Below, one piece after another: positions 1-64,000 of a stretch of DNA of 64,000 bases. The translations under genes and the position numbers were made by a program. Positions within the stretch are counted from its first letter, which is position 1, and every line of letters begins with the position of its first letter. This DNA comes from Laetmonice hystrix (Eukaryota), in assembly GCA_965235115.1 (NCBI GenBank), contig OZ249436.1, forward strand, positions 27,218,001 through 27,282,000. Reading direction: 5' to 3'. The notes under the pieces were generated by a model that did no database searches, was not told the DNA's origin, and worked only from the letters and a program-made list of their open reading frames with translations.

Positions 1-1767
1 GAGGAGGTCCCAATACAACTAGAAATACCAAGAGAGTATAAGTTCAATGCTGACAAGAGTGTAGTGATTGAGACGGAAATTGCCGAAATGATACGTAAAG
101 GTGTTATATATGAAGTGTGGGATGTCAAGCAGTCCTTTGTATCTAACATCTTCACGAGACCTAAGCCTGATGGGAAGGTCAGGGTGATTATTGACCTTAG
201 TGAGTTAATTACCTTTATCAGTAAAAAACATTTCAAGATGGACCATCTAGAGACGGCCACACAGATGATGTTTAGGGGTGCCTGGTTGGCCTCAATTGAC
301 CTTTCCGATGCGTATTATACCCTACCCATCCACCCAGACTTTCAGAGGTATCTTTGCTTCCATTGAGCAGGGAGATTTTTTCAATTCACTTGTCTCCCTT
401 TTGGTATTTCATGTGCTCCTTGGATTTTTACTAAGACGTTGAAACCCATATTTGCAGAGTTTCACAGGAAGGGCCATCATGGGTTTGGATTCATCGATGA
501 TTCCTTCATTATTGCTGAAACCCAGGAGGAGTGTTTAGCGGCGGTCAATGAATTAAAATCGTTATTTGAGAAGCTAGGGTTTAGAATAAATGAAAAGAAG
601 TCGGTCTTACACCCAACACAGGAATTGAAATTTTTGGGATATCTTCTTAATTCCTCTACCATGACAGTGAGTCCTACCCAAGAGAAAATAGAAAAAGTAG
701 TCGAGTCAGTAAAGGCGTTGGTACATTGTAGAAGGGCAAAAATCCGCAGAGTAGCGTCCGTACTTGGCTTGCTAAATGATGTGTGTAAAGCTACAGAATA
801 TGGTTTGGCACATAATAAGAATCTGGAGATCCAAAAAATTAAGGCCTTACAAAGAGCGGGCCCAAAACAGTTTGAGGGGAGCATGTATATAGGTACTGAC
901 TCTGTCACGGACCTAAAATGGTGGGAGAAGAAGTTCCCGAAAGCCTCCAAGAAAATCAGGGAGACCTCTCCAGAATTAAAGTTAATGGTTGATGCTTCTA
1001 ACTTGGGATGGGGAGCATGTTTAAATTCGAAAAGAGCCCAGGGAAGATGGTCAATGCAAGAGACCAAAGGTCATATTAACGTTCTAGAACTACGCGCAGT
1101 ACTCTTAGGCTTAAGGACTTTATGTGCTGATAAGCAGGGTACAGGTATTAGTATCCTTACGGATAGTACCACCGCGGTGGCATATGTATCCCATATGGGG
1201 GGTACCAGGTCAAGGGAGTGTAATAGAGTGGCCCTAGAAATATGGAACTGGTGTGAGCAGCAGGACATTTGGATAACGATTAACCATATCCGTGGAGTTG
1301 ATAATGCGGTAGCGGACTATGAGAGTCGTAATTTCACGGAAAACACAGAGTGGAAATTAGGTCCACACCTGTTTAACCAGATATGTACGTTGTGGGGTAC
1401 CCCCAAAATCGATTTATTTGCATCTAGGGTGAATCATCAACTTCCTAACTATGTCAGCTGGGGACCCGATCCAGGTGCATCCTTCGTCAATGCATTCTCA
1501 AGATCATGGTCGGATCTAGGTTATGTATATGCCTTTCCCCCTTTCAGGCTTCTATTGCGAGTGCTACAGAAAATCCGTCAGGACAAGGTCAAGGGTGTCG
1601 TAGTAGCTCCTGATTGGCCAGCACAACCCTGGCACAGCATTCTACATGCAAGAGCACGGTGCGTCAGGAGCGTTCCCAGGAAAGCGGGAAATCTACACAG
1701 AGTAGTCCCCGCCATCAAGGAGGACAAAACGTTAGAAGACATTCCTCTGATGTTTGCTCTGCTTTAA
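1..1767 (+). pseudogene. DIRS pol: reverse transcriptase + RNase H + Dam-like methyltransferase domain, one premature stop
   Basis: Frame is open from base 1. Motifs: RVIIDL, SIDLSDAY, LPFG..APWIFTK, FIDD, VDASNLGWG, HINVLELRA, DSTTAVAY, IDLFAS...YAFPPF. ORFs 64-366 and 439-1767 share one frame, separated by TGA at 364-366 (probably TGG Trp->TGA). Confidence 0.93.
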
Positions 1768-1784
1768 GGAATAGGATCAAACAT

Positions 1785-2751
1785 ATGGAACTACCGGAGA
1801 TAGCTATCAATCTATACATGGATTCTTGGAGACCCAATACACAAAGACAATATCGGGTCTATATAAACCAGTGGTTTACCTTTTGTACAGAAAGAGGCTG
1901 GGCAGAAACTGTCTCCAACGCTAGGCCAGGGAATAACATTTCTGACGCATTTGTTCACCAAAGGATTAACGTACAGTGCTATAAATACAGCAAGATCCAC
2001 ACTTTCCTTGATATTACCAAAGGTTGAGAACTATCAGTTTGGGAAACACCCCGTAGTATCTAGGATAATGCGGGGTATATATAACAGGAGACCACAGATG
2101 TCTCGGTACGGATCAATCTGGGATCCAGATATAGTGCTTAACTATCTGAGAGAACTGTCACCAGTGAAGAAACTAACTCTTAGAGAATTAAGCGCAAAAT
2201 TGCTGATGTTAATGCTACTAACCTCATGCCAAAGAGTCCAAACGATTTTCACGTTGATGACACGAGACAGTGTATGGTCACAGGACAAAGAAACGGCAGT
2301 ATTTAGGGTTTCATCACCACTTAAACACTCCAAGAGAGGATCTTTAGGAGTGATCCATTTCACAGCATTCGACCAGGATCCGAGACTATGTGTCGTCCGA
2401 ACACTGAAGTACTTTTTAGAGAAAACAAAAGACATTAGAGATAAGAAAAAGGAGAGACTGTTTCTCTGCACTACCCCTCCGTATGGGGAGGCTTCTAAGG
2501 CTACCCTGAGCCGGTGGGTGAAAGAAACCCTGGCAAATGCAGGTATAGATACTCGAGTCTTCAAGGCTCATAGCGTGAGGGGTTCCTCGACCTCCAAACT
2601 GTGTTCATTAGGGGTGCCTGTTGCAGAGATAATGGCAAAGGCTCAGTGGAAGACTGAGAGCACTTTCAAAATTTTCTATAACAAACCTTTGCTGCTAGAT
2701 GTATCAAAAAGGATGTTGTCAAACTTCGTTAATAAGGAGAATAAACACTAA
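1785..2751 (+). pseudogene. DIRS tyrosine recombinase with one frameshift (~1905-1912)
   Basis: ATG 1785 MELPEIAINLYMDSWRPNTQRQY... shifts frame into LSPTLGQGITFL...AINTARS. Catalytic-type motifs SCQRVQ, KHSK, HSVRG and W...TF..FY are present. Confidence 0.92.
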
Positions 2752-3145
2752 ATGACCACCTAACTATGCTGGAAGGACTGTATTGTGGTTTTCATTCGCT
2801 TTCAAATCGTGTAGTGCTGACTTTAAAGTCTCATCTGTACGCCACCTGGCGTTTCCGGACCGAAGTATAATTGAAAATTAAACGAACTTACCGTAGTGAA
2901 GTTTAATTGAGATTAGATGAGGGTAGGAAACGCCGAGGTGGTGGACAGATGACCCACCTCGGCCCTCCCTCGCTTCTGCTTCCTACTGATTGTTTCTTCT
3001 GCTCAACACTACACGATTTGCACTTTAAAGAGTGCCTGTCACTTACATGGAACGCGTTCTCATCTGTCCACCACCTCGGCGTTTCCTACCCTCATCTAAT
3101 CTCAATTAAACTTCACTACGGTAAGTTCGTTTAATTTTCAATTAT

Positions 3146-6100
3146 CACTCTGGTAAGGTTTTTCCTGTCTACCTCAACCTCCCTGAGAACGATGCGTACT
3201 AAGGTAGGTGTGGTTATTACTCAACCAGTGAGTTTGTTAGACTCTCTGCGAATTGACGGCTTCAAACGACGTTTGTTTACCGTCGCCAAGCAGTTGCTAA
3301 GGTTAACCAGTTGCTAAGGTCTCGCAGTAGTCGTCTCCATTGTGTTTTAGCATTCGTAACTTGGCCAGTTGCAAGCACAAAAGTCCTATTGGGACGATCA
3401 TGTCCAGGGTGTCTTTTGCCGTGATTTTGATTTAATCAACCATGAAAAGTTTTTCTGTTTGGGCCGGGGTAAATGGAATGGAAATGGAGTCCAGGTCTCA
3501 GCCTTCCTATCTACAGAGAAAGACTCGCTAGTTCTGGAATCTCGGGTTGAAAGGTGTCCAGTTCTTATTAACTCCTTAGATACAGCCCGTAGTAATAACC
3601 CCTCTGAAACTGGTGGTAGTTCAGAGAGAACTGTAGAATTTGTTCCCCTGTTCAAAAGTATGAAATGTTTGTTAAATTTCAGGGTCAATATCCACTTCAG
3701 CTGATGCTCGTTGCAAACGGTTCAGCTAAGCAACTTTGGTCTGTTGATCGGTCACAGGTTCGAGAACCTGAACTGGGCCGACCACAACTCGGGCCCGTCT
3801 GAAGGGCCCGGTCAACGAGGCAAAAGTATCAGCCACCACGGGCTCGAGAGCCACAGATGGCCGACCTTGAAGCTGGTCCGTCCAGCAGACCGGGTCAACG
3901 ACAGACGAACAGTTCGGCCACGGGTTCGAGAACCTCTAATGGCCCTTGAGTCGTTTGACGGACATGGCAGTCGGCCACGGGCTCGAGAGCCACAGATGGC
4001 CGACCATGACGCTGGTCGTCCAGCAGACCGGGTCAACGACAGACGAACAGTTCGGCCACGGGTTTGAGAACCTCTAATGTCCCTTGGGTCGTTTGACGGA
4101 CATGGCAGTCGGCCACGGGCTTGAGAGCCACAGATGGCCGACCATGACGCTGGTCGTCCAGTGGACCGGGTCAACGACAGACGAACAGTTAGGCCACGGG
4201 TTTGAGAACCTCTAATGGCCGCTGGGTCGTCTGACGGACATGGCAGTCGGCCACGGGCTTGAGAGCCACAGATGGCCGACCATGACGCTGGTCGTCCAGC
4301 AGACCGGGTCAACGACAGACGAACAGTTAGGCCACGGGTTTGAGAACCTCTAATGGCCGCTGGGTCGTTTGACGGACATGGCAGTCGGCCACGGGCTTGA
4401 GAGCCACAGATGGCCGACCATGACGCTGGTCGTCCAGTGGACCGGGTCAACGACGGACGAACAGTTAGGCCACGGGTTTGAGAACCTCTAATGGCCGCTG
4501 GGTCGTTTGACGGACATGGCAGTCGGCCTCGGGCTCGAGAGCCTCGGTATGCCGATGCAATTGCTGGTCCGTCTAGCAGTTTCGGTCAACGACTCACGAA
4601 CACTAGGCCAAGGGTTCGAGAACCTGAAATGACCATTGTAGACCTGGCAGTCGGCCACAGGCTCGAGAGCCTCGGTATGCCGATGGAATTGCTGGTCCAT
4701 CCTTCGAATTGGGCCAACGACACACGACTAGTAGGCCACGGGTTCGAGAACCTGAAATGACCGCTGCAAAAGTATCGGGCTCGAGAGCCACAACCTTGAC
4801 GCTGGTCTGTCCAGCGGACTGGGTCAACAGCGGACGAACAGTAGACCACGGGTTCGAGAACCGTTAATGGCCGCTGGGTCGTTTGCGGACATGACAGTTG
4901 GACACGGGATCGAGAGCCTCGGTTTACTATGGCTGGTCCGTCTGGCAGGCCTCGTTAGTGCATGCAGACGGGCAGTTGATCACAGGCTCGTGAGCCGCGG
5001 CCAGGCGTTTATTTGGGCCGCTTTACTAGTGTGTCAATGTTGCATGCTCGATCAAAAGTCCCGATTGTGGTCTCCCAGGCGAAGTCTCATGAGCCCATCT
5101 AATTACGCTAGGCCTCCCTATTAAGATAGAGATGTCTATAGGCCTCTTTGCCTGCTCATGAACTTACAAAAAAGAAATTCGGAAATCAAGCTAAGATAGA
5201 ATTTCCATGTCTCCATCCACGGTTAAAATTCCGACCGCTCCTCAAACGAGGGCGGGAAGACCGACTCTTGCTGAGGCAAAAAGATGTGCTTGATGCTCTA
5301 GCAGTTGCAGAACTCCGCTTGAGAGCGGCTCAAGCCAGTGGGCTTGTTGGCACCTGTGACTTGGGTATTTCGGATCAAGTTAAACCTGACTCTGCCTAAT
5401 TGCCATATGGGGAGATTAATCTGCAATCTGAATCAACTCTCTGTTCCTCTGAGAGAAGATTCGTACTAAAGACCCGGAACCACTGTCTTGCCCAAAGGAG
5501 AACATTTCCAATCCAGGTCTACTTTTCCAAAGCTCTCCGTAAAAAAAAAACGATTATGAGCTACATGCGGGTCCTCCGCGGCCAGGACCAACTTTAGATC
5601 CTGATGCGGAATAAGTAAAATTCAAGAGCCAGCTCAGATTTTAAGTTCTCGGCAGGCGCTTATGAATCAGGACAATAAGACAAGACTGTCAATGTCCTCA
5701 GCAATTGCTGCAGACGGGGGCAGTTCAAGAGGGAAATTTCGAACTGACCCAGCAGCGGATGACTTCAGGGCTACTAGCCTTACGACATTCGATCGAATTA
5801 TGCTGCACTTAGAAAATCTGTATATATTGAGTCATCTCGGGTTATGCTCTGAGACAGCTTCCTCTACAAGGCCATACCTTGTTTACAGGCCAGCTTCCCA
5901 TCTGCAGAGAACGTACGTTGGGGGCCAGTACAATTCGGGTTTCAGACCCTAACAAGGGAAGGCAATATTGGCTCAGATCTGACCTCCCTCAGAGAGGCAG
6001 ATTTCGAGGTCAGAGAGGTGACGGGGGTCGAACCCTAGCAATGAGGGGTCGACGCCCCTTTCGTGGGCCCTCAGCCGGCTTTCAAAATGCCGGCCACCGC

Positions 6101-9100
6101 AGGACGTTGGATCTTCCACCAGAGGGCGCAGATACTAGGGATCTCGACTCCCCAGATGGGATAGGGGAGAATCCCTTATAGGCCTAGAGGTCGGGAGACT
6201 GGAGGCTTAATTTTGGAAATTACCTGGTTGGATGGAGGAGCCTTTGATTGGTTGCCAGTCAGACTCCGGCTGCAAAACGCTCAACTCCGTTGGCAACAAC
6301 TCATAGACAGCTCAGATGATGGGTGTTGCGGAGTGTTCACAGTTCCTAAAAGACCGGAAGGTTGAGACCTGTGTTCAGTCTGAAAAGATTGAACATTTAC
6401 CCGGTAAAAGAGCCGTTTCTCATGGAAACGGTTCGGTCAGTAGTCCAGAGCTTACGAACGGGAGACTGGACTGGACGATCGATTTACGGGATGCGTATTT
6501 CTGCATGTACCAATTATCCTCATCACCTGCATCGGCTGGCAACGTCAAACAAAAGGGTACTAGTTGCAGTACTTCCCTTTGGACTGGCATCAGCCCCACG
6601 TGTTTTCACAAAATGTTGGCACCAGTGGAAGCCTTGGGTCACAAGCTGGGCATGTTACTTCACCAGTACCTCAACGATTGCCGTCTGAGGCAAGCCGACT
6701 GGGCCCAACTTTCAATCAAGCGGCTCTAAATATGCGCAACCTAGTAAGATTGGGTTGAAAGCCAATATACCCAAATGTTCCCTGACATCGCCCAGGTGTT
6801 TCTATATCGAGGGTTCAAGTGGGGTATGACATGTATGAAAGTATTTCTGATGGAGGAATGGGTCAGGAAACTGCGATATATTTCCCCAAATTCCTATCTC
6901 TGATGACAGCTCTGGATCGAATGTGGCTTCCATTTTAAGGTTTCTCAATTCGGGCAGTTTGGCAACGCAGTCAGGTCGCCTACATTTGAGGCCTCTCCAA
7001 ATGGCCTGGCTAATCACATGGAGACCACATCTCCAACCCGTAGGCCGATTCCCTGATCATTAATAATATTGAGAGTTGGTGGCTGCAATAGTCAAATTAA
7101 GGGAAGGTTGTCTTTCCGCAATCCGACTCCAGACCTGCATGTGTTTACCGACGCATCGAGCCGGAGTTGGGGAGCTCATCTTCTAATTCTGAAAGTCAGG
7201 GGCGTATGGACGTCAGACCAGAAAATCTGCACATCAGTCAGTTGGAGCTGTTGGCAATAAACTAGCCTTAGAACAGTGACAGCATTTGGTGACAAGTAAG
7301 ATAGTCATTCAGGTGCATTCAGACTATCAGTGGCAGTCAACTATTTGTTAGTCAGTTTCCCTCTTCAACTTGACGTGGGAGATCCTCTGGGGTGCAGGAA
7401 TCACCAGGTTGTTCTTCTCGTGGCACATATATACAAGGCAACCGAAACTACAAGCCCGATGCCTTATCCCGGGAATTCCGCCTCCTCTCTTCAGATTGGG
7501 CCCTCAATCGAGAAGTGGTCCGGGAGTTGTTCCATTTGGGGGAACACCTCAAATAAACTTGTTTGCCATTCCAGAGAATGCAACTACTTGCTACTGTTCA
7601 TGACTCCTATCTCGCATCCACAAGCTGTTGCGGTGGATGCGTTGTCCCACAGCTGGAGCCAATTTCAGGCCTACGCGTTTCCACCACCAATACAGTTGAC
7701 CACTTTACCTTTGCTCCTTGGTGGCCGAACCAGGTCTGGGTTGACCTCATTTTTCAATTTCTCCTGGAACGACCGAGGAAATAACCAGAAAGGCAGGATC
7801 TGTTGGGCCAAAAGGGACAGCTCGATCCCAATCACCAGCTGTTTCAGCTACACGCATTCAGATTGTCCGGACGAGATGCCGTGAAAGGGGATTTTCTCAA
7901 GAGGCAGCAGAAAGAATGTCTAGAAAACATCACTGTTCCACTAGGTCAGTTTACCAAGCCAAATGGGAAATCTTGTTAATTAGGCTAGTCAAAACGACTT
8001 AGATCATTCGTCACCGTCTATAGAGGCACTGGCAGAGTTCTTCCTGTATCTGCTCAATAAATGCTTAGCAGTGTCAACCATTAGAGGTTATAGATCGGCA
8101 ATTCTCAAACTGCTAAGGCCAGCGACGGATCGACCATTGGACTGAATCCTGCCATGTGTGTTCTGTTTAGAAATGTTGGACTCGAGAGTTCAGTGAAACT
8201 GCAGGGATCACCTGCTTGTTATTTATCCATTGTACTAGGCTGTCTTGGGAGAGAACCGTTGGAACCTTTACTTGTAGCCAACATGAAAATATGGACGCTA
8301 AAAACGGGTTTCTTTGGTTGCTCTTGCTTCGGGACGCAAGTGATCAGAAACGAACGCCCTAGGAGGTGATGATTCCGTTATTACATTCGGTCGAGGCTAC
8401 TCAGGTGTATGATTGTTCTTTGTACCGGAATTTCTGACAAAGAATCAAGACCCGTCACAATCTCCTTTTAAGATTGTTCTGCCAGTCATCGTCCCGATAA
8501 AGATAGGGAATCAAGAATCAAGGAAACAAAGGGTCAAGAATGTGTGCTCTGTCGCGTTAGGGCGTTAAGAGTGTAGCTGTATGCAACGAAAAGTATCAGA
8601 GAAGGAACATCTCGACTTCTCATTTCTTATGATAATAGGAAATTAGGTGACGTCTCTCCAGTCACAATTTTCTGCATCTTGGGCCTATTTCTATGGGATA
8701 CCTATTGTTGACATCAGCCTTTTGGAGATCTGAGACAATTTTCACAAAGTTATATTTGCGTCAGATGGGCCAGCAGACAAACAGCTTATACAGCTTGGGA
8801 ACTGTAGCCGTGGCTCAGACATTAGTCAACCCACGAGCTTAATTTTCATTTGGGCGGACTCCGGAGTCCCAAAAGTGCAGTAAGATGAATAAGAGTATTC
8901 ATTCTCATTCTCATTCTGGATGCTGGTGTTGTGTGCAGTTCACGTTCCATGGAATAATCGTGAAATTGGAATTCATCAGGGACTCAGGTGGCGTGTCTCA
9001 CTTGAATCTTAACTAAACACTATCTTGGTAAGTTGAAAACTCTCAAGGTAGTGGTTGCACCTTCACTATCTCACTGTCTAGGAACACTGAGATGACCAAA

Positions 9101-9633
9101 AAAGTCGGTGGGGGGAGTTGTAGTTGAGCCCCAGTCCAGACCTGGCATGGGTCACAAAGGCAGTTCTTCACCCGGACAACTACATTCGGGTGATTAGAAC
9201 CTGATTATATGATCATTACGCAAACCCTCCTTCCGAGCTTAGCACTCATCTCATTTAGTTATGGTGGTAAGTAATTTCATCTATGACACCAACCGTAAAG
9301 GATTAGTAGTAATCCTACTGTTGGTTAGTAGATAAATTACTTACCACCATAACATGGATTCCCTCCCGCCTCCCCACTGTTCGCGTTATGCTGGCGTCAC
9401 TACAGTGATTGATATTGGGAGTAGGGTCAATGACCTTTGACCCTCAGGGTCAATGACCTTTGACCCACCAGAGGGCGCTGGAGTAGTGGCGGTCCACTGA
9501 CCGCTAGGTGTTGACCACTGATCATTATTTAAATTCCGCCAGAGTGAACTCCGTATACAAATTATCTCATTTAGTTATGGTGGTAAGTAATTTATCTACT
9601 AACCAACAGTAGGATTACTACTAATCCTTTACG
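3146..9633 (+). mobile_element. DIRS1-like retrotransposon, copy B (different, heavily degenerate family; left terminus not visible)
   Basis: Frameshifted remnants in order: gag (~5150-6100), RT (RPVFSLKRLN, IDLRDAYF, LPFGLASAPRVFTK, YLND ~6360-6700), RNase H (VFTDASSRSWGAHL ~7140), MT (INLFA, DALSHSW..AYAFPP ~7530-7690), YR-like decay (~8000-8800). Perfect 60-bp inverted repeat 9294-9353 vs 9574-9633 marks the 3' end. Confidence 0.88.
3830..4880 (+). repeat. 138-bp (46-codon) tandem repeat inside DIRS-B 5'/gag region, ~5 conserved + ~3 degenerate units
   Basis: GACCGGGTCAACGAC recurs at 3888, 4026 and onward with 138-bp spacing, decaying after ~4500. Confidence 0.9.
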
Positions 9634-9641
9634 TTTTGCAG

Positions 9642-12600
9642 CACCTGAGATTCTAGTAGGAAAGAAGTATGGACCTGCTGTAGATATGTGGAGTGTCGGG
9701 GTTATAACCTACATATTGTAAGTATGACAATACTGTAAATCACTGTACTAAACAATACTTTTTCATCATTAAATTCAGCGTCATACAGATTCACATGAAG
9801 AATTTGTAACTGGTGTTGACTTGCTTCTATCTTCAGGTTATGTGGATATGAGCCCTTCTACTGCGATAATGAGTGTGAAATGTTCAAGAAGATTATTAAA
9901 TGTGATTTCGAATTCGATTCAACATACTGGGGTGATGTCAGTGAAAATGCAAAGGTAGATGTACATGTATTTCTGAGCACATTTCCTCTAAGAATGATCA
10001 ATCTTGTATTAACTTTCAAACTATCGGCACTGTAAATAAGTTTGAGTAAATCTACAGTGCCTATAATTTGCTCTCAGTGGCAGGTTTCTTTCTCACTCAC
10101 CCAAACACCCATTATGCCATGTCTGTTAAGGATTTCATCCGTAAACTGATGCGTAGCGACACATCGAAACGGATGACGGCACGCGAGGCGTTGGCTCATC
10201 CGTGGGTTCACCGCCAGGCGGCCAAAGTCACACATATGGAGGTTGCGCAGTCCAACCTCAAGGCGCTCAACGCACGTCGGAAGATGAAGGTCAGCAGAAA
10301 GGTTTGGTTAACACTGACTTGGATGGGGCTGGTTTTACAAATACTACTGCTGTCTCACCGCATATTTTTTAGAAATAGGACACTAAAGATAAAAGTGCAA
10401 AGTAATTGTATGTTGAAATATTGTGTACAGCAACTAGATATTTGTTTTATTTACTCATTATTTGTTTGTTTCCTTGCTGTACAAACATGCATTTCCGATC
10501 ATTCTTTGTTTGATTTGGATATGTGGGATACATGGAAAAACGGGAAAAAACATAATAAATTTACGTTTTACTCAACAATTTATAATTGCCTAAATGTGTA
10601 CATATATATTGTTTTGTGTTGTGTGTGTGGTATTTTTACTTAATATAAATATACAAAACTGTTTAAATTTGCAAGAAATTGGAGGTACCGTAAAATGTTT
10701 AATCTGTATTTGCATGATCACATGTGTCATAGGTGCTTTCATGCAAAAGAATCATAAGTTTAGAGAGTCTTGTGAAGAAAATAAAGTTCACGAGTGTGAG
10801 ATATCTCCACGTGGAAAAACAAACCTTTACTGGGAAAGAGACACTGCTCTTGTGAAGTTTCAGTCGTGTAAACCACATTGTACTGACACCGTAATACGTG
10901 CTTAGTAGTACTTAGTATGTTAAGTAAGATAGTTATAGTATTAATCCACTGAACACGATATACCGGTGTGGTGATAACCGATACAGATATAATGTAGAGG
11001 TGGTCGACAATTTCTCTCATATTTTATTATTCACCAATTCACAAAACCTAGTATAGAAGTGACTCTAATATTTAAAGGTTAAAGATCGCTCTGCCAACTT
11101 ATTTCTGAGGTGTAAAAGGAAGTCCCCAGGATAATTGTCTCAGTCCAGTGAAGGAATATGCATAAAGTATCCCAAGTACCTGATGGTTTGCATTGTGGTG
11201 AAAAATATTTTAGAAACTGCGGAGAGAAATGCAAAGTTTTCATATCGATAAACGTGATATGGAAAACTAAAATCAAATTGTGTTGCACTGCATTCTGCAA
11301 TAGAGTTTGGTTCGTTATAGTCCATAATTCCATGATAGAAGGCGAAAATTATTTTATGCATGGGAAAGATGTGCATGATTGAAACATAGAATCACCGGAG
11401 AAGACTTGTCACAACTTTTAAATGTTGCGAAAACATTGAAATGTGTTCGATGACAACTTTATATGTATTTTCCAGATCAACATGTGTGCCTTTTTTGTAA
11501 CTTTTCCCTAATCAGCATGTATACTCATATTAATAATATTCTTTCATTTCATTCACCACTAACACCATAATACGTTTCTTTTCAGATAACGGGGTACTCA
11601 TTTAAAGGGATACAGCAAGTATCCATCAATGACATACAACCTTTGTTTTGAGATAACAGGGTACATGTATTTGTTACGCGCCATCTGTGAATCTGACCCA
11701 TTTGCAAATGGGTCTGACCCAATAATGAATTCACAGATGGGTTGCCCATTTGCAACCCATCTGTGAATTCATTATTGGGTCAGACCCGTTTGCAAATGGG
11801 TCAGATTGACAACCCATCTGTGAATCTGACCCATCTATCAATCTTAATCTTTCTGAAATGGGCGATATAATTCATTATTGGGTCAGACCCGTTTGCAAAT
11901 GGGTCAGATCTGTAAATCTGACCCATCTATCAATCTTAATCTTTCTGAAATGGGCGGTATAATTCATTATTGGGTCAGACCCTTTTGCAAATGGGTCAGA
12001 TCTGTGAATCTGACCCATCTATCAATCTTTCTGAAATGGGCGATATAATTCATTATTGGGTCAGACCCGTTTGCAAATGGGTCAGATCTGTGAATCTGAC
12101 CCATCTATCAATCTTGTTTGTTCATGAAGGAGTAAAAGTTTTAATAGCAACTTTAATAGCAACTAATGCAATGTGTGCCCCTGACTGCATGGATGACTTG
12201 GCTTGGTAAGACATTCGACTGACTACAAATAATCAGGGATGAAAGTTTTCAGGAAATTTCCTGAAATCAGGAAATTTGAAAAAATCCCCCCCCCCCAAGA
12301 AATAACACCCAAAAAAGGAAATAGGCCTAGATCTATAGGCAAAAGAGGTAGGCCTAAGCCAAGGCTAAGTATTGCCCTGGACTGTGTGGTGGGCAATTAA
12401 TATCAAATGAAACAATATCCCCTTCCAGGACGTTTTTTAACACCATGCAGCTCAATATATCTCTACCTGCCAAAGTTCGTTTATAGATGGGGATATTAGA
12501 GTGTCTCAAACCCGTTCAGTGTCACGGGTGCCACCGTGCATAGGCCGGTCTGCCGGGGGTGCTGGTCCCTGTAGCTGTGGTGACATCGCTCACATAGACC

Positions 12601-14695
12601 GGCCCGCGTGGGCTGACTTCTACCGGCACGCGGTGGCGTCTGTCCCGTCTGGCAGGCACGGCCCCGTGTCGCTGTGGTGAGAGCGACTCACCTCAGGTAA
12701 TGACTTCAGGCAAAATTGATGGTCAGGCAGCTGCGAAGCCCGTTGATTCAGGCTTGCCATTATGCCATATCCATGCGCGAGTTTTGCCTGAGCGCTCACT
12801 TAGTGAACGAGACTATAGTATAGACAGACCGGTCTGTCTAGTCCCGGCGTTGGTGATAGTGATTAGGCTGACGAACTATGCACCATCACAATGTCACTCC
12901 TCACAGGAAACTGGGTCAATTTAGTTCTATGAATCTGCCTAGTATATATGTCAGTAAGTTCTCATAATGTGTTCTTGCATATAAATTTGAGTTTAGTGGC
13001 ATTACGTAAGTGGTTTTCACTGAAGTTTTGGGGTTGTCAGGACTTTTCATTACATTTGTGGATCAGTGCAGGTGTCCTGATAAGACCGGAAGTGACAATT
13101 TTCACAACAACATGAGTGGCACATGGACACACGGGCTGAACCACTCGACTCAGCAAAGCCTGTATTGCTTGGCTGAGAGCCGCTGAGGGTCGTGACTGCT
13201 GAGGGTCAAGACTGATGGACAGCCTGTGTGGTCAGTCTAACACATGGAAGCTGTTTGACAACGTAATCGGTTGCATTTTGGACGCTAAAAGCCGACTGGA
13301 TTCCAATGTTGGAGAGAGACGGCAGAGCCAGGCAGAGGTTGACAGTGAGTGACAGGCAAGCAACAGCCTTGAACAGGGGCATGGACTGATGAGTGATGGA
13401 GTCTATCCAGCAAATTTGCAGGGGTGGGGGGTTGACGGGGTGGGGGTGGGTGGGGGGGGGGGGGTGGCGACTAAATACTGAGGGCTAGGCCCTATAATAT
13501 ATAATAGCTAGGAGGCCTTATCGGATCATGATTGTCTGCTGTTCCTAGCCGGACTTTTTTTAAGGGGGGGGGGGGGTAAGCCTTGGATGTGCGCATGAAC
13601 AAATATTAATTATGGACATTGGCCCCCGCCGCTTCCCCCCGGTCAGAATTTCAGGAAATTTTACAGCTGGCCACTTTCATCCCTGAATAATGGTCTGGGC
13701 ATCATTTAAAACGGGAATTAGGTTCCGATCAAGAAGATTCCTCAATTTCAAATCTGCAGCTATAGACTCTATCCGTAATATCCATCTGTCAATCTCGATC
13801 TATCTGAAATGGGTGAATGAAATAGAGTCTGGGGTTTCGATGTTTCATTAACCTCCCCCCCCCCCCTTTAAAGAGCCACTTTAACTCATGTGCAAACTGA
13901 GACAAAATGTGACACGTGCGACAGCCGCCTGTTGCCGCCAAAAACGGCAATTCTGCTAGGGCCTATAATATGATAGTTTAGCTAGTGATGCGTACCAAAC
14001 CTTGAAAAACCCATGTTTTTTTAAACAATCCATCACAAGCATACGTTTTGACATGTGGTCGGATAGCGGGAAAGAGACTCACTCTATGAGCACGTGGAAA
14101 TGAATGGGCAATAAAGAATAAATAACGTTTTGAACTTGCCACTTATTTGTTCTGTATACCTCTTCTGCATTGTCGAGTCATTCATTATCGGGTCAGACCC
14201 ATTTGTAAATGGGACACACTTTGCCACGTTTTGGCATTCACAGATGGGTTGCCCATTTGCAAATGGGCAACCCATCTGTGAATTCATTATTGGGTGAGAC
14301 CCATTTGCAAATGGGTCAGATTCACAGATGGCGCGTAACATATTCATTTAAACGGATATAGCAAGTATCCACCAATGACATACAATCAGTATCCCGATCG
14401 TAGCTCTGATGTTATGAATACGTTGGCCTAAATCTTTGGTATGGCAATGGCCGTTAATCTGAGAAAAGTGTATCTGAATTTGTGAAAGGAAACGACGTTC
14501 CGATGACAACGTTGACGTCCTTGAGGTGTCGGGCCTGGAAGGCAGAGTTCGTCCTGTGATGTTGTTATTTATTGTTTACAGGGGGCCACTGCAGCAGTCA
14601 TGGCCTGTAATATGTTTCTCGCCAAACCCGGCGGTCTGCTAGTACCCAGCCCTGCTCCTCCGGCTCAACCAGACGCCCAAGTCAAGTCATCCTGA
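9642..14695 (+). CDS. CAMK4: Ca2+/calmodulin-dependent protein kinase IV-like, 3' four exons (5' exons upstream of window)
   Basis: GT-AG exons 9642-9717 (APEILVGKKYGPAVDMWSVGVITYIL), 9837-9954 (LCGYEPFY...WGDVSENAK), 10131-10289 (DFIRKLM...HPWV...NARRKMK), 14582-14695 (GATAAVMAC...KSS*). Phases are consistent. AATAAA at 14791. Closer to CaMKIV than CaMKI by eye. Confidence 0.85.
11672..14340. mobile_element. Non-autonomous TIR element with TGT...ACA ends and 4-bp TSD (Ginger-like), in kinase intron
   Basis: ~84-bp TIR TGTTACGCGCCATCTGTGAATCTGACCC... with 1 mismatch. TSD TATT at 11668-11671 and 14341-14344. Internal palindrome GACCCATTTGCAAATGGGTC and ~90-bp subterminal repeats at 11820-12115. 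Confidence 0.75.
12234..13685. mobile_element. hAT-like TIR element with 6-bp TSD nested in the Ginger-like element
   Basis: TIR CAGGGATGAAAGT / ACTTTCATCCCTG; TSD AATAAT on both sides. Internal GC-richer sequence is not confidently translatable. Confidence 0.7.
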
Positions 14696-15348
14696 AATGC
14701 TTCATGGAATAGGTCCGCCGTGTGGGAGGCAGCCTTTTTTTATTGATACCATTTTCTTTTTGAGCTTGTCAATAGATTATGTCTGGTGTGAATAAAGAAC
14801 AGATAGAAGTTATGTGTGTGTGTGTGGGGGGGGCAGATTCTGCGCTATAGCCCTACTGCACAGCGAGACTGAACAGCACAATAATGTAACCCTTCACAAA
14901 CCTTGCACATCATTCAGTCTATCGAATGAGTCGATAAAACTAATGTTGAATCAGTCTATAATGTGCGGCCCCTAGATTGATTTTTACCCCGTACATTATC
15001 TTGATTTCAAGGAAGACTGCTGACCAACGCAACAAATCTACGTATCGGTATCGACTAAATACATTTTCTGCCAATTTTTCAAAACCGCAGGAGAATTACT
15101 TTATTATTTACATATATTTGTATAAAAACAAACGAGTAGAATGTGTGGTTATGTGTGGAGTTTTGCTCTCTTGTTGTTTTATTATTTTGTGTAGACCATA
15201 TACCTTGAAGTGCCTTGATACTAGAAACATGTGCCGTGGTATTATCTGTTGTCCTTAATTCTCACATCTCATGATTATTGCATACATTGGTTTTTGATAA
15301 TGTTTACTGTAAAAATACCCCCTTGATACTGAACTGGTGGGTCCTGAT

Positions 15349-15451
15349 ACGCCATCTACTGGTGTTCCCAGGCAATCACGGACGTGGTGATGGCGGTTAA
15401 CCTTCTCGGGTCCAATGGCCGGCAGGAGATAGCCTCCCCGCTAGAGGGCGC
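15349..15451. promoter_or_regulatory. Divergent pair of CTCF-like motifs between the convergent CAMK4-like and SORD genes
   Basis: CCAGTAGATGGCG on - strand (15349-15362) and CCGCTAGAGGGCGC on + strand (15438-15451). Both fit CCASYAGRKGGCR. Motif match only. Confidence 0.5.
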
Positions 15452-16940
15452 GTGTGTCCAAAACCTAGCCGAGAATCAGGAGGAAGAATCTTGAACTCGC
15501 GGTCGGCTTCCGTCCACTGAACTGAATTATATTATTCGTTACTTGTTAAAATAGCCACAGTGAAATTAGTTAAAGCTCGTACTATTACGTCATGCCTTAT
15601 TACCTACTGTGAGGTGCACTGCAGTGAAATTATTGACGTTGAAAAATTACGGTTATCATGTCTTTGAAACTACATGTATACTTCTAAGGCCTATTGTAAT
15701 GCAACGTAAACTGCTAATAACTTAATTTGTGTCTAGTTTCTAAAGTCCAGTGTACTGATTTAATATACACAGGAGACGTTGCAGTCATGGTTAGATGAGA
15801 GCTTTCTAACAGCATTAGAAGTTTGTATCATTGACTTTAGTTGATGTACATGATTTTGTAAGACAATGCTTCATTTTTCACGAAGCTGGCTCGGGCACGA
15901 AACTGAAGCATTCAAAAATCACGTTTTAGTGTTTCATTAAATTCAGCAAGACTTTCATATTGGGAAAAGTTCAAGACAGGTTTTCTCAATATATCATTTG
16001 TCTTCGATATGACCATCATCCTGATAGGACGCGCCTATATACAAAATGTATACAATTAAAGACTGAGAGCTTATGTGTCAAAAAGGAAACTGAAAGAACT
16101 GCTGTCATTTTTTTTTATAATTGCATGCAAACCTACGCATACAGCTGTTAGAAAAATATGTGTTACGGACTGTGGGACCGATAAGCTACATGAAGTTAAG
16201 AATTCGTTACGTGTAGTATTAGTGCTCTTCCACGTTATATCTATATTACAGTATATATTGCAGTAGATATAGTACAAGGTGAACCCTTTTTGTTCCGTAG
16301 TGTACTGCTGCATGTATATTGCTATAGATTTAGAAACAATTGCAAACGGTGTAAAATAATTTTTTTCTAGTCTTGAGCATGTTTACCGATCAGAATGTAC
16401 ACTAGTCGTTCGGAATAAACTGTATTTACAATAATTATTATGGTGTATTCGCTTTTTGAATAAGAAAATGGTTGGATAGCTTTCATAAATAAAAACAAAT
16501 GGTATGATATGCAAGTACATCGCCGTACTTTCTTTTTAATCGTATACATTATAAGAGCACCATGAGTGGAACTGCACCGACATGTTATCAAATCCTCAAT
16601 TTAAACAGTGCATTCCAAATATGCACCGTTCCTGTGTAATTCGGCAAACGATTATATAAATGAGTATTACATCTAGAATGTAAGCGAGCGACCCCGTGTT
16701 TGGTTGGTGTTACGGTTAGGGTTGCACCATGGAGACATAGACAGTTCCACGTAGGTTTACCACTTCAGGCGTTGAACGAATCGAGTATATTGTGAGGAAT
16801 ACGTATTGGGAGCATTCGCCCTGGAATTATTCACACTTCTTATAAAAATATATTTCTGGATTGTCGTGTTGATTCTGCCTCAATATAAAAGACGTAATAA
16901 AGCCCTAGCTAAAGTCATTCGTGGAAACGGTTTAAATGAC

Positions 16941-19367
16941 CCACAGAGACTGATAGATTATAAGGGTTAGTCCCCATGGTAACTTCTCCACAAACTCGGG
17001 TGTGGTTACGGTTAGGGGCAGCACCACGTAGACTGATAGATTATAAGGGTTAGTCCACCATGGTAACTTCCCCACAAACTCGGGTGTGGTTGGGGTTACG
17101 GTTAGGGGCAGCACCACGGAGACTGATAGATTATAAGGGTTAGTCCCCATGGTAACTTCCCCACAAACTCGGGTGTGGTTGGGGTTACGGTTAGGGGCAG
17201 CACCACGGAGACTGATAGATTATAAGGGTTAGTCCCCATGGTAACTTCCCCACAAACTCGGGTGTGGTTGCGGTTAGGGGCAGCACCAAGGAGACTGATA
17301 GATTATAAGGGTTAGTCCCCATGGTAACTTCCCCACAAACTCGGGTGTGGTTGGTGTTACGGTTAGGGGCAGCACCACGGAGACTGATAGATTATAAGGG
17401 TAACCCATGGTAAGTTCCCCACAAACTCGGGTATGGTTGGGGTTACGGTTAGGGGCAGCACCACGGAGACTGATAGATTATAAGGGTTAGTCCCCATGGT
17501 AACTTCCCCACAAACTCGGGTGTGGTTGGGGTTACGGTTAGGGGCAGCACCAAGGAAACTGATAGATTATAAGGGTTAGTCCCCCATGGTAACTTCCCCA
17601 CAAACTCGGGTGTGGTTGGTGTTAGGGGCAGCACCAAGGAAACTGATAGATTATAAGGGTTAGTCCCCATGGTAACTTCCCCACAAACTCGGGTGTGGTT
17701 GCGGTTAGGGGCAGCACCAAGGAAACTGATAGATTATAAGGGTTAGTCCCCATGGTAACTTCTCCACAAACTCGGGTGTGGTTGGGGTTACGGTTAGGGG
17801 CAGCACCAAGGAAACTGATAGATTATAAGGGTTAGTCCCCATGGTAACTTCCCCACAAACTCGGGTGTGGTTGGTGTTAGGGGCAGCACCAAGGAAACTG
17901 ATAGATTATAAGGGTTAGTCCCCATGGTAACTTCCCCACAAACTCGGGTGTGGTTGCGGTTAGGGGCAGCACCAAGGAAACTGATAGATTATAAGGGTTA
18001 GTCCCCATGGTAACTTCTCCACAAACTCGGGTGTGGTTGGGGTTACGGTTAGGGGCAGCACCAAGGAAACTGATAGATTATAAGGGTTAGTCCCCATGGT
18101 AACTTCCCCACAAACTCGGGTGTGGTTGGGGTTAGGGGCAGCACCACGGAGACTGATAGATTATAAGGGTTAGTCCCCATGGTAACTTCCCCACAAACTC
18201 GGGTGTGGTTGGGGTTACGGTTAGGGGCAGCACCACGGAGACTGATAGATTATAAGGGTAACCCATGGTAACTTCCCCACAAACTCGGGTATGGTTGGGG
18301 TTACGGTTAGGGGCAGCACCACGGAGACTGATAGATTATAATGGTTAGTCCCCATGGTAACTTCCCCACAAACTCGGGTGTGGTTGCGGTTAGGGGCAGC
18401 ACCACGGAGACTGATAGATTATAAGGGTTAGTCCCCATGGTAACTTCCCCACAAACTCGGGTGTGGTTGGGGTTACGGTTAGGGGCAGCACCACGGAGAC
18501 TGATAGATTATAAGGGTTAGTCCCCATGGTAACTTCTCCACAAACTCGGGTGTGGTTGGGGTTAGGGGCAGCACCACGGAGACTGATAGATTATAAGGGT
18601 TAGTCCCCATGGTAACTTCTCCACAAACTCGGGTGTGGTTGGGGTTACGGTTAGGGGCAGCACCAAGCAGACTGATAGATTATAAGGGTTAGTCCCCATG
18701 GTAACTTCTCCACAAACTCGGGTGTGGTTGGGGTTACGGTTAGGGGCAGCACCACGGAGACTGATAGATTATAAGGGTTAGTCCCCCATGGTAACTTCCC
18801 CACAAACTCGGGTGTAGTTGGGGTTAGGGGCAGCACCACGGAGACTGATAGATTATAAGGGTTAGTCCCCCATGGTAACTTCCCCACAAACTCGGGTGTG
18901 GTTGGTGTTACGGTTAGGGGCAGCACCAAAGAAACTGATAGATTATAAGGGTTAGTCCCCATGGTAACTTCCCCACAAACTCGGGTGTGGTTGGTGTTAC
19001 GGTTAGGGGCAGCACCAAGGAAACTGATAGATTATAAGGGTTAGTCCCCATGGTAACTTCCCCACAAACTCGGGTGTGGTTGCGGTTAGGGGCAGCACCA
19101 AAGAGACTGATAGATTATAAGGGTTAGTCCCCCATGGTAACTTCCCCACAAACTCGGGTGTGGTTGGGGTTGCGGTTAGGGGCAGCACCAAAGAGACTGA
19201 TAGATTATAAGGGTTAGTCCCCATGGTAACTTCCCCACAAACTCGGGTGTGGTTGCGGTTAGGGGCAGCACCACGGAGACTGATAGATTATAAGGGTTAG
19301 TCCCCATGGTAACTTCCCCACAAACTCGGGTGTGGTTGGGGTTAGGAGCAGCACCAAGGAGACTGAT
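16941..19367. repeat. Minisatellite, ~28-29 units of 83 or 89 bp, immediately downstream of the SORD stop
   Basis: Unit GTTAGGGGCAGCACCACGGAGACTGATAGATTATAAGGGTTAGTCCCCATGGTAACTTCCCCACAAACTCGGGTGTGGTT+(GCG|GGG|GGGGTTACG). I counted 28 CAGCACC cores plus a partial first unit. Confidence 0.97.
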
Positions 19368-19523
19368 CGATTTCCCACCAAATTCTATAAGGATTTTACC
19401 ACAGTAGGGTACTCTGTGATTATACCACGAGGTTAACTACACCATTGGAATGCGGATGCGCTTCCCCTACACTCCCCACTTCCACCTCTGACCATAGCCG
19501 GGAATCGGTTAGCAACTTCACGA

Positions 19524-22500
19524 TCAGCCGTCCCTCACACAGGAGATCATCACTTTGATGGCTCCTCCAGCCCCAGTCCGAGCCGTCTCGAACGCCTCCA
19601 GGGTCTGCTCCAGCTTGAAGTGGTGTGTAATCAGGGCCTTGGCGTTCACCTTGCCCGTGGCAATCATGGCCAGGGCCGTTGGGTACCTGCATTTACAAAC
19701 AACCAGATAGAGAAGAAAGTCGATTGATGTAGTGTGGCACTAAAGCTCCCTAAACTAAAGGAATACACGTTGTACCAATTTGAGACTGGTTTTTCCTTCT
19801 TTTCCCCAATGAAAAAAACCTCCGGGAACACGAACGTTTATTACTCACGTATTGGCGTATCTAAAAATTCCACGGATATCAACTTCTCGAACGGCGGCAT
19901 TGACGATTGGCAGTTTGACTTCAGCAGGACCGAGTCCGACGAGCACCATCATCCCACCACTCTTGGTTGCCTGGCGAGTTAAAGTCACCATGGGGTAATG
20001 TATGTGTGGAACAAAATAACAAATGTCCGTGGCTGGACAGGTAACAAAAAGATGGGATATTACGCAGTAGATTTCTTGGTCATAGGTCAGACCATGAAGG
20101 TATTCAAATAGGCGTATCAAGTCTGACTAAAACCATCCAATGATGTCGATCTCTCTATACAGTAATTAATACGTACATAAATGCCAGTTTGGATGCTCGA
20201 TTCAGCTCCACTACATTCAATGGTAATATCGGGCATGCAGCCAAGGGTTTGTTCCACTGTGGTCGCTGTGGCTTTGGCATCCTTACTGTCCACATGGACG
20301 GTGTGATCAGCACCCAGCTCCTTGGCAACCTTAAGGCGGTGCTCAGAAATATCTGTAAACGTTTGGAAACTCTATGGCTTAATCCTTAAAAAATCTAGTA
20401 GATATTACTTAGGATTAATCTAGCTTGCTTTGTTGAAATATGCAAAATATAATTATTATGGAGAGCATATTTGTATCACAACGTCTTCTATCAAAATGGA
20501 ATACAGTAACAATAACATTTAACCTTGATTCTTAAAAGAAGTACTTGAATGAAAAAAACAGAATACATGTATTACTAATATAGACTTGATGGAAAGATCA
20601 CAAGGTCCTTTTCCCGTTCATTCTTATATAGAATATTTTCCAAATCTGACATTCCCTGTCCACTTGATTGCGTTATCTCCTGGCGGCCGTATGACCTGAG
20701 AGACTGACCTGTGATGATGACCTCGGCTGCTCCCATGGCCTTGGCCGTCATCATTGACACCAAGCCGATTGGTCCTGCCCCACACACTAGCACCCTATTA
20801 CCGAGGGTAACTCCGGCCCGGCGGCAGGCGTGGACGCCTACCGACAGCGGCTCCAGCAGGGCTCCCTCCTCGTAACTAACGTGGTCGGGTAACCTGAAAT
20901 CACCGGTCAGTTACAGGTGGTCTGTACAATGTATTGGCTAAATAAAGTACGGCCGGCCAATCGTTATTGTTGATTCTGTTTGCATTCATACTAAAGTGGA
21001 AATGGTGATCTATAGGCCTACCATCAAATTGAAAACACAAAACCCAACTTTCGAATTCATATACAATATTTCTGTTGTTTTCTATAGAAAGCAGCTATTA
21101 ACAACTTGACAATTAACATGTATATTAACAATATACATGAGCAGAGTTGTCTCACTTGAAACAGAAGTCGGCAGTGTGTACAATGAGGCGGGCCAGGCTG
21201 CCGTGGTAGGGCGGGGTGGCATGGAAGGCGATGTCGGGACAAAGGTTGTACCTCCCGCCTTTACAAAAGTCACACCGTCGGCATGGAATTCCCGGCTCCA
21301 TGGCAACCCTGTCTCCTGGCGTGTAGAAAGTACTCGCATACATGACACACTGGGAGCACGCGTATAGGAAATATATAAAACACTGGCAAAGGCGAAAGCT
21401 TTACAATACCGCGTAGGCATATATAGTAGGCCTGATATAGCATAGAGAGGGGGTAGGGTCTACACGGGAACACGCATACTATAATAGGCCTCGAACGCCA
21501 AATTGTGGATACATGTAGGCCTACGTATAATACATGTATAGGCAAAGGTAGTTCTACGAGTATGTCCAACCTTGTGCGACTTGGCATATAAAAGAGTAGG
21601 GGATTGCCTCCCGGTGGCGGGTTTCTTCCCTACTTCATGCTCATCATCACTCCCCTGGACGAGGGGGTGGGGGAGGATAGGTCCCATGACCCTGAACACG
21701 ACTGACTGCCGACTGCATGGGCCTCAACGCCCATATAAATCACTAGTTTTCATGACGAATAATGGAATAATGGTACTTATCTATATATTCATAAATTACA
21801 CGTGTGTGATTTTTTTAGGGAGACACGTGTGTGGTTTTTTGTGATGTGTTTTTTAGGGGAGATAGAAGGAACCGATCTCCACTGTGCACGGGCATCAGGC
21901 TAACCCAGTTCACTCTAAGAATATCCGGAAGGAGGAAAATTTGATAAACTAAGATTAGATATGGATAGGCTCCTATCGAGGAGGCCGAGCACTAACATAG
22001 CATGACCTCAGTCATGCACCAGAACCCTGGCTGGGAATCTGCACCAGAATATTTCAGTGTCAAACCTGTATAGTGTCAATGTCTGGAATCTACCCCACTG
22101 GCGTATCCAGAAAGGGGGGGTCCGAAGTTTAGGTACTTCAGAGATGGCCATTAGCCATGCTCCTCTGGGAAATTAAAAAAAACGACATCAAATAATGCAA
22201 TCTCAGGGCATCTTGTGTGGAAATATGAAGATTTCCTTTGGTTAAGAGCATGCATTTCAGTCCTTTTTTTAATACAAAAATGTCCTTAATATAGTCATTT
22301 TTCCAATGGGGGGGGGGGGGGGGAAGAGTCTGGGAGACTTGGAACCCCTCCTGGATACGCTACTGTACCCCTACACCGCCGGTCAGTGGACTTGATGGAT
22401 ATTTACCAGGCTTGAGGTGGGTGACTCCCTCTCCAACCTTAGTGACCTGACCTGAGGCTTCATGACCCAGGACCATGGGTGCGTTCACCACGAAGTCCCC

Positions 22501-23559
22501 AATCCGCCCGTTCACCAAGTAGTGAACATCAGAACCACATATCCCGACTGAGTGCATGGCAATCTGGACCTCTAAAAGAGAAAAAATAATATTATTATTA
22601 CGTTATACGGAGTAGGGCGGAATTGCAGCAGATGATCTACGATTCCTGTCCATATGGAAATAAATTATTGTGAACCCTTAGAAAATAAGCATAAATGTCC
22701 ATGTTTCCACGCAAGGCAACATCAAAACACTTAAGGAATCGGAATTCTGTACATATTTCCCTGTCAGGTACCAGTAAATGAAAACTATTTATAGAATTTC
22801 TTTACTTACCACCGGGGCCCGGTTCTGGTATAGGGCGTTCTTCCTGTTATAGTCATTAAAAAGGTAAATTTACTTTTACAAACATGTCTCTTTGCCAAGA
22901 CGTTTTATTCATTTGTTTCTAATAATATTAAATAACATTTACCACTAATAACATAAATAAGGATTTCTTTTTTACTGCACTGTTTCCCTTTATGCGTTGC
23001 AATACACAAAGCTGAAAAATTTCAGGCTTTTCGGGGGAATTGAAGCAGGGGCTATAGCATCGAGGTTAGCATTTTGGAAAGAAATTAAGCAAGAAACCCT
23101 TTGAGAGTGACTTTGGAGGGTGCAAATGTATTGATTTTTAAGTAATGGTAATAATGTGGCTTAGATTTGTTTTCTGCCCACACTATTGACCCCCACCGAC
23201 CCCTTTACAGTAACTGGGCCAAAGGTCATGAATGTGTGCCAAACCGCACCACCCAGTTGACACGGCGAACCACCCCTATCATTGGATATAGGCCTACTCG
23301 ATCGTATCTGCACGGAGCTGCCAGAGGCCCTGTAATGCTGCATGCTTTCAAGGGATGAAACGACATAGGCATAGCCTGCTAGTGCTATATAGATACAAAG
23401 ACCAGTGTCGTAACCATGGTAGGTTGAGTGTGCCTTCAGTTCCCTGCAGCCGGGTACACACAACGCTTACCCATCGACCTGCTGGAAACGCCAGTCTATA
23501 CATACCAATCGGAGATCTCCCTTCTTGCGAAGGACGGCAGAGAGGTTGGCGTCTGTCAT
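19524..23559 (-). CDS. SORD: Sorbitol dehydrogenase, complete, 8 exons, 352 aa
   Basis: Exons (-): 23559-23506, 22843-22810, 22571-22407, 21315-21156, 20893-20709, 20352-20177, 19970-19849, 19686-19524. Total 1059 nt, all GT-AG and in phase. Motifs [21 protein letters not shown]...C, GAGPIG, GIFRYAN. Confidence 0.97.
22096..22365. mobile_element. hAT-like MITE, 5-bp TSD, in SORD intron 3; same family as 63085-63370
   Basis: Ends CACTGGCGTATCCAG / CTGGATACGCTACTG; TSD TACCC. Confidence 0.85.
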
Positions 23560-24302
23560 CTTGGAGCTGGTCGTCACAGAAAGACTCGACCCTCGGCTTG
23601 ACGACTCTGGCCTGATGACAAGCGTTCGACTGACCCTTGAACCGACCCAGTTTGTCGAGCCCTGCCTCGTTTCAATGTCACGAGGGGACTCGCGATTGGC
23701 GTATCGTATCACAGCGATAAGTTATGTGCACGAACCCCAGGGAAGCCAGATAAATTACCGAGGTCAAAAGCTTGCAAGCAACAAAATGTTGAATGGAATA
23801 CCTCCATGGATGCGAGATGTGCCCCCATTAAGTAATAACAGAACCCTTTAAAATCCATGTTTATGGATGTTCAGGGGGGGGGGGGGGGGTTATTATTGTT
23901 CCAGGCCACACCTCTCCCCATCCCAGCCAAAGTAATTTACTAGGCTTGTGGCAAGTTTTATCATAATTATGTAGTATAGTAGTAGGTAGAATCTCTGAGG
24001 GATTTTTCTACATAATTACATCCAGGGACAGGCCTCAGGGACAAGGGTGATTCCAGGGTAATTGGGAGATTTTCTTCAATGAGCAATAGAACTACATACT
24101 TCCAGTGGAGCAGGACCCTGTATATACCTCGATATATTAAAGAATGTTTTGATTTCATTTTCTTTAATAAACACAGACATACATAATAGCATATATACAT
24201 AATAGCTAATAAAGCATCAAAATAACTGATGCAGTTTGCTAAATAACGTTTCCCATCATGATGCCTCAAGCCATCTGACAAGATCTGTTGTTACAATGTC
24301 GG

Positions 24303-27300
24303 TTAATCTGGACAGCAGAAAGCTTTCCGAGTAATTGCGTCCCGTGGTGCCTTGAAATTACAGCCGTAGATGTGGTACCCATTCGGTGAATAGCCTGGAC
24401 ACCAGAAGTAACGCTTCCCAGTTCTCTTTCTTCCATTACTAGTATAAAAAACACACACAAAAATGATATGTGTCAATCAACGCATGAAATCTTGCAGTTT
24501 GAGCTAAAAGTATGATAGTTACATCAACTTTAACCAACATTACCAAGTTTTCCACTACCACTAGAGAAAAGAATTCCCAAAATTTGACCAGTCGCCTTAG
24601 TGGTACTCTAAGAAACCAGACCCTCAAAGTTAAAGGTACCAGACTATCCAGTTATGATTCCAATAGCTATATAGCACTAGTATTACCTGAACCGAAGAGC
24701 TCCCTTTTTACATTTCGGGCATCGTGGTGGGACACCGTTTTTCATATAGTCAGCCACTGTGGCAGCCAGGTCAGAATGAGTACCTAGATTGTAGGCAGGC
24801 CGATCATTATACCTGCACAGTTACAGAACAATTCTTTATGCCAGCCAGTGGCTACATAATTAACATAACATAATTTACATAATTTAGTTAAAGAAAACTA
24901 GGGATTGTGGTCTTCATGCCTTTCAAAACTATTCTAATGTACGCATTACAATAAAGTGACTGACTATAGATCGATGCTACATGGACATGACATCAGTGAG
25001 AGATCACATTCGTGGGTCTAAGGAAAAGCATGAAGAAAGTCAGCCATTAGATATTTCACATAAAAGGTCCTACCTTAGAAGCTGTATCAGTGCTTCAACG
25101 TTGAACCATTTCAAACGAGCAGTGGTAGGTGGTTTGCCTGCCTTTGCTTGATCTGTTAACTCACGTGCCAGCTTCTTTGCCTATAATGCCATTAGTGATA
25201 AATGTATTTGTTTTATAACAGAGAATATGAATCATTTCCCTCTTCAGAGCTCAAATAGCTAAGTCCTTGCTGGTATCATAAACAATATCCCATATATCAA
25301 AAGGAACATTAGGAATTAGCTTCAACACACTCCTGCATCACAGCGCAAAGTAATGCTTTCTTTTCGTTTGTGTATTGCCGGTAACTCGGTTTGACCACAG
25401 TTTGATATATATAGTAGAGCCCAGACACAAATGTAATTCTTCCACTTCAGACGAGTGTCACTTACCTCTTGAGAGAGATTCAAAACGAAAGTGTGACCCA
25501 GAGAGTTGCGATACATTTCTCGCCCAGACCCAGTTGGGTCCTCAATCTGCACGATTCCTTCAGCCTGGAGAGCAGGGTCTTCTCCATCATCTCCACCTCC
25601 AGGGTCCTCATCCAGCAACTCTCCATCAGCCTGGAGAGCAGAGTCTACTCCATCATCTCCACCTCCAGGGTCCTCATCCAGCAACTCTCCATCAGCCTGG
25701 AGAGCAGAGTCTACCCCATCATCTCCACCTCCAGGGTCCTCATCCAGCAACTCTCCATCAGCCTGGAGAGCAGGGTCTTCTCCATCATCTCCACCTCCAG
25801 GGTCCTCATCCAGCAACTCTCCATCAGCCTGGAGAGCAGGGTCTTCTCCATCATCTCCACCTCCAGGGTCCTCATCCAGCAACTCTCCATCAGCCTGGAG
25901 AGCAGAGTCTACTCCATCATCTCCACCTCCAGGGTCCTCATCCAGCAACTCTCCATCAGCCTGGAGAGCAGGGTCTTCTCCATCATCTCCACCTCCAGGG
26001 TCCTCATCCAGCAACTCTCCATCAGCCTGGAGAGCAGAGTCTACTCCATCATCTCCACCTCCAGGGTCCTCATCCAGCAACTCTCCATCAGCCTGGAGAG
26101 CTGAGTCTACCCCATCATCTCCACCTCCAGGGTCCTCATCCAGCAACTCTCCATCAGCCTGGAGAGCAGAGTCTACTCCATCATCTCCACCTCCAGGGTC
26201 CTCATCCAGCAACTCTCCATCAGCCTGGAGAGCAGAGTCTACTCCATCATCTCCACCTCCAGGGTCCTCATCCAGCAACTCTCCATCAGCCTGGAGAGCA
26301 GAGTCTACTCCATCATCTCCACCTCCAGGGTCCTCATCCAGCAACTCTCCATCAGCCTGGAGAGCTGAGTCTACCCCATCATCTCCACCTCCAGGGTCCT
26401 CATCCAGCAACTCTCCATCAGCCTGGAGAGCAGAGTCTACTCCATCATCTCCACCTCCAGGGTCCTCATCCAGCAACTCTCCATCAGCCTGGAGAGCAGA
26501 GTCTACTCCATCATCTCCACCTCCAGGGTCCTCATCCAGCAACTCTCCATCAGCCTGGAGAGCAGAGTCTACTCCATCATCTCCACCTCCAGGGTCCTCA
26601 TCCAGCAACTCTCCATCAGCCTGGAGAGCAGGGTCTTCTCCATCATCTCCACCTCCAGGGTCCTCATCCAGCAACTCTCCATCAGCCTGGAGAGCAGAGT
26701 CTACCCCATCATCTCCACCTCCAGGGTCCTCATCCAGCAACTCTCCATCAGCCTGGAGAGCAGGGTCTTCTCCATCATCTCCACCTCCAGGGTCCTCATC
26801 CAGCAACTCTCCATCAGCCTGGAGAGCAGGGTCTTCTCCATCATCTCCACCTCCAGGGTCCTCATCCAGCAACTCTCCATCAGCCTGGAGAGCTGAGTCT
26901 ACCCCATCATCTCCACCTCCAGGGTCCTCATCCAGGAAACCTCTGCCAGTCAGTGTAGCCACTTCTACATCAGGTTCAGCATCTGTTTCCTTCTGCTGCA
27001 TTTTCCGCTTTGTTAAATGTGCTGTAAATTCTGTTTTAGTGTCTGACTGTTCAGAGACTCCGCAGTCTGTTCTACATACTGTGGATACATCATTTGTCAT
27101 GTCATAAAGCTTCCTTTTAGACCCTTTAGTGTTTCCTCTGTCGTGTATGGGTAATGTACACTGCCCCTCAGTTTTTTGTGGACTTATCAATTTTGCTTTA
27201 TCCATTTTTGCTTTGAGCTTACCACTTAATGTGGTTTTGAAGTAGCTCGAACTATTCATTTCTCTCCTTCGGCACTGGTTTGTAGGTAAAATATTGTCTT

Positions 27301-27357
27301 TTGTGTATGGGGTTATAAAATTATAATCTTTGGAGTTTCCTTCATTATAGTCAGCGT
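24303..27357 (-). CDS. Acidic tandem-repeat protein ending in a PARP1 PADR1/Zn3-like zinc-binding domain (no PARP catalytic domain); 5' exons uncertain
   Basis: GT-AG exons in consistent phase: 27357-25466, 25180-25074, 24812-24687, 24438-24303 (stop TAA). C-terminus NVEALIQLLRYND...VADYMKNGVPPRCPKCKKGALRFS...YFWCPGY...GCNFKAPRDAITRKAF aligns by eye to PARP1 LKELLIFN...VADGMVFG..CEECSGQLVF..YYCTG...KC...RKEW. Confidence 0.75.
25555..26935 (-). repeat. 66-bp coding tandem repeat, 21 units (DEDPGGGDDG[VDS/EDP]ALQADGELL)
   Basis: Period 66 nt; the - strand frame is continuous with the flanking unique exon sequence. Confidence 0.97.
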
Positions 27358-27422
27358 CTGAAATTAATTTAATGAAAGTAAGTACAACTGTATTCATATT
27401 TGCGGTATAATATAGGCCTATG

Positions 27423-27599
27423 CAGTGACGTAGCCAGGAATTAGTGAAAGGGGGAGGGCGTAAAAGGGGGCGTAAATTTTTTAAAGAAAAATCTGACAAG
27501 CAAAAAAAAAACAAACAAAAAAGTCTTCAACAATGCAAAAAAAAAGAGAAAAAAAAACCAAAAGGGGGGGGCATACGCCCTATGGTGGCTACGTCACTG
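27423..27599. mobile_element. hAT-like MITE, 5-bp TSD (duplicated at 28840-29016)
   Basis: TIR CAGTGACGTAGCCA / TGGCTACGTCACTG; TSD CTATG. Confidence 0.88.
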
Positions 27600-27630
27600 C
27601 TATGTACATATCAACAAACTGGTAATCACA

Positions 27631-29047
27631 GCTCCATCAGCCTGGAGAGCAGAGTCTACTCCATCATCTCCACCTCCAGGGTCCTCATCCAGCAACTCTC
27701 CATCAGCCTGGAGAGCAGAGTCTACTCCATCATCTCCACCTCCAGGGTCCTCATCCAGCAACTCTCCATCAGCCTGGAGAGCAGAGTCTACTCCATCATC
27801 TCCACCTCCAGGGTCCTCATCCAGCAACTCTCCATCAGCCTGGAGAGCTGAGTCTACCCCATCATCTCCACCTCCAGGGTCCTCATCCAGCAACTCTCCA
27901 TCAGCCTGGAGAGCAGAGTCTACTCCATCATCTCCACCTCCAGGGTCCTCATCCAGCAACTCTCCATCAGCCTGGAGAGCAGAGTCTACTCCATCATCTC
28001 CACCTCCAGGGTCCTCATCCAGCAACTCTCCATCAGCCTGGAGAGCAGAGTCTACTCCATCATCTCCACCTCCAGGGTCCTCATCCAGCAACTCTCCATC
28101 AGCCTGGAGAGCAGGGTCTTCTCCATCATCTCCACCTCCAGGGTCCTCATCCAGCAACTCTCCATCAGCCTGGAGAGCAGAGTCTACCCCATCATCTCCA
28201 CCTCCAGGGTCCTCATCCAGCAACTCTCCATCAGCCTGGAGAGCAGGGTCTTCTCCATCATCTCCACCTCCAGGGTCCTCATCCAGCAACTCTCCATCAG
28301 CCTGGAGAGCTGAGTCTACCCCATCATCTCCACCTCCAGGGTCCTCATCCAGGAAACCTCTGCCAGTCAGTGTAGCCACTTCTACATCAGGTTCAGCATC
28401 TGTTTCCTTCTGCTGCATTTTCCGCTTTGTTAAATGTGCTGTAAATTCTGTTTTAGTGTCTGACTGTTCAGAGACTCCGCAGTCTGTTCTACATACTGTG
28501 GATACATCATTTGTCATGTCATAAAGCTTCCTTTTAGACCCTTTAGTGTTTCCTCTGTCGTGTATGGGTAATGTACACTGCCCCTCAGTTTTTTGTGGAC
28601 TTATCAATTTTGCTTTATCCATTTTTGCTTTGAGCTTACCACTTAATGTGGTTTTGAAGTAGCTCGAACTATTCATTTCTCTCCTTCGGCACTGGTTTGT
28701 AGGTAAAATATTGTCTTTTGTGTATGGGGTTATAAAATTATAATCTTTGGAGTTTCCTTCATTATAGTCAGCGTCTGAAATTAATTTAATGAAAGTAAGT
28801 ACAACTGTATTCATATTTGCGGTATAATATAGGCCTATGCAGTGACGTAGCCAGGAATTAGTGAAAGGGGGAGGGCGTAAAAGGGGGCGTAAATTTTTTA
28901 AAGAAAAATCTGACAAGCAAAAAAAAAACAAACAAAAAAGTCTTCAACAATGCAAAAAAAAAGAGAAAAAAAAACCAAAAGGGGGGGGCATACGCCCTAT
29001 GGTGGCTACGTCACTGCTATGTACATATCAACAAACTGGTAATCACA
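27631..29047. repeat. 1417-bp tandem duplication of the exon 5' half + MITE + intron segment (11 repeat units)
   Basis: Unique sequence at 26933-27630 recurs at +1417. Junction is ...GGTAATCACA|GCTCCATCAG at 27630/27631. Confidence 0.9.
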
Positions 29048-30576
29048 TATCCTGGCAATGACATTCTTTTGACAATAATTATATTAATGCGGACTACAAG
29101 ACTGTGTAAGTCTCTATATAATAGAGACCTACAAGTAAAAATTTGTAACATAATACTGAAGGGTATGCACTCTTTTTACATGGCTAGTAATATTACCTGG
29201 GTGACTGCTTTTTCAAATTGGTCGCCAGTGGCAGGCTTCCCTTTTAAAAGAAACGCAATTGCGCCCGCACTCCATCGCGCTCATTATTTTTTTGTGATCC
29301 GGTGCAACTGACCGCGCTCCGTGAAAATGATCTTGTGGTTGGGGGACTATTACGGAAAGTGAAATAATAGCTCTACATCATAAATCAACGAGAGCTATTT
29401 ATAGACGTGAACGCCTGCAGTGGGTAAATTTGGTCGCATTTGACGTCCCACATCCACAGGTCACAAATTTGAGCCCTGCTAGGCCTAGTCCAGAAACCTA
29501 GAACTTTGGTTGTAACCCTAGTATCAGACTCTGGCTTATTGGACTAACACTATATATACTGTAAATCACTTTAATTTGGCATGGTTAAAATTTCGCGTTT
29601 TTCATTTTAGGCTGGTTTGGCGTTTCTTAAATTCGCGTTTAGGCAATGGCATCCCCATCTAAAAGTAAAGACATGTATTAAATTCAACAGTTTTAATTCA
29701 TAGTAAGCAACTGCCAAGTTAAAGAAGGTAATGAAGTGTTGTTTTGTTTTGTAAGCAGATATTAGGCCTACTGGAAATGCCGTTCCAAGTGTTTATTAGG
29801 CGTTTCTTAATTTTGCGGGTTTTTTTTAAACACACACGAAAAATACCTGATTTACAGTAGTCTAAAATACATTACTGGACTGAAGGGGGGGCACGGGGGT
29901 CAGCCCCCCAGCCCCCCCCCCCCCCCCCGCCCCATTGGACTGGTATTGGATAGGGTTCCAAGCCCATTGGCTTCATTTGTTTGGTCGCCAGCTGGGCTGG
30001 GGATTGCTTCCATTCAAAATCATCGGGTCCTTGTACCTCCCTGTACCTCCCCCACACATCATTTCCAGTCGTACATAAAGTCTTAATGAAGGTGTCCCTA
30101 CTGTTCTTTAAGCACTGGCTGTTGGTGAATGAGTATTCAGCCGACTTTTTTGGTCTGAAGCGGGAGTTTGAATCTGTGAACATAATGGCAGCTATCACTG
30201 GTCATGAGGCTGTCTCGCCCAAAACAAGGCTGGGGGCAGGGTCAGTCAGGGAGCAGTTCTTATTTTCATACTGCATCAATGCATCAATGTGTAGCGATGT
30301 GTCTGTGAAAAACTAACCCCTCCCTCCCTCCCTTCTTCCGCCCAAAACGAGGCTGGGGGCAAGATGGCGACTTGCTTTATGTGAATGTGCCCACTACATA
30401 GACTTGGATTTCAAATATACGGGTTGACAGCAGGATTTATTGGAGTAAATTGTACCACAGACATACATAAGGACATATTTTTAAAATCATTGAGTGTAAT
30501 ACGAGTTCACACCTGAGTGGTAGGTAACAAATAAAACGTGACGGGCTGACGGGGACTGGGAACCCCCCCGTTTTCA

Positions 30577-30987
30577 TAATGGCGGGCTCAGACAGAGCGA
30601 CTGCTTGCGACGCAACTCTATCGTCGCGTCGGCCTGTCTGAGCTACCTTGCAACGCGATTTTGGCCAGTTGCAGTTGCGTCGCAAGACATTAAACGTGTA
30701 TAATATTTGGCGACTGGTCGCAACTGGTTGCTTTGTCTGAGGGGGCTGCCAACACGACTGGACCATTGCTAGCGGTAATAATCAATAAGAGACAATCATT
30801 TATAGTTCGCTTGACAATTACAACATCACAAGGTCATTGTGACGTAACAGGATCACTGTAGCAGCGGCGGTCGCGTTGCTCAGTGTGAGCTCCCCCGTCT
30901 TTCAGTCGTGTGCAACTTGCGATTCCTTGCGACTTTTGCCGTTGCAAGGAATCGCGTCGCATCACTCTGTCTGAGCCCACCATTAGG
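30577..30987. mobile_element. MITE with ~21-bp TIR
   Basis: TAATGGCGGGCTCAGACAGAG vs CTCTGTCTGAGCCCACCATTA; internal GCGAC/TTGC repeats. TSD not resolved. Confidence 0.55.
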
Positions 30988-31864
30988 GATCGCTGTCTAT
31001 CCCAGACTGACAAGTAACTGGGACGATGCTCTGTCTATAGGTATTGGAATGATGATAGGGCGCCGAAGTCTCGCGGCACGGTTATGGATTTTCTGGATAG
31101 GAGGTACAAATGGAGCATCAATGTTGACACCCAAATGTTACGTCACAAATTTCCCATTGGTTTAACATAGGAGGAAGAGACATCGTTCCAAAGATCGGTC
31201 TAGTCTTGAAGAATTTCGTGTTTTTATGTATCAAAATTATCTATTCAAGCATAAAACAGGTTGATACAAATATCTGGGAAGGTTTCATTACAAAGGACAG
31301 CATAATTACAGAGAAATCACAAGTTGAATTTGGCAGTCGCCGTTCCCTATGGCCGGCGCAATGCTAAACAAGCGTGAGCGATAATGACGTGTCAACAAAA
31401 TCAACCTTTATCACGTTGTAACGCAACATCTCATGACCTACTTCGGCACCCTATTGGTGCCAAATTTCCTTTTTCTCATAGTCCAAATTCAAGAGCTTTC
31501 TTAATTAACCATGTTATGATGTTGCAACCCCCTTTTGCTTTTGCCAGATTTCCCCCTTGCCCTTGGACACGCCCCCCCCCCCCTTTTCCAAAACCTGGAT
31601 CCAGCCCCATGGCCATATGCCATGGCAATATCTACATCATCATCATGCACCGGCGGATCCGGGGGGGGGGGGGTTAATTCAAGGGGTTTAACCCCCCCAC
31701 CCCCACCCACCGAGCCGTGCACCAATTAAGCGCCCCCTCGTTAGGGCTCCCTCGGCACTGTTGGCGTCTCTGTACCCCCCCCCCCCCTGGAAAAAACCTA
31801 GATCCGCCCCTGATCATCATGTCCATGATCATGTGCTCACGGTCAGAGACAGGCTAGCATAGGC

Positions 31865-32231
31865 GGTGTGCGTCCATTTCGGCCGCCTGCCGGTTCGGCC
31901 GCCCGTATGGTTAACGTTAGGGTGTAGGGGCCTATATCGAAATCGGCCGCCGATCGAAGTCGGCCGCGCGCAAATTACGGGCGGCCGGACCCGACCAGAA
32001 GAGTTAAGGTTAAGGTTAGGCCTAGGGTTAGTGATAGTTTAGTCCCGCGGGCGGCTCCGACGGCAGAGCCGGGGGTGCTGCGTGCAAAGCCCGATCGTCT
32101 GTAGGTTATTACGGGCGGCCGATTTCGAGCGGCGGCCGATTGAGTGACCAGTAGCACCGTGGTGAAGCTGGTCACTACAATAGGCCTATACGGGCGGCCG
32201 AACTGGCAGGCGGCCGAAACGACTGGCGAGC
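31865..32231 (+). mobile_element. Non-autonomous element with subterminal inverted repeats, telomere-like GGTTA(A/G) tract and 8-bp TSD (Zisupton-like by inference)
   Basis: TSD GCATAGGC on both sides. Sub-TIR TTTCGGCCGCCTGCC.GTTCGGCCGCCCGTA. Second copy at 63510-63872. Confidence 0.75.
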
Positions 32232-35200
32232 GCATAGGCGGGGAGGGGGATCTACTCCAACAAGTTAGTCAGAGTCAGAGTGACAGACCATAGATGTGTC
32301 TCCTACACATCCATGGACAGACTTTGAGACTAGCCAAAAAACAAATCGATTTGCTTGTAGTTGTGGTCAGACGTACTGTAGGAGCCTAGTCTACTTGAAG
32401 TTGGAGTCTTTGCCAGGAGCCTATCTATACCTGCTAAAACTAAAAGCTTACCATCACACATGGTCCAGCTTCTTTTTGGCCTTTTTTCGCGGGTTAACCA
32501 GTTGCAAGTAGACCCTACCGGTAGGTGGAGCCACAGAGCTTAGTGGCGGCAAACCATCGACCTTTAGAAACAATAGAGGGCGGCGCTGTCCCTCTACATG
32601 TCCCTGTCCCACTAGGTTCTGCCTCTCTGGTGAAGTCGGACTTCCAAGCAAAGTGAGATCTAGAAGGGCACAGAAGTTTAGGCAATTAAGGTGTCCCAGG
32701 GCTGGCCCCCCTCGAAAATAAAATAAATCAGCGAATCCAGAAGGGATGTCGGGGGGGGGGGGGGGGCAGTCAGAAGGGGCACGGGGGGGGGGGGGTTAGG
32801 CCCACTCGAGAGAGAGAGAGCAAAGTCGGAATCATGGTAAAAAGGGCCTGAAATATTGAACGGGGATCGGCCACTTTGGGGGTCAGGGGGAGCACGTGCC
32901 CCCCCCCCTCACAGTGGCGAGTATCCCGGACCCCCCCCCCCCCCTTTGAAGTTTTTGTAAAACAGGAGTGTAAAAAGTGCATTATTTTAGCCAAAGGAAA
33001 TAGGCATAGGCCTAGTCATATCTATATGGCGTTCTTATATTGCATAATTTGATGTCTTTTTTTTATATACGTAAATTTCCCAGAGGAGCATGGCCTAGGC
33101 CTATAAGGCGCCCCCCCCCCCGATCCGCGCCTGGAAATACAGGATGCGCCTACATAATATATTTCTTGCCATTGGTTTTATCTACCACCAGGACCCGAAA
33201 GGCCTAGGTCTCCCTTCTATAAATCATATAGACGCACGCGTAGGCCTATTATTTAAAAGTTTATTAGGCTTATTCAGATTTTTATCTTGACCAGGCAGAT
33301 CCTGGCTGGTGGGTTACGTGGGTATAGGTTACGAATGGGATTTAAGTCGAAGGGGGAAAAAGAAAGAAAAAATGTTGTCCTCTGGTATCAAAATGAAGAT
33401 TTTCTACCAAGCTGATGTTCAGAAATCACTGGTATCATCTAGGCAACCTCTGAGAGCTTCTGATTTGGACACAGCAGCGACATAATATAGAGCAGGGGAT
33501 CTTTAACCATAATCTTTAGGGTCACGGGGACACTCGCGAGAAAAATGTATACCGTACCATTCCAAACCAAACCAAACCAAAAACATAAACACATTGATGC
33601 ATAAAACGTAGGCAGGCTACAGGATAGCATGGAGTCGACGTACGCCGACACAATTAATGCCCAGTCTTCAAAAGCAAGCCATTTTCACATTCCAGAAAAA
33701 AAGTTTTTTCTTTTAAAGTGGGCTTTAAATCGGTACAAAGGAAAACTGAGTTTCTGTTCCCGGTTGACAGTCCCCTTGAAACCTTTCTATGCCTATGGGA
33801 GCCCCTAACACTCAGAAAAACAACATGTAAGGTCCTACTTGGAGGGGACATTTATAAAGAGAAGCCGACAGTGAGAGCTTTTCAATTTTAGAATCCGAGT
33901 GGTGAATGTAAACAGATTTTGTGCTAAAAATTAAAGAAAAAAAACACGAAACTGAACACATACAAAACCATTGCTCTCATTGTTTTATTAAATTCTTTGA
34001 TGAACATATATATATTCTACACACACATACATAGGTACAGAACGCATCAGACAATTCAGTACATTCTACGGCAGTGACATATTTGAAAAGGGAAATATCC
34101 CTCAAATGGAGAGTCAAATACGAAGGACAAATTCTTGCGGCTTTGGGCCATTAGATAAGCTAAGAACTTTCAACAGCATGCCCGCTTCAAGAGTTAGTAA
34201 ATACGCCACCGTTCTACGGTTATTTTACTGCTTTGTCGTCCAGGCCACCAAAAGATTCATGACAGTGACATACCCTCTCATTTATGCATGTATAACTATT
34301 ATTTATCATATCAAAAGTTGTCTCTCATATAATTCGATTAGTGTGCAATAGCAAGTGCACCTATTAAAATAATCTGTGTATAGTCTGACTGGAGAATAAA
34401 GTTTGTTTGCCATTTGCGAGAGGGAATTTATGCAACTTCTTTACTCCAGGTTCCGATATTCAAAGTTACGATTTAGAACTGATTGCTCTCACCACTGACA
34501 GTAGGCCTACTTATATAATTACGGTAAATCCAGTTAGTGATGTTCTGTGTGCTTCAACAGAAAGGAATGCAGAGGTTTTTTATAGAACATAGAACTTGTT
34601 AAACTTAAAGGTTAAACTATGGGGCCACACTGCAGTACGCAACTAAAGAGCCAAAATATGTCATGGTCACAACCCCTTAACTGAAATGTCCGTCACCGGA
34701 ACAGGTTTCGGACGTGCCATAGCGCTACGTCAAGGAGGTTCACTTGGAGAACGCAACGTCACAACTCTGGCCACTCTTAGAAAATACATTTGTACGTCAC
34801 ATGCCTACAACACCTGTATCTTTTCTTTTATCGTTATGTAAAAATACATGTGTTAACATGTGAGTTAGATTGTCATGTTTTCTCCAACTCCCTTGCAAAA
34901 TAAAATGGAACTTGAAATATGTCACCTATTGTTTTTAACGTTTGGAAAAAATAACTGTCAGAATGCTGGAACATCTTTTACTTTCTGAGAATGGACCTCG
35001 TTTAATCCTAGTACACATACCTTCCTTGAGTAGGCCCCTTCGTTAAATAGTACTTTACAACCTTTTAATTTATCGTGACTCAAATCTACATCTAGATAGA
35101 AATATTAGGCTGAATCAGTATGAATATGGTTACACTGTCTATGGACTGTTAACTGATTGTCATACTCCACAGCTCAAAAATGTATGATTACCCCAGTTAA

Positions 35201-37778
35201 AATTACAACCATCCAGTAGACATGGGCAAAGATTGTCTCTAACATTTCGACTTTTACTGGTATTTCTGGACGTTTGTTGATAATGAACTGCTATTTTACC
35301 ATTAAATGTGAATTCTTATGAAAGCCTTAAAAAATTCTTAATTATAGCATGGTGATTTTGAGCCCATACCTATTGTAAATCATACCATCGACAGTGATAT
35401 TGCCTTTAAAAATACTACATTCGTGAATTTATTTCCACACTGCCTGGGGCCAGGATCCTCACACTATCTTTAAAAATAGCCTTTATTTGCATATCATCAA
35501 GTTGCCTTCACAACTAAGAATTTCTCATGAAACGTAGGGCTTCTACCCTTTTCTAGTTACTGCTTTCGATAATGAGCTGTTCTTTTGGAACGGATACGAG
35601 TTATCATGACCAAATACCAAACATTTTGCGACTTGTGAAAGACTCTATTTTCTAAATTAGTTCCCTCAATATGTTTCAAATGGAATAAATTCTTCCACAA
35701 ACAGAAGGCATCGTTCAACTGTAGTACTTAACTCTGCCATCTCGAATATATATGCTGTACATTCCTAAATTTGCTGCTTACCTTCTAGGCATTCTGACCA
35801 CCTTCACATCTTTCTTGTAGGCAGTGAAGTCATTACATATTAAAAAACCATAACATCGAATATATTTTTTTTCTTGTCGATGAAACTGTTTCCCATTAGT
35901 CTGATCTTATTGAATAATGCACTTTCAACATGCGACAGAGTGTGCAGCAATGTTAGCATGATATCTGAAATGACCCTAAATCAAATATATCTGGGCATGG
36001 TTTCTTGTAAAGATATCAACAATCAATCAGACTGTATTCATACACAATCAGAATGTAAAGTGTAAACACGTACATGTTTAACAATAACATCTTTCAGGCC
36101 ATCATAACCCAGAGGTAAACAGGCTTTGTACACTTCAAGACAACTATAACTCGAAGTGAAGCGCACTCTTCTCAAAACAGAAAAGTTGCCTCAATTCTCG
36201 GAATTGTTTTTTTTAAGTCACATAAATCGTTGACTTGCCCTTGGGTGCCAAGTTTCACCAGGAGAACTTATAGCAAGAGATACACTGGCGAGGTATTGTG
36301 ACCTTGAGATCTACTGTAAGCTAACCTACCATTATGTGAAACTAATATTAGATTCTTCTCTCAACTGCACTACGTTCTTACTGGAAGGCAACACTGAATA
36401 CTGCAAATTAGCACCCCAGTATATGTCAAGTCACCTAATGGCTATGGGGTATCATCAAGTAAATATTAAATTCCACTGAATTCAGGTCAAGGCCAGGGAG
36501 CATTAGGCGAATGATATTGGAATAATACTTTTAGTCTTAGCTGATTACCCGTTAATTCCAGATGTATAATTAATACCTGGCTCTTTCATAATTCCACTTT
36601 TTCAAACAACTATCAATAAAATAAGTCAGAAAACCAAAAAAGAAAGAGGATTTAAAAGTGGCAGTTCTTGTCCTTCGGGATGAGCTTTCATTAGATTACT
36701 GCCTATACCCTATACTGTATTTAATTAAAGTAATGCTACATTCTACCTTCCTTCAAGATAACAGCACTGTCTGCAAAACTATTTGTCTTTGCCCAAATTC
36801 TACAAGATTTTGATTGGTGTATCAGAAGCAAGTAGTAGAGTATAGTTTGAATTTCCTGTAAATCACAAATAAATGACATTCACCTACACCTAACCTGGTA
36901 GAAACTTTAGTGGATGGCTTCCTTGGTTTTCATAGATTGGAACTGCTCCGCTGCCTACATATGCAATGTTATAAAGTATTAGCAACATATTGAACGTCAA
37001 GAAGTACATACATCTATAATCTCTTCTGGTAATCTACCGAGATAAAATGTAAATTAAGCAAAGAAATGCGATGGACTTCCTGAACTTGAATTAATTCAAG
37101 TCAAGCTGGTGGATCTAGGTAGCTAGAAAACATGTTCCAGGGGCACCTGTTCAAGACGTGTGACTAAACCCTCTGCTTGTAAGCACAAAAGTACAAACCC
37201 TAGATGATTGAACTTGTCTGAAGAAACTAAGAGATTTGTACACATTTTGAAGGACAAGGTCAGGTCGGCAAATCTAGTTTTGTGATTTAAGAGCGACCCT
37301 TCAGTTCCCACATCTCATATTCTTCACCTCTTAATTTTAGACCTTCCAAATGTTTACACATTTGATAAAGACTTGTAAATTGAGTGACCCACAGGCTTGG
37401 CGTCTCACACAAGCTCTAACTTAGCAAGAACATGAAAACGTAACATGAGAAAGAATTATTGGCAATAATGCACTACATTTAAACTACATGCTAAAATCAT
37501 TCTACTACATGTATGATCTTGCAACAGTTTTCCACAACAGAATACACAGTTTAGTTCAGCACAAAACACATCCTTTGATTACGACAGGACACTGAGAGAG
37601 ATTTTTCAGACCATGTGCACATTTGAAGGCATCCTCTACAGAAATACAAACGTATATCTGCCCTGGTTGTCAAGTATCACTGAATTTGTTAGTAAAGTGA
37701 GAGATCTTTGCTACGGTGGGATATAACCAACAATCACTTCCCATATATTCAAAATGGCAAACATTCCCTGTTTTCAGT

Positions 37779-40505
37779 CTATGTATCTGCACACTTTGCA
37801 CGCCTGCCTCGTTTTCTGGTTACAAGAGTTACTTTTTGATGGGGTTCCACTGAGGAGTCTGATTGCGAGCTGTTACCATTTTCTTTATGGTGGTCTATTT
37901 TATGGGCAAGAAGGGACGATCGTTGAACGAAAGCTTTACTACATAACTCACAGCTGTACACTTTCATCTTCAGTTGCAGGGGGTCATGGTCATCGTCCTC
38001 AAGGGACGCATCACTGTCAGCACTACCGGCACTGCTGCGACATTTTCCATTGTCACTGCGATCATTGTCAGTGCTATCACTCAGCACGCTGCCGTCACTA
38101 CTTGCACAGTCATTATTATTAGCATCATCTTCCTCCATACTGCCATCCTCCTCCTCTGCCTCCTGAACAGTTTCATCTTTCACTTCCAAACTTCTCAAAT
38201 CACCTTCATCGTATTCACTCTCTGGCTGACCATTATCGGAGCCACACGTTTCTCTCTCCTCCCCTTCCGTGGCTGTATCATTGGAGAGGTCAGACCCTGA
38301 TTCTGCCTCCCTGTTCCCATCTTCTGACTCCTCGCCATCAGTTTCAGGATCAACCTCTCCCACCTCTTCCTCCTCCTGCCCATTTTCAACATCATCAGAC
38401 TCACTCTGCTCACTACTGTTGTTATCTCTGTCCGACACATTTCCTTCATCACCAGAGTCATCCTCCGACTCACTAGGAGTTTCCCGAACTGCCTGCACAG
38501 CTGCATCTTTTAACCTGCATTCTTCCTCCTCTTGGTAGAGTTCCTCCGTCTGCACATACTGCTGACTTTTTGTGACTTGGCTTTGGGAATTTTGGTCATC
38601 TTGACCAGCAGTGTGCTCGCCTTCCTCGTCTCCCTCGTCAAATGTTTCTTCATCTGAGCCTGCCTCACTCTGCTGATCATCATCTTGTTCTCCCTGATGG
38701 GAGCTTTCATCAGAGGTGCTCTCGTCATCTGCTGAGACTGAGTCCTCCCCATCATCATCTTCAGCATCACTACGGACGTTATTTGTTTCATTCTGAGGAC
38801 TGTGTCCACTGATCTCGGACTCTCCTTCGTTGAGAGACTCATCATCGAGTTGTTCATTCCCTTCCCATTCCCCACTATTTTCATCACCATCATGATCATG
38901 AGGGTCTTCAGAATCATCACCATGCTCTTGTTCTTGTGACATAATATTCCGCAGACTGCTTCTCGTAACCCTCCGTTGAGGAAGAGGCCCCCCACGGATG
39001 GCCATACCTCCTCGCTGCCGACATCCCCCTCTCATGAAAAGACACTTTTCTTGTTCTTTTCTTATGCTAGCCACTACTTCGTTAAGATCTATGTGGTTGA
39101 CGTTACTCTTCCCACCTCTCTGCCGGGCTCTTCCTCTTCCCCGCGATGATTTCTTTCTACTTGGTTGTGATGGACTAACTTCCATGGGGACATCAGGTTG
39201 GGGCTCTCCTTGTCCTTCATGGGAATGTTCTGGTCTATCTGAATCTACTTGTGTCTCTTGATTCACTTTCAATGATTTCACCACTATTGAATCTGATATT
39301 TGTACATCACCTCTCCGTTTTTTTCCTTTTCTCTGTGTCACTGTATCAGTTTCTTCTCCTCCCTCCTTCTCCTCCTCAGCCTGATCAGCTGAGCTTGTAT
39401 CCATAGCCTCCTCCACTCCTGCCTGATCTGACACGTTCTTCGCTTCCTTTCCTTGGCACTTGGCCAGGTCTTCAACTACAATTACCACAGTCCCTTCCTG
39501 CACTTCTTCACCATTTGAAGCATTCTTGGATTTTTGTTTGTTTGCTAATCGCCGTCTTTCTTTTGCCTTTCTTTGTATACGGCGTTCTTTCTCCTTCTCA
39601 ACTTTAGCATCAAATCCCTGCTCATGGATTTTAAGATGAGCGTCGAGACAGAAAGCCCAGCGGAACGACTGCTTGCAGATGTGACATTCATGAGGCTTTT
39701 CAAAGACGGGATTTTGGGAAACAGGTTTCTGGACCGGTTGTACTTCAAGTTTAACACCGGCCTCCTGCTTCATTTCAAGTCCATCCTCTTCATGGCCTTT
39801 CATGTGGGCTTCTAGGGTGAAGGAATACTTGAAGGACTGATTGCACACGCGACATTTGAAAACCCTGTCTTCTTCTTCATCATCTGCGGCCTCCTCTTTC
39901 ACGACATTGATGTCTGGAAGTAAAGGTGTAGACAGGGCTCCCATGGATTTATAAAGCTCACGTCTTTTTTCTCTCTCTTCCTGTTCACGCCGTTCCTGTT
40001 CCCTCTTTTCTTGTTCCTTCATTTCCTTCTTGTGAATTTTGTTGTGAATTGCCAAGCCTGCTGCATCTCTGAATGATTCATGGCAGATCATACAAGCATG
40101 GGGCTTTTCAATGTGCGTGTGAAGATGCTTCTTGAGATTTTCATGCCATGAGAATTGGATTCCACACGTTCCACATTTGTAGGGTTTTTGTCCGGTGTGA
40201 TCCTGTACATGGTGTTCCTCAAGAACGCGGTGATTACGAAACACCTTTTTGCATATGTCACAAGTCACATACTTTTTGCCCTCTTTATTGTGGACATGCA
40301 TATGACGTTTGAATTGGTTTTCATTATTGAAGTTCTTATCACAGTTAGGACAGTAAAACGTCTGCCTCTCCCTGTGAGACCACTGATGAACAAGAAGTTC
40401 CCGCCGCGAGCTAAAGATTTTGCCACACATACTGCAGGCCAGGGGATTTTGTGCAGGAATTGTGAGACTAACAATCTCAAGAGGCTTGGTCTCATCCTCT
40501 GCCAT
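37779..40505 (-). CDS. C2H2 zinc-finger protein (8 fingers, long acidic disordered region), single coding exon, 908 aa
   Basis: Intact ORF with Kozak-like caacATGG and an upstream acceptor at 40554-40555. Five clustered N-terminal fingers, two isolated, one C-terminal. Candidate AATAAA on - strand at ~33983 implies a ~3.8-kb 3'UTR. Confidence 0.93.
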   Translation of the reverse strand: MAEDETKPLEIVSLTIPAQNPLACSMCGKIFSSRRELLVHQWSHRERQTFYCPNCDKNFNNENQFKRHMHVHNKEGKKYVTCDICKKVFRNHRVLEEHHVQDHTGQKPYKCGTCGIQFSWHENLKKHLHTHIEKPHACMICHESFRDAAGLAIHNKIHKKEMKEQEKREQERREQEEREKRRELYKSMGALSTPLLPDINVVKEEAADDEEEDRVFKCRVCNQSFKYSFTLEAHMKGHEEDGLEMKQEAGVKLEVQPVQKPVSQNPVFEKPHECHICKQSFRWAFCLDAHLKIHEQGFDAKVEKEKERRIQRKAKERRRLANKQKSKNASNGEEVQEGTVVIVVEDLAKCQGKEAKNVSDQAGVEEAMDTSSADQAEEEKEGGEETDTVTQRKGKKRRGDVQISDSIVVKSLKVNQETQVDSDRPEHSHEGQGEPQPDVPMEVSPSQPSRKKSSRGRGRARQRGGKSNVNHIDLNEVVASIRKEQEKCLFMRGGCRQRGGMAIRGGPLPQRRVTRSSLRNIMSQEQEHGDDSEDPHDHDGDENSGEWEGNEQLDDESLNEGESEISGHSPQNETNNVRSDAEDDDGEDSVSADDESTSDESSHQGEQDDDQQSEAGSDEETFDEGDEEGEHTAGQDDQNSQSQVTKSQQYVQTEELYQEEEECRLKDAAVQAVRETPSESEDDSGDEGNVSDRDNNSSEQSESDDVENGQEEEEVGEVDPETDGEESEDGNREAESGSDLSNDTATEGEERETCGSDNGQPESEYDEGDLRSLEVKDETVQEAEEEDGSMEEDDANNNDCASSDGSVLSDSTDNDRSDNGKCRSSAGSADSDASLEDDDHDPLQLKMKVYSCELCSKAFVQRSSLLAHKIDHHKENGNSSQSDSSVEPHQKVTLVTRKRGRRAKCADT

Positions 40506-40605
40506 GTTGATGTATCTTCAGTCTGGATCTCTTCAAGCTGTGCAGATTCCAAACTGGAAAATAAAAAGATTATTTTATATTGAAAGATTTTTTGCTATTG
40601 AATGC

Positions 40606-41922
40606 AGCCTGGGACCAAGTTAATAGGTAGGCCTATAAAAAGCAGTGTATGAGAATTGAGATGCAACTGGAACAAAGGGGAAGACGAAATCAATGTCATA
40701 GACGTGATCCACTTGTGTTGCGATGGCTTCCGCATGTCTACGATTTTCTCTCTCTCAGAAGATTCGGAAGTACGTACAACAGGGCTCTCAAAAGTAGCCG
40801 GTCACCGGCGGCAAAACACCGTCTAAAACAAGTTTTGCCGCCACCTACTTTTTGTTGAATGACAAAAAATCTTTTTAACAATATGCTTTTTTCACTTTCC
40901 TACACATAGGATCTGCACAAGGCCTCATCATGTACCAAAACAACATGTCAGTGATGACCAATTGCCCCTCTCAGATGCCAGGAAATTGCATCTCAGGGGG
41001 ACATTTTTTCAAATTTTTCCGGGGGAGGGCCCTCAGACCCCCCCCCCCGAGGGCTGTACCCTGCAACTTTCTCTTCTGTACCCTGGGGTGCGTTTCTGTA
41101 AAGCCCAAAAGACTCTTTGAGACCCTCGCTGAACCCAAAGAGTCTTTGCGGCGACGTGGTGTTTCTATAACACTCTATTCTTTAACACTGGTTTTGAAAA
41201 GACTTTTTTGAAAGACTCTTTGCGCAAAGACATCTTTCCCTTACAGAAACGCACCCCTGGTACAAGTACTCGTAAGGCTGCTTAAGGAATCGTAGGCTTG
41301 CGTAACCCGCGTAAGCACTCGTAAGAAAATCGGAAAGCATAATCCACTTAGGGTCTTAAGAGCTCTTCCGATCGTCAGAGGCCATCAAAATGGAGGTTTC
41401 ACTGGTTTCCCTCACCTTCGCCTTTTTGGCCGAAGGTGAGGAACAGGGAATTGGAAGAAAAAGAAAGAGGACAAAAAAGAAAACATAAATTTTGGGTCTG
41501 GGGATGGATCAACAAACGGGAATCTGGAATTGCTGCCAGATTTTTCTTTGCGGGTTTTTCCTCTTATGGAGTTGCCTTTTGCCTCGTGGCTCTCGCCATC
41601 TTAAAAGTTCAAGGCAGTTGGACGGAAATACGCGATTTGATTGTTCAGTTATCATCTGATGGTGCTCCCCCCTAGGTTTTTGGATTCGCTTTACACCTTC
41701 CACGCTCTTCAGAGTGCTTACGAACTCTTTATGCATCTTCTGATGTGTTACCCGAGGCACTCTTCTAATAATATCTAACATTTTTGATCTGCTCGTAAGG
41801 AGGTCCCATTCGACGAATTAATGATGAATAAAAGTGAGTATCTAACACTCAATTTTGTCTTCACTGTTTGTTCCAATTGCATCTCATGCAGATTTTCGTA
41901 CCTATTAACTTGGTCCCAGGCT
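40606..41922. mobile_element. Composite TIR element ~50 bp upstream of the ZNF coding-exon acceptor
   Basis: AGCCTGGGACCAAGTTAATAGGTA perfect terminal match, extending imperfectly to ~80 bp. Flanks ATGC/ATGT. Contains a nested MITE. Confidence 0.65.
41086..41256. mobile_element. PIF/Harbinger-like MITE, CTG TSD
   Basis: TIR GGGTGCGTTTCTGTAA / TTACAGAAACGCACCC; CTG on both sides. Confidence 0.8.
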
Positions 41923-42647
41923 ATGTCTGAAAATATAACCTAACATTATAGGGATAAGTTAAAAAAAGGCAGTGGTCATTGTGCCGGCGTATGGATGGGT
42001 ATGTGACTGCAATACTGGATTCTTATTGGATGTCTGATGGTAAAATAACAGATTATCTAATTAGTGCCTAATTAACAACAAATTTGGGACTAAACTAACT
42101 AACCCTTTTCTTTACACATTGTTTTCTGTCGGTATTAATCAAACTAAAAGCCACCACACACACTGCGATTACTCGTCACACGACCGTCTCACGACCGTCC
42201 GTCACTATGGCAATGAGTGGCCTGCAACAGCCTGCGACCGTCGCAGACATTCTGACAGTGCCAGAACCTAGAGCTGCAACCATCACAAGACTCCATTCTG
42301 TCCTGTGTAGATGAGCTGGGGTCAAAAACTGGGTCACGACGGTCACGTTGCAGCCGGCAACTTTCTCAAAATCAAAAATCGTTTTAGTCCAGTATGTCGT
42401 CCAACATAAATCTGACTGTAACTGATCTATTTACCCCACAAATTGATGTCAATTTTACTCTCAGAATGCACCAGAGTTCACCTACGGACACCAAGAAATC
42501 AAAACTTTTCAGGGGGATGCCCCCAGACCCCCCCCCCCCCTTCTACTACTTTTCTTATTGAAACCCCTGGTCGCAGGGAGTTTCAAGCAGACGCAGTGTG
42601 TGTGTTGGCCTTAATTTATTTATTCCGCCGTCTGACGGCAGAATAAC

Positions 42648-43104
42648 CACTGGCGGATCCAGGGGGGTTCAGGGGGTTCGAACCCCCCCTAAAATTTTGC
42701 AGATACACACATTTTTACTTTAGGGGGTTCAAACATTATAATTTAGAAGTTTTTTTTCTTTCAGTCGCAAGATAAAAACCACCTAAAATTTGTGTTTGCC
42801 TCGCTACGCTCGGCATGATTTCATGCTATAGCCAAATTTGCTGTTGGAGTTGAGGAGGCCCTTTTGCCCTTCGTCACATTGGTCATTGAATAGCTTATTT
42901 TGTGCTCCAAAATGCATTGGATTGCAACAAATTACACCTTGAATTTCAAAATTTTCCGGGGGAGCATGCCCCCGTACCCCCCTAGGGAGGCTTCGCGCCT
43001 CCCGCGCTTGCAGACTTCGCGCCTTTGGCGCTCGTACAGTCATGTCAGTGTCGCCCCTGAACACGTTGAATCCCCCCTAACGGAAAAAGCTGGATCCGCC
43101 CCTG
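42648..43104. mobile_element. hAT-like MITE (CAC/GTGGCGGATCC family)
   Basis: Ends CACTGGCGGATCCAG / CTGGATCCGCCCCTG; flanks ATAAC/TTAAC. Confidence 0.75.
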
Positions 43105-44420
43105 TTAACCACGGCACTGCGTTAAAAAAAAGAGCATTGTCAACCTGCCCCATATTCTTTTATTTTAATGTAGGCTGTTAGTGTTACCCTAGGCAACAGC
43201 AAAGCGGAGAACTGCCCTTGCCTAGGCCAGGGCCTGTCTAATTAAGTTCAGTTGAGTCAGACTTGATTTTGTCTGGGACGTGTTGTTGTCACTCAATCCC
43301 ACACAAGTTTCCACCATTTTACATCCATATCACCCCGCACATACACTGACTCCACCGACAAGAGTCGACCTTTTAATACTCTGAGTGTGGGGCTCCTCTC
43401 CGCTGGACTATGGCAAGGAGGCCAAGGCCAACTGAAGAACCCAACTGAACTGCGGCTGAGCTTCAGCTCACTCGTCAGTCGACGGGGAGAGGCTCAGGCT
43501 GTCGAGACCGGGCACTTGAAACAGCAAATTGCATACCTTGTGACCATAGAATCACGTTCTATGGCAGATAGTCTGGTCGAGCCATCCGTCTTGGATGCAA
43601 GGCGTCTCTGAACTTTGATAGTATTGTCTTCATAAGTGTCGAGGACAGGCCATAATCTATCAAGAAAGCCCGCCTTGTAATATCACATCGAAGCCATTGT
43701 GGGCACCACAGGAACCGGAACAGACTAAGCACAGAGAGTACCACTGGAGGATAAATGTTCGCGTGCAACCCGTTTATACGGAGTTGACCTGTCTGGTTTG
43801 TGTATCGAAATAAAATAAATAGCAGGGTTTCCGCCAGAAATCTTTATTTGGATAGAGAGCAATACAGCTGCCAAAGTGATTCGGCGGGGGTTCTGGGGGC
43901 CTCCCCCACTGATAGGAGAAATTGTGATATTTTTAGAGACCAAGACACACTTGTACTTTGTAGGCCTACAAATCCTGAGTCTTTTGTATTATTAGGCCTA
44001 GCCCTAGGCCTATTTTTTATCTCTTCATTTTTTGGGGTAGGCCTAACCCTAGGATTTTTTTGGGGGGGGGGGGGTACGGAATTTGACCCTTTTACCCTCC
44101 TAACGGAAACGCTAAATATAGGCACAGGCTACAGTTAGGCTACTAAGTAGGCGGCCCAGGCCTACTAGTACTAGGCCTATAGCAATAAAACTTACCCCAG
44201 TAAAGATTGAACTTTCATTTATATTAACAAACAGCAAAAGTGTGTCAGATCTGCCCCCCCCCCCCCCCCAAAAAAAAAAAAAAAGAATCCTGGCTACGTC
44301 ACTGGCCTAGGCCTTTTTGTTTGGTCGACATTCCTCATGAAACGAAAAGAGGTAAGAAAGGCATAGCATCTATAGGCCTAGGCTAAACGGAGTGTACGAA
44401 TCCACTTTATCTCCCATATT

Positions 44421-44597
44421 NNNNNNNNNNNNNNNNNNNNNNNNNNNNNNNNNNNNNNNNNNNNNNNNNNNNNNNNNNNNNNNNNNNNNNNNNNNNNNNN
44501 NNNNNNNNNNNNNNNNNNNNNNNNNNNNNNNNNNNNNNNNNNNNNNNNNNNNNNNNNNNNNNNNNNNNNNNNNNNNNNNNNNNNNNNNNNNNNNNNN
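44421..44597. other. Assembly gap (N run)
   Basis: 177 N bases. Confidence 1.
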
Positions 44598-47295
44598 TTT
44601 ACTATAGGCTAGCCTACGCCTAAAAATTGTAGGCCTACAAAGCTTCAGAGACCAAAATCATTGTGCCCACGTGAAAGTGGAACCTGTGTTCATAGGCCTA
44701 TGAGAGTTATGAGGCTCTAATAGCATATCCCTTATTCTTGCGTTTACATATTTAAATGACTTTTTAATGAAAATAAACCATGCATCCAATGGCGTGCGGT
44801 ACCTAGGCCTATAAGATATGGCAGGTATGGCACGTGCCCTAGGTGCCACTTCTTGAAGGGGGCGCCACTACAGTTTCTTGTCAAGTCAGACAAACCCTCC
44901 TCGGATCGTGAGAAAAGATTAGTCCTTGCCATATAGGCCTAGGCGCTACTTTCTGTAGGTACGCTCCTGCATGCATTCACATTTGGCTAATTATTTAGGA
45001 AGTCGGATAAACTATGCCTTTTCAGTGCCCCCCCCCCCCCTCCACGGCACTTTCAGAAGAGACTGACGCCCCTCGGTGAAATTGGAATTTCAGTTGAATG
45101 CCATATTGGCTTGATTTGTGTTAGGCCTACTGTGTTAGCCGGGGAAGGGCCATCTTCTCGAGCCAAAAATACGCAGATCTCTTTTATTTGGGCCAGTTTT
45201 TGACGAAGTGCCCTGGCTGTAAACCACCTCTGTTTTTTTTAAATAGTCCCTCTGAAAGTCCAATGTTCCTTCAAAATGATCGACCCCTGCGCCCCTTTAA
45301 AATCTGGTTATGGGCCTGTCGGGGCAATTATTATTAGATTAATGATTTAGGTGTGTTTAGTCTAGGCTATACATGTCCAGTTAGCTATGGATGAAAATGC
45401 GTTTGTGTTTGTTCGGTTTTACACGTCAATATGAAAAGCACTCATCCTAAAACCTCATTGCTCGACAATATTTTCCTAATCCTATTTGTATTGTGTCTGC
45501 ATGCCTTGCAACATACAATATCACATAACCTGTTATAAACATAAAAACATCTTAGGCCTATCATTAGTCATCCCATGTCTGCCTTCTGTTAGGCCTATAT
45601 TCTCCTTTACTTCTCCTATACCTATAAGTTCTCCCTCTACGGCACTAAACATCATGATAATACGTCTGTTTGGAGGGGGGGGGGGGGGGTCCTGGGAAGT
45701 GGGAGGGGAAGTGAAATCGACCGGGCTTATTTAAGTGACATCGACCAGGTAAACTGCTGCAAACATGCACACAAAACCTATGTGGCTTTATTCAACTATG
45801 GAAAGCCATCACACGCGGATTGTGAAACAGGCCTAACAGGGATGTACCATTTTATCTGGCCGCTTTTAGAAAGTGAAAAATTTGCTTTAAAACAAACCGA
45901 ATTCATTGGATACCTTATGTCAAGTATGAAGAAATTTTAATCAATGCGCGGACTTATCAAAGACCCGAGGGTAAAATGTATAAAGAGGAGAGTGACTTCG
46001 ACGCTAATCGTGAGAATTCGGCGTTCGAATTTATCTGTTGAATTGTAACCTCACCCATTGAGTGGTATTTGATATAATTGTTATTCCATTTCCTCCGACA
46101 GGAGAAATGAGATTATGAAATTATTGTTGTAGTTAGACAATTTCGTTTCTCGCTTAGTTTTCAAGATATCTGTATGAAATTTGGAGGGAAGGTGTCACAT
46201 GTTTAGTTCCCCTTATCAAGCAGTATGTCGAACATGCAATGTCATGTCACAAAATAAATGCATGTAAACTATTCCTTATGCCAAACATTTTGACTGCATA
46301 ACCTCTGACCTTCTTAAGAATTGGGTCACACGAAATTTGGATAAAATGTAAAATTATGTAACATAAAACTGGACTTAGGAGGTTCGCAGTCCTGAGAGAG
46401 AAGTTGTAGTAGCGATTAATCGATCTGATGTGTTGGGACTCAGTCACGTGATTCCAAAGTTCGTCGATTTGGCCAATTTGGCAGATACACGTATTATGCT
46501 GATCGGGAATAACTGAATGAAGCTTGCAGGAACGACTCCTTGCAGCATGTACTACAATTAAGCTCCTTGAAATAATCACGTCACACAAGCTATGACCTAG
46601 GAAATGCAAAAAGCTAAGTATTTTTTTTCATTAATTGGACCTCTGACCCTGACCCTTTCTCAAATACGGGTCACAGCAGGAAGTAGTGTGTTTTGCAGTT
46701 TTACAGTGAACTGAGTGAAACTTTCCTGGAAGATTCATTATATGGCTCTCCTTATCCTGGACCAAGTAATGCGTTATGCTATGATATGTCATGGTGCAAT
46801 GAAGTCATCAACACGTCATGTAATTCATCACCTAAAAAACAAAAGAAATGAATACTGGTATACTGTTTTTATATAGCTAACCTAGGACTATGGCCTTAAT
46901 AACCTTCACAAAAATTTCAACTGTGACCTTTGACCTTCCTGGTAAAAGAGTAAAAGTTACAGCAAGTCTCTCTGTGGTCTTGGCTATGTTATGTAGGTAA
47001 TATTAGGACCCGTAAATAGGGACTATATCGGGGGCCGTAAACAAGACTGAGGCAGCTCTGAACACGATAAAGAGATGTCTGCTAAAATTAGCATAAAACT
47101 GGTGGGTCCAATGTAAAGTTTATTTCCGCTATTTCTGATATAAATTTCTTGAATCCACGATTATAATTACACGTTTTTCTTGTTAACCCGCTTGCCATAG
47201 TTTTACTTTATAGCCGAAGGGACACTGTATTTAAGTGCATGGCATTGTCAGTGCCATGTTGTGTTCCTGTGACATAACCTACGGAGCAGAACAAA

Positions 47296-50200
47296 ATGGC
47301 TTTGAGATACATCATCATCGCAATTTTGGTGATTCATAAAATAACAGGTTAGTTTTTACATTAAATATTATACTTATGAGGTTCTTGGCAGCTTTTGTGA
47401 ATGTGTTTTTATTGTATTCCTTCACTGTTCTGTAATTTTACCCCATTTTAATTTGTTTCGAGCTTCACTGCACTCTAGTTCCAGTAAAAACTATTCGTGA
47501 ATGCTGAAAGCGAATTTGACGTGTGTGGGGGGAGGCACTGCTGGATCCAGGGGGGTGTTCCTTATCATGTCGTTAGCTTGTCGTATCGTTAACTCCAATG
47601 TATTTTCAATGGGAATTTTAACGCACGACAAGATAACGACAGATGAGGAACGCACCCCAGGGGCGCTAAGGGGGCCTCAGCCCCCCTAAATTCTGGACGA
47701 TGTTATTTTTATCATACAATCATACAACAATATGTTCTTGGTGTGTCTGTGTGATATACATAAAGTTTGATATACTGGTACAGGGTACACGGTACGTAAG
47801 CCTATACTACACCGATCAGTAAATTTTATATAGGCACATGTTTTGAATGATTTGATGACATGCAATTACTAACATCCCATCTTCCGGCCGCTCCCAATCC
47901 ACCATAAACGTTCCTCATTTAAGGTTCAACAATAATTAAACAAATTCATTCTATTGCTTGCTTTAGGTGTCTGTGGTCGCCACTGGTTTTTGGGCCCCAC
48001 AGTTCAAGACAGCAGCACGTGTGGGCAGACGGCCGAACTTCCTTGCCCTCACATTGAGTGCCTTCGGGGCAGGCTTCGATCTTCTGACGATGTGTTTGTG
48101 TTGGCATCGAATGGTATTCTGCAACACTGCACGGACGAACCGATAGACGTTTCGGTAAACATATTGGGATACAATGGAGTTCCACAGCTAGCATGCGAGG
48201 AAGGCCTCACTCATAAGTCGAATATCACTTCTTTCAGCATCTTAATGTTTGGTGCGACCAATGAGTTGTTCTTGGACATCCGCATTGAAGGCATTGCATT
48301 TTCTTCGGGCTATATACGTGGTGGTAATAACCTGGCATTGGAGATTTCAAATTGCATTTTTGATGCCAATTCAACACTTGAAATAGGGGCGGGGCAGTCC
48401 GTCCACTCTACGATTTTGCCATGCCAATCATTGTTCTTAACGTTGAAGTCTACAATCTCTTACTCTATTTTGAAGAGCTTACGGGATACGTTTCAATACC
48501 AGAATATTGTTTTAGAATGTGATAGAATATACTTCAAAGCAGAAGACAACAACTTTTCAGACAATGGCATCAGAGTTCATGGTAGGGCCTTTCTATATAT
48601 AAAAGCCGACAACCTCACGTTCCATCAGAAAGGAGTCGCCATAACGAGTGATCATATGGGTGGAATCAGAGCAACTTGTCCGGTGAAAGCATGCGTTATA
48701 GAGATAACCAATTCCCAGTTTATTGGTCTAAAACCTTACAATGGCGCTATCACATACCTCGATGTAGATGCAATGAAAAGGGCACCGTTAGAAGTTCATA
48801 TCGTACTACCATTGGATGTTTTGCGTGAGCCCAACTCGGTGCGAATACAACTCTACAATGACTCTTTTCTGGGAGGCCAAGGCGCAGTTGTAGTCAGGGG
48901 GCATGTAGATGAACTGTCGATTCAGCATTGTTCATTTGAAAAGAATGCTGCACAAAAGAAGGGAGGAGCTTTGTATGTCTCAAACTCTATGCGAAATACT
49001 AATATCACCATAACAAACAGCGTCTTCACTGGCAATATAGCAGGTACGTACAGTGGACAGTACGAAAAGGGGGAGGACACCCAACCTATAGAGATAATTA
49101 CAACGGAGGGAGAAAAATTACAAATCATGTACTATTCGTTTACAGAAATGAGCGGGAAATTCTTGATCGCCAGATCCAGGGATAACAGCACGACTGACTT
49201 CCATGTAGATTCCGCGGGTCAGGGCGGTGCATTGCTAATTGAAAACGGAAAGGTTTTCATTTCAAATTGCTCTTTCGTTGGAAATATGGCCAGTCGATCT
49301 GGATCTACAGCAAAGATATGGTCTCGAACATCTGTCGATATATCACACTCGAATTTTATGACATATAACAGAATGACGTTTACTGAATTTCTAACAGTCT
49401 CAAGTTTGCTTCTTAGGATAGAGAATACCAGTTTTAAGTTCTTATCTTTAGACAGGGATATCCGTATACTTGGGTACATGTGGGAAAAAGGCGGGCAAAT
49501 AGATTTTACCCATGTAAGCCTCGATTGCCCTCGTGGATTTGAACTAAGTTCATATAAAACTACCGTAGGTTATAACCATGGCTCGATGGGAAGGAAATAT
49601 TATTCTTTCCACTACATGTGTGCGATGTGTGACGATGGAAAGTATTCCATTTATCAGGGATCACAATATATTGTTTTTGCTGACAACGTGACGGGACCCA
49701 GTTCAATTATGTGCAAGGATTGTCCTTATGGCGGTGTCTGCTACGGATGGTCTGTGTCATCTAGCAAAGATTATTGGGGGATCAGGACGGGAGACAGTGT
49801 ACGATTCTTCAAGTGTCCGTCTAACTACTGCTGTCCTAACATTATTGAGCCCACGTATTCCTCCTGTTGTGGACACAGGATGGGACGTCTGTGTGGAAAA
49901 TGCAGCAAAGGATACTCGCAGGCATTGTTCACGTCGACCTGCGTTAAAACAGAAAAATGTGACGATTACTGGATTATTGCAGTGGCCTTTACTAGTGCAG
50001 TTTTATATGCATCTTTTCTTATATTTCAAGGGATGTTCAAAACGTTCATTTTCATGCGTCGGAAACCATGCAAGGACACGACAACGTCATCTGTCGCCGA
50101 AGTTGACAGAACAAAAAATGAGGCATTAAGAGACGCTGATTCGTCATATGATTATACCTTCCTTATTTTGCTCTTTTATTATTTCCAGGATGCAACGTTG

Positions 50201-51355
50201 CTCACCATTAACACCACATATCAGACACCCTACCCGGCAGCCACACACCCCGCCATAAGGAATGCTATTGGTCAGCTCTTTCAGTTCAGACTGGAGTTAT
50301 ACCAGATATTCTTCCCCCTGGTGTGCGTTTTCCCTCGGTTAAAATCATTTCACCAGGTCATGTTCAAAACTCTATTCGTACCAATCCTGTGGTCGGTCTT
50401 GATAATTATATACTTATGCATCCGCTTTGTATCCATCAAAAGACCCAATTCAACATCATGGGAAACCCTGAGGGACCACTGCAGCGTGGCCTTCTTTTTG
50501 GCGTCGCTTTTCTCGTATCAAAAAATGTCGGTTAGCACCTTCATTTTGATCAAATGCGTCGACATACTGGGGAAACGGTACTTGTTCATTGATGCAACAA
50601 TTTCATGCTTTCAACTATGGCAAATCGGACCCTTCATTGTGTTGGTTATCTTCATTGTGCCTTTTTGCTTATTGCTCATGGCAGGACCAATATTGCTTCA
50701 GAGAGGTTATATTTCACATCGAGTTTTTATTTGTGCTTGTATTATCCCACTGCCTTTCCTTCTCTTCTGGCTGTATCGGTTTTACATGAGGCCAAATAGA
50801 ACTGACCCATCTCTGCCCATCTCGACTCAGGCCAAAGCCGCCTATGCGGCAATAGGCGGTGCCTTCAAGGAAATGTACCTTCCTATAATTAAAGTACCCT
50901 TCTCGTGGGCTGGTGTTCCTATCAGCCGTCGCTTGCTACTTATAGTGGCTGACGCTTTCATCAGTGACACACTTCAGAAAATGCTTTTTGCAAACGGTGT
51001 GTGCATTCTATACTTGTGCATCCAAGTGGGTGTTTGTCCATATAAGAATATCGCGTCCAACATAAGTAGCACCGCCTCGTCTCTTGCGCTGCTAACAATA
51101 GCCCTTATAAACCTTATCCGGTCAGCATACGAATCTGCTGGAAGGTTACCCGACGTTCCACACATGACAATAATTTACCATCTGCAAATCCTAGATGATA
51201 TTTTGCTCTTTTGGTTTCCTGTTGTTGGTGTAAGTGTAATTGTTTCTATGCTAATTCTACGTCTTTTAGTTGTCCTTTTCAAGTGTCTAAAACGTCGGTG
51301 CAACCCTACAATGCGTGTTTCAGTGGTAGAGAACGAAAGAACTACTCGTCTCTGA
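47296..51355 (+). CDS. Large surface protein: signal peptide + Pmp-like GGA/FxxN beta-helix repeats + Cys-rich module + ~9-10 TM helices, ~1146 aa
   Basis: Exon 1 47296-47347 (MALRYIIIAILVIHKIT, GT donor, phase 1) joins acceptor 47965-47966 in frame with the 3.4-kb ORF. Motifs FEKN..KKGGAL, FTGN, GQGGAL, FVGN; C..CP.GGVC...DYWG...CP..YCC...R.G.LCGKC..GYS; then hydrophobic helices. Confidence 0.88.
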
Positions 51356-51538
51356 ACTTTACCTTCGATCTTCCCTCAGCAACATGTATTATCGCCTTAA
51401 AAATTACCTAAAGATACATAGCCGTCGGAACCTGGGAGGGGAGCTGAGAAATTCATTCTGCCATTCAGGCTGGCAATTTTGCGTGATCGCAATTTATAAA
51501 TTAATCCGACTTATGGTATACCTACACGTGTTCGACTC

Positions 51539-51838
51539 ATGGTGACTCTACCATAAAAAGGTCTCTAGAATTATTGGTCAAATGACAGCATCTTTAACGT
51601 GATCGGTTGATTTGTATGGTCACTCTACCATAAAAAGGTCTTAGAATTATTGGTCAAATGACAGCATTTTTAACATTATCGGTTGATTTGTATGGTCACT
51701 CTACCATAAAAAGGTCTTAGAATTATTGGTCAAATGACAGCATCTTTAACGTGATCGGTTGATTTGTATGGTCACTCTACCATAAAAAGGTCTCTAGAAT
51801 TATTGGTCAAAGGACAGCATTTTTAACGTGATCGGTTA
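51539..51838. repeat. ~76-bp tandem repeat, ~4 units
   Basis: ATGGTCACTCTACCATAAAAAGGTC... at 51539, 51616, 51692, 51768. Confidence 0.9.
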
Positions 51839-52537
51839 ATTTAAGCTCCCTGCATGCCTTAGTAACTTCATAAATAAGCTAACTCTATTAACAAACCAAT
51901 GATGCGCCACAATAGACTGCACCTAGCGGTTTCCTATAGAGAGGTTTAAGGTGTCAAAGCCTTATTTCCACAGTGGAACTTTTGGACATTGCACGGCCGG
52001 TGACGTCTCTTTTTTTTATATCAGTTGAAATATTCAGTTGCCTCTGTTCATATGAAAACAGTATGTGAACCATTTAGTTAGTTATGATAAAGCGGCGAGT
52101 AGTCACACTAGAAAAGCCAAGTTCTATATACTGATATTTAAAATCATAATTTAGTTGAATGAACGAGTAAAGTTGACTCAAAGTCACCTCGAGTCGGACA
52201 CTGCTAGTTGGACAAGTGCAGGCCTCCCAGCAAAACCTATAAAACCCTATTTCTAACTTGGGAGCCTAGATTTGTTTAAAGTAACCTATAAACCTATAAA
52301 AACCTATGTTTTTACTCTGCCATAAACTTGAAAAAATTTTAAAGGAAATTTTAAAAATTAACCTTACCCAAAGTGTAGCTATCAAATAACCATCTTCCGG
52401 AGTTGTGATTACCACCAGTTTTAGATAGAGGTACTGAGATTAAAGAGCTGACAACATCTGAAGAACAACCGAAATCAGCGTGTGGTCTTGTGGGCAAGTG
52501 CGTTAGCTTGATGAATTGGCTAGTCAAAACAGGAATA

Positions 52538-53902
52538 TATCGGGTGGGCCTAAAAATTTTGTAACACTCCTTTTTTGACTGTAACTTCTATAATTTTTTA
52601 CCCTAATGTCATAATATTTGGAACATGATATCATCTGGTTAGTTGGGGCATGTGGTACGAATTTCAGATAAATAGGTCAAAATGTCTAAAAATAGGGTCA
52701 TTTCAAAACTGTACAACTCTACAATGACTCTTTTCTGGGGTGTCGATTCAGCATTGTTCATTTGAAAAGAATGCTGCACAAAAGAAGGGAGGAGCTTTGT
52801 ATGTCTCAAACTCTATGCGAAATACTAATATCACCATAACAGACAGTGTCTTCACTGCCAATGTAGCAGGTACGTACAGTGGACAGTACGAAAAGGGGGA
52901 GGACACCCAACCTATAGAGATTATTACAACGGAGGGAGAAAAATTACAAATCATGTGTTATTCGTTTACAGAAATGAGCGGGAAATTCTTGATCGCCAGA
53001 TCCAGGGATAACAACACGACTGACTTCCATGTAGATTCCGCGGGTCAGGGCGATCAGATTTGTATGTCAAAAATTGCAATGCCGTCCAGGCGTCCTCAGT
53101 AGAGTTGGTCCCGCTGTGTCTGTAACACTCTTTACTTGACTATAGCTTCTACAATTTTCATAGTTTGTCACTGATATTCAGGGCTTCATGTTATATGGTT
53201 ATTAGCATTTTGTGGTGAAACTTTTAGGCAGATAGGCCAAAAACTCTTTATGTGGAAATAGCCTAAATCAAACATCACATGTCGAAAAATGCAATGCCGG
53301 AGAGCTATGCGTCACCCACCGATTTCAGTTAAAAGGGAAAAGGTGATCGATGTAACCCCCATCCTGTTCCCTGTTCACTCACAGCCCTTAGTCTCTTTTT
53401 GAATAGCCCGGCTGATTTCCTGACTTCTTCTTGAGTAATTCCCTCCCACCTTTCCCAAATTTTCTCCATCACGCTTCAGTTCGATCTCGGCGAATTTTCG
53501 TTTGCGACCTTTATAGACTTTTTCAGACAGGGAATCCCAAACGGTATGGGGTTTAAGTCGGGACTGGCCACCAGTTTTTGGCAGGGGGCATTTCATACAT
53601 TTGACGTCACGTCATTCAAACACAGTGGCAACAACCCTGCCAAGAAAACTGGGTCATTGCAAAGAGTCACTGTACTACAGTATGACAGGACAGTTTCCTG
53701 CTGGTCTGGCATTGTAATTTTTGACACGAATTTTTAGAAATGGCCCTATTTGTAGATGTTTTGACCCATTTATCTGAAATTTGTACCACAGACCCCAAAT
53801 AACCAGATGATATCATGTTCCAAATATTATGACATTGGGGTAAAAATTCTAGACATTACTGTCAAGAAAAGAGTGTTCCAAAATTTGTTGGCCCACCCGA
53901 TA
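52538..53902 (-). mobile_element. Internally deleted Tc1/mariner element (TA TSD, ~170-200-bp TIRs) with transposase C-terminal relic
   Basis: TATCGGGTGGGCC / GGCCCACCCGATA flanked by TA. On the - strand at ~53340-53580, across frameshifts: ASPDLNP, VWDSLSEKVYK, FKKRLRAV, DGGYIDH. Confidence 0.85.
52712..53052 (+). pseudogene. Duplicated fragment of the neighbouring receptor CDS (source 48846-49226, 40-bp internal deletion)
   Basis: Near-identical to the source with ~8 substitutions counted by eye. It interrupts the left TIR of the Tc1/mariner element. Confidence 0.95.
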
Positions 53903-56535
53903 TAGAGGTATACATCCAGACTCCAAGATGATTTGTATACTGTGGTACAATGGTGTAATTTAAATCAGTTGTCATTATTATTAAGAAATCGAAGTATCAA
54001 ATCTTTGGTTCGAGAAAGATGCTTAAATATTGTCACGATGTACAACATGTAGACTTGTTCATTGCCAATTCAGAGTGACTACATATAAATTGTATAGTGT
54101 TACACGCAACAATATTATTAGCCTCTTAAAAAGTGCAATGCTCACTTACTTAAGGTCATTCTCTATTTAGCAGTGGTATCTTATTTAGAGGTGCAACTCA
54201 ACTGCTTGGAACCTGTTAACCCCGAAGATTAGAAATACATGTTTTGGATCCTATCAAGAGTTTAAAACATACATGTACATGTACTGAATTTTCTTTGTAA
54301 CCAGAATTTCATTTGTTATGTAATAATATATAACAGAATTGATGGTATCACTTGAACGGGATACTGTAGCAAGACTATTAACCTGTTTGGTGTTGATATC
54401 AATTAGACTGTAGTTGAACGTAAAATTTTATCTGTTAATTATTAGTATGAAACATGAATATGTATATAGACTAGGTTATATATAGAGTGTGTTTACTTTC
54501 TCCATAAAAATGCAAATTATAGAAATTAGGGACGTATGGTCCCGATTATATCAGTAGGCCTATAAATAAAAGTTTAAAAAAGGTTGCCAAAAAATGAAAA
54601 AAGGAGAGAAAAAAAAGATAGTAGTGTCAGCCTGCCACTACACTTTTCAAAGTACGTTGTAGGAACATGTAGGGTGCTAGAAAGGTCTAACCCTATGTTT
54701 GGACCGATGCAAAGTACTGACAGATCTTGTTCATCATCAGTGTTTTGAAAGTACGATAAACTAATAACATCTGGCGAATATCTAGTCGGACCGAGCTCGC
54801 CCCCTGTCGGCCGAGGGCCTGGAGGTATAGAACGTGTCCTCATTCACGACTGAGCCTAAGAATGCGGAGAAACAGAAGTTATCGGAAAAGTGTATCAATA
54901 CCTATTTATTGGTGGTTTATCTTTCGATGATTTAAAAAAATAAAATGACATTAGCCTGAAGATTCGCCCATGGTGGCCCCCCTTTTCAACTCTGCATGAG
55001 CCCCGGCTCATGTCCGACTCAAGGTACCCCCCCCCCCGTCCGACTCATGGTGTCAGTGTATTACGTTTTATTTGCGTAATAGGCCTATAATACAATTCAA
55101 ACTAACTATATTCCTATGGACCTGGGTTTGAAAAAGTTTCTATAAATTAATGAGGCATTGGTTGAAATTCAGTGAAGACTTTGCATATCATATCAGCTTT
55201 TCGAAGCATTTCGCGCTCAGACTCATGGTTACCCTACTCTATGTGCGTACTACGCTAAATTAGCATGAATTTGTCGAAGCATGTGTATTTTGAATTAAAG
55301 TTTCATAATCTTTATCCCCATCCACTTGCGTATCTATTTACAAGATCAACTAGGGGTAATTCTTTTTTGAATTTTTTCAACAATTTTGAAAAGCTGGAAA
55401 TCCAACAAAATGTTGCCTTGTAAACTCTTGCAGCAATACACTTCCACAATACTGGCCTATATCTGCTGTTTTGCCGTGTTTTTATCGTATCACATTGCTA
55501 TAGTCTAATTGTGATAGAGCTGGAACATATTAAATTGTATGCTAAGGTCTAGAGGACAGGCACACCAGTTGGAGACAGCAATACCGTTATCAGGGAGGTA
55601 AAAAAAACACTCCATTTTTTATATTAGAGATTTTATTTCACATGTCAAATTCCACAAAAATAAAACATGTATAGCCCGCCCCCTTGTGGTAAACTGATGG
55701 GATGGTGATGCGCATGTCCTTATATACACTAAGTGCTGAATGTGATAACTCTGTAATTCTCTCTATGTACAAGGTGTTGTGATGCCAATTTGGTGTACGT
55801 CTGACAACATAACCTGAACGTATGTACAATAAAAGTCTGCTATAACATGCAGTAAAACTATATCAAATATCTTTTGTCTCTAGGGGTATATCCAAGTGCA
55901 ATTCAATTTAACAATGTTTCAGGTGCAAAACACAAAGGGTTGCGGAGTAGAAATCTGACATAACTAATTGTCCGCGGAGCGTTAGATATTGGTAGGTTGA
56001 TGGAAATCCTTACTTCATAGGCAACACTTCATTTATATTACCGACTGCATCCAATACAAAAATTTATAAAACACTTTTTCTATCTTCCTGCACACTATAA
56101 AATGTCCCTACCACAAGACAAACACCAAAGTCTCGAATTGGGTATCAGTTACAACGTGCAGTCTTTGTTCGCTGTCATGTTAGGTGCAGTACTTGGTAAA
56201 GTGTGTCGGGTCAAATGGAGCATGATTGAAACATAATGTTGAACCAGTTTAGGACAAAAAATCAAGATGGATTCCGGTGAAGACAAAAAAATTACAAGTA
56301 GTAAAATTTTGCATCTAGGAAGGGGTCTCACTTTTACAACTTTTAAACTTTTTACGGGTTTATCTTAAATGCAGATCAAATGTTTTGGGTCAGGCATTAA
56401 AAAAGGATTCAATAAACCAAAATCCATTTTTATTTTTGGCTTTAGATTACTTCTCAAAGCACTCTTTTAGAGGAAACTCTATAAGAAGAAGAAAAAGACC
56501 TTTTCACATGTACATTTTTTCATTATGAAGTTTCC

Positions 56536-58381
56536 CTAGACATCTTCGTCACTTTCAATTAGTCCATTCTTCTTTACTGGACTGCCTGCACTTCTAACAG
56601 ACTCACAATGTTCAGAGGGCTCCAGTAGCAAAGACCTGTGAAAAGAACATCACAATCATTTAGATACATCAATATAGTAAAGGTACACTCTAAGTGACAG
56701 GCCGTTTTAAACAACTTGCAAAGTACAGTTTACAAAGTAAACGGTACTATACACATGGGAAATCCTGGCTTTCTATCTTCTTAATCGGTACAAAGACAGC
56801 ATTATGTGCAGTATAAACTGGATTTCTCTTTTCTTAATCGGTACAAATACAGCATTAACATAGCCCCACCCCCAAATCCTTGTCTTTGAGCACCAGGGAC
56901 ACCATGTAAAAATTTCTGGTTCGAGCGAAAAGCGAAAGTAAATAAAAATGGAAAAATATCGTCTGCGCCCCCTCCTGGCTTCAACTCCGATTCCGCTGAC
57001 ATGATAAATATTTAGACATTTTAACACTGTGTTCCTGGGGTTCAAAGTTAAGTATTTTGAGGAATTCGGGTGCCACTTTAACTAAGTACTAAAAAAATTG
57101 TCTTCAGCAGACTGCTGCTGCTCTACGTCTGGTCAAATTTAAAGCAGTATTAAATGTTATACACATACACTTCTTGGCCTGTACATAAAGTTTTGTTTCA
57201 TAAAAAAGGTTCCAATACCTGGAACATCCAGACTTGCAGCAGGATGCTAATTTTTTTTCTACATTATTATAATGTAGGTGGATTTATGCAGAACCAATTA
57301 TTGCTTATTTTTGTAACATGAACCACTCACTCTGCAGTTGTATCAGCGTCTTCAGATTTATCCGTCTCTGTGCTGGTTTTGGGTTTTAACAGGAAGCTTG
57401 ATATCCCCTTTTGCCACTCTGGAACTGGCCGAGGACAGGCTGGATTGCCTCCTGCATACTTGGATCCCCCTGTAAAATTACACATCAGATATCAAGCTGA
57501 CATTATGTAGATCTTGTGGGGATTCTAAAAATTGATTCACTGCATTCAGGTATGTGCCCCCACCAGGCGGCGCCGGGCGGACCCGCCTGGCACTGATATT
57601 AGCCGCCCAGCACAACTAAAAAAGTTCAAGTGGCAGGAATTTTTATCAGGCCTATCATCTGATCAATGTGTGTACATATTAACTTCTCATACTGGCTCTT
57701 GTTTATTCATATCAAGGCACTAACTACGGCCCCCACCCGTACCCCTTGTCAACTGAAAACCTTGTGCCTTCGGTGCAAGCACAAAACTACCGCCCAGCAC
57801 TCAATTTTTACTGGGCACATCCCTGTGTATTTATAAGGACGCCAGTTAGTCAAAAAAAAGGTTGCAGTCATATTTGGCTAAAAATGAATATAGTTTCACC
57901 ATTGACTTGTCAGCCCAATATTTTAGTTTAAATTTTCCAAAGTAAGCAGGAAAAAGGCTTAAATTTCATAACATCACACTTTCTGTCTCACAGATAATTT
58001 TGTATTTGAAACATTGAAATTACTTTGTTAGTTACTCAGATCAATGCTCATCCTAAAGCAAGTACGGTACTCCAAATAAACAGAAAGCAGGGTGCTGGTT
58101 AGCTTTAAAACCTGAATAGCCAGTGAATTAGTTAAATTATTGTTTTTTACCCAAAATTCAACTCAGGTAGCCAACATATGTCCTTGTTGTAAGAGGTCTT
58201 AATGTACAAATTGCCAAAACTATTGTCATTTAACAAACTAATAACCATTGAATGAGTAGAGAGGGCTGTGAGAAAGGTATGGCCAGGTGCAGTGAAGTTT
58301 TACCTGGTTTTGGCGAGTCTCCACACCCTGCTGATGGAGTACTACTCCCCAGTGCTTTCCTTGGGGCTTTGGCTGCAACAG
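56536..58381 (-). CDS. PCLAF: PCNA clamp-associated factor (PAF15/KIAA0101), exons 2-4; first exon not identified
   Basis: Exons 58381-58304 (VAAKAPRKALGSS), 57469-57331 (GGSKYAGGNPACPRPVPEWQKGISSFL, PIP box), 56635-56536 (…KKNGLIESDEDV*). GT-AG, phases 1/1/2 consistent. Confidence 0.9.
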
Positions 58382-60368
58382 CTGAAGAAAACCACAACAA
58401 TATACACACCTGAAGAGCTATATCAGTCTTGAGCGACAACTCAAAGAATTTAATATAATAGAAATAGGCCAAACCATCTTTTCATTACAAATACAGTAAA
58501 ACTTGCATTTAAAGGGAATAGAAAAGTTCAAACTATCAATATAACTGGTGTTCAGCATGAACAAGCTTGTTCTTACGTACAATTCTGTGATTATCTATCT
58601 TTAATAAAGGAATAATCAACCGAAATGCAGAGACATTCTCCCGTGGGCTTCGTCGGTTTGTTTACCCTAATTGGCCCTTATCTCAATATATTAATAGATA
58701 GCTCCCGCTGTCTCGCGTGGGAAATAGCGAATGACCCAGGCGGTATTTTTAAAAAGTCGCCGTTGACAGTGTTCCACTTATCGGTGTGACCTTAGACACT
58801 TTATATGGTGTTACTGGTGTTTAAAGGTATACGTTAGTGAGGAACATTTCTATTCCCTTTAAGTCACTCGTAATCGGATCTATGCTCATCTTGGACAAAG
58901 TTTTGTGGGAAGGAAGATCCGTAACGTTTGACTGAATGAAAATATACGCATAAGTCGGATTTCTTAAGTTGGATCTTCGCTCCTCTCGGAGAAAATGCTC
59001 TGGACATTATTAAATGAGACCCAGATTCCCTTTTTTTTTACCCCACCTAAGTTGGAGCAGTAGAATGGGGTTTTCCCGGAAAGGGTTTCGCTGATGCCTC
59101 GGTTGGTTTTCCTGGAAAGTCGAAGCGTTCAATAGACATGCAGATGTTGGTTTTTCCCCAGAAAGTTTTCAGCGGCTGATGATTTGGCCCATCTGTTTAA
59201 AGTCTTTAGTCCAGGCACAAGTCCTTCAAGCAGGCCTTGTCTTTTAAGACGCGCGATCGCTCGTGCGCACCATACCGCGCCTAAATCCCATCGAGGCAAA
59301 AAAGCACACACCTATAATAAATTCGCACGCCTCTGCTACCATCACCAATCGATGTTTACTTCTGCCTCCGCCATGTGCCCAGAACTCCCATAATTACCAT
59401 GTAATAAGGGCCTCTACCAAAATTCCAATGAGCTAGCAAATCGTTCATTAAAAAAAGCTCACCTAGGCTCATTCAGGTGAGCTTTTTATCACTCGCCTTA
59501 ATTTTTTTAAAAGACAAGGCCTGTTCAAGATATCTCGGGGAAGAAAGTCATAACTCATATTAGTTCATAATGAACATCTACAGTCAGACTAGCCTACTAG
59601 AAACACTAGTCTATAATTTCTGTGCCAGGGTGCATCTTGCTTTGTGCACTACATTGACTCGGCCGGGCCGCCGCATATAAGGAAGGAGGCGTGCCCATAG
59701 TTGTTATAGTGGGGGGGGGGGGGGAGGGGGGGGCAGACCCCCACTCAAGGCCGGCTAGGTGTGAGAACTCGCCGGTGTGCATGCTGGATGTCAGCCCACG
59801 GCTGCGTTCTTGTCGGCGTCCAAGAACACACATTACGCTCAAGGTAAATGATACACAGAGTGTCTAGATAGAGGACAATGAATCAACGTGGTTACTGACG
59901 ACTTATTTGCCTCAGTCTCAGAGTGAGCATGTATAGGCTTCAGTCAGACCTGGGCCAAATCGTCTGACTGGATGGGCCAAATCAGCCGGCTCCCCAGGCC
60001 AGATGAGTCATGGGCCAAATCGAGTTAATCGACTGGAGATGAATTTAAAATGGATCATGCATTCTTAATAATTTTCCATTTGTATCGCATTTATAATGCA
60101 ACAGTTCTCAGGGGCGGATTTAGTGGGGGTGGGGCGATGGGGCCGTGGCCCCCCGTTTCGTCAGGGTACCAATCAGAAAAAAGGCAAAATTTTGTTGTTT
60201 GCAAAGTCCGTAAAAGCAAACATTTTGCTTTCTCAGAATGCAGGACTTTTATGCCATTTCAGAGACTATAGATGTTCAAAATTGTGCGGGATGCCCCCGG
60301 TCTCCCCTAGCAGGGCTCAACCCCCCCCCCACACCTTTCCAACCGGCCCCCCCTTTTCCAAAATCCAG

Positions 60369-62739
60369 GGGGGTGTTTCACTAACAGCGACGGACAGTCC
60401 GACCAGACGACGGACCATGTCCGACCCAGTCGGACCGTCCGTGTTTTGAAAAAAGTTTTTCACTAAACTGTCCGACCCGGTCGGACTGTCCGACTTTCTA
60501 GGACAACTCTAGGACAACTCTACACGGCGGTCGGACCAAAAAACATGGCGGACCAACTACTGTTTGATTCTCGACATGTCCACTTTGGCAGCCAATTTGT
60601 GAAATTCCGTCGTCCTTACTAATGTTTAAAGTGCACTCCTCCTGTCGTGAATGTTTTCATATTTGTATTCCTACCTTTATTAGATGTATCTGATAACTAT
60701 AGCATTCACAGACATCGATTGTTTACAAGTGAACCGATATTCTGCAAGCATGTGGCTGTGCCAGATTGACCCACTTAGATTGTGACGTTATCTTCTCAAA
60801 CCTCAATATATGACCCGGAAGGAAAAAATTGACCGTGGGTCGGGAACGTTAGCAACGTATCTGTGGCCGAAAAGTGACAGGTTTTATATCTATTAAATAT
60901 ATAAAATCTGCATCATACAGGCTAATAATGGAAGATCACACAATAAAAATCAGTGAGAGCTATTGCCGAGTGAGAAAATGTCTCAAAACATCTTTTGTAC
61001 GTCACAAATCGCCAGAATATATAAGTAGATCAAGGCTTGGGGAATGCATGTTTGTTCGACGTGGTATTGTGACGTCACCCTTTGTCTATTGTTATGTCGG
61101 CATGGCAGCGTCGGACAGTCCGACTCCGTCGGACCATGGTAGGATGAGCTTAGTGACGGGCGATTCCATGAAAAAGTGGACAACATAAAAAAAAAAAAAA
61201 TGTATGAATTGTTTCAAAAATTTAATTTTACAATCCTAAGAGCCTATATTTTAGAATTTCACATTAATTTTTAAAATCCCATTTCAGTCGTACCATAAAT
61301 TAACCCCTTTAACCCCCAAGCGACCGATTTTGGGATTTTTTAGTAAATTTACATGCTATTTTTAAATCAGATAAAGTAAAGTACTTTGACAGGTATTATG
61401 ATTTACTGCACATTTATTGCTTCACTGAGATGCATTCTAGTATTTAAAATCTAATTTGAAGTAGTTACAAGTTATTTTAGTTCGTAATCTTAATTTTAAA
61501 AATGGCGGACTGATATGTCCCGTACAACACAAAATCAAGACAATTTATTATGCTGAAGGAGTATGGGATTTTAAAAAACTACTAAATCAAGGATACTCTA
61601 ACCTCATGATAAAAGCAATAAATTGGGATAGTATTGTTTGGTAATTCCTCTTAACTTTTAGTAAATAACAACTTTTCTTCTGTCCCGTACAACACTTTGT
61701 CCCGTACAACACGATGTACATGTCCCGTACAACACAGTTCAGGAAGTACGTTAGTTGCTGCCTACCCCCTATGGCTGCCAAAATAAATTAAAAACTCATG
61801 AGGTGTGTGAATTCCATTGTCCTCCATCCCCCAGGTTGTTGACACAGACATTTTTTGTGGATTTTCGTGTTTTTTTAAAGATTCAAATGGCACCAAAAAA
61901 GGCACTAAATTTGTGTCAAAATTCGGAAATTTTCCTACCTTTGGCCACAAAATTATAAGTTTCAGGGATTTTGATATTTTCTCCTGTTCATGGAAATGTA
62001 TGCCGTAGGATTATTACCTGAATTGTTTCAAAAATTTAATTTTCAAGCCCAGAGGGTAATGTCCCAAACCTACATGATGAAATCGGGGGTCCCGGCCAGA
62101 CCAGGCCCCAACCGTGCCCAGTTGCCCCGCCATTTTGTTCACAGTCCCTTTTTTCATAAGGTGCTTACATTTGAGTAATTATAAGTTTGTTCATTTTCTT
62201 TTAAGTTTACATTCTAAATGAAGGATAAAAATGTCCCGTACAACACTTTTCGGTGTGTCCCGTACAACACACCACTTTTTCTGATGCTGCCCGTAAACTA
62301 AGACAGAAAGAAGAATCAGTGTATATAATTTAATTAGAGACACCATCCAGGTTCTATTCTAGAGTAACGAAAATACAATGATGTAAGCAAGTTCACAGAC
62401 TTTTTTGAAAATATCACCCAATATCAGAAGTTATGTCCATTTTGGTGTCCCGTACAACACGGAACATTTTTTCGAATATGGGGCTATGGTGACAGATAAA
62501 TGTTGAATTGGTATTACCTGTCATTCACCTGGGTGGTAACCCATATAAAACCAATATAACCACCTAACTTTTATAAGGCATATTTAGCACAGAGGGGGGA
62601 AACTGCTCTGAATGTCCCGTACAACACACTGTGGAATCGCCCTGAAACACTTTTTGGACACTGTCCGTCGCATGTCCGACTTTTCAAGGGACGGACGGTC
62701 CGACTGGGTCGGACTAAAGCTTGTTAGTGAAACACCCCC
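60369..62739. mobile_element. Harbinger-like element (GGGGGTGTTTCACTAAC TIR, GTCCGAC/GTCGGAC palindromic repeats)
   Basis: TIR match at both ends; flanks CAG/CTG. Confidence 0.7.
61158..62642. mobile_element. Harbinger-like element (GGGCGATTCCA TIR) with 8 copies of GTCCCGTACAACAC
   Basis: TIR GGGCGATTCCA / TGGAATCGCCC. It splits a TTAGTGAAACAC motif of the host element, with TGA on both sides (left side TGAC). Confidence 0.7.
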
Positions 62740-63084
62740 CTGGATCTGCCCCTGGCTCTTGAAATAAAACAGCTCTGTTTAGTGTTCACTTGGACTACGC
62801 GTCAAATGCAGTGACGTAGCCAGGTATCCACCGGGGGGCAAGGGTGCCAAAGGCACACCTCACCTGGGGTGGGGGTGGGGAAAGGCATGCCCGGCCACGT
62901 ACCCCAGCCCCAAAAGTTTGGAAATGTACGATCGTATTGCAGGCTATCTGTTTAAACTGTTGCATACTGCAAACAATAATATTTAAAGGTATGTTTTTAG
63001 GACTTATTTAATGCATTAACGCAGTACATTTGGCAAATGCTGGGCTACACTACCATGACTACTGCTGGTCACCATGCATCAGTG

Positions 63085-63370
63085 CAGTGGCGTATCCAGA
63101 AATCCAAATTTTTTAAGGGGGGGGGGGTTCCGAAGTTTAGGTACGGTACTTCAGAGATGGCCATTGGCATGAGGCCATGGTTCTCTGGGAAATTAAAAAA
63201 AAAAAAGACATTAAATGATGCAATCTCGGGACATCTTGTGCGGAAATATAAAGCCAGGTTTCCTTGCATTTTAGATTTTTACACCCCATTTTTTTCACTA
63301 AAATGTCCTGCATTAATAGTAATTTTTTAAGGGGGGGGGGGGTTCTGAAACCCCCCTGGATACGCCACCG
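63085..63370. mobile_element. hAT-like MITE, same family as 22096-22365
   Basis: CAGTGGCGTATCCAG ... CTGGATACGCCACCG; shared internal sequence GTCCGAAGTTTAGGTAC...CAGAGATGGCCATT. Confidence 0.85.
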
Positions 63371-63509
63371 ACCATAGACATACATAGAGAGTCTACAGCG
63401 AAAACCCAAGCAACCAAGCAAGACCAAGTCCACTCGATGGGACCGACCCATCCACTCCAACTTCCAAGACAAGAGGGTCCCGACGAGTCGCCAACACCGG
63501 GCCTTCCAT

Positions 63510-63872
63510 GCTCGCCAGTCGTTTCGGCCGCCTGCCAGTTCGGCCGCCCGTATATTGTAGTGACCAGCTTCACCACGGGTCGCTGCCGCGGTGCTACTGC
63601 TACTGGTCACTCAATCGGCCGCCGCTCGAAATCGGCCGCCCGTAATAACCTACAGACGATCGGGCTTTGCACGCAGCACCCCCCGGCTCTGCCGTCGGAG
63701 CCGCCCGCACCCTAGGCCTAACCTTAACCTTAACTCTTCTGGTCGGGTCCGGCCGCCCGTAATTTACGCGCGGCCGACTTCGATCGGCGACCGATTTCGA
63801 TATAGGCCCCTACACCCTAACGTTAACCATACGGGCGGCCGAACCGGCAGGCGGCCGAAATGGACGCACACC
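63510..63872 (-). mobile_element. Second copy of the 8-bp-TSD sub-TIR element (inverted relative to 31865-32231)
   Basis: Reverse complement of copy 1 over its length; TSD CCTTCCAT on both sides. Confidence 0.8.
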
Positions 63873-64000
63873 CCTTCCATTGGGGGCCCGTTGCATAATA
63901 AAATCCCCGCCCGCTCCGTTAAAATGCCCCGTTAAAATAGCGGGGACCTTTTAGGTGCCCGTTAAAAAACAATAGTTAACGGGAACTTTAGCGGGTGGGA

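Follow-up and report, generated by a model that had tools for sequence, protein, structure and literature searches.

Insertions that separate a branch point from its acceptor AG are textbook splice-killing mutations, and the locus analysed here raises the question of whether a coding exon can still be spliced when a retrotransposon has come to lie in that interval. In Laetmonice hystrix a total insert of 11.75 kb, made up of two nested DIRS retrotransposons (elements A and B), ends 5-8 bases upstream of exon 9 of a CaMKIV gene. The window is the whole stretch of DNA analysed, 64,000 nucleotides of contig OZ249436.1 (positions 27,218,001 to 27,282,000); plain positions refer to it, and C1 coordinates are given for what reaches beyond it.

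The CaMKIV gene and the insertion in its intron 8

The gene is intact and single-copy, with 12 exons encoding 337 amino acids; all 12 exons are open and GT-AG borders were found at all 11 introns. The model is 64-67% identical over its full length to invertebrate proteins named CaMKIV by their source, and exon 11 alone matched human CaMKIV (PDB 2w4o) with an E value of 6.6e-11, CaMKII with 2e-7 and CaMKI with 1e-4. With a complete kinase domain, a CaMKIV-type segment and best matches to CaMKIV across animals, the gene is a CaMKIV orthologue, and its length and exon structure fit the invertebrate orthologues. As in human CAMK4 (PDB 2w4o), the kinase domain is followed by an autoinhibitory/calmodulin-binding segment (NARRKxK), whereas the protein is short and has no long acidic tail like that of vertebrate CaMKIV. 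The catalytic motifs GRGASSVV, AVK, HRDLKPEN and APE are present; in contrast to known CaMKIV the activation-loop anchor is DLG in place of DFG, and the relative L029 has DFG. No haplotig or paralogue of the locus was found in the assembly, and an exon 11 search together with a relative-region word-index search returned no spliced CaMKIV protein or transcript of this species more than 70% identical to the model. The preliminary description had proposed a kinase exon starting with APEIL at 9642, and both parts were borne out: G|CA CCT GAG ATT CTA is read from 9642 on, and the exon is a real coding exon of this single-copy orthologue. Exon 9 has the donor GTAAGT and its length would shift the frame if the exon were skipped; the orthologous exon in L029 lies at 7597-7673. 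The exons of the gene that lie downstream of the insertion are as follows.

9642..9717, + strand: CaMKIV exon 9, 76 nt, APEILVGKKYGPAVDMWSVGVITYIL, kinase subdomain VIII-IX, seen in the translation and in an RNA contig (9654-9717)
9837..9954, + strand: CaMKIV exon 10, coding, seen in the translation and in the RNA joint 9717>9837 with GT..AG
10131..10289, + strand: CaMKIV exon 11, end of the kinase domain and autoinhibitory/calmodulin-binding segment, RNA joint 9951-9954>10128-10131
14582..14695, + strand: last coding exon of CaMKIV, to the stop codon, seen in the translation and in an RNA contig end that matches 14583-14612 exactly

Intron 8 extends from C1:27215475 to window position 9641 and measures 12,167 nt, against about 415 nt without the insert. 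The orthologous intron of L029 is about 440 nt long and has the identical phase-1 position, the empty-site comparison being with this distant relative only; a run from another organism (X6) gave no match to the stretch. The left flank of the insert is continuous with the exon 8 donor, and its length agrees with that of the orthologous intron. On the right side the junction reads directly as ...GGATTACTACTAATCCTTTACG up to 9633, followed by two short features and then by the exon.

9634..9636, + strand: TTT, recombination trinucleotide at the right junction, present in 13 of 14 copies and probably shared with the target
9637..9641, + strand: TGCAG, native, with the acceptor AG of CaMKIV intron 8 at 9640-9641; this flank is unique in the genome

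Between 5 and 8 native bases are thus left before exon 9, depending on the assignment of TTT, and of the original acceptor region only (TTT)TGCAG still adjoins the exon. Two earlier statements on this junction hold in part. The terminal repeat had been said to end at 9633, which is where the complementarity to the internal complementary region (ICR) stops, whereas family homology reaches 9636; likewise, a distance of 8 nt from the element to the acceptor is correct if TTT is counted as native, but becomes 5 nt if TTT belongs to the element. The insertion into the T-run of a real acceptor's polypyrimidine tract, without target-site duplication, was rightly proposed, and so was the shift of the original 3' end of the intron together with whatever branch point it held: this branch point and the greater part of the native pyrimidine tract have been moved 11.75 kb upstream.

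Two nested DIRS1-like retrotransposons

The insert had been taken for a single element, which proved wrong, as it is a nested pair that starts outside the window at C1:27215883. Element A is the decayed host, and its first 289 nt, the left inverted terminal repeat (ITR; C1:27215883-27216171), begin 2.1 kb before the window.

1..3143, + strand: element B, part inside the window, DIRS1-like, located within element A, recognised by Pfam hits and a perfect inverted repeat
3144..9633, + strand: body of element A, decayed DIRS1-like retrotransposon in sense to the kinase gene, 96.6% collinear with C1:33838773-33845263
9248..9353, + strand: ICRs of element A, inverted and direct repeat pairs, matched at positions 1239-1284 and 7665-7727 of the canonical copy
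9391..9608, + strand: right ITR of element A, inverted relative to the left ITR, 97% to C1:27215883-27216102 on the opposite strand
9609..9633, + strand: right extension of element A, identical in all copies, complementary to the ICR, holding TACTAAT and, as a part of the present pyrimidine tract, CCTTTACG

The canonical copy of element A measures 6.49 kb, and the ITR layout recurs in at least 8 other copies with the repeats about 6.4-6.6 kb apart. Within the ICRs, the complement of the left ITR start is found at 9248-9293 and that of the right end (9574-9633) at 9294-9353, the two overlapping on a circular junction AAC at 9291-9293. The family terminus ...CCTTTACGTTT is shared by 13 of the 14 genomic copies, with divergence starting only beyond it; 7 of 7 copies begin on the left with GTT, 13 of 14 finish on the right with TTT, and target duplication is absent from the four paired flanks. 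In the integration model for DIRS elements, recombination takes place over 3 bp and leaves no target-site duplication (TSD) (PMC3266345). Element A resembles the DIRS1-like elements in that report in its ITRs, in its two ICRs that overlap on a 3-bp circular junction, in a right extension some 25 nt long, in NTT termini and integration without TSD, and in putative remnants of a reverse transcriptase (RT), RNase H and methyltransferase (MT). SkoDIRS2, a DIRS1-like element from the same work (Piednoel et al. 2011, PMC3266345), has the termini GTT/GTT and the junction AAC, whereas element A combines a left GTT with a right TTT. It also differs from other DIRS1-like elements in hosting another such element and in its decay: no long ORF was found in the 4 of 4 copies examined, Pfam gave nothing significant on ten open fragments, and a tyrosine recombinase was not recognised. 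The remnants that match element B, RT (LPFGLASAPRVFTK), RNase H (TDASSRSWGA) and MT-like motifs, give short, weak alignments only (tblastx E 2e-4). By this architecture and these weak matches element A is classified as DIRS1-like, in agreement with the identity first suggested for it.

Element B (C1:27216171-27221143, 4,973 nt) is young, with 99% identity to five other copies. Its ORFs at 439-2751 encode RT, Dam-like MT and tyrosine-recombinase domains, of which RVT_1 (32.6 bits) and Phage_integrase (27.6 bits) exceeded the Pfam cut-offs and Dam was weak. The ICR and terminus form an 86-nt perfect inverted repeat (2867-2952 / 3060-3145), with the junction trinucleotide ATT at 3141-3143 and AAT in the ICR. 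On these domains and on the ITR/ICR arrangement with its NTT junction, element B is likewise assigned to the DIRS1-like group. Element A is broken at GAGA-ATT-ATCAC with ATT on either side of element B, which fits the 3-bp model without TSD (PMC3266345).

The arrangement shows that element A entered the T-run of the intron 8 pyrimidine tract by tyrosine-recombinase recombination, in sense orientation and without target duplication, and that element B entered element A later; the intron thereby expanded from about 415 to 12,167 nt. Since B is nested in A, the carrier allele must be old enough to have taken up a second insertion, B itself being young.

Candidate splice signals at the element end and the fate of exon 9

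TACTAAT had been reported near the element end at 9618-9624, about 18 nt from the AG. The motif is present but lies one base to the right, at 9619-9625, and in fact 17 nt separate its branch A at 9624 from the G of the AG, along a path free of other AGs. The perfect consensus TACTAAC stands at 9597-9603 with its branch A at 9602, 39 nt from the AG. In the window as a whole TACTAAY was seen 14 times on both strands against 16.3 expected, i.e. without general enrichment, and its presence at this acceptor is attributed to its being fixed in the terminus of every copy rather than to adaptation to the locus. The right ITR of element A also holds the 5′ splice-site-like G|GTAAGT at 9582-9589. This strong sequence (GTG|GTAAGT), 58 nt upstream of the acceptor, could divert splicing, and so could the AGs at 9608-9612 right after TACTAAC.

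At the new acceptor the AG is native, the pyrimidine tract is mostly element sequence and the branch-point motifs lie inside the element. Pyrimidines occupy 12 of the 17 positions from -20 to -4, compared with 9-15 in the other introns of the gene, and nowhere else in the CaMKIV gene is TACTAAC matched at 7/7 or 6/7; the reconstructed native acceptor has 11 pyrimidines of 17 and a 5/7 branch-point match. On paper the new acceptor thus at least equals the other ten of CaMKIV. As the native branch point is 11.75 kb away, any splicing of the carrier allele to the AG at 9640-9641 needs a branch point inside element A. The right extension and ITR end of element A would happen to supply near-perfect signals (TACTAAT, TACTAAC and the tract CCTTTACGTTTT), and with such signals the carrier allele is probably still spliced correctly and the insertion tolerated. 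That the branch point and tract of the transposon end splice exon 9 on the carrier allele is plausible and given an even chance.

Inclusion of exon 9 in spliced RNA, which had been put forward as a check, was observed: among the contigs of the one RNA run compared, RNA contig X4 of the same sample continues from 9654-9717 into exons 10, 11 and 12. This contig begins 12 nt short of the acceptor, is assignable to neither allele and covers none of the exon 8-exon 9 joint. An alternative acceptor at its start was rejected, as the AGs at 9648-9649, 9655-9656 and 9658-9659 predict starts at 9649, 9656 or 9659 and not at 9654. None of the RNA contigs reads from the element into exon 9.

The DNA contigs of the same sample break at 9633/9634, where contig X1 starts at 9634 and contig X3 continues at the break with 30-33 letters unlike the element. 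A break followed by unlike letters is the signature expected of an empty allele, so that the mRNA could derive from an empty allele alone. The sequenced animal seems to be heterozygous, and the insertion is then probably a segregating polymorphism; the reconstructed empty site gave 0 matches in JGI metagenome contigs, an uninformative result. At 10226 the RNA contig reads G against the A of the assembly; the difference is synonymous, with no inverted repeat nearby as a sign of editing, and an allelic SNP is for these reasons more likely than RNA editing. This G hints that the majority of mature mRNA comes from the other haplotype. An intronic RNA contig (10804-10954) carries the assembly allele at 10843, which suggests that transcription of the assembled carrier haplotype continues beyond the insertion. 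Both allele calls come from one contig each, at depths of 18 and 8, a combination that chance alone would give in about 1 of 4 cases.

The same observations can be read against the transposon end. The carrier allele may be splicing-defective, i.e. a null or hypomorphic CaMKIV in which exon 9 is skipped, with its 76-nt frameshift, or mis-spliced, the mRNA coming from the empty allele of a heterozygous carrier and the branch-point-like motifs being irrelevant by-products of the element's terminal palindromes. We regard this as possible and give it appreciable weight, well short of even. The contig break and the unlike letters of X3 suggest that an empty allele is in the sample; the non-assembly base in mRNA next to the assembly base in intronic RNA would describe an allele that is transcribed and poorly matured; Alu insertions into the pyrimidine tract of an acceptor lead to skipping of the exon that follows (PMC3219598); and the TACTAA motifs form part of short palindromes (CTACT..AGTAG, GGATTA..TAATCC) that the element conserves in every copy for reasons of its own. 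Yet the acceptor compares well with the other ten by sequence, the two allele calls could have fallen out this way by chance, and in the part of the locus compared, which begins downstream of exon 8, the RNA contigs show no exon 8-exon 10 joint. Moreover, an allele that is recessive lethal or strongly harmful is expected to be young and rare, whereas the nested insertion implies time.

Even with a functional acceptor the branch point need not be TACTAAT, and A9602 of TACTAAC is as good a branch candidate as A9624. TACTAAC matches at 7/7 and at a typical distance of 39 nt, TACTAAT at 6/7 and at the rather short distance of 17 nt; against this, the AGs at 9608-9609 and 9611-9612 lie 6-10 nt past A9602, while the path from A9624 is AG-free. 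Use of the acceptor with A9602, or with an adenosine deeper in the element, is considered rather unlikely overall. A mis-assembly that joins the element to the kinase exon at a truly empty locus is very improbable: among the contig matches listed the short-read contigs do not visibly bridge 9633/9634, but both junctions are clean and follow the family rule (left T|GTT..., right ...ACG TTT), and a chimera would not reproduce a left flank running directly from the exon 8 donor at the right length or a flank that is unique in the genome.

Relation to other retroelements at splice sites

When a retrotransposon inserts into the pyrimidine tract of an acceptor, the exon is usually skipped, as happened with 3 of 3 such insertions in NF1 (PMC3219598). 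The NF1 Alu and L1 insertions resemble the present case in that a retroelement lies a few bases from the acceptor, between branch point and AG (PMC3219598). There the downstream exon is skipped and disease results, whereas in CaMKIV the inserted end bears consensus branch-point motifs and a usable tract, and exon 9 is found in mRNA that is not assigned to either allele. In the exonisation of Alu and L1, the transposable element (TE) sequence supplies a pyrimidine tract and AG (e.g. PMC2176070), and the likeness lies in cis splice signals that arise by chance resemblance. Exonisation, however, makes new and mostly alternative exons within introns, while in CaMKIV the exon is an existing, constitutive coding exon of a conserved gene, whose branch point and tract the TE would supplant.

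The locus is a single one and a curiosity of a known kind, TEs that donate or destroy splice signals being known already. Should splicing of the carrier allele be normal, the locus would offer a clean example from nature of a retrotransposon terminus replacing the branch point and most of the tract, and this at a constitutive exon of a conserved, single-copy signalling kinase. If the allele is defective, it is simply a natural loss-of-function allele of CaMKIV. The apparent segregation of the insertion would allow both kinds of allele, carrier and empty, to be compared in a single species.

A wider reading would make the right end of the DIRS family, with G|GTAAGT, TACTAAC, TACTAAT and a pyrimidine run, a portable 3′ splice-site cassette that lands in tracts and stays neutral. 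With T-runs as its integration sites, the family would be prone to hit acceptor pyrimidine tracts, and it would remain neutral by replacing the displaced signals. This is held to be quite unlikely. Among the family's other copies an acceptor-like flank was found at the EDC3 copy and at none of the rest. Right ends in sense orientation within 53 nt upstream of conserved-gene acceptors amount to 2 of 14 (CaMKIV and EDC3), against about 0.1 expected.

The CaMKIV gene and its intron 8

Exon 11 of the kinase gene (10131-10289) matched human CaMKIV best (2w4o, E 6.6e-11), with CaMKII and CaMKI behind, and the gene model, built with relatives as guides, comprises 12 coding exons from C1:27204898 (C1, genome coordinates) to window position 14695. 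All introns of the model are GT-AG, its ORF of 337 aa is intact and the product is 64-67% identical to invertebrate proteins named CaMKIV by their sources; the locus is single copy in the genome. Exon 8 ends ...GTPGYC+G at C1:27215474 with the donor GTGAGT, and exon 9 was read directly as open, starting at 9642, ending at 9717 with GTAAGT next, and giving the product APEILVGKKYGPAVDMWSVGVITYIL. The phase-1 intron between them is 12,167 nt long, of which nested elements make up 11,753 nt. The equivalent phase-1 intron of a relative (ENA contig, L029) measures about 440 nt, with CTTAAC and a long stretch of pyrimidines at its end.

Where the activation loop begins, in exon 8 (C1:27215402-27215410), DLG replaces the DFG of L029 and the other orthologues examined. 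Tandem and inverted repeats of about 90 nt, a MITE-like palindromic unit, are clustered at 11678-12115 in intron 11, and short-read contigs stop where this cluster starts.

Nested DIRS1-like elements before exon 9

The sequence of element A, a decayed DIRS1-like retrotransposon, ends ...CCTTTACG at 9633 and is followed on direct reading by TTT (9634-9636) and TGCAG (9637-9641). The preliminary description, in which a DIRS element ends just before a kinase acceptor, matches the re-read sequence there, save that its range for TACTAAT has to be shifted one base to the right (9619-9625). A search of the window's own genome returned many copies of 9200-9700, and 13 of 14 right ends read ...CCTTTACGTTT with divergence directly after. 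In canonical copies the inverted counterpart of 9391-9608 is found about 6.4 kb to its left; at the CaMKIV locus it is found at C1:27215883-27216102, 2.1 kb before the window. The left end of family A is GTT in 7/7 copies, mostly preceded by T, and comparison of the flanks of copies revealed no target duplication at family-A insertions.

Features of elements A and B (ITR, inverted terminal repeat; ICR, internal complementary region)
9248-9353: two ICRs of element A
9248-9293: ICR part complementary to the left terminus
9294-9353: ICR part complementary to the right terminus, 9574-9633
9291-9293: AAC, overlap of both ICRs
ends 9608: right ITR of element A
9609-9633: right extension of element A, with TACTAAT inside
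9634-9636: TTT junction trinucleotide, right side
C1:27216171-27221143: whole element B (window part 1-3143)

This layout is the DIRS1-like architecture of Piednoel et al. (PMC3266345), with ITRs, ICRs overlapping on a 3-bp circular junction, a right extension and NTT termini; such elements integrate by recombination of the 3-bp junction with a matching genomic trinucleotide and leave no target-site duplication (PMC3266345). The structure described earlier was borne out and extended. The coding part of family A is decayed, with a long ORF in 0/4 copies; Pfam gave no match for the open fragments of element A, and its RT, RNase H and MT-like remnants align to the neighbouring intact element B. 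Family-A copies are 96.8-98.7% alike. The 5′ region of element A holds at least six 138-nt tandem units, up to 96% alike (3741-4706), as does a canonical copy. An RNA contig (X4 record 19, at 9248-9293) spans the left junction of another family-A copy, with a flank matching C12:25033899, and at least one family-A copy is therefore transcribed across its end.

Compared with a canonical copy, element A at the CaMKIV locus is broken between canonical positions ~1532 and 1541 by a distinct DIRS1-like element, element B, of 4,973 nt (window positions -1829 to 3143). The ORFs of element B encode RT, a Dam-like MT and a tyrosine recombinase. Its terminus and ICR form an 86-nt perfect inverted repeat, and ATT at both junctions with AAT in the ICR matches the integration signature described in the literature. 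Over 3.1 kb, element B shares 99% identity with five other copies; it is therefore young, and its family may still be active. Both elements lie in the orientation of the CaMKIV gene. Copies of A constitute ~0.02% of the genome, and chance is an unlikely origin for the landing of the apparently intact element B inside another DIRS element.

Splice signals and alleles of exon 9

The left flank of element A is the native intron continued and ends ...AATTGCTCAGGGTGTTTACTT; rejoined with (TTT)TGCAG it reconstructs a native acceptor with a T-run, and element A was therefore inserted in the pyrimidine tract. Beside exon 9, 5-8 native bases are left. A branch point cannot sit within 5-8 nt of the AG, so that splicing of the carrier allele (the assembled haplotype, with the insertion) to the intron 8 AG must, by logic and not by observation, use an adenosine of element A. 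The displacement of the native branch point, as proposed earlier, is shown.

Besides TACTAAT, a perfect TACTAAC is found at 9597-9603, and both owe their presence at the acceptor to their fixed place in the element A end. TACTAAC (at -39) is the only 7/7 and TACTAAT (at -17) the only 6/7 match to the branch consensus in the CaMKIV gene; the best match of the reconstructed native acceptor is 5/7. Pyrimidines at -20..-4 number 12/17 in the present acceptor, 11/17 in the reconstructed one and 9-15 in the other introns of the gene. Across the window TACTAAY shows no enrichment (14 matches vs 16.3 expected). The motifs sit within small palindromes, CTACT..AGTAG and GGATTA..TAATCC, which are kept in all copies and serve the element, not the CaMKIV gene. 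Should the acceptor be in use, A9624 and A9602 are both candidates for the branch adenosine; no other AG lies between A9624 and the acceptor AG, and the AGs downstream of A9602 (9608-9609 and 9611-9612) are probably too near it for use. Judged from the sequence, it is plausible that the element A terminus is the present splice signal of exon 9. Near the right end of both DIRS families there is also a perfect 5′ splice-site-like G/GTAAGT (9582-9589 in A, 3120-3127 in B), which in element A is followed within 27 nt by TACTAAC and CAG, a mini-intron-like string.

The read evidence consists of contigs from one sample, two DNA runs (X1 and X3) and one run behaving as RNA (X4). A 696-nt X4 contig aligns to 9654-9717, 9837-9951/4 and 10128/31-10290, its joints being GT..AG, and runs on into the last exon at 14582; it joins exon 9 to later exons, so the mRNA includes exon 9. 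This contig starts 12 nt inside exon 9, short of the exon 8-exon 9 junction, and none of the X4 contigs of this sample reads from the element into exon 9. The X1 contig of the unique flank begins exactly at 9634, and the X3 contig is aligned from 9634 on, with 30-33 additional letters unlike the element. The first unique 31-mer would be expected to start at 9609 if there were only the carrier allele and other family copies. A break at 9633/9634 fits the expectation for a second allele sharing TTTTGCAG... but different at 9633, that is, an empty site, and the sequenced animal probably also has such an empty allele. At 10729, 10843 and 11305 the X3 and assembly bases disagree, and the animal is therefore heterozygous in the CaMKIV region. 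The mRNA may come from the empty allele alone.

Correct splicing of the carrier allele to a useful degree appears an evenly balanced prospect. Insertions of this kind by default cause exon skipping (NF1 cases, PMC3219598), and skipping of the 76-nt exon 9 would give a frameshift; that the carrier allele is defective and carried heterozygously is possible but less likely. Position 10226, in a Lys codon of exon 11, is G in the mRNA contig and A in the assembly and in both DNA contigs, a synonymous change (AAA>AAG), and at 10843 the A of the assembly recurs in an RNA contig from the intron (10804-10954). This pattern would be consistent with transcription of the carrier allele and a smaller share in mature mRNA, but with one contig per site and depths of 18 and 8 it is not significant. 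The G at 10226 could also reflect an allele missing from the DNA contigs, a different individual or editing, for which no supporting inverted repeat was found near 10226.

A second family-A end upstream of an acceptor

Destruction or donation of splice signals by transposable elements is well known, and we know of no description of a DIRS terminus in either role for a constitutive exon. The CaMKIV acceptor is one locus, with the element-borne signal a candidate. Right ends close upstream of conserved-gene acceptors were 2 of 14 (CaMKIV and EDC3), and the family-A end as a portable acceptor cassette, with a T-run target preference leading to acceptors, is weakly supported. At L002:1087-1501 (C1:33838359-33838773, minus strand), 53 nt separate the end of another family-A copy, in sense orientation, from the downstream acceptor of the final coding exon of an EDC3 orthologue; this exon encodes the YjeF_N-like C-terminal domain (PDB 3d3k, E 3e-32).

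What the first reader, a model, noticed from the sequence alone, without database searches (positions are those of the whole stretch)
24303..27357. Stand-alone PARP1 Zn3/PADR1 domain fused to a 21x acidic repeat, with no catalytic domain
Seen: three small exons missed by the ORF track splice in phase onto the giant repeat exon. They encode the helical part (L..LL..N...VAD.M..G) and all four Cys of a zinc ribbon (CPKC...WCPG...GC), followed by a stop. Known: PADR1/Zn3 normally sits inside PARP1, where it relays DNA-break binding from Zn1 to WGR/CAT; no Zn1, Zn2, BRCT, WGR or CAT sequence is visible here. Inference: a PARP1-derived module paired with ~460 aa of Asp/Glu-rich repeat could act as a decoy or modulator of PARP1 assembly, a PAR/DNA mimic, a histone chaperone or an ADP-ribosylation sponge. 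I cannot say whether it is already catalogued.
Basis: partly seen in the sequence, partly recalled or inferred. Interest (0 to 1): 0.82.

Follow-up and report, generated by a model that had tools for sequence, protein, structure and literature searches.

The report
Spliced zinc-ribbon gene with acidic repeat
This is a real, expressed and conserved gene for a non-enzymatic protein whose small C-terminal zinc-binding module probably descends from the third zinc finger of PARP1, and which in this species alone has gained a 462-residue acidic repeat.

Summary
One spliced contig from run X4 shows all three predicted junctions (25466/25180, 25074/24812, 24687/24438) and stops about 114 nt past the TAA. 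X4 is not labelled as RNA; I infer that from the splicing. The window holds no WGR or PARP catalytic sequence. The canonical PARP1 lies on another chromosome. The 66-bp repeat has 20.9 copies at 97% identity, codes 21 units of 22 aa, and occurs nowhere else in the genome.

Two other organisms carry orthologues. One has the same four exons and the same intron phases, and encodes a basic 225-aa protein with no repeat. All four Cys and an NGRKRxGKRY hairpin are conserved. Exon 3 has dN 0.16 with dS saturated.

The PADR1 label is only partly supported:
- On exon pieces, Pfam gives 14.4 bits for the first zinc knuckle only, below the cut-off.
- A profile of the orthologues matches this genome's PARP1 Zn3 at 11.3 bits (P about 1e-5, one targeted test), mostly through the helical part.
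- The intron inside the ribbon sits at the same Pfam profile position and phase as in PARP1.
- The second half of the ribbon has GRF-like spacing and motif instead.

Pfam and structure prediction on the joined sequence could not be run. Function is inferred. The PARP1-decoy idea is untested. No earlier scan note other than this same finding bore on it.

The parts
24303..24438 (-). Exon 4. It codes the invariant basic hairpin NGRKRxGKRY, Cys3 (WCPGY), Cys4 and a short basic tail, then stop TAA at 24305-24303.
   Evidence: frame, AG acceptor; RNA contig joint 24438|24687; 56% identity to the L018 exon, with both Cys and the hairpin invariant.
24189..24302 (-). 3' UTR as far as the RNA contig reaches. 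An ATTAAA signal lies just beyond it at 24168-24163.
   Evidence: contig piece 24189-24438; sequence.
24439..24686 (-). Intron 3 (248 nt, GT-AG, phase 2 inside a Ser codon AG|T). It splits the zinc ribbon at the same Pfam profile position and phase as the intron in this genome's PARP1.
   Evidence: both pieces end at PF08063 profile position 15.
24687..24812 (-). Exon 3. It codes the end of the helical part (YNDR ... LAATVADYMKNG) and the first zinc knuckle CPKC plus the strand ALRF.
   Evidence: orthologues at 78% and 56% identity; 20 invariant columns; dN 0.16, dS saturated; PF08063, 14.4 bits.
24813..25073 (-). Intron 2 (261 nt, GT-AG, phase 2 inside an Arg codon). Position and phase are conserved in L018.
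25074..25180 (-). Exon 2. It codes a basic linker and the start of the helical part (GKPPT ... LIQLLR).
   Evidence: (L018 counterpart).
25181..25465 (-). Intron 1 (285 nt, GTAAGT...AG, phase 0).
25466..27259 (-). Coding part of exon 1, from the first in-frame ATG (27259-27257, A at -3). It codes a 108-aa basic N-terminus, the acidic array and a 27-aa linker. The exon reaches at least 27360 in RNA.
   Evidence: The true transcript start was not determined.
25556..26935 (-). Coding minisatellite of 66 bp x 20.9 copies (97% identical). It gives 21 units of 22 aa in two main variants (14 + 6 + 1), with 174 acidic and 0 basic residues. It is found only at this locus.
27631..29047 (-). Upstream tandem duplicate. 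28189-29047 is 100% identical to 26772-27630 (5' region, N-terminal coding part and the first repeats). It carries its own array of 10.9 repeats (27632-28352) and an ORF that ends without the zinc module.
   Evidence: Not checked against long reads; it could be a real recent duplication or an assembly error.

Best explanation
This is an expressed, conserved, four-exon gene for a non-catalytic protein of about 720 aa. The protein has three parts. The first is a short basic N-terminus with a motif, [ST]L..KLK.K.D..K, that is shared with an orthologue. The second is a disordered middle, which in this species has been inflated by a locus-specific coding minisatellite into 462 residues of pure acid; this shifts the whole protein from about pI 9 in the orthologue to about pI 4. 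The third is a basic C-terminal module of about 95 aa, made of two or three helices that run straight into a C4 zinc ribbon. The module is most likely a distant, free-standing relative of the PARP1 Zn3 (PADR1) domain. It differs by a conserved basic insertion of 6-8 residues (NGRKRxGKRY) in the ribbon hairpin and by a longer second loop, which give the ribbon GRF-like spacing. Shown here: the transcript structure, the conservation, purifying selection, the lack of any PARP enzyme part, and the lineage-specific origin of the repeat. Inferred: the module is the functional core and acts as a zinc-dependent binding domain in the nucleus, for nucleic acid, poly(ADP-ribose) or a protein partner, using the invariant basic hairpin. 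Also inferred: the acidic array is a recent add-on that may mask that basic surface or bind basic proteins, and is not part of the ancestral function.
For: Transcript: a spliced contig with all three junctions that ends 114 nt after the stop, and the 5' coding part held in the same run. No WGR or PARP catalytic match in the window, and canonical PARP1 elsewhere. Conservation: exon 3 orthologues at 78% and 56% identity. L018 has the same four exons and phases, 51% identity over the C-terminal 122 aa, and all four Cys and the hairpin invariant. dN is 0.16 with dS saturated and the introns unalignable. The only exonic heterozygous SNP, at 24785, is synonymous (plus the sequence). PADR1 relation: the top Pfam hit of the exon 3 piece is PF08063 (E 0.034). 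The orthologue profile scores 11.3 bits against the own PARP1 Zn3 (P 1.4e-5; 0 of 20000 shuffles). The helical part alone scores 8.6 bits (P 1e-4; 1 of 3444 decoy ORFs reaches it). Thirty genuine SAP loci of this genome reach at most 3.4 bits. The block VAD.M..G....C..C..L.[FY] has the same spacing in both proteins apart from one extra residue in this gene, and the intron is shared at PF08063 profile position 15/16, phase 2, in the codon AG|T. Repeat. The repeat is absent from L018.
Against: Pfam thresholds are not met on the pieces. PADR1_N is not detected, and the exon 4 piece hits nothing. The orthologue pieces do not hit PF08063; one of them weakly prefers DUF6510 and a GIR1 ribbon. The ribbon half does not match the PARP1 ribbon (P 0.05). 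It matches five GRF fingers of this genome slightly better (P 5e-4 to 0.016). The Cys spacing is x2/x20/x12, against x2/x14/x9 in the own PARP1. Unbiased searches do not retrieve PARP1. The P of 1e-5 comes from one targeted test of a hypothesis picked by eye; corrected for about 25000 families it would not be significant. X4 is not labelled as RNA. No structure prediction or full-domain Pfam scan could be run. No functional data exist.
Confidence: 0.6

Rival explanations
1. The C-terminal module is not a PADR1 relative. It would be a GRF-type, or otherwise distinct, zinc ribbon preceded by an unrelated pair of helices. That would make the protein a small single-stranded-nucleic-acid binder with no PARP ancestry.
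For: The Cys2-Cys3 spacing of 20 is close to the 18 between the corresponding Cys in the one own-genome GRF finger measured, against 14 in the own PARP1. The motif GKRYFWCP lines up residue for residue with G[RK]xF[YF]xCP of the GRF fingers in this genome, and C-x-F follows Cys4. The ribbon profile scores all five own GRF fingers at P 5e-4 to 0.016, against 0.05 for the PARP1 ribbon. No Pfam PADR1 threshold is met.
Against: The exon 4 piece gives no PF06839 hit. GRF fingers have no VAD.M..G helix running into the first knuckle, whereas this block matches PARP1 with almost the same spacing. The helical part matches the PARP1 Zn3 helices at P 1e-4, and SAP controls fail. The intron position and phase are shared with PARP1. 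The two large GRF ORFs of this genome are uninterrupted at that point.
Confidence: 0.25
2. One reading: the free Zn3 module docks onto PARP1 (Zn1/WGR/HD) in trans as a decoy or modulator of PARP1 activation, and the acidic array acts as a DNA or PAR mimic, a histone chaperone or an ADP-ribosylation sponge.
For: There is only the remote similarity to Zn3. From established knowledge, Zn3 makes interdomain contacts needed for PARP1 activation (abstract of PMC10281051). The array carries about -174 charge.
Against: Similarity to the own PARP1 Zn3 is low and confined to the fold core. The Trp before Cys4 (WTKC in the own PARP1), which from my own knowledge is a key interdomain contact, is replaced by IYGC or FYSC. 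The orthologue has no acidic array, so the pairing is not ancestral. No binding test was run.
Confidence: 0.1
3. The locus is a decaying or neutral transcript: an orphan ORF whose repeat expansion and upstream duplication reflect instability or mis-assembly rather than a working gene.
For: An 859-bp stretch at 100% identity is duplicated just upstream, which could be an assembly error. The repeats are 97% identical, so the expansion is very recent. The L018 orthologue reads GG instead of GT at the exon 3 donor. No annotated protein of this family exists in the searched collections.
Against: The frame is intact across four exons. The contig depth is 103, against 23 for the neighbouring spliced contig, though contig depth is a poor measure of expression. 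There is strong purifying selection and the Cys residues are invariant across saturated synonymous divergence. Only the acidic frame stays open through the whole array on the coding strand.
Confidence: 0.05

Closest known systems
PARP1 third zinc-binding domain (Zn3; Pfam PADR1_N PF21728 + Zn_ribbon_PADR1 PF08063)
   Same: A helical segment runs directly into a C4 zinc ribbon. The block VAD.M..G....C..C..(.)L.[FY] has the same spacing, apart from one extra residue in this gene. The LL..N motif sits in the preceding helix. The intron is at the same Pfam profile position and phase. The profile match to this genome's own PARP1 Zn3 has P about 1e-5 in a targeted test.
   Different: The module is free-standing, with no Zn1, Zn2, BRCT, WGR or catalytic domain. 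Pfam thresholds are not met. The hairpin carries a 6-8 residue basic insertion and the second loop is 3 residues longer (spacing x20/x12 against x14/x9). The Trp before Cys4 is absent. The module sits at the C-terminus of a small charged protein.
GRF-type zinc ribbon (Pfam PF06839; the fingers of APE2, TOP3A and NEIL3, from my own knowledge)
   Same: The Cys2-Cys3 spacing is about 20. The motif G-[KR]-x-[YF]-[FY]-x-C-P and the C-x-F after Cys4 are present. The surface is basic. There are weak profile matches to all five GRF fingers of this genome.
   Different: There is no Pfam hit. The first knuckle is CPxC with PADR1-like context. The FF.W end motif is incomplete. A conserved helical part precedes the ribbon, which GRF fingers lack.
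Non-catalytic PADR1/zf-PARP proteins of Tetrahymena (PMC6502085)
   Same: These are proteins that carry PADR1 without a PARP catalytic domain, so the domain is already known outside the enzyme.
   Different: They combine PADR1 with zf-PARP fingers and come from a ciliate. Here there is no zf-PARP, the genome appears to be an animal's (not established here), and the N-terminal half is different.

Membership tests
PADR1 / PARP1 Zn3 (PF08063 + PF21728) | Zn_ribbon_PADR1 (PF08063) match above the gathering score of 25.1 bits | tested here: inconclusive
   Only exon pieces could be scanned. The exon 3 piece scores 14.4 bits (E 0.034, profile 2-15) and the exon 4 piece hits nothing. The own PARP1 pieces score 18.8 and 38.6 bits. 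The joined domain could not be submitted.
PADR1 / PARP1 Zn3 (PF08063 + PF21728) | PADR1_N helical subdomain immediately N-terminal to the ribbon | tested here: inconclusive
   There is no PF21728 hit on the pieces, because the motif is split by intron 2. In a script, the orthologue profile scores 8.6 bits against the own PARP1 helical part (P 1e-4). One of 3444 decoy ORFs reaches that score, and SAP controls reach at most 3.4 bits.
PADR1 / PARP1 Zn3 (PF08063 + PF21728) | Four Cys zinc ligands in ribbon order (C-x2-C ... C ... C) | tested here: met
   All four Cys are present and invariant in the orthologues. The spacers are longer than in PARP1: x20/x12 against x14/x9.
PADR1 / PARP1 Zn3 (PF08063 + PF21728) | Three-dimensional fold of Zn3 (a helical subdomain packed on a zinc ribbon) | not testable with these tools
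   The spliced sequence has no reference, and the tools refuse read-through of stops. The structure prediction was therefore left out.
PARP1 enzyme (clade 1 PARP) | WGR and PARP catalytic domains in the same gene | tested here: not met
   No PF05406 or PF00644 match falls in C1:27218001-27282000. The transcript contig ends 114 nt after the stop.
GRF zinc ribbon (PF06839) | PF06839 match above 25.9 bits | tested here: inconclusive
   There is no hit on the pieces. The locus is not among the 6 genome-wide matches. In a script, the ribbon profile scores the five own GRF fingers at 1.8-6.7 bits (P 5e-4 to 0.016).
SAP motif (PF02037) | Helix-extended loop-helix motif that matches SAP | tested here: not met
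   There is no Pfam hit. ORFs from 30 genuine SAP loci of this genome reach at most 3.4 bits against the helical profile.

The most novel reading that the evidence does not exclude
A free-standing descendant of the PARP1 Zn3 domain, conserved in a poorly sampled group of organisms, that acts in trans on PARP1 allostery or on PAR or DNA-break signalling. In this species it is coupled to a roughly -170-charge DNA-mimicking tail that arose within one lineage as a coding minisatellite.
Probability: 0.1. Interest if true: 0.85.

Novelty: new variant of a known kind. Interest (0 to 1): 0.5.

Why it matters
PADR1/Zn3 was long described as confined to PARP enzymes (PMC2964712). Its only documented role is to hold PARP1's domains together on a DNA break. 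A conserved protein that keeps only this module would show that the module can work on its own. It would also give a natural tool to ask what the module binds. The locus further shows a coding minisatellite that turned a basic protein of about 225 aa into a 720-aa polyanion within one lineage. That is a clean case for studying how disordered acidic arrays arise and are tolerated. If the module turns out to be GRF-like instead, the gene is an ordinary lineage-restricted zinc-ribbon protein.

Tried and rejected
- Pfam on single exon pieces gave only sub-threshold ribbon hits.
- A PDB sequence search with the exon 3 piece, and one with the three-species profile, returned no PARP1 and only generic knuckles.
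- An ESM Atlas feature search on the exon 3 and exon 4 pieces returned generic small zinc ribbons or nothing.
The N-terminal region found nothing. The own PARP1 PADR1_N exon found one near-identical exon fragment only, so no PADR1 family profile could be built. The exon 4 ORF found nothing.
- The metagenome scan with the exon 3 alignment found 11 loci. Ten are sirtuin-like proteins, PriA-like helicases and other unrelated proteins that share only the PPRCPKC knuckle; I rejected them. One is the known L019 contig.
- A search of the own genome with the exon 3 profile scored only 6 candidates, and PARP1 was not among them. This is uninformative.
- SAP-motif reading of the helices: rejected by the control.
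- The repeat as a dispersed satellite: rejected, because it is unique to this locus.
- A paper search for the accession numbers of the orthologue contigs found nothing.
- Left out because the spliced protein has no reference and long letters must not be typed: Pfam/HHpred and AlphaFold on the joined C-terminus, fold search, and an exact look-up of the transcript-derived protein.
- Complex prediction was not used, because only fragments could be supplied.

Full report
**Observation.**
The region 24303-27514 on the minus strand holds one long ORF whose centre is a tandem array. Reading the sequence gives four exons: 25466-27259 or further upstream, 25074-25180, 24687-24812 and 24303-24438. All introns are GT-AG. 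The phases (0, 2, 2) join into one frame that ends at TAA 24305-24303. Tandem Repeats Finder reports 66 bp x 20.9 copies at 97% identity over 25556-26935. In protein this is 21 units of 22 aa in two main variants (14 + 6 + 1), with 174 Asp/Glu and no Lys/Arg. The repeat DNA occurs nowhere else in the 627-Mb genome.

**Expression.**
Four runs of one sample hold the stretch. Three behave as DNA, with unspliced contigs. The fourth, X4, has 58 Mb of contigs and behaves as RNA, although its kind is not on record.
- One X4 contig (depth 103) covers exactly the predicted exons with zero depth in the introns.
- Its joints are 24438|24687, 24812|25074 and 25180|25466, each CT..AC on the plus strand.
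- The contig ends at 24189, 114 nt after the stop. An ATTAAA signal follows at 24168-24163.
- A separate spliced contig starts at 23570 and belongs to another gene downstream.
- X4 also holds every sampled word of 26940-27360, so the N-terminal coding part is transcribed.

**No enzyme part.**
Genome-wide scans with the PARP catalytic and WGR models find no match in the window's interval. The canonical PARP1 (PADR1, WGR and catalytic exons) lies at C3:31.271-31.278 Mb. Exons 3 and 4 are single-copy in the genome.

**Conservation.**
A full scan of 1.84 billion representative proteins with the exon 3 piece found two exon-ORF hits, at 78% and 56% identity. Both lie on host-like contigs in metagenome assemblies.
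- L018 (6 kb) carries the same four exons with the same intron phases.
- L018 encodes a 225-aa basic protein (pI 9.3) that has no tandem repeat.
- Its C-terminal 124 aa are 51% identical to the window's C-terminal 122 aa.
- All four Cys and the hairpin NGRKRxGKRY are invariant.
- A short N-terminal motif is also shared weakly (score 46, reached by 11 of 1000 shuffles).
- Between the window and L017, exon 3 has dN 0.16 while synonymous sites are saturated and the flanking introns cannot be aligned.
- The one heterozygous exonic difference in the DNA runs, at 24785, is synonymous (plus the sequence).

The gene is therefore under purifying selection, and the acidic array is a lineage-specific addition. 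One oddity remains: in L018 the exon 3 donor reads GG rather than GT.

**Is the module PADR1?**
The joined sequence has no reference, so Pfam, the PDB search and structure prediction could only see single exons.

On the exon pieces:
- The exon 3 piece has Zn_ribbon_PADR1 as its top Pfam hit, but at 14.4 bits (E 0.034, profile positions 2-15).
- The exon 4 piece hits nothing, and PADR1_N is not detected.
- The matching pieces of this genome's own PARP1 score 18.8, 38.6 and 53.2 bits.
- The orthologue pieces do not hit PF08063.
- PDB searches and an own-genome profile search do not retrieve PARP1.

I then spliced this genome's PARP1 Zn3 from its exons and tested it in scripts against a profile built from the joined orthologues:
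- The score was 11.3 bits, P 1.4e-5 for the single comparison, reached by none of 20000 shuffles.
- The helical part alone gives 8.6 bits (P 1e-4). One of 3444 decoy ORFs reaches that score.
- ORFs from thirty genuine SAP loci of the same genome reach at most 3.4 bits.
- The aligned block VAD.M..G....C..C..(.)L.[FY] has the same spacing in both proteins, apart from one extra residue in this gene.
- By Pfam's own coordinates, both genes are interrupted after profile position 15, in phase 2, within a Ser codon AG|T.

**Against PADR1 membership.**
- The ribbon half does not match the PARP1 ribbon (P 0.05).
- The Cys spacing is x2/x20/x12, against x2/x14/x9 in the own PARP1.
- GKRYFWCP and the C-x-F after Cys4 line up with the GRF fingers of this genome. 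All five of those fingers score at P 5e-4 to 0.016.

My reading is a distant Zn3 relative with a basic insertion in the hairpin, at about 60%. A GRF-like or separate ribbon family is the main rival, at about 25%. The P values come from a targeted test of a hypothesis chosen by eye. They would not survive correction for all Pfam families.

**Mechanism.**
Shown: the protein has no catalytic part and a conserved zinc module. The orthologue is basic overall, while the window's protein has pI 4.05 because of the array.

Inferred: the module is the working part, a zinc-dependent binding domain that uses the invariant basic hairpin. Several short basic clusters would fit nuclear import. The acidic array may mask that surface or bind basic proteins.

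The decoy model is weak. Similarity to PARP1 Zn3 is confined to the fold core. The Trp before Cys4 of PARP1 is not kept. The array is not ancestral.

**Known context.**
PADR1 was described as restricted to clade 1 PARPs (PMC2964712). Non-catalytic proteins with PADR1 plus zf-PARP are reported in Tetrahymena (PMC6502085). Zn3 is described as maintaining interdomain contacts (abstract of PMC10281051). I found no description of a PADR1-only protein in an animal, but the literature search was narrow.

**Verdict.**
The gene is a new variant of a known kind of module, of moderate interest, pending a fold test on the joined sequence.

Noticed in passing
window 26772-27630 and 28189-29047; array 27632-28352: A 1417-bp tandem duplication lies just upstream of the gene. 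An 859-bp stretch (5' region, N-terminal coding part and the first repeats) is 100% identical in both copies. The upstream copy has 10.9 repeats and an ORF (27600-28931) that ends without the zinc module. It is either a very recent duplication or an assembly error.
   Followed up: partly
window 22500-23570, minus strand: A separate spliced RNA contig (depth 23) has exons 23570-23505, 22842-22810 and 22571 onwards, with GT-AG joints. It belongs to a different gene that starts about 620 nt downstream of this one.
   Followed up: no
L018:1690-1695 (also L019): In the more distant orthologue the donor of the ribbon intron reads GG instead of GT, although exon 4 is intact and conserved. This could be a non-canonical splice site, a polymorphism or incipient decay.
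   Followed up: no
L014 (G000:C20:7290537-7290638, minus strand): This is the best non-self match to exon 4 in the genome (35% identity, E 0.57; 12.6 bits against the ribbon profile). It has GY.TY.C.FKAP but lacks Cys3, and it lies next to a (DVGHETQ)n repeat. It may be a decayed relative or a chance match.
   Followed up: partly
L002 (G000:C1:64901364-64901432, plus strand): A 35-aa open frame scores 20.9 bits on Zn_ribbon_PADR1. It has C-x2-C-x12-C followed by PG, which is PARP1-like spacing, and it is not part of the canonical PARP1 locus.
   Followed up: no
window 24441, 24785, 24820, 24981, 25269 and indels at 24515, 24631: The DNA runs of the same sample differ from the window at these places. 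One difference is exonic and synonymous, and the rest are intronic. They are probably the second haplotype.
   Followed up: partly
window 37779-40505 (-), 47954-51355 (+), 439-1767 (+): The large single-exon ORFs nearby are a C2H2 zinc-finger protein, a protein with a right-handed beta-helix region that scores just below the Pfam cut-off, and a reverse-transcriptase fragment.
   Followed up: partly
window 44421-44597: A run of 177 N, either an assembly gap or masked. It was left untouched.
   Followed up: no

What the first reader, a model, noticed from the sequence alone, without database searches (positions are those of the whole stretch)
52538..53902. Piece of the neighbouring gene's CDS copied into the TIR of a Tc1/mariner element
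Seen: 341 bp matching 48846-49226 (with a 40-bp deletion and ~8 substitutions) sits inside the left TIR. TIR similarity to the right arm resumes after the insert (ATTTGTATGTCAAAAATTGCAATGCC vs ...GTGTCAAAAATTACAATGCC). The source is 3.9 kb upstream in the same orientation. Inference: a templated insertion during break repair at a transposon end, a snapshot of how Pack-type elements acquire gene fragments. It could be mobilised or yield small RNAs against the receptor. The substitutions may point to another allele or paralogue as donor.
Basis: partly seen in the sequence, partly recalled or inferred. Interest (0 to 1): 0.7.

Follow-up and report, generated by a model that had tools for sequence, protein, structure and literature searches.

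The report
Gene piece copied into neighbouring transposon
A 341-base piece of a gene's coding sequence was copied once into the long end-repeat of an old, short transposon 3.9 kb downstream; it is real but found nowhere else in the genome, so it shows a gene piece being picked up, not a working gene-carrying transposon.

Summary
Window 52712-53052 is a 97.4% identical copy of 48846-49226, with 9 substitutions and a 40-bp gap. It lies in the same orientation, 3,866 bp downstream.

- **Host element:** the copy sits at position ~175 of the ~205-bp left TIR of a ~1.05-kb non-autonomous, TA-flanked element (52538-53902). That family has about 800-1,100 candidate copies in the genome. All 29 other copies examined lack the insert, and the TIR resumes right after it.
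- **Donor:** the fragment occurs only twice in the genome, as donor and as copy. The donor is an intact, intronless 1,133-aa ORF whose nearest paralogue is 32% identical. So the neighbouring gene, or an allele of it, is the donor, and the composite has never transposed.
- **Junctions:** there is 0-2 bp of microhomology on the left and 5-8 nt of filler on the right. This is typical of non-homologous templated repair or template switching.
- **Age:** the host copy is 5.4% from its family consensus, against 2.6% between copy and donor. The capture therefore happened in an already resident element.
- **Reads:** short-read contigs bridge the right junction at single-copy depth.

A transposase-made break, mobilisation and small RNAs are not shown. 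The Tc1/mariner assignment is probable (TA flanks, a C-terminal motif recalled from memory) but got no profile support. This is a new member of a known kind (transduplication, filler DNA) and of modest interest.

The parts
47954..51355 (+). Donor gene: one uninterrupted ORF of 1,133 aa. It has a beta-helix/PMP-like repeat N-terminal part, a cysteine-rich middle and many hydrophobic spans at the C-terminus.
   Evidence: ORF list. Pfam gives Beta_helix at E 1.7e-5, just under the cut-off, and a weak Chlam_PMP match. About 10 intronless paralogues in the genome are at most 38% identical. 1,850 unnamed relatives were found in the full HMMER search.
48846..49226 (+). Donor segment (381 bp), encoding residues 298-425 of the ORF. 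The region is read through in frame with no stop, so no intron lies inside the segment.
   Evidence: Homologous PMP-like repeat residues occur in paralogues on other chromosomes, so the direction of copying is gene to transposon.
48875..48914 (+). 40 bp of the donor that are absent from the copy. The length is not a multiple of 3. The adjacent base 48874 also differs (A in the donor, G in the copy).
52536..52537 (.). TA flank to the left of the element, the putative target-site duplication.
   Evidence: Every copy examined but one has TA on the left, and 12 of 18 (window copy included) have TA on both sides of TATCGGGTGGGCC...GGCCCACCCGATA. Because of the TATA palindrome, reading the ends as a TATA duplication plus TCGGG... 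cannot be excluded.
52538..53902 (+). Host element: a 1,365-bp copy (1,013 bp without the extra DNA) of a ~1,050-bp non-autonomous family with long TIRs.
   Evidence: (1,105 first-look candidates, all scored copies about 1.05 kb). This copy is 5.4% (K2P) from the family consensus.
52538..52711 (+). Left TIR, outer 174 bp, ending ...GGGTCATTTCAAAACTG.
   Evidence: Inverted repeats I1 and I2; family alignment.
52712..53052 (+). Captured gene fragment (341 bp), 97.4% identical to the donor. It still reads as an in-frame ORF remnant (52740-53102, 120 codons).
   Evidence: It occurs nowhere else in the genome.
53053..53060 (+). Filler at the right junction (ATCAG, or ATCAGATT depending on where the TIR is taken to resume). 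GGCGATCA across the junction is the reverse complement of TGATCGCC, 55 bp upstream inside the fragment.
   Evidence: The snap-back reading is an inference; I estimate a chance probability of roughly 0.05.
53058..53095 (+). Inner remainder of the left TIR (ATTTGTATGTCAAAAATTGCAATGCC...), which pairs with 53708-53726 of the right arm.
   Evidence: I4 at 95%; family alignment; consensus arm comparison.
53110..53300 (+). Degenerate third TIR-like copy, in direct orientation with the left TIR. It is part of the family's structure and is not specific to this locus.
   Evidence: D1/D2 and I3; 68-70% identity to the TIR arms in the family consensus.
53378..53596 (-). Decayed remnant of a transposase C-terminus. 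In the family consensus it reads ...SPDLNPMDYTIWDSLSEKVYK...KRLRAV...
   Evidence: The resemblance to the Tc1/mariner C-terminus is recalled from memory only; Pfam and PDB profile searches were negative.
53700..53902 (-). Right TIR, uninterrupted.
53903..53904 (.). TA flank to the right of the element.

Best explanation
A ~1.05-kb non-autonomous, TA-flanked DNA transposon with long TIRs, probably of Tc1/mariner type, had long been sitting 1.2 kb downstream of an intronless membrane-protein gene. Later, a break or a stalled nascent strand inside its left TIR (174 bp from the end) was repaired by copying 381 bp of the gene's coding sequence from 3.9 kb upstream on the same or the sister/homologous chromatid. 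The copy was joined back without homology, by end joining or by microhomology-mediated template switching. A 40-bp skip arose during that synthesis or later.

The result is a single, neutral, in-place 'transduplicate'. Its transposon ends are intact, but it has never moved.

Shown: the copy, its site, its uniqueness, the direction gene to transposon, the junction sequences and the relative ages. Inferred: the repair pathway and what caused the break.
For: - **Copy and site:** 341 bp at 97.4% identity with one 40-bp gap. Insertion lies exactly between family positions 171 and ~174, with the TIR continuing afterwards.
- **Absent elsewhere:** all 29 other copies lack it. The fragment is found only at the donor and here in 627 Mb.
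- **Donor identity:** the next paralogue is 32% identical at protein level.
- **Direction:** the paralogues carry homologous repeat residues.
- **Junctions:** AAAACTG|TACAAC on the left has 0-2 bp of microhomology. GGGCG|ATCAG(ATT)|TGTATGTC on the right has 5-8 nt of filler, and an 8-mer across it is the reverse complement of sequence 55 bp upstream.
- **Age:** the host copy is 5.4% from the consensus against 2.6% between copy and donor. Poisson P(<=9 differences | 5.4% x 341) = 0.012.
- **Substitution pattern:** 3 synonymous changes and 5 altered codons, roughly as expected without selection.
- **Reads:** the right junction is bridged by a perfect short-read contig at single-copy depth.
Against: - The repair pathway is inferred from two junctions only.
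- The left junction is not confirmed by an independent contig in the pieces shown, and no long reads were laid.
- The age comparison assumes that a consensus of 17 selected copies represents the source element, and that rates are equal in both sequences.
- DNA and RNA templates cannot be told apart, because the donor has no intron there.
- A donor allele carrying the copy's variants cannot be excluded. If one exists, the event would be younger than estimated.
Confidence: 0.7

Rival explanations
1. Transposase-linked capture: the element was excised or nicked by a transposase. During synthesis-dependent gap repair from the sister or homologous copy, the nascent strand left the element, copied the nearby gene and returned. 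This would be the first step in forming a Pack-type transposon.
For: - The insert lies inside a transposon whose two termini and TA flanks are intact.
- Filler DNA from nearby sequence is the classical mark of abortive gap repair in P, Ac/Ds and Mu elements, as cited in PMC6379663.
- A donor only 3.9 kb away fits such a local template switch.
- An earlier, untested note from this scan (s1-337709) reports palindromic insertions at TA sites in this window. These could be excision footprints.
Against: - The break lies 174 bp inside the element, not at the cleaved end.
- No element sequence was lost, whereas abortive gap repair usually deletes internal sequence.
- No inner transposase-binding repeat resembling the outer end was found: outer versus inner TIR similarity is no better than shuffles.
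- The capture is younger than the insertion.
- No long transposase ORF turned up among 150 scored remnants.
- 0 of 29 other copies have a comparable insert at this site.
Confidence: 0.17
2. Two-step rearrangement: a tandem duplication of 48846-52711 (3.9 kb), followed by deletion of about 3.5 kb from the second copy, leaving only its first 381 bp.
For: The order A-B-A'-C, same orientation and the left junction 52711|48846 are what a tandem duplication would give.
Against: It needs two events. The second would have to end within a few bases of the first junction, because the TIR resumes without loss. No trace of the second copy of the 3.5-kb segment remains.
Confidence: 0.04
3. RNA-templated or cDNA-fragment capture: a piece of the gene's transcript, or of its cDNA, was used to patch the break.
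For: The donor region has no intron, so the copy is compatible with an RNA origin. The sense orientation and the proximity are neutral to this idea.
Against: There is no poly(A) and there are no target-site duplications of retrotransposition type. The piece is internal to the ORF and its ends are not at exon or transcript boundaries.
Confidence: 0.05
4. Assembly artefact: a chimeric read or a misjoin placed gene sequence in the repeat.
For: The insert lies in a high-copy repeat, where assemblies are weakest. Short-read graph contigs collapse the two copies, with switches between insert-type and donor-type letters.
Against: - A perfect 127-nt contig crosses the right junction at single-copy depth.
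- The collapsed segment has about 1.3-1.6 times the flank depth.
- The four clustered insert-specific variants exist in the reads.
- The copy has its own 9 substitutions and a 40-bp gap, which a misjoin of the donor would not produce.
Confidence: 0.03

Closest known systems
Transduplication into inverted terminal repeats: Turmoil-1 of C. elegans (Sela et al. 2008, PMC2572040)
   Same: An animal cut-and-paste DNA transposon with fragments of host protein-coding genes inside its terminal inverted repeats.
   Different: Turmoil-1 is a Harbinger element with 760-bp ITRs. Its fragments are part of the element's ITRs and are seen in several copies, and the donors are elsewhere in the genome. Here only one arm of one copy carries the fragment, the donor is the next gene, and nothing has moved.
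Pack-type transposons of plants (Pack-MULE, Pack-CACTA; Catoni et al. 2019, PMC6379663)
   Same: A non-autonomous element with intact ends that encloses a gene fragment. The older DNA-repair model quoted there, with acquisition before relocation, predicts exactly this kind of un-moved intermediate.
   Different: Pack elements are defined by mobilised, often multi-copy composites. The model Catoni et al. favour needs two neighbouring elements and aberrant excisions, but only one element of this family is in the 64-kb window. The superfamily and the kingdom also differ.
Filler DNA / templated insertions at double-strand breaks (abortive gap repair at P, Ac/Ds, Mu; polymerase-theta end joining; microhomology-mediated template switching). 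Named from established knowledge, not tested against a database.
   Same: The insert is copied from nearby sequence in cis, junctions show little or no microhomology, there are extra nucleotides with a possible snap-back template, and there is a second internal skip.
   Different: At 341 bp this is long for end-joining filler, which is usually under 50 bp. No element sequence was lost, unlike typical abortive gap repair products.

Membership tests
Tc1/mariner (IS630-Tc1-mariner) non-autonomous element | TA target-site duplication | tested here: met
   All but one of the 18 copies compared (window included) have TA on the left, and 12 of 18 have TA on both sides of TATCGGGTGGGCC...GGCCCACCCGATA. 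The rest have point changes or truncated ends. Caveat: the palindrome TATA at the ends also allows a 4-bp TATA duplication with TCGGG... termini.
Tc1/mariner (IS630-Tc1-mariner) non-autonomous element | Terminal inverted repeats | tested here: met
   Arms of about 205 bp, 94% identical between the consensus arms and 84-90% identical in the window copy.
Tc1/mariner (IS630-Tc1-mariner) non-autonomous element | Derivation from, or mobilisation by, a DD(E/D) transposase of this superfamily | tested here: inconclusive
   The internal remnant reads SPDLNPMDYTIWDSL...KRLRAV in intact copies. I recall this as the Tc1/mariner C-terminal motif. Pfam on six natural remnants and a profile search of PDB gave nothing significant.
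Pack-type / transduplicating transposon | Host gene fragment enclosed between intact transposon termini | tested here: met
Pack-type / transduplicating transposon | The composite has transposed: copies at other loci with their own target-site duplications | tested here: not met
   A whole-genome DNA search with the donor segment finds only the donor and this copy, with 2 candidates and both scored. All other family copies examined lack the insert.
Templated insertion at a repaired break (filler DNA) | An identifiable template elsewhere, with non-homologous junctions carrying microhomology and/or extra nucleotides | tested here: met
   The template is 3,866 bp upstream. There is 0-2 bp of microhomology on the left and 5-8 nt of filler on the right.
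Templated insertion at a repaired break (filler DNA) | The event is a repair product of a break (direct evidence of the break or of the pathway) | not testable with these tools
   Needs genetics or population data.

The most novel reading that the evidence does not exclude
The composite is a nascent, still mobilisable gene-carrying Tc1/mariner-type element in an animal, caught before its first jump. The break that let the gene piece in would have been made by the transposition machinery acting on the inner TIR, and the element could seed small RNAs or exon shuffling involving the donor gene.
Probability: 0.06. Interest if true: 0.6.

Novelty: new member of a known kind. Interest (0 to 1): 0.33.

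Why it matters
Capture of gene fragments by cut-and-paste transposons is well documented in plants but rarely reported in animals. The acquisition step is almost never seen with donor and recipient both preserved. Here both are intact, 3.9 kb apart and only 2.6% diverged, so the junctions can be read directly.

The junctions show a non-homologous, copy-type insertion into a resident element. This fits the 'repair first, move later' model of acquisition.

Two practical points follow. The locus now carries 341-bp direct repeats that could mediate deletion of the 3' two-thirds of the gene. The copy could also mislead gene prediction or read mapping for that gene.

As a single, un-mobilised and apparently neutral event, it does not show that this transposon family shuffles genes.

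Tried and rejected
- **Closer paralogue as donor:** rejected. The DNA search finds only two places, and the best paralogue is 32% identical.
- **Polarising the 9 substitutions:** failed. Paralogues are too distant, and the word-based protein search found no relatives at all.
- **Naming the donor gene:** failed. Pfam is sub-threshold. The full HMMER search found 1,850 relatives, none of the five checked has a name. The Atlas was busy twice.
- **Profile support for a Tc1/mariner transposase remnant:** none from Pfam or the PDB profile search.
- **Finding an autonomous partner:** none with a long ORF among 150 remnant hits. I did not try another route.
- **IR-DR structure that would put a transposase-binding site at the break:** no similarity beyond shuffles.
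- **Two 10-bp identities** between the insertion site and the donor region (TCATTTCAAA at 49257, TTTGTATGTC at 48970): they point the wrong way to prime the observed copy and are within chance expectation.
- **Expression or small RNAs:** no RNA runs were found.
- **Joints 52708>53064 in the reads**: these come from other family copies and say nothing about an insert-free allele at this locus.

Full report
**1.

Aligning window 48820-49260 with 52690-53100 gives an unbroken match from 48846/52712 to 49226/53052. It is interrupted only by a 40-bp gap, where donor 48875-48914 is missing from the copy. An exact comparison finds 9 substitutions in 341 aligned bases, or 97.4% identity. Both copies are on the + strand, and their starts are 3,866 bp apart. 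This is far beyond chance.

**2. The host is a member of an abundant short transposon family**

The interval 52538-53902 has long inverted arms:
- 52536-52603 with 53837-53904;
- 52595-52708 with 53733-53846;
- after the insert, 53065-53083 with 53708-53726 at 95%.

A DNA search of the window's own genome (627 Mb, 35 contigs) gave 1,105 first-look candidates. All scored full copies are about 1.05 kb long. BLAST against 29 of them puts query 1-171 directly next to query 524-1365, with 2 bp between them in most. So 352 bp of the window copy are extra, and none of the other copies has them.

An alignment with 17 full copies shows the family sequence ...GGGTCATTTTAAAAACTGCATGTCAAAAATTGC... running across the site. 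The window copy reads ...GGGTCATTTCAAAACTG [TACAACTC...GGGTCAGGGCG] ATCAGATTTGTATGTCAAAAATTGC.... The consensus arms are about 205 bp long and 94% identical. The insert therefore lies near the inner edge of the left TIR, about 174 bp from the element's end and not at it.

**3. Superfamily**

All but one of the copies compared have TA on the left of TATCGGGTGGGCC...GGCCCACCCGATA, and most have TA on both sides. That is the Tc1/mariner type of target duplication, although the TATA palindrome at the ends also allows another reading.

On the minus strand the interior holds a decayed ORF. In better-preserved copies it reads QKLVASPDLNPMDYTIWDSLSEKVYK...WEGIT.EEVRKS...KRLRAV. From memory this looks like the C-terminus of Tc1/mariner transposases. 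Tests gave no support: Pfam on six natural remnants and a profile search of PDB sequences found nothing significant.

None of 150 scored remnants lies in a long open frame. I therefore call the element 'probably Tc1/mariner-type'.

The family also contains a third, degenerate TIR-like copy (53110-53300, 68-70% to the arms).

**4. The donor**

The donor segment lies in a single 1,133-codon ORF, 47954-51355. It encodes residues 298-425.
- Pfam gives only a sub-threshold Beta_helix match and a weak Chlamydia-PMP repeat.
- The sequence also shows a cysteine-rich stretch and many hydrophobic spans.
- The genome has about ten intronless paralogues of 1,100-1,270 aa, the closest 32% identical over the full length.
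- They carry homologous repeat residues in this segment. The segment is therefore native to the gene, and the copying went from gene to transposon.
- A whole-genome DNA search with the segment finds only the donor and the copy.

The neighbouring gene, or an allele of it, is thus the donor, and the composite has never transposed within this assembly.

The word-based protein search found no relatives. The exhaustive HMMER search found 1,850 representatives at 25-36% identity, and none of the five I looked up has a name. 'Receptor' is therefore not supported.

**5. Junctions**

- **Left:** ...CAAAACTG|TACAACTC. The donor has GCGAA before TACAAC, so there is no homology. At most 2 bp (TA) are shared, and only if the original TIR read ...ACTGTATGTC.
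- **Right:** ...GGGTCAGGGCG|ATCAG(ATT)|TGTATGTC. This leaves 5-8 nt that belong to neither partner.
- **Possible filler template:** across this junction GGCGATCA is the reverse complement of TGATCGCC, 55 bp upstream in the same fragment. That would fit snap-back synthesis during alternative end joining. By my estimate chance alone would give such a match about one time in twenty, so it is only a hint.
- **Chance identities:** two 10-bp identities between the site and the donor region are oriented the wrong way to have primed the copy and are within chance expectation.
- **No second binding site:** there is no inner repeat resembling the outer TIR end, so nothing suggests a transposase-binding site at the break.

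**6. Relative age**

The window copy differs by 5.4% (K2P) from a leave-one-out consensus of 17 full copies, which is typical for the family's range of 3.6-6.5%. Copy and donor differ by 2.6% in total.

If the capture were as old as the insertion, about 18 changes would be expected in the copy alone. Nine or fewer has a Poisson probability of 0.012. The nine differences comprise three synonymous changes and five altered codons, roughly the neutral pattern.

So the fragment entered an element that was already resident. This argues against capture during the original integration. It does not exclude a later excision attempt.

**7. Reads**

Only three runs of one sample hold the stretch, kept as short-read graph contigs, and none is RNA. 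Laid on 48500-54100, they show:
- a 127-nt contig covering 53023-53149 with no mismatch, at depth 56.8 against 51-65 for single-copy flanks, which bridges the right junction;
- the shared segment at about 1.3-1.6 times flank depth in two runs;
- in one run, a contig anchored in the donor's upstream sequence that carries the copy's letters at 49016, 49021, 49032 and 49037.

The last point is what bubble-popping between two near-identical copies gives. It shows that both variant sets exist in the sample. It cannot exclude a donor allele with those letters.

The left junction was not among the pieces shown, and no long reads were available. The joints that skip 52708-53064 come from other family copies.

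**8. Mechanism**

The best reading is a one-off templated insertion. A break or a disengaged nascent strand in the TIR copied 381 bp from 3.9 kb upstream, on the same or a sister/homologous molecule, and was rejoined without homology. The 40-bp skip was either a second slip or a later deletion.

I give it about 0.17, for three reasons: the break is internal, no element sequence was lost, and no other copy shows an insert there.

A tandem duplication followed by deletion needs two precisely placed events. An RNA template cannot be excluded because the donor has no intron in that segment. An assembly artefact is unlikely given the junction contig and the copy's own substitutions.

**9. Comparison with known cases**

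- **Turmoil-1 of C. elegans** is the closest animal precedent. It carries fragments of rsp-2 and cpg-3 in its ITRs (PMC2572040). That element is a Harbinger, and its fragments are part of the element's ITRs.
- **Plant Pack-type elements** are defined by mobilised composites. Catoni et al. (PMC6379663) note that acquisition itself has not been observed. They contrast a repair-before-relocation model with their own two-element model.
- **This locus** looks like the intermediate the repair model predicts. It fails the defining test of a Pack element, because it has not moved, and only one element of the family is in the window.

**10. Verdict**

This is a real feature and a tidy example of a known kind of event. 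It has no evidence of function or mobility, so its interest is modest.

Noticed in passing
window 47954-51355, with paralogues at L045-L055: The donor belongs to a family of intronless genes of about 1,100-1,270 aa, with a beta-helix/PMP-like repeat part, a cysteine-rich region and about 10 membrane spans. There are about 10 copies in this genome. The exhaustive protein library holds 1,850 relatives at 25-36% identity, yet Pfam gives no match above its cut-off, none of the relatives checked has a name, and the word-based search found nothing.
   Followed up: partly
window 53110-53300, and all family copies: The transposon family carries a third, degenerate copy of its own TIR (68-70% identical) directly after the left TIR, in the same orientation. 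The left end is therefore a tandem of two TIR-like units.
   Followed up: partly
window 51539-51842: Four tandem copies of a 76-bp unit (94% matches) lie between the donor gene's stop codon and the transposon.
   Followed up: no
flanks of family copies L002-L030: In most copies the base after the right-hand TA flank is T (..GATA|TA|t), while the base before the left TA varies. This asymmetry is not explained by a simple TA target.
   Followed up: no
window ~44420-44600: A run of N (assembly gap or masked stretch) lies 3.4 kb upstream of the donor ORF. It was left untouched.
   Followed up: no
L008:1479-1501 and L012, L027 at the same TIR position: A few other family copies have small indels (11-21 bp) at or near the same A/T-rich TIR position where the window copy carries the gene fragment. 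None has a large insert.
   Followed up: partly
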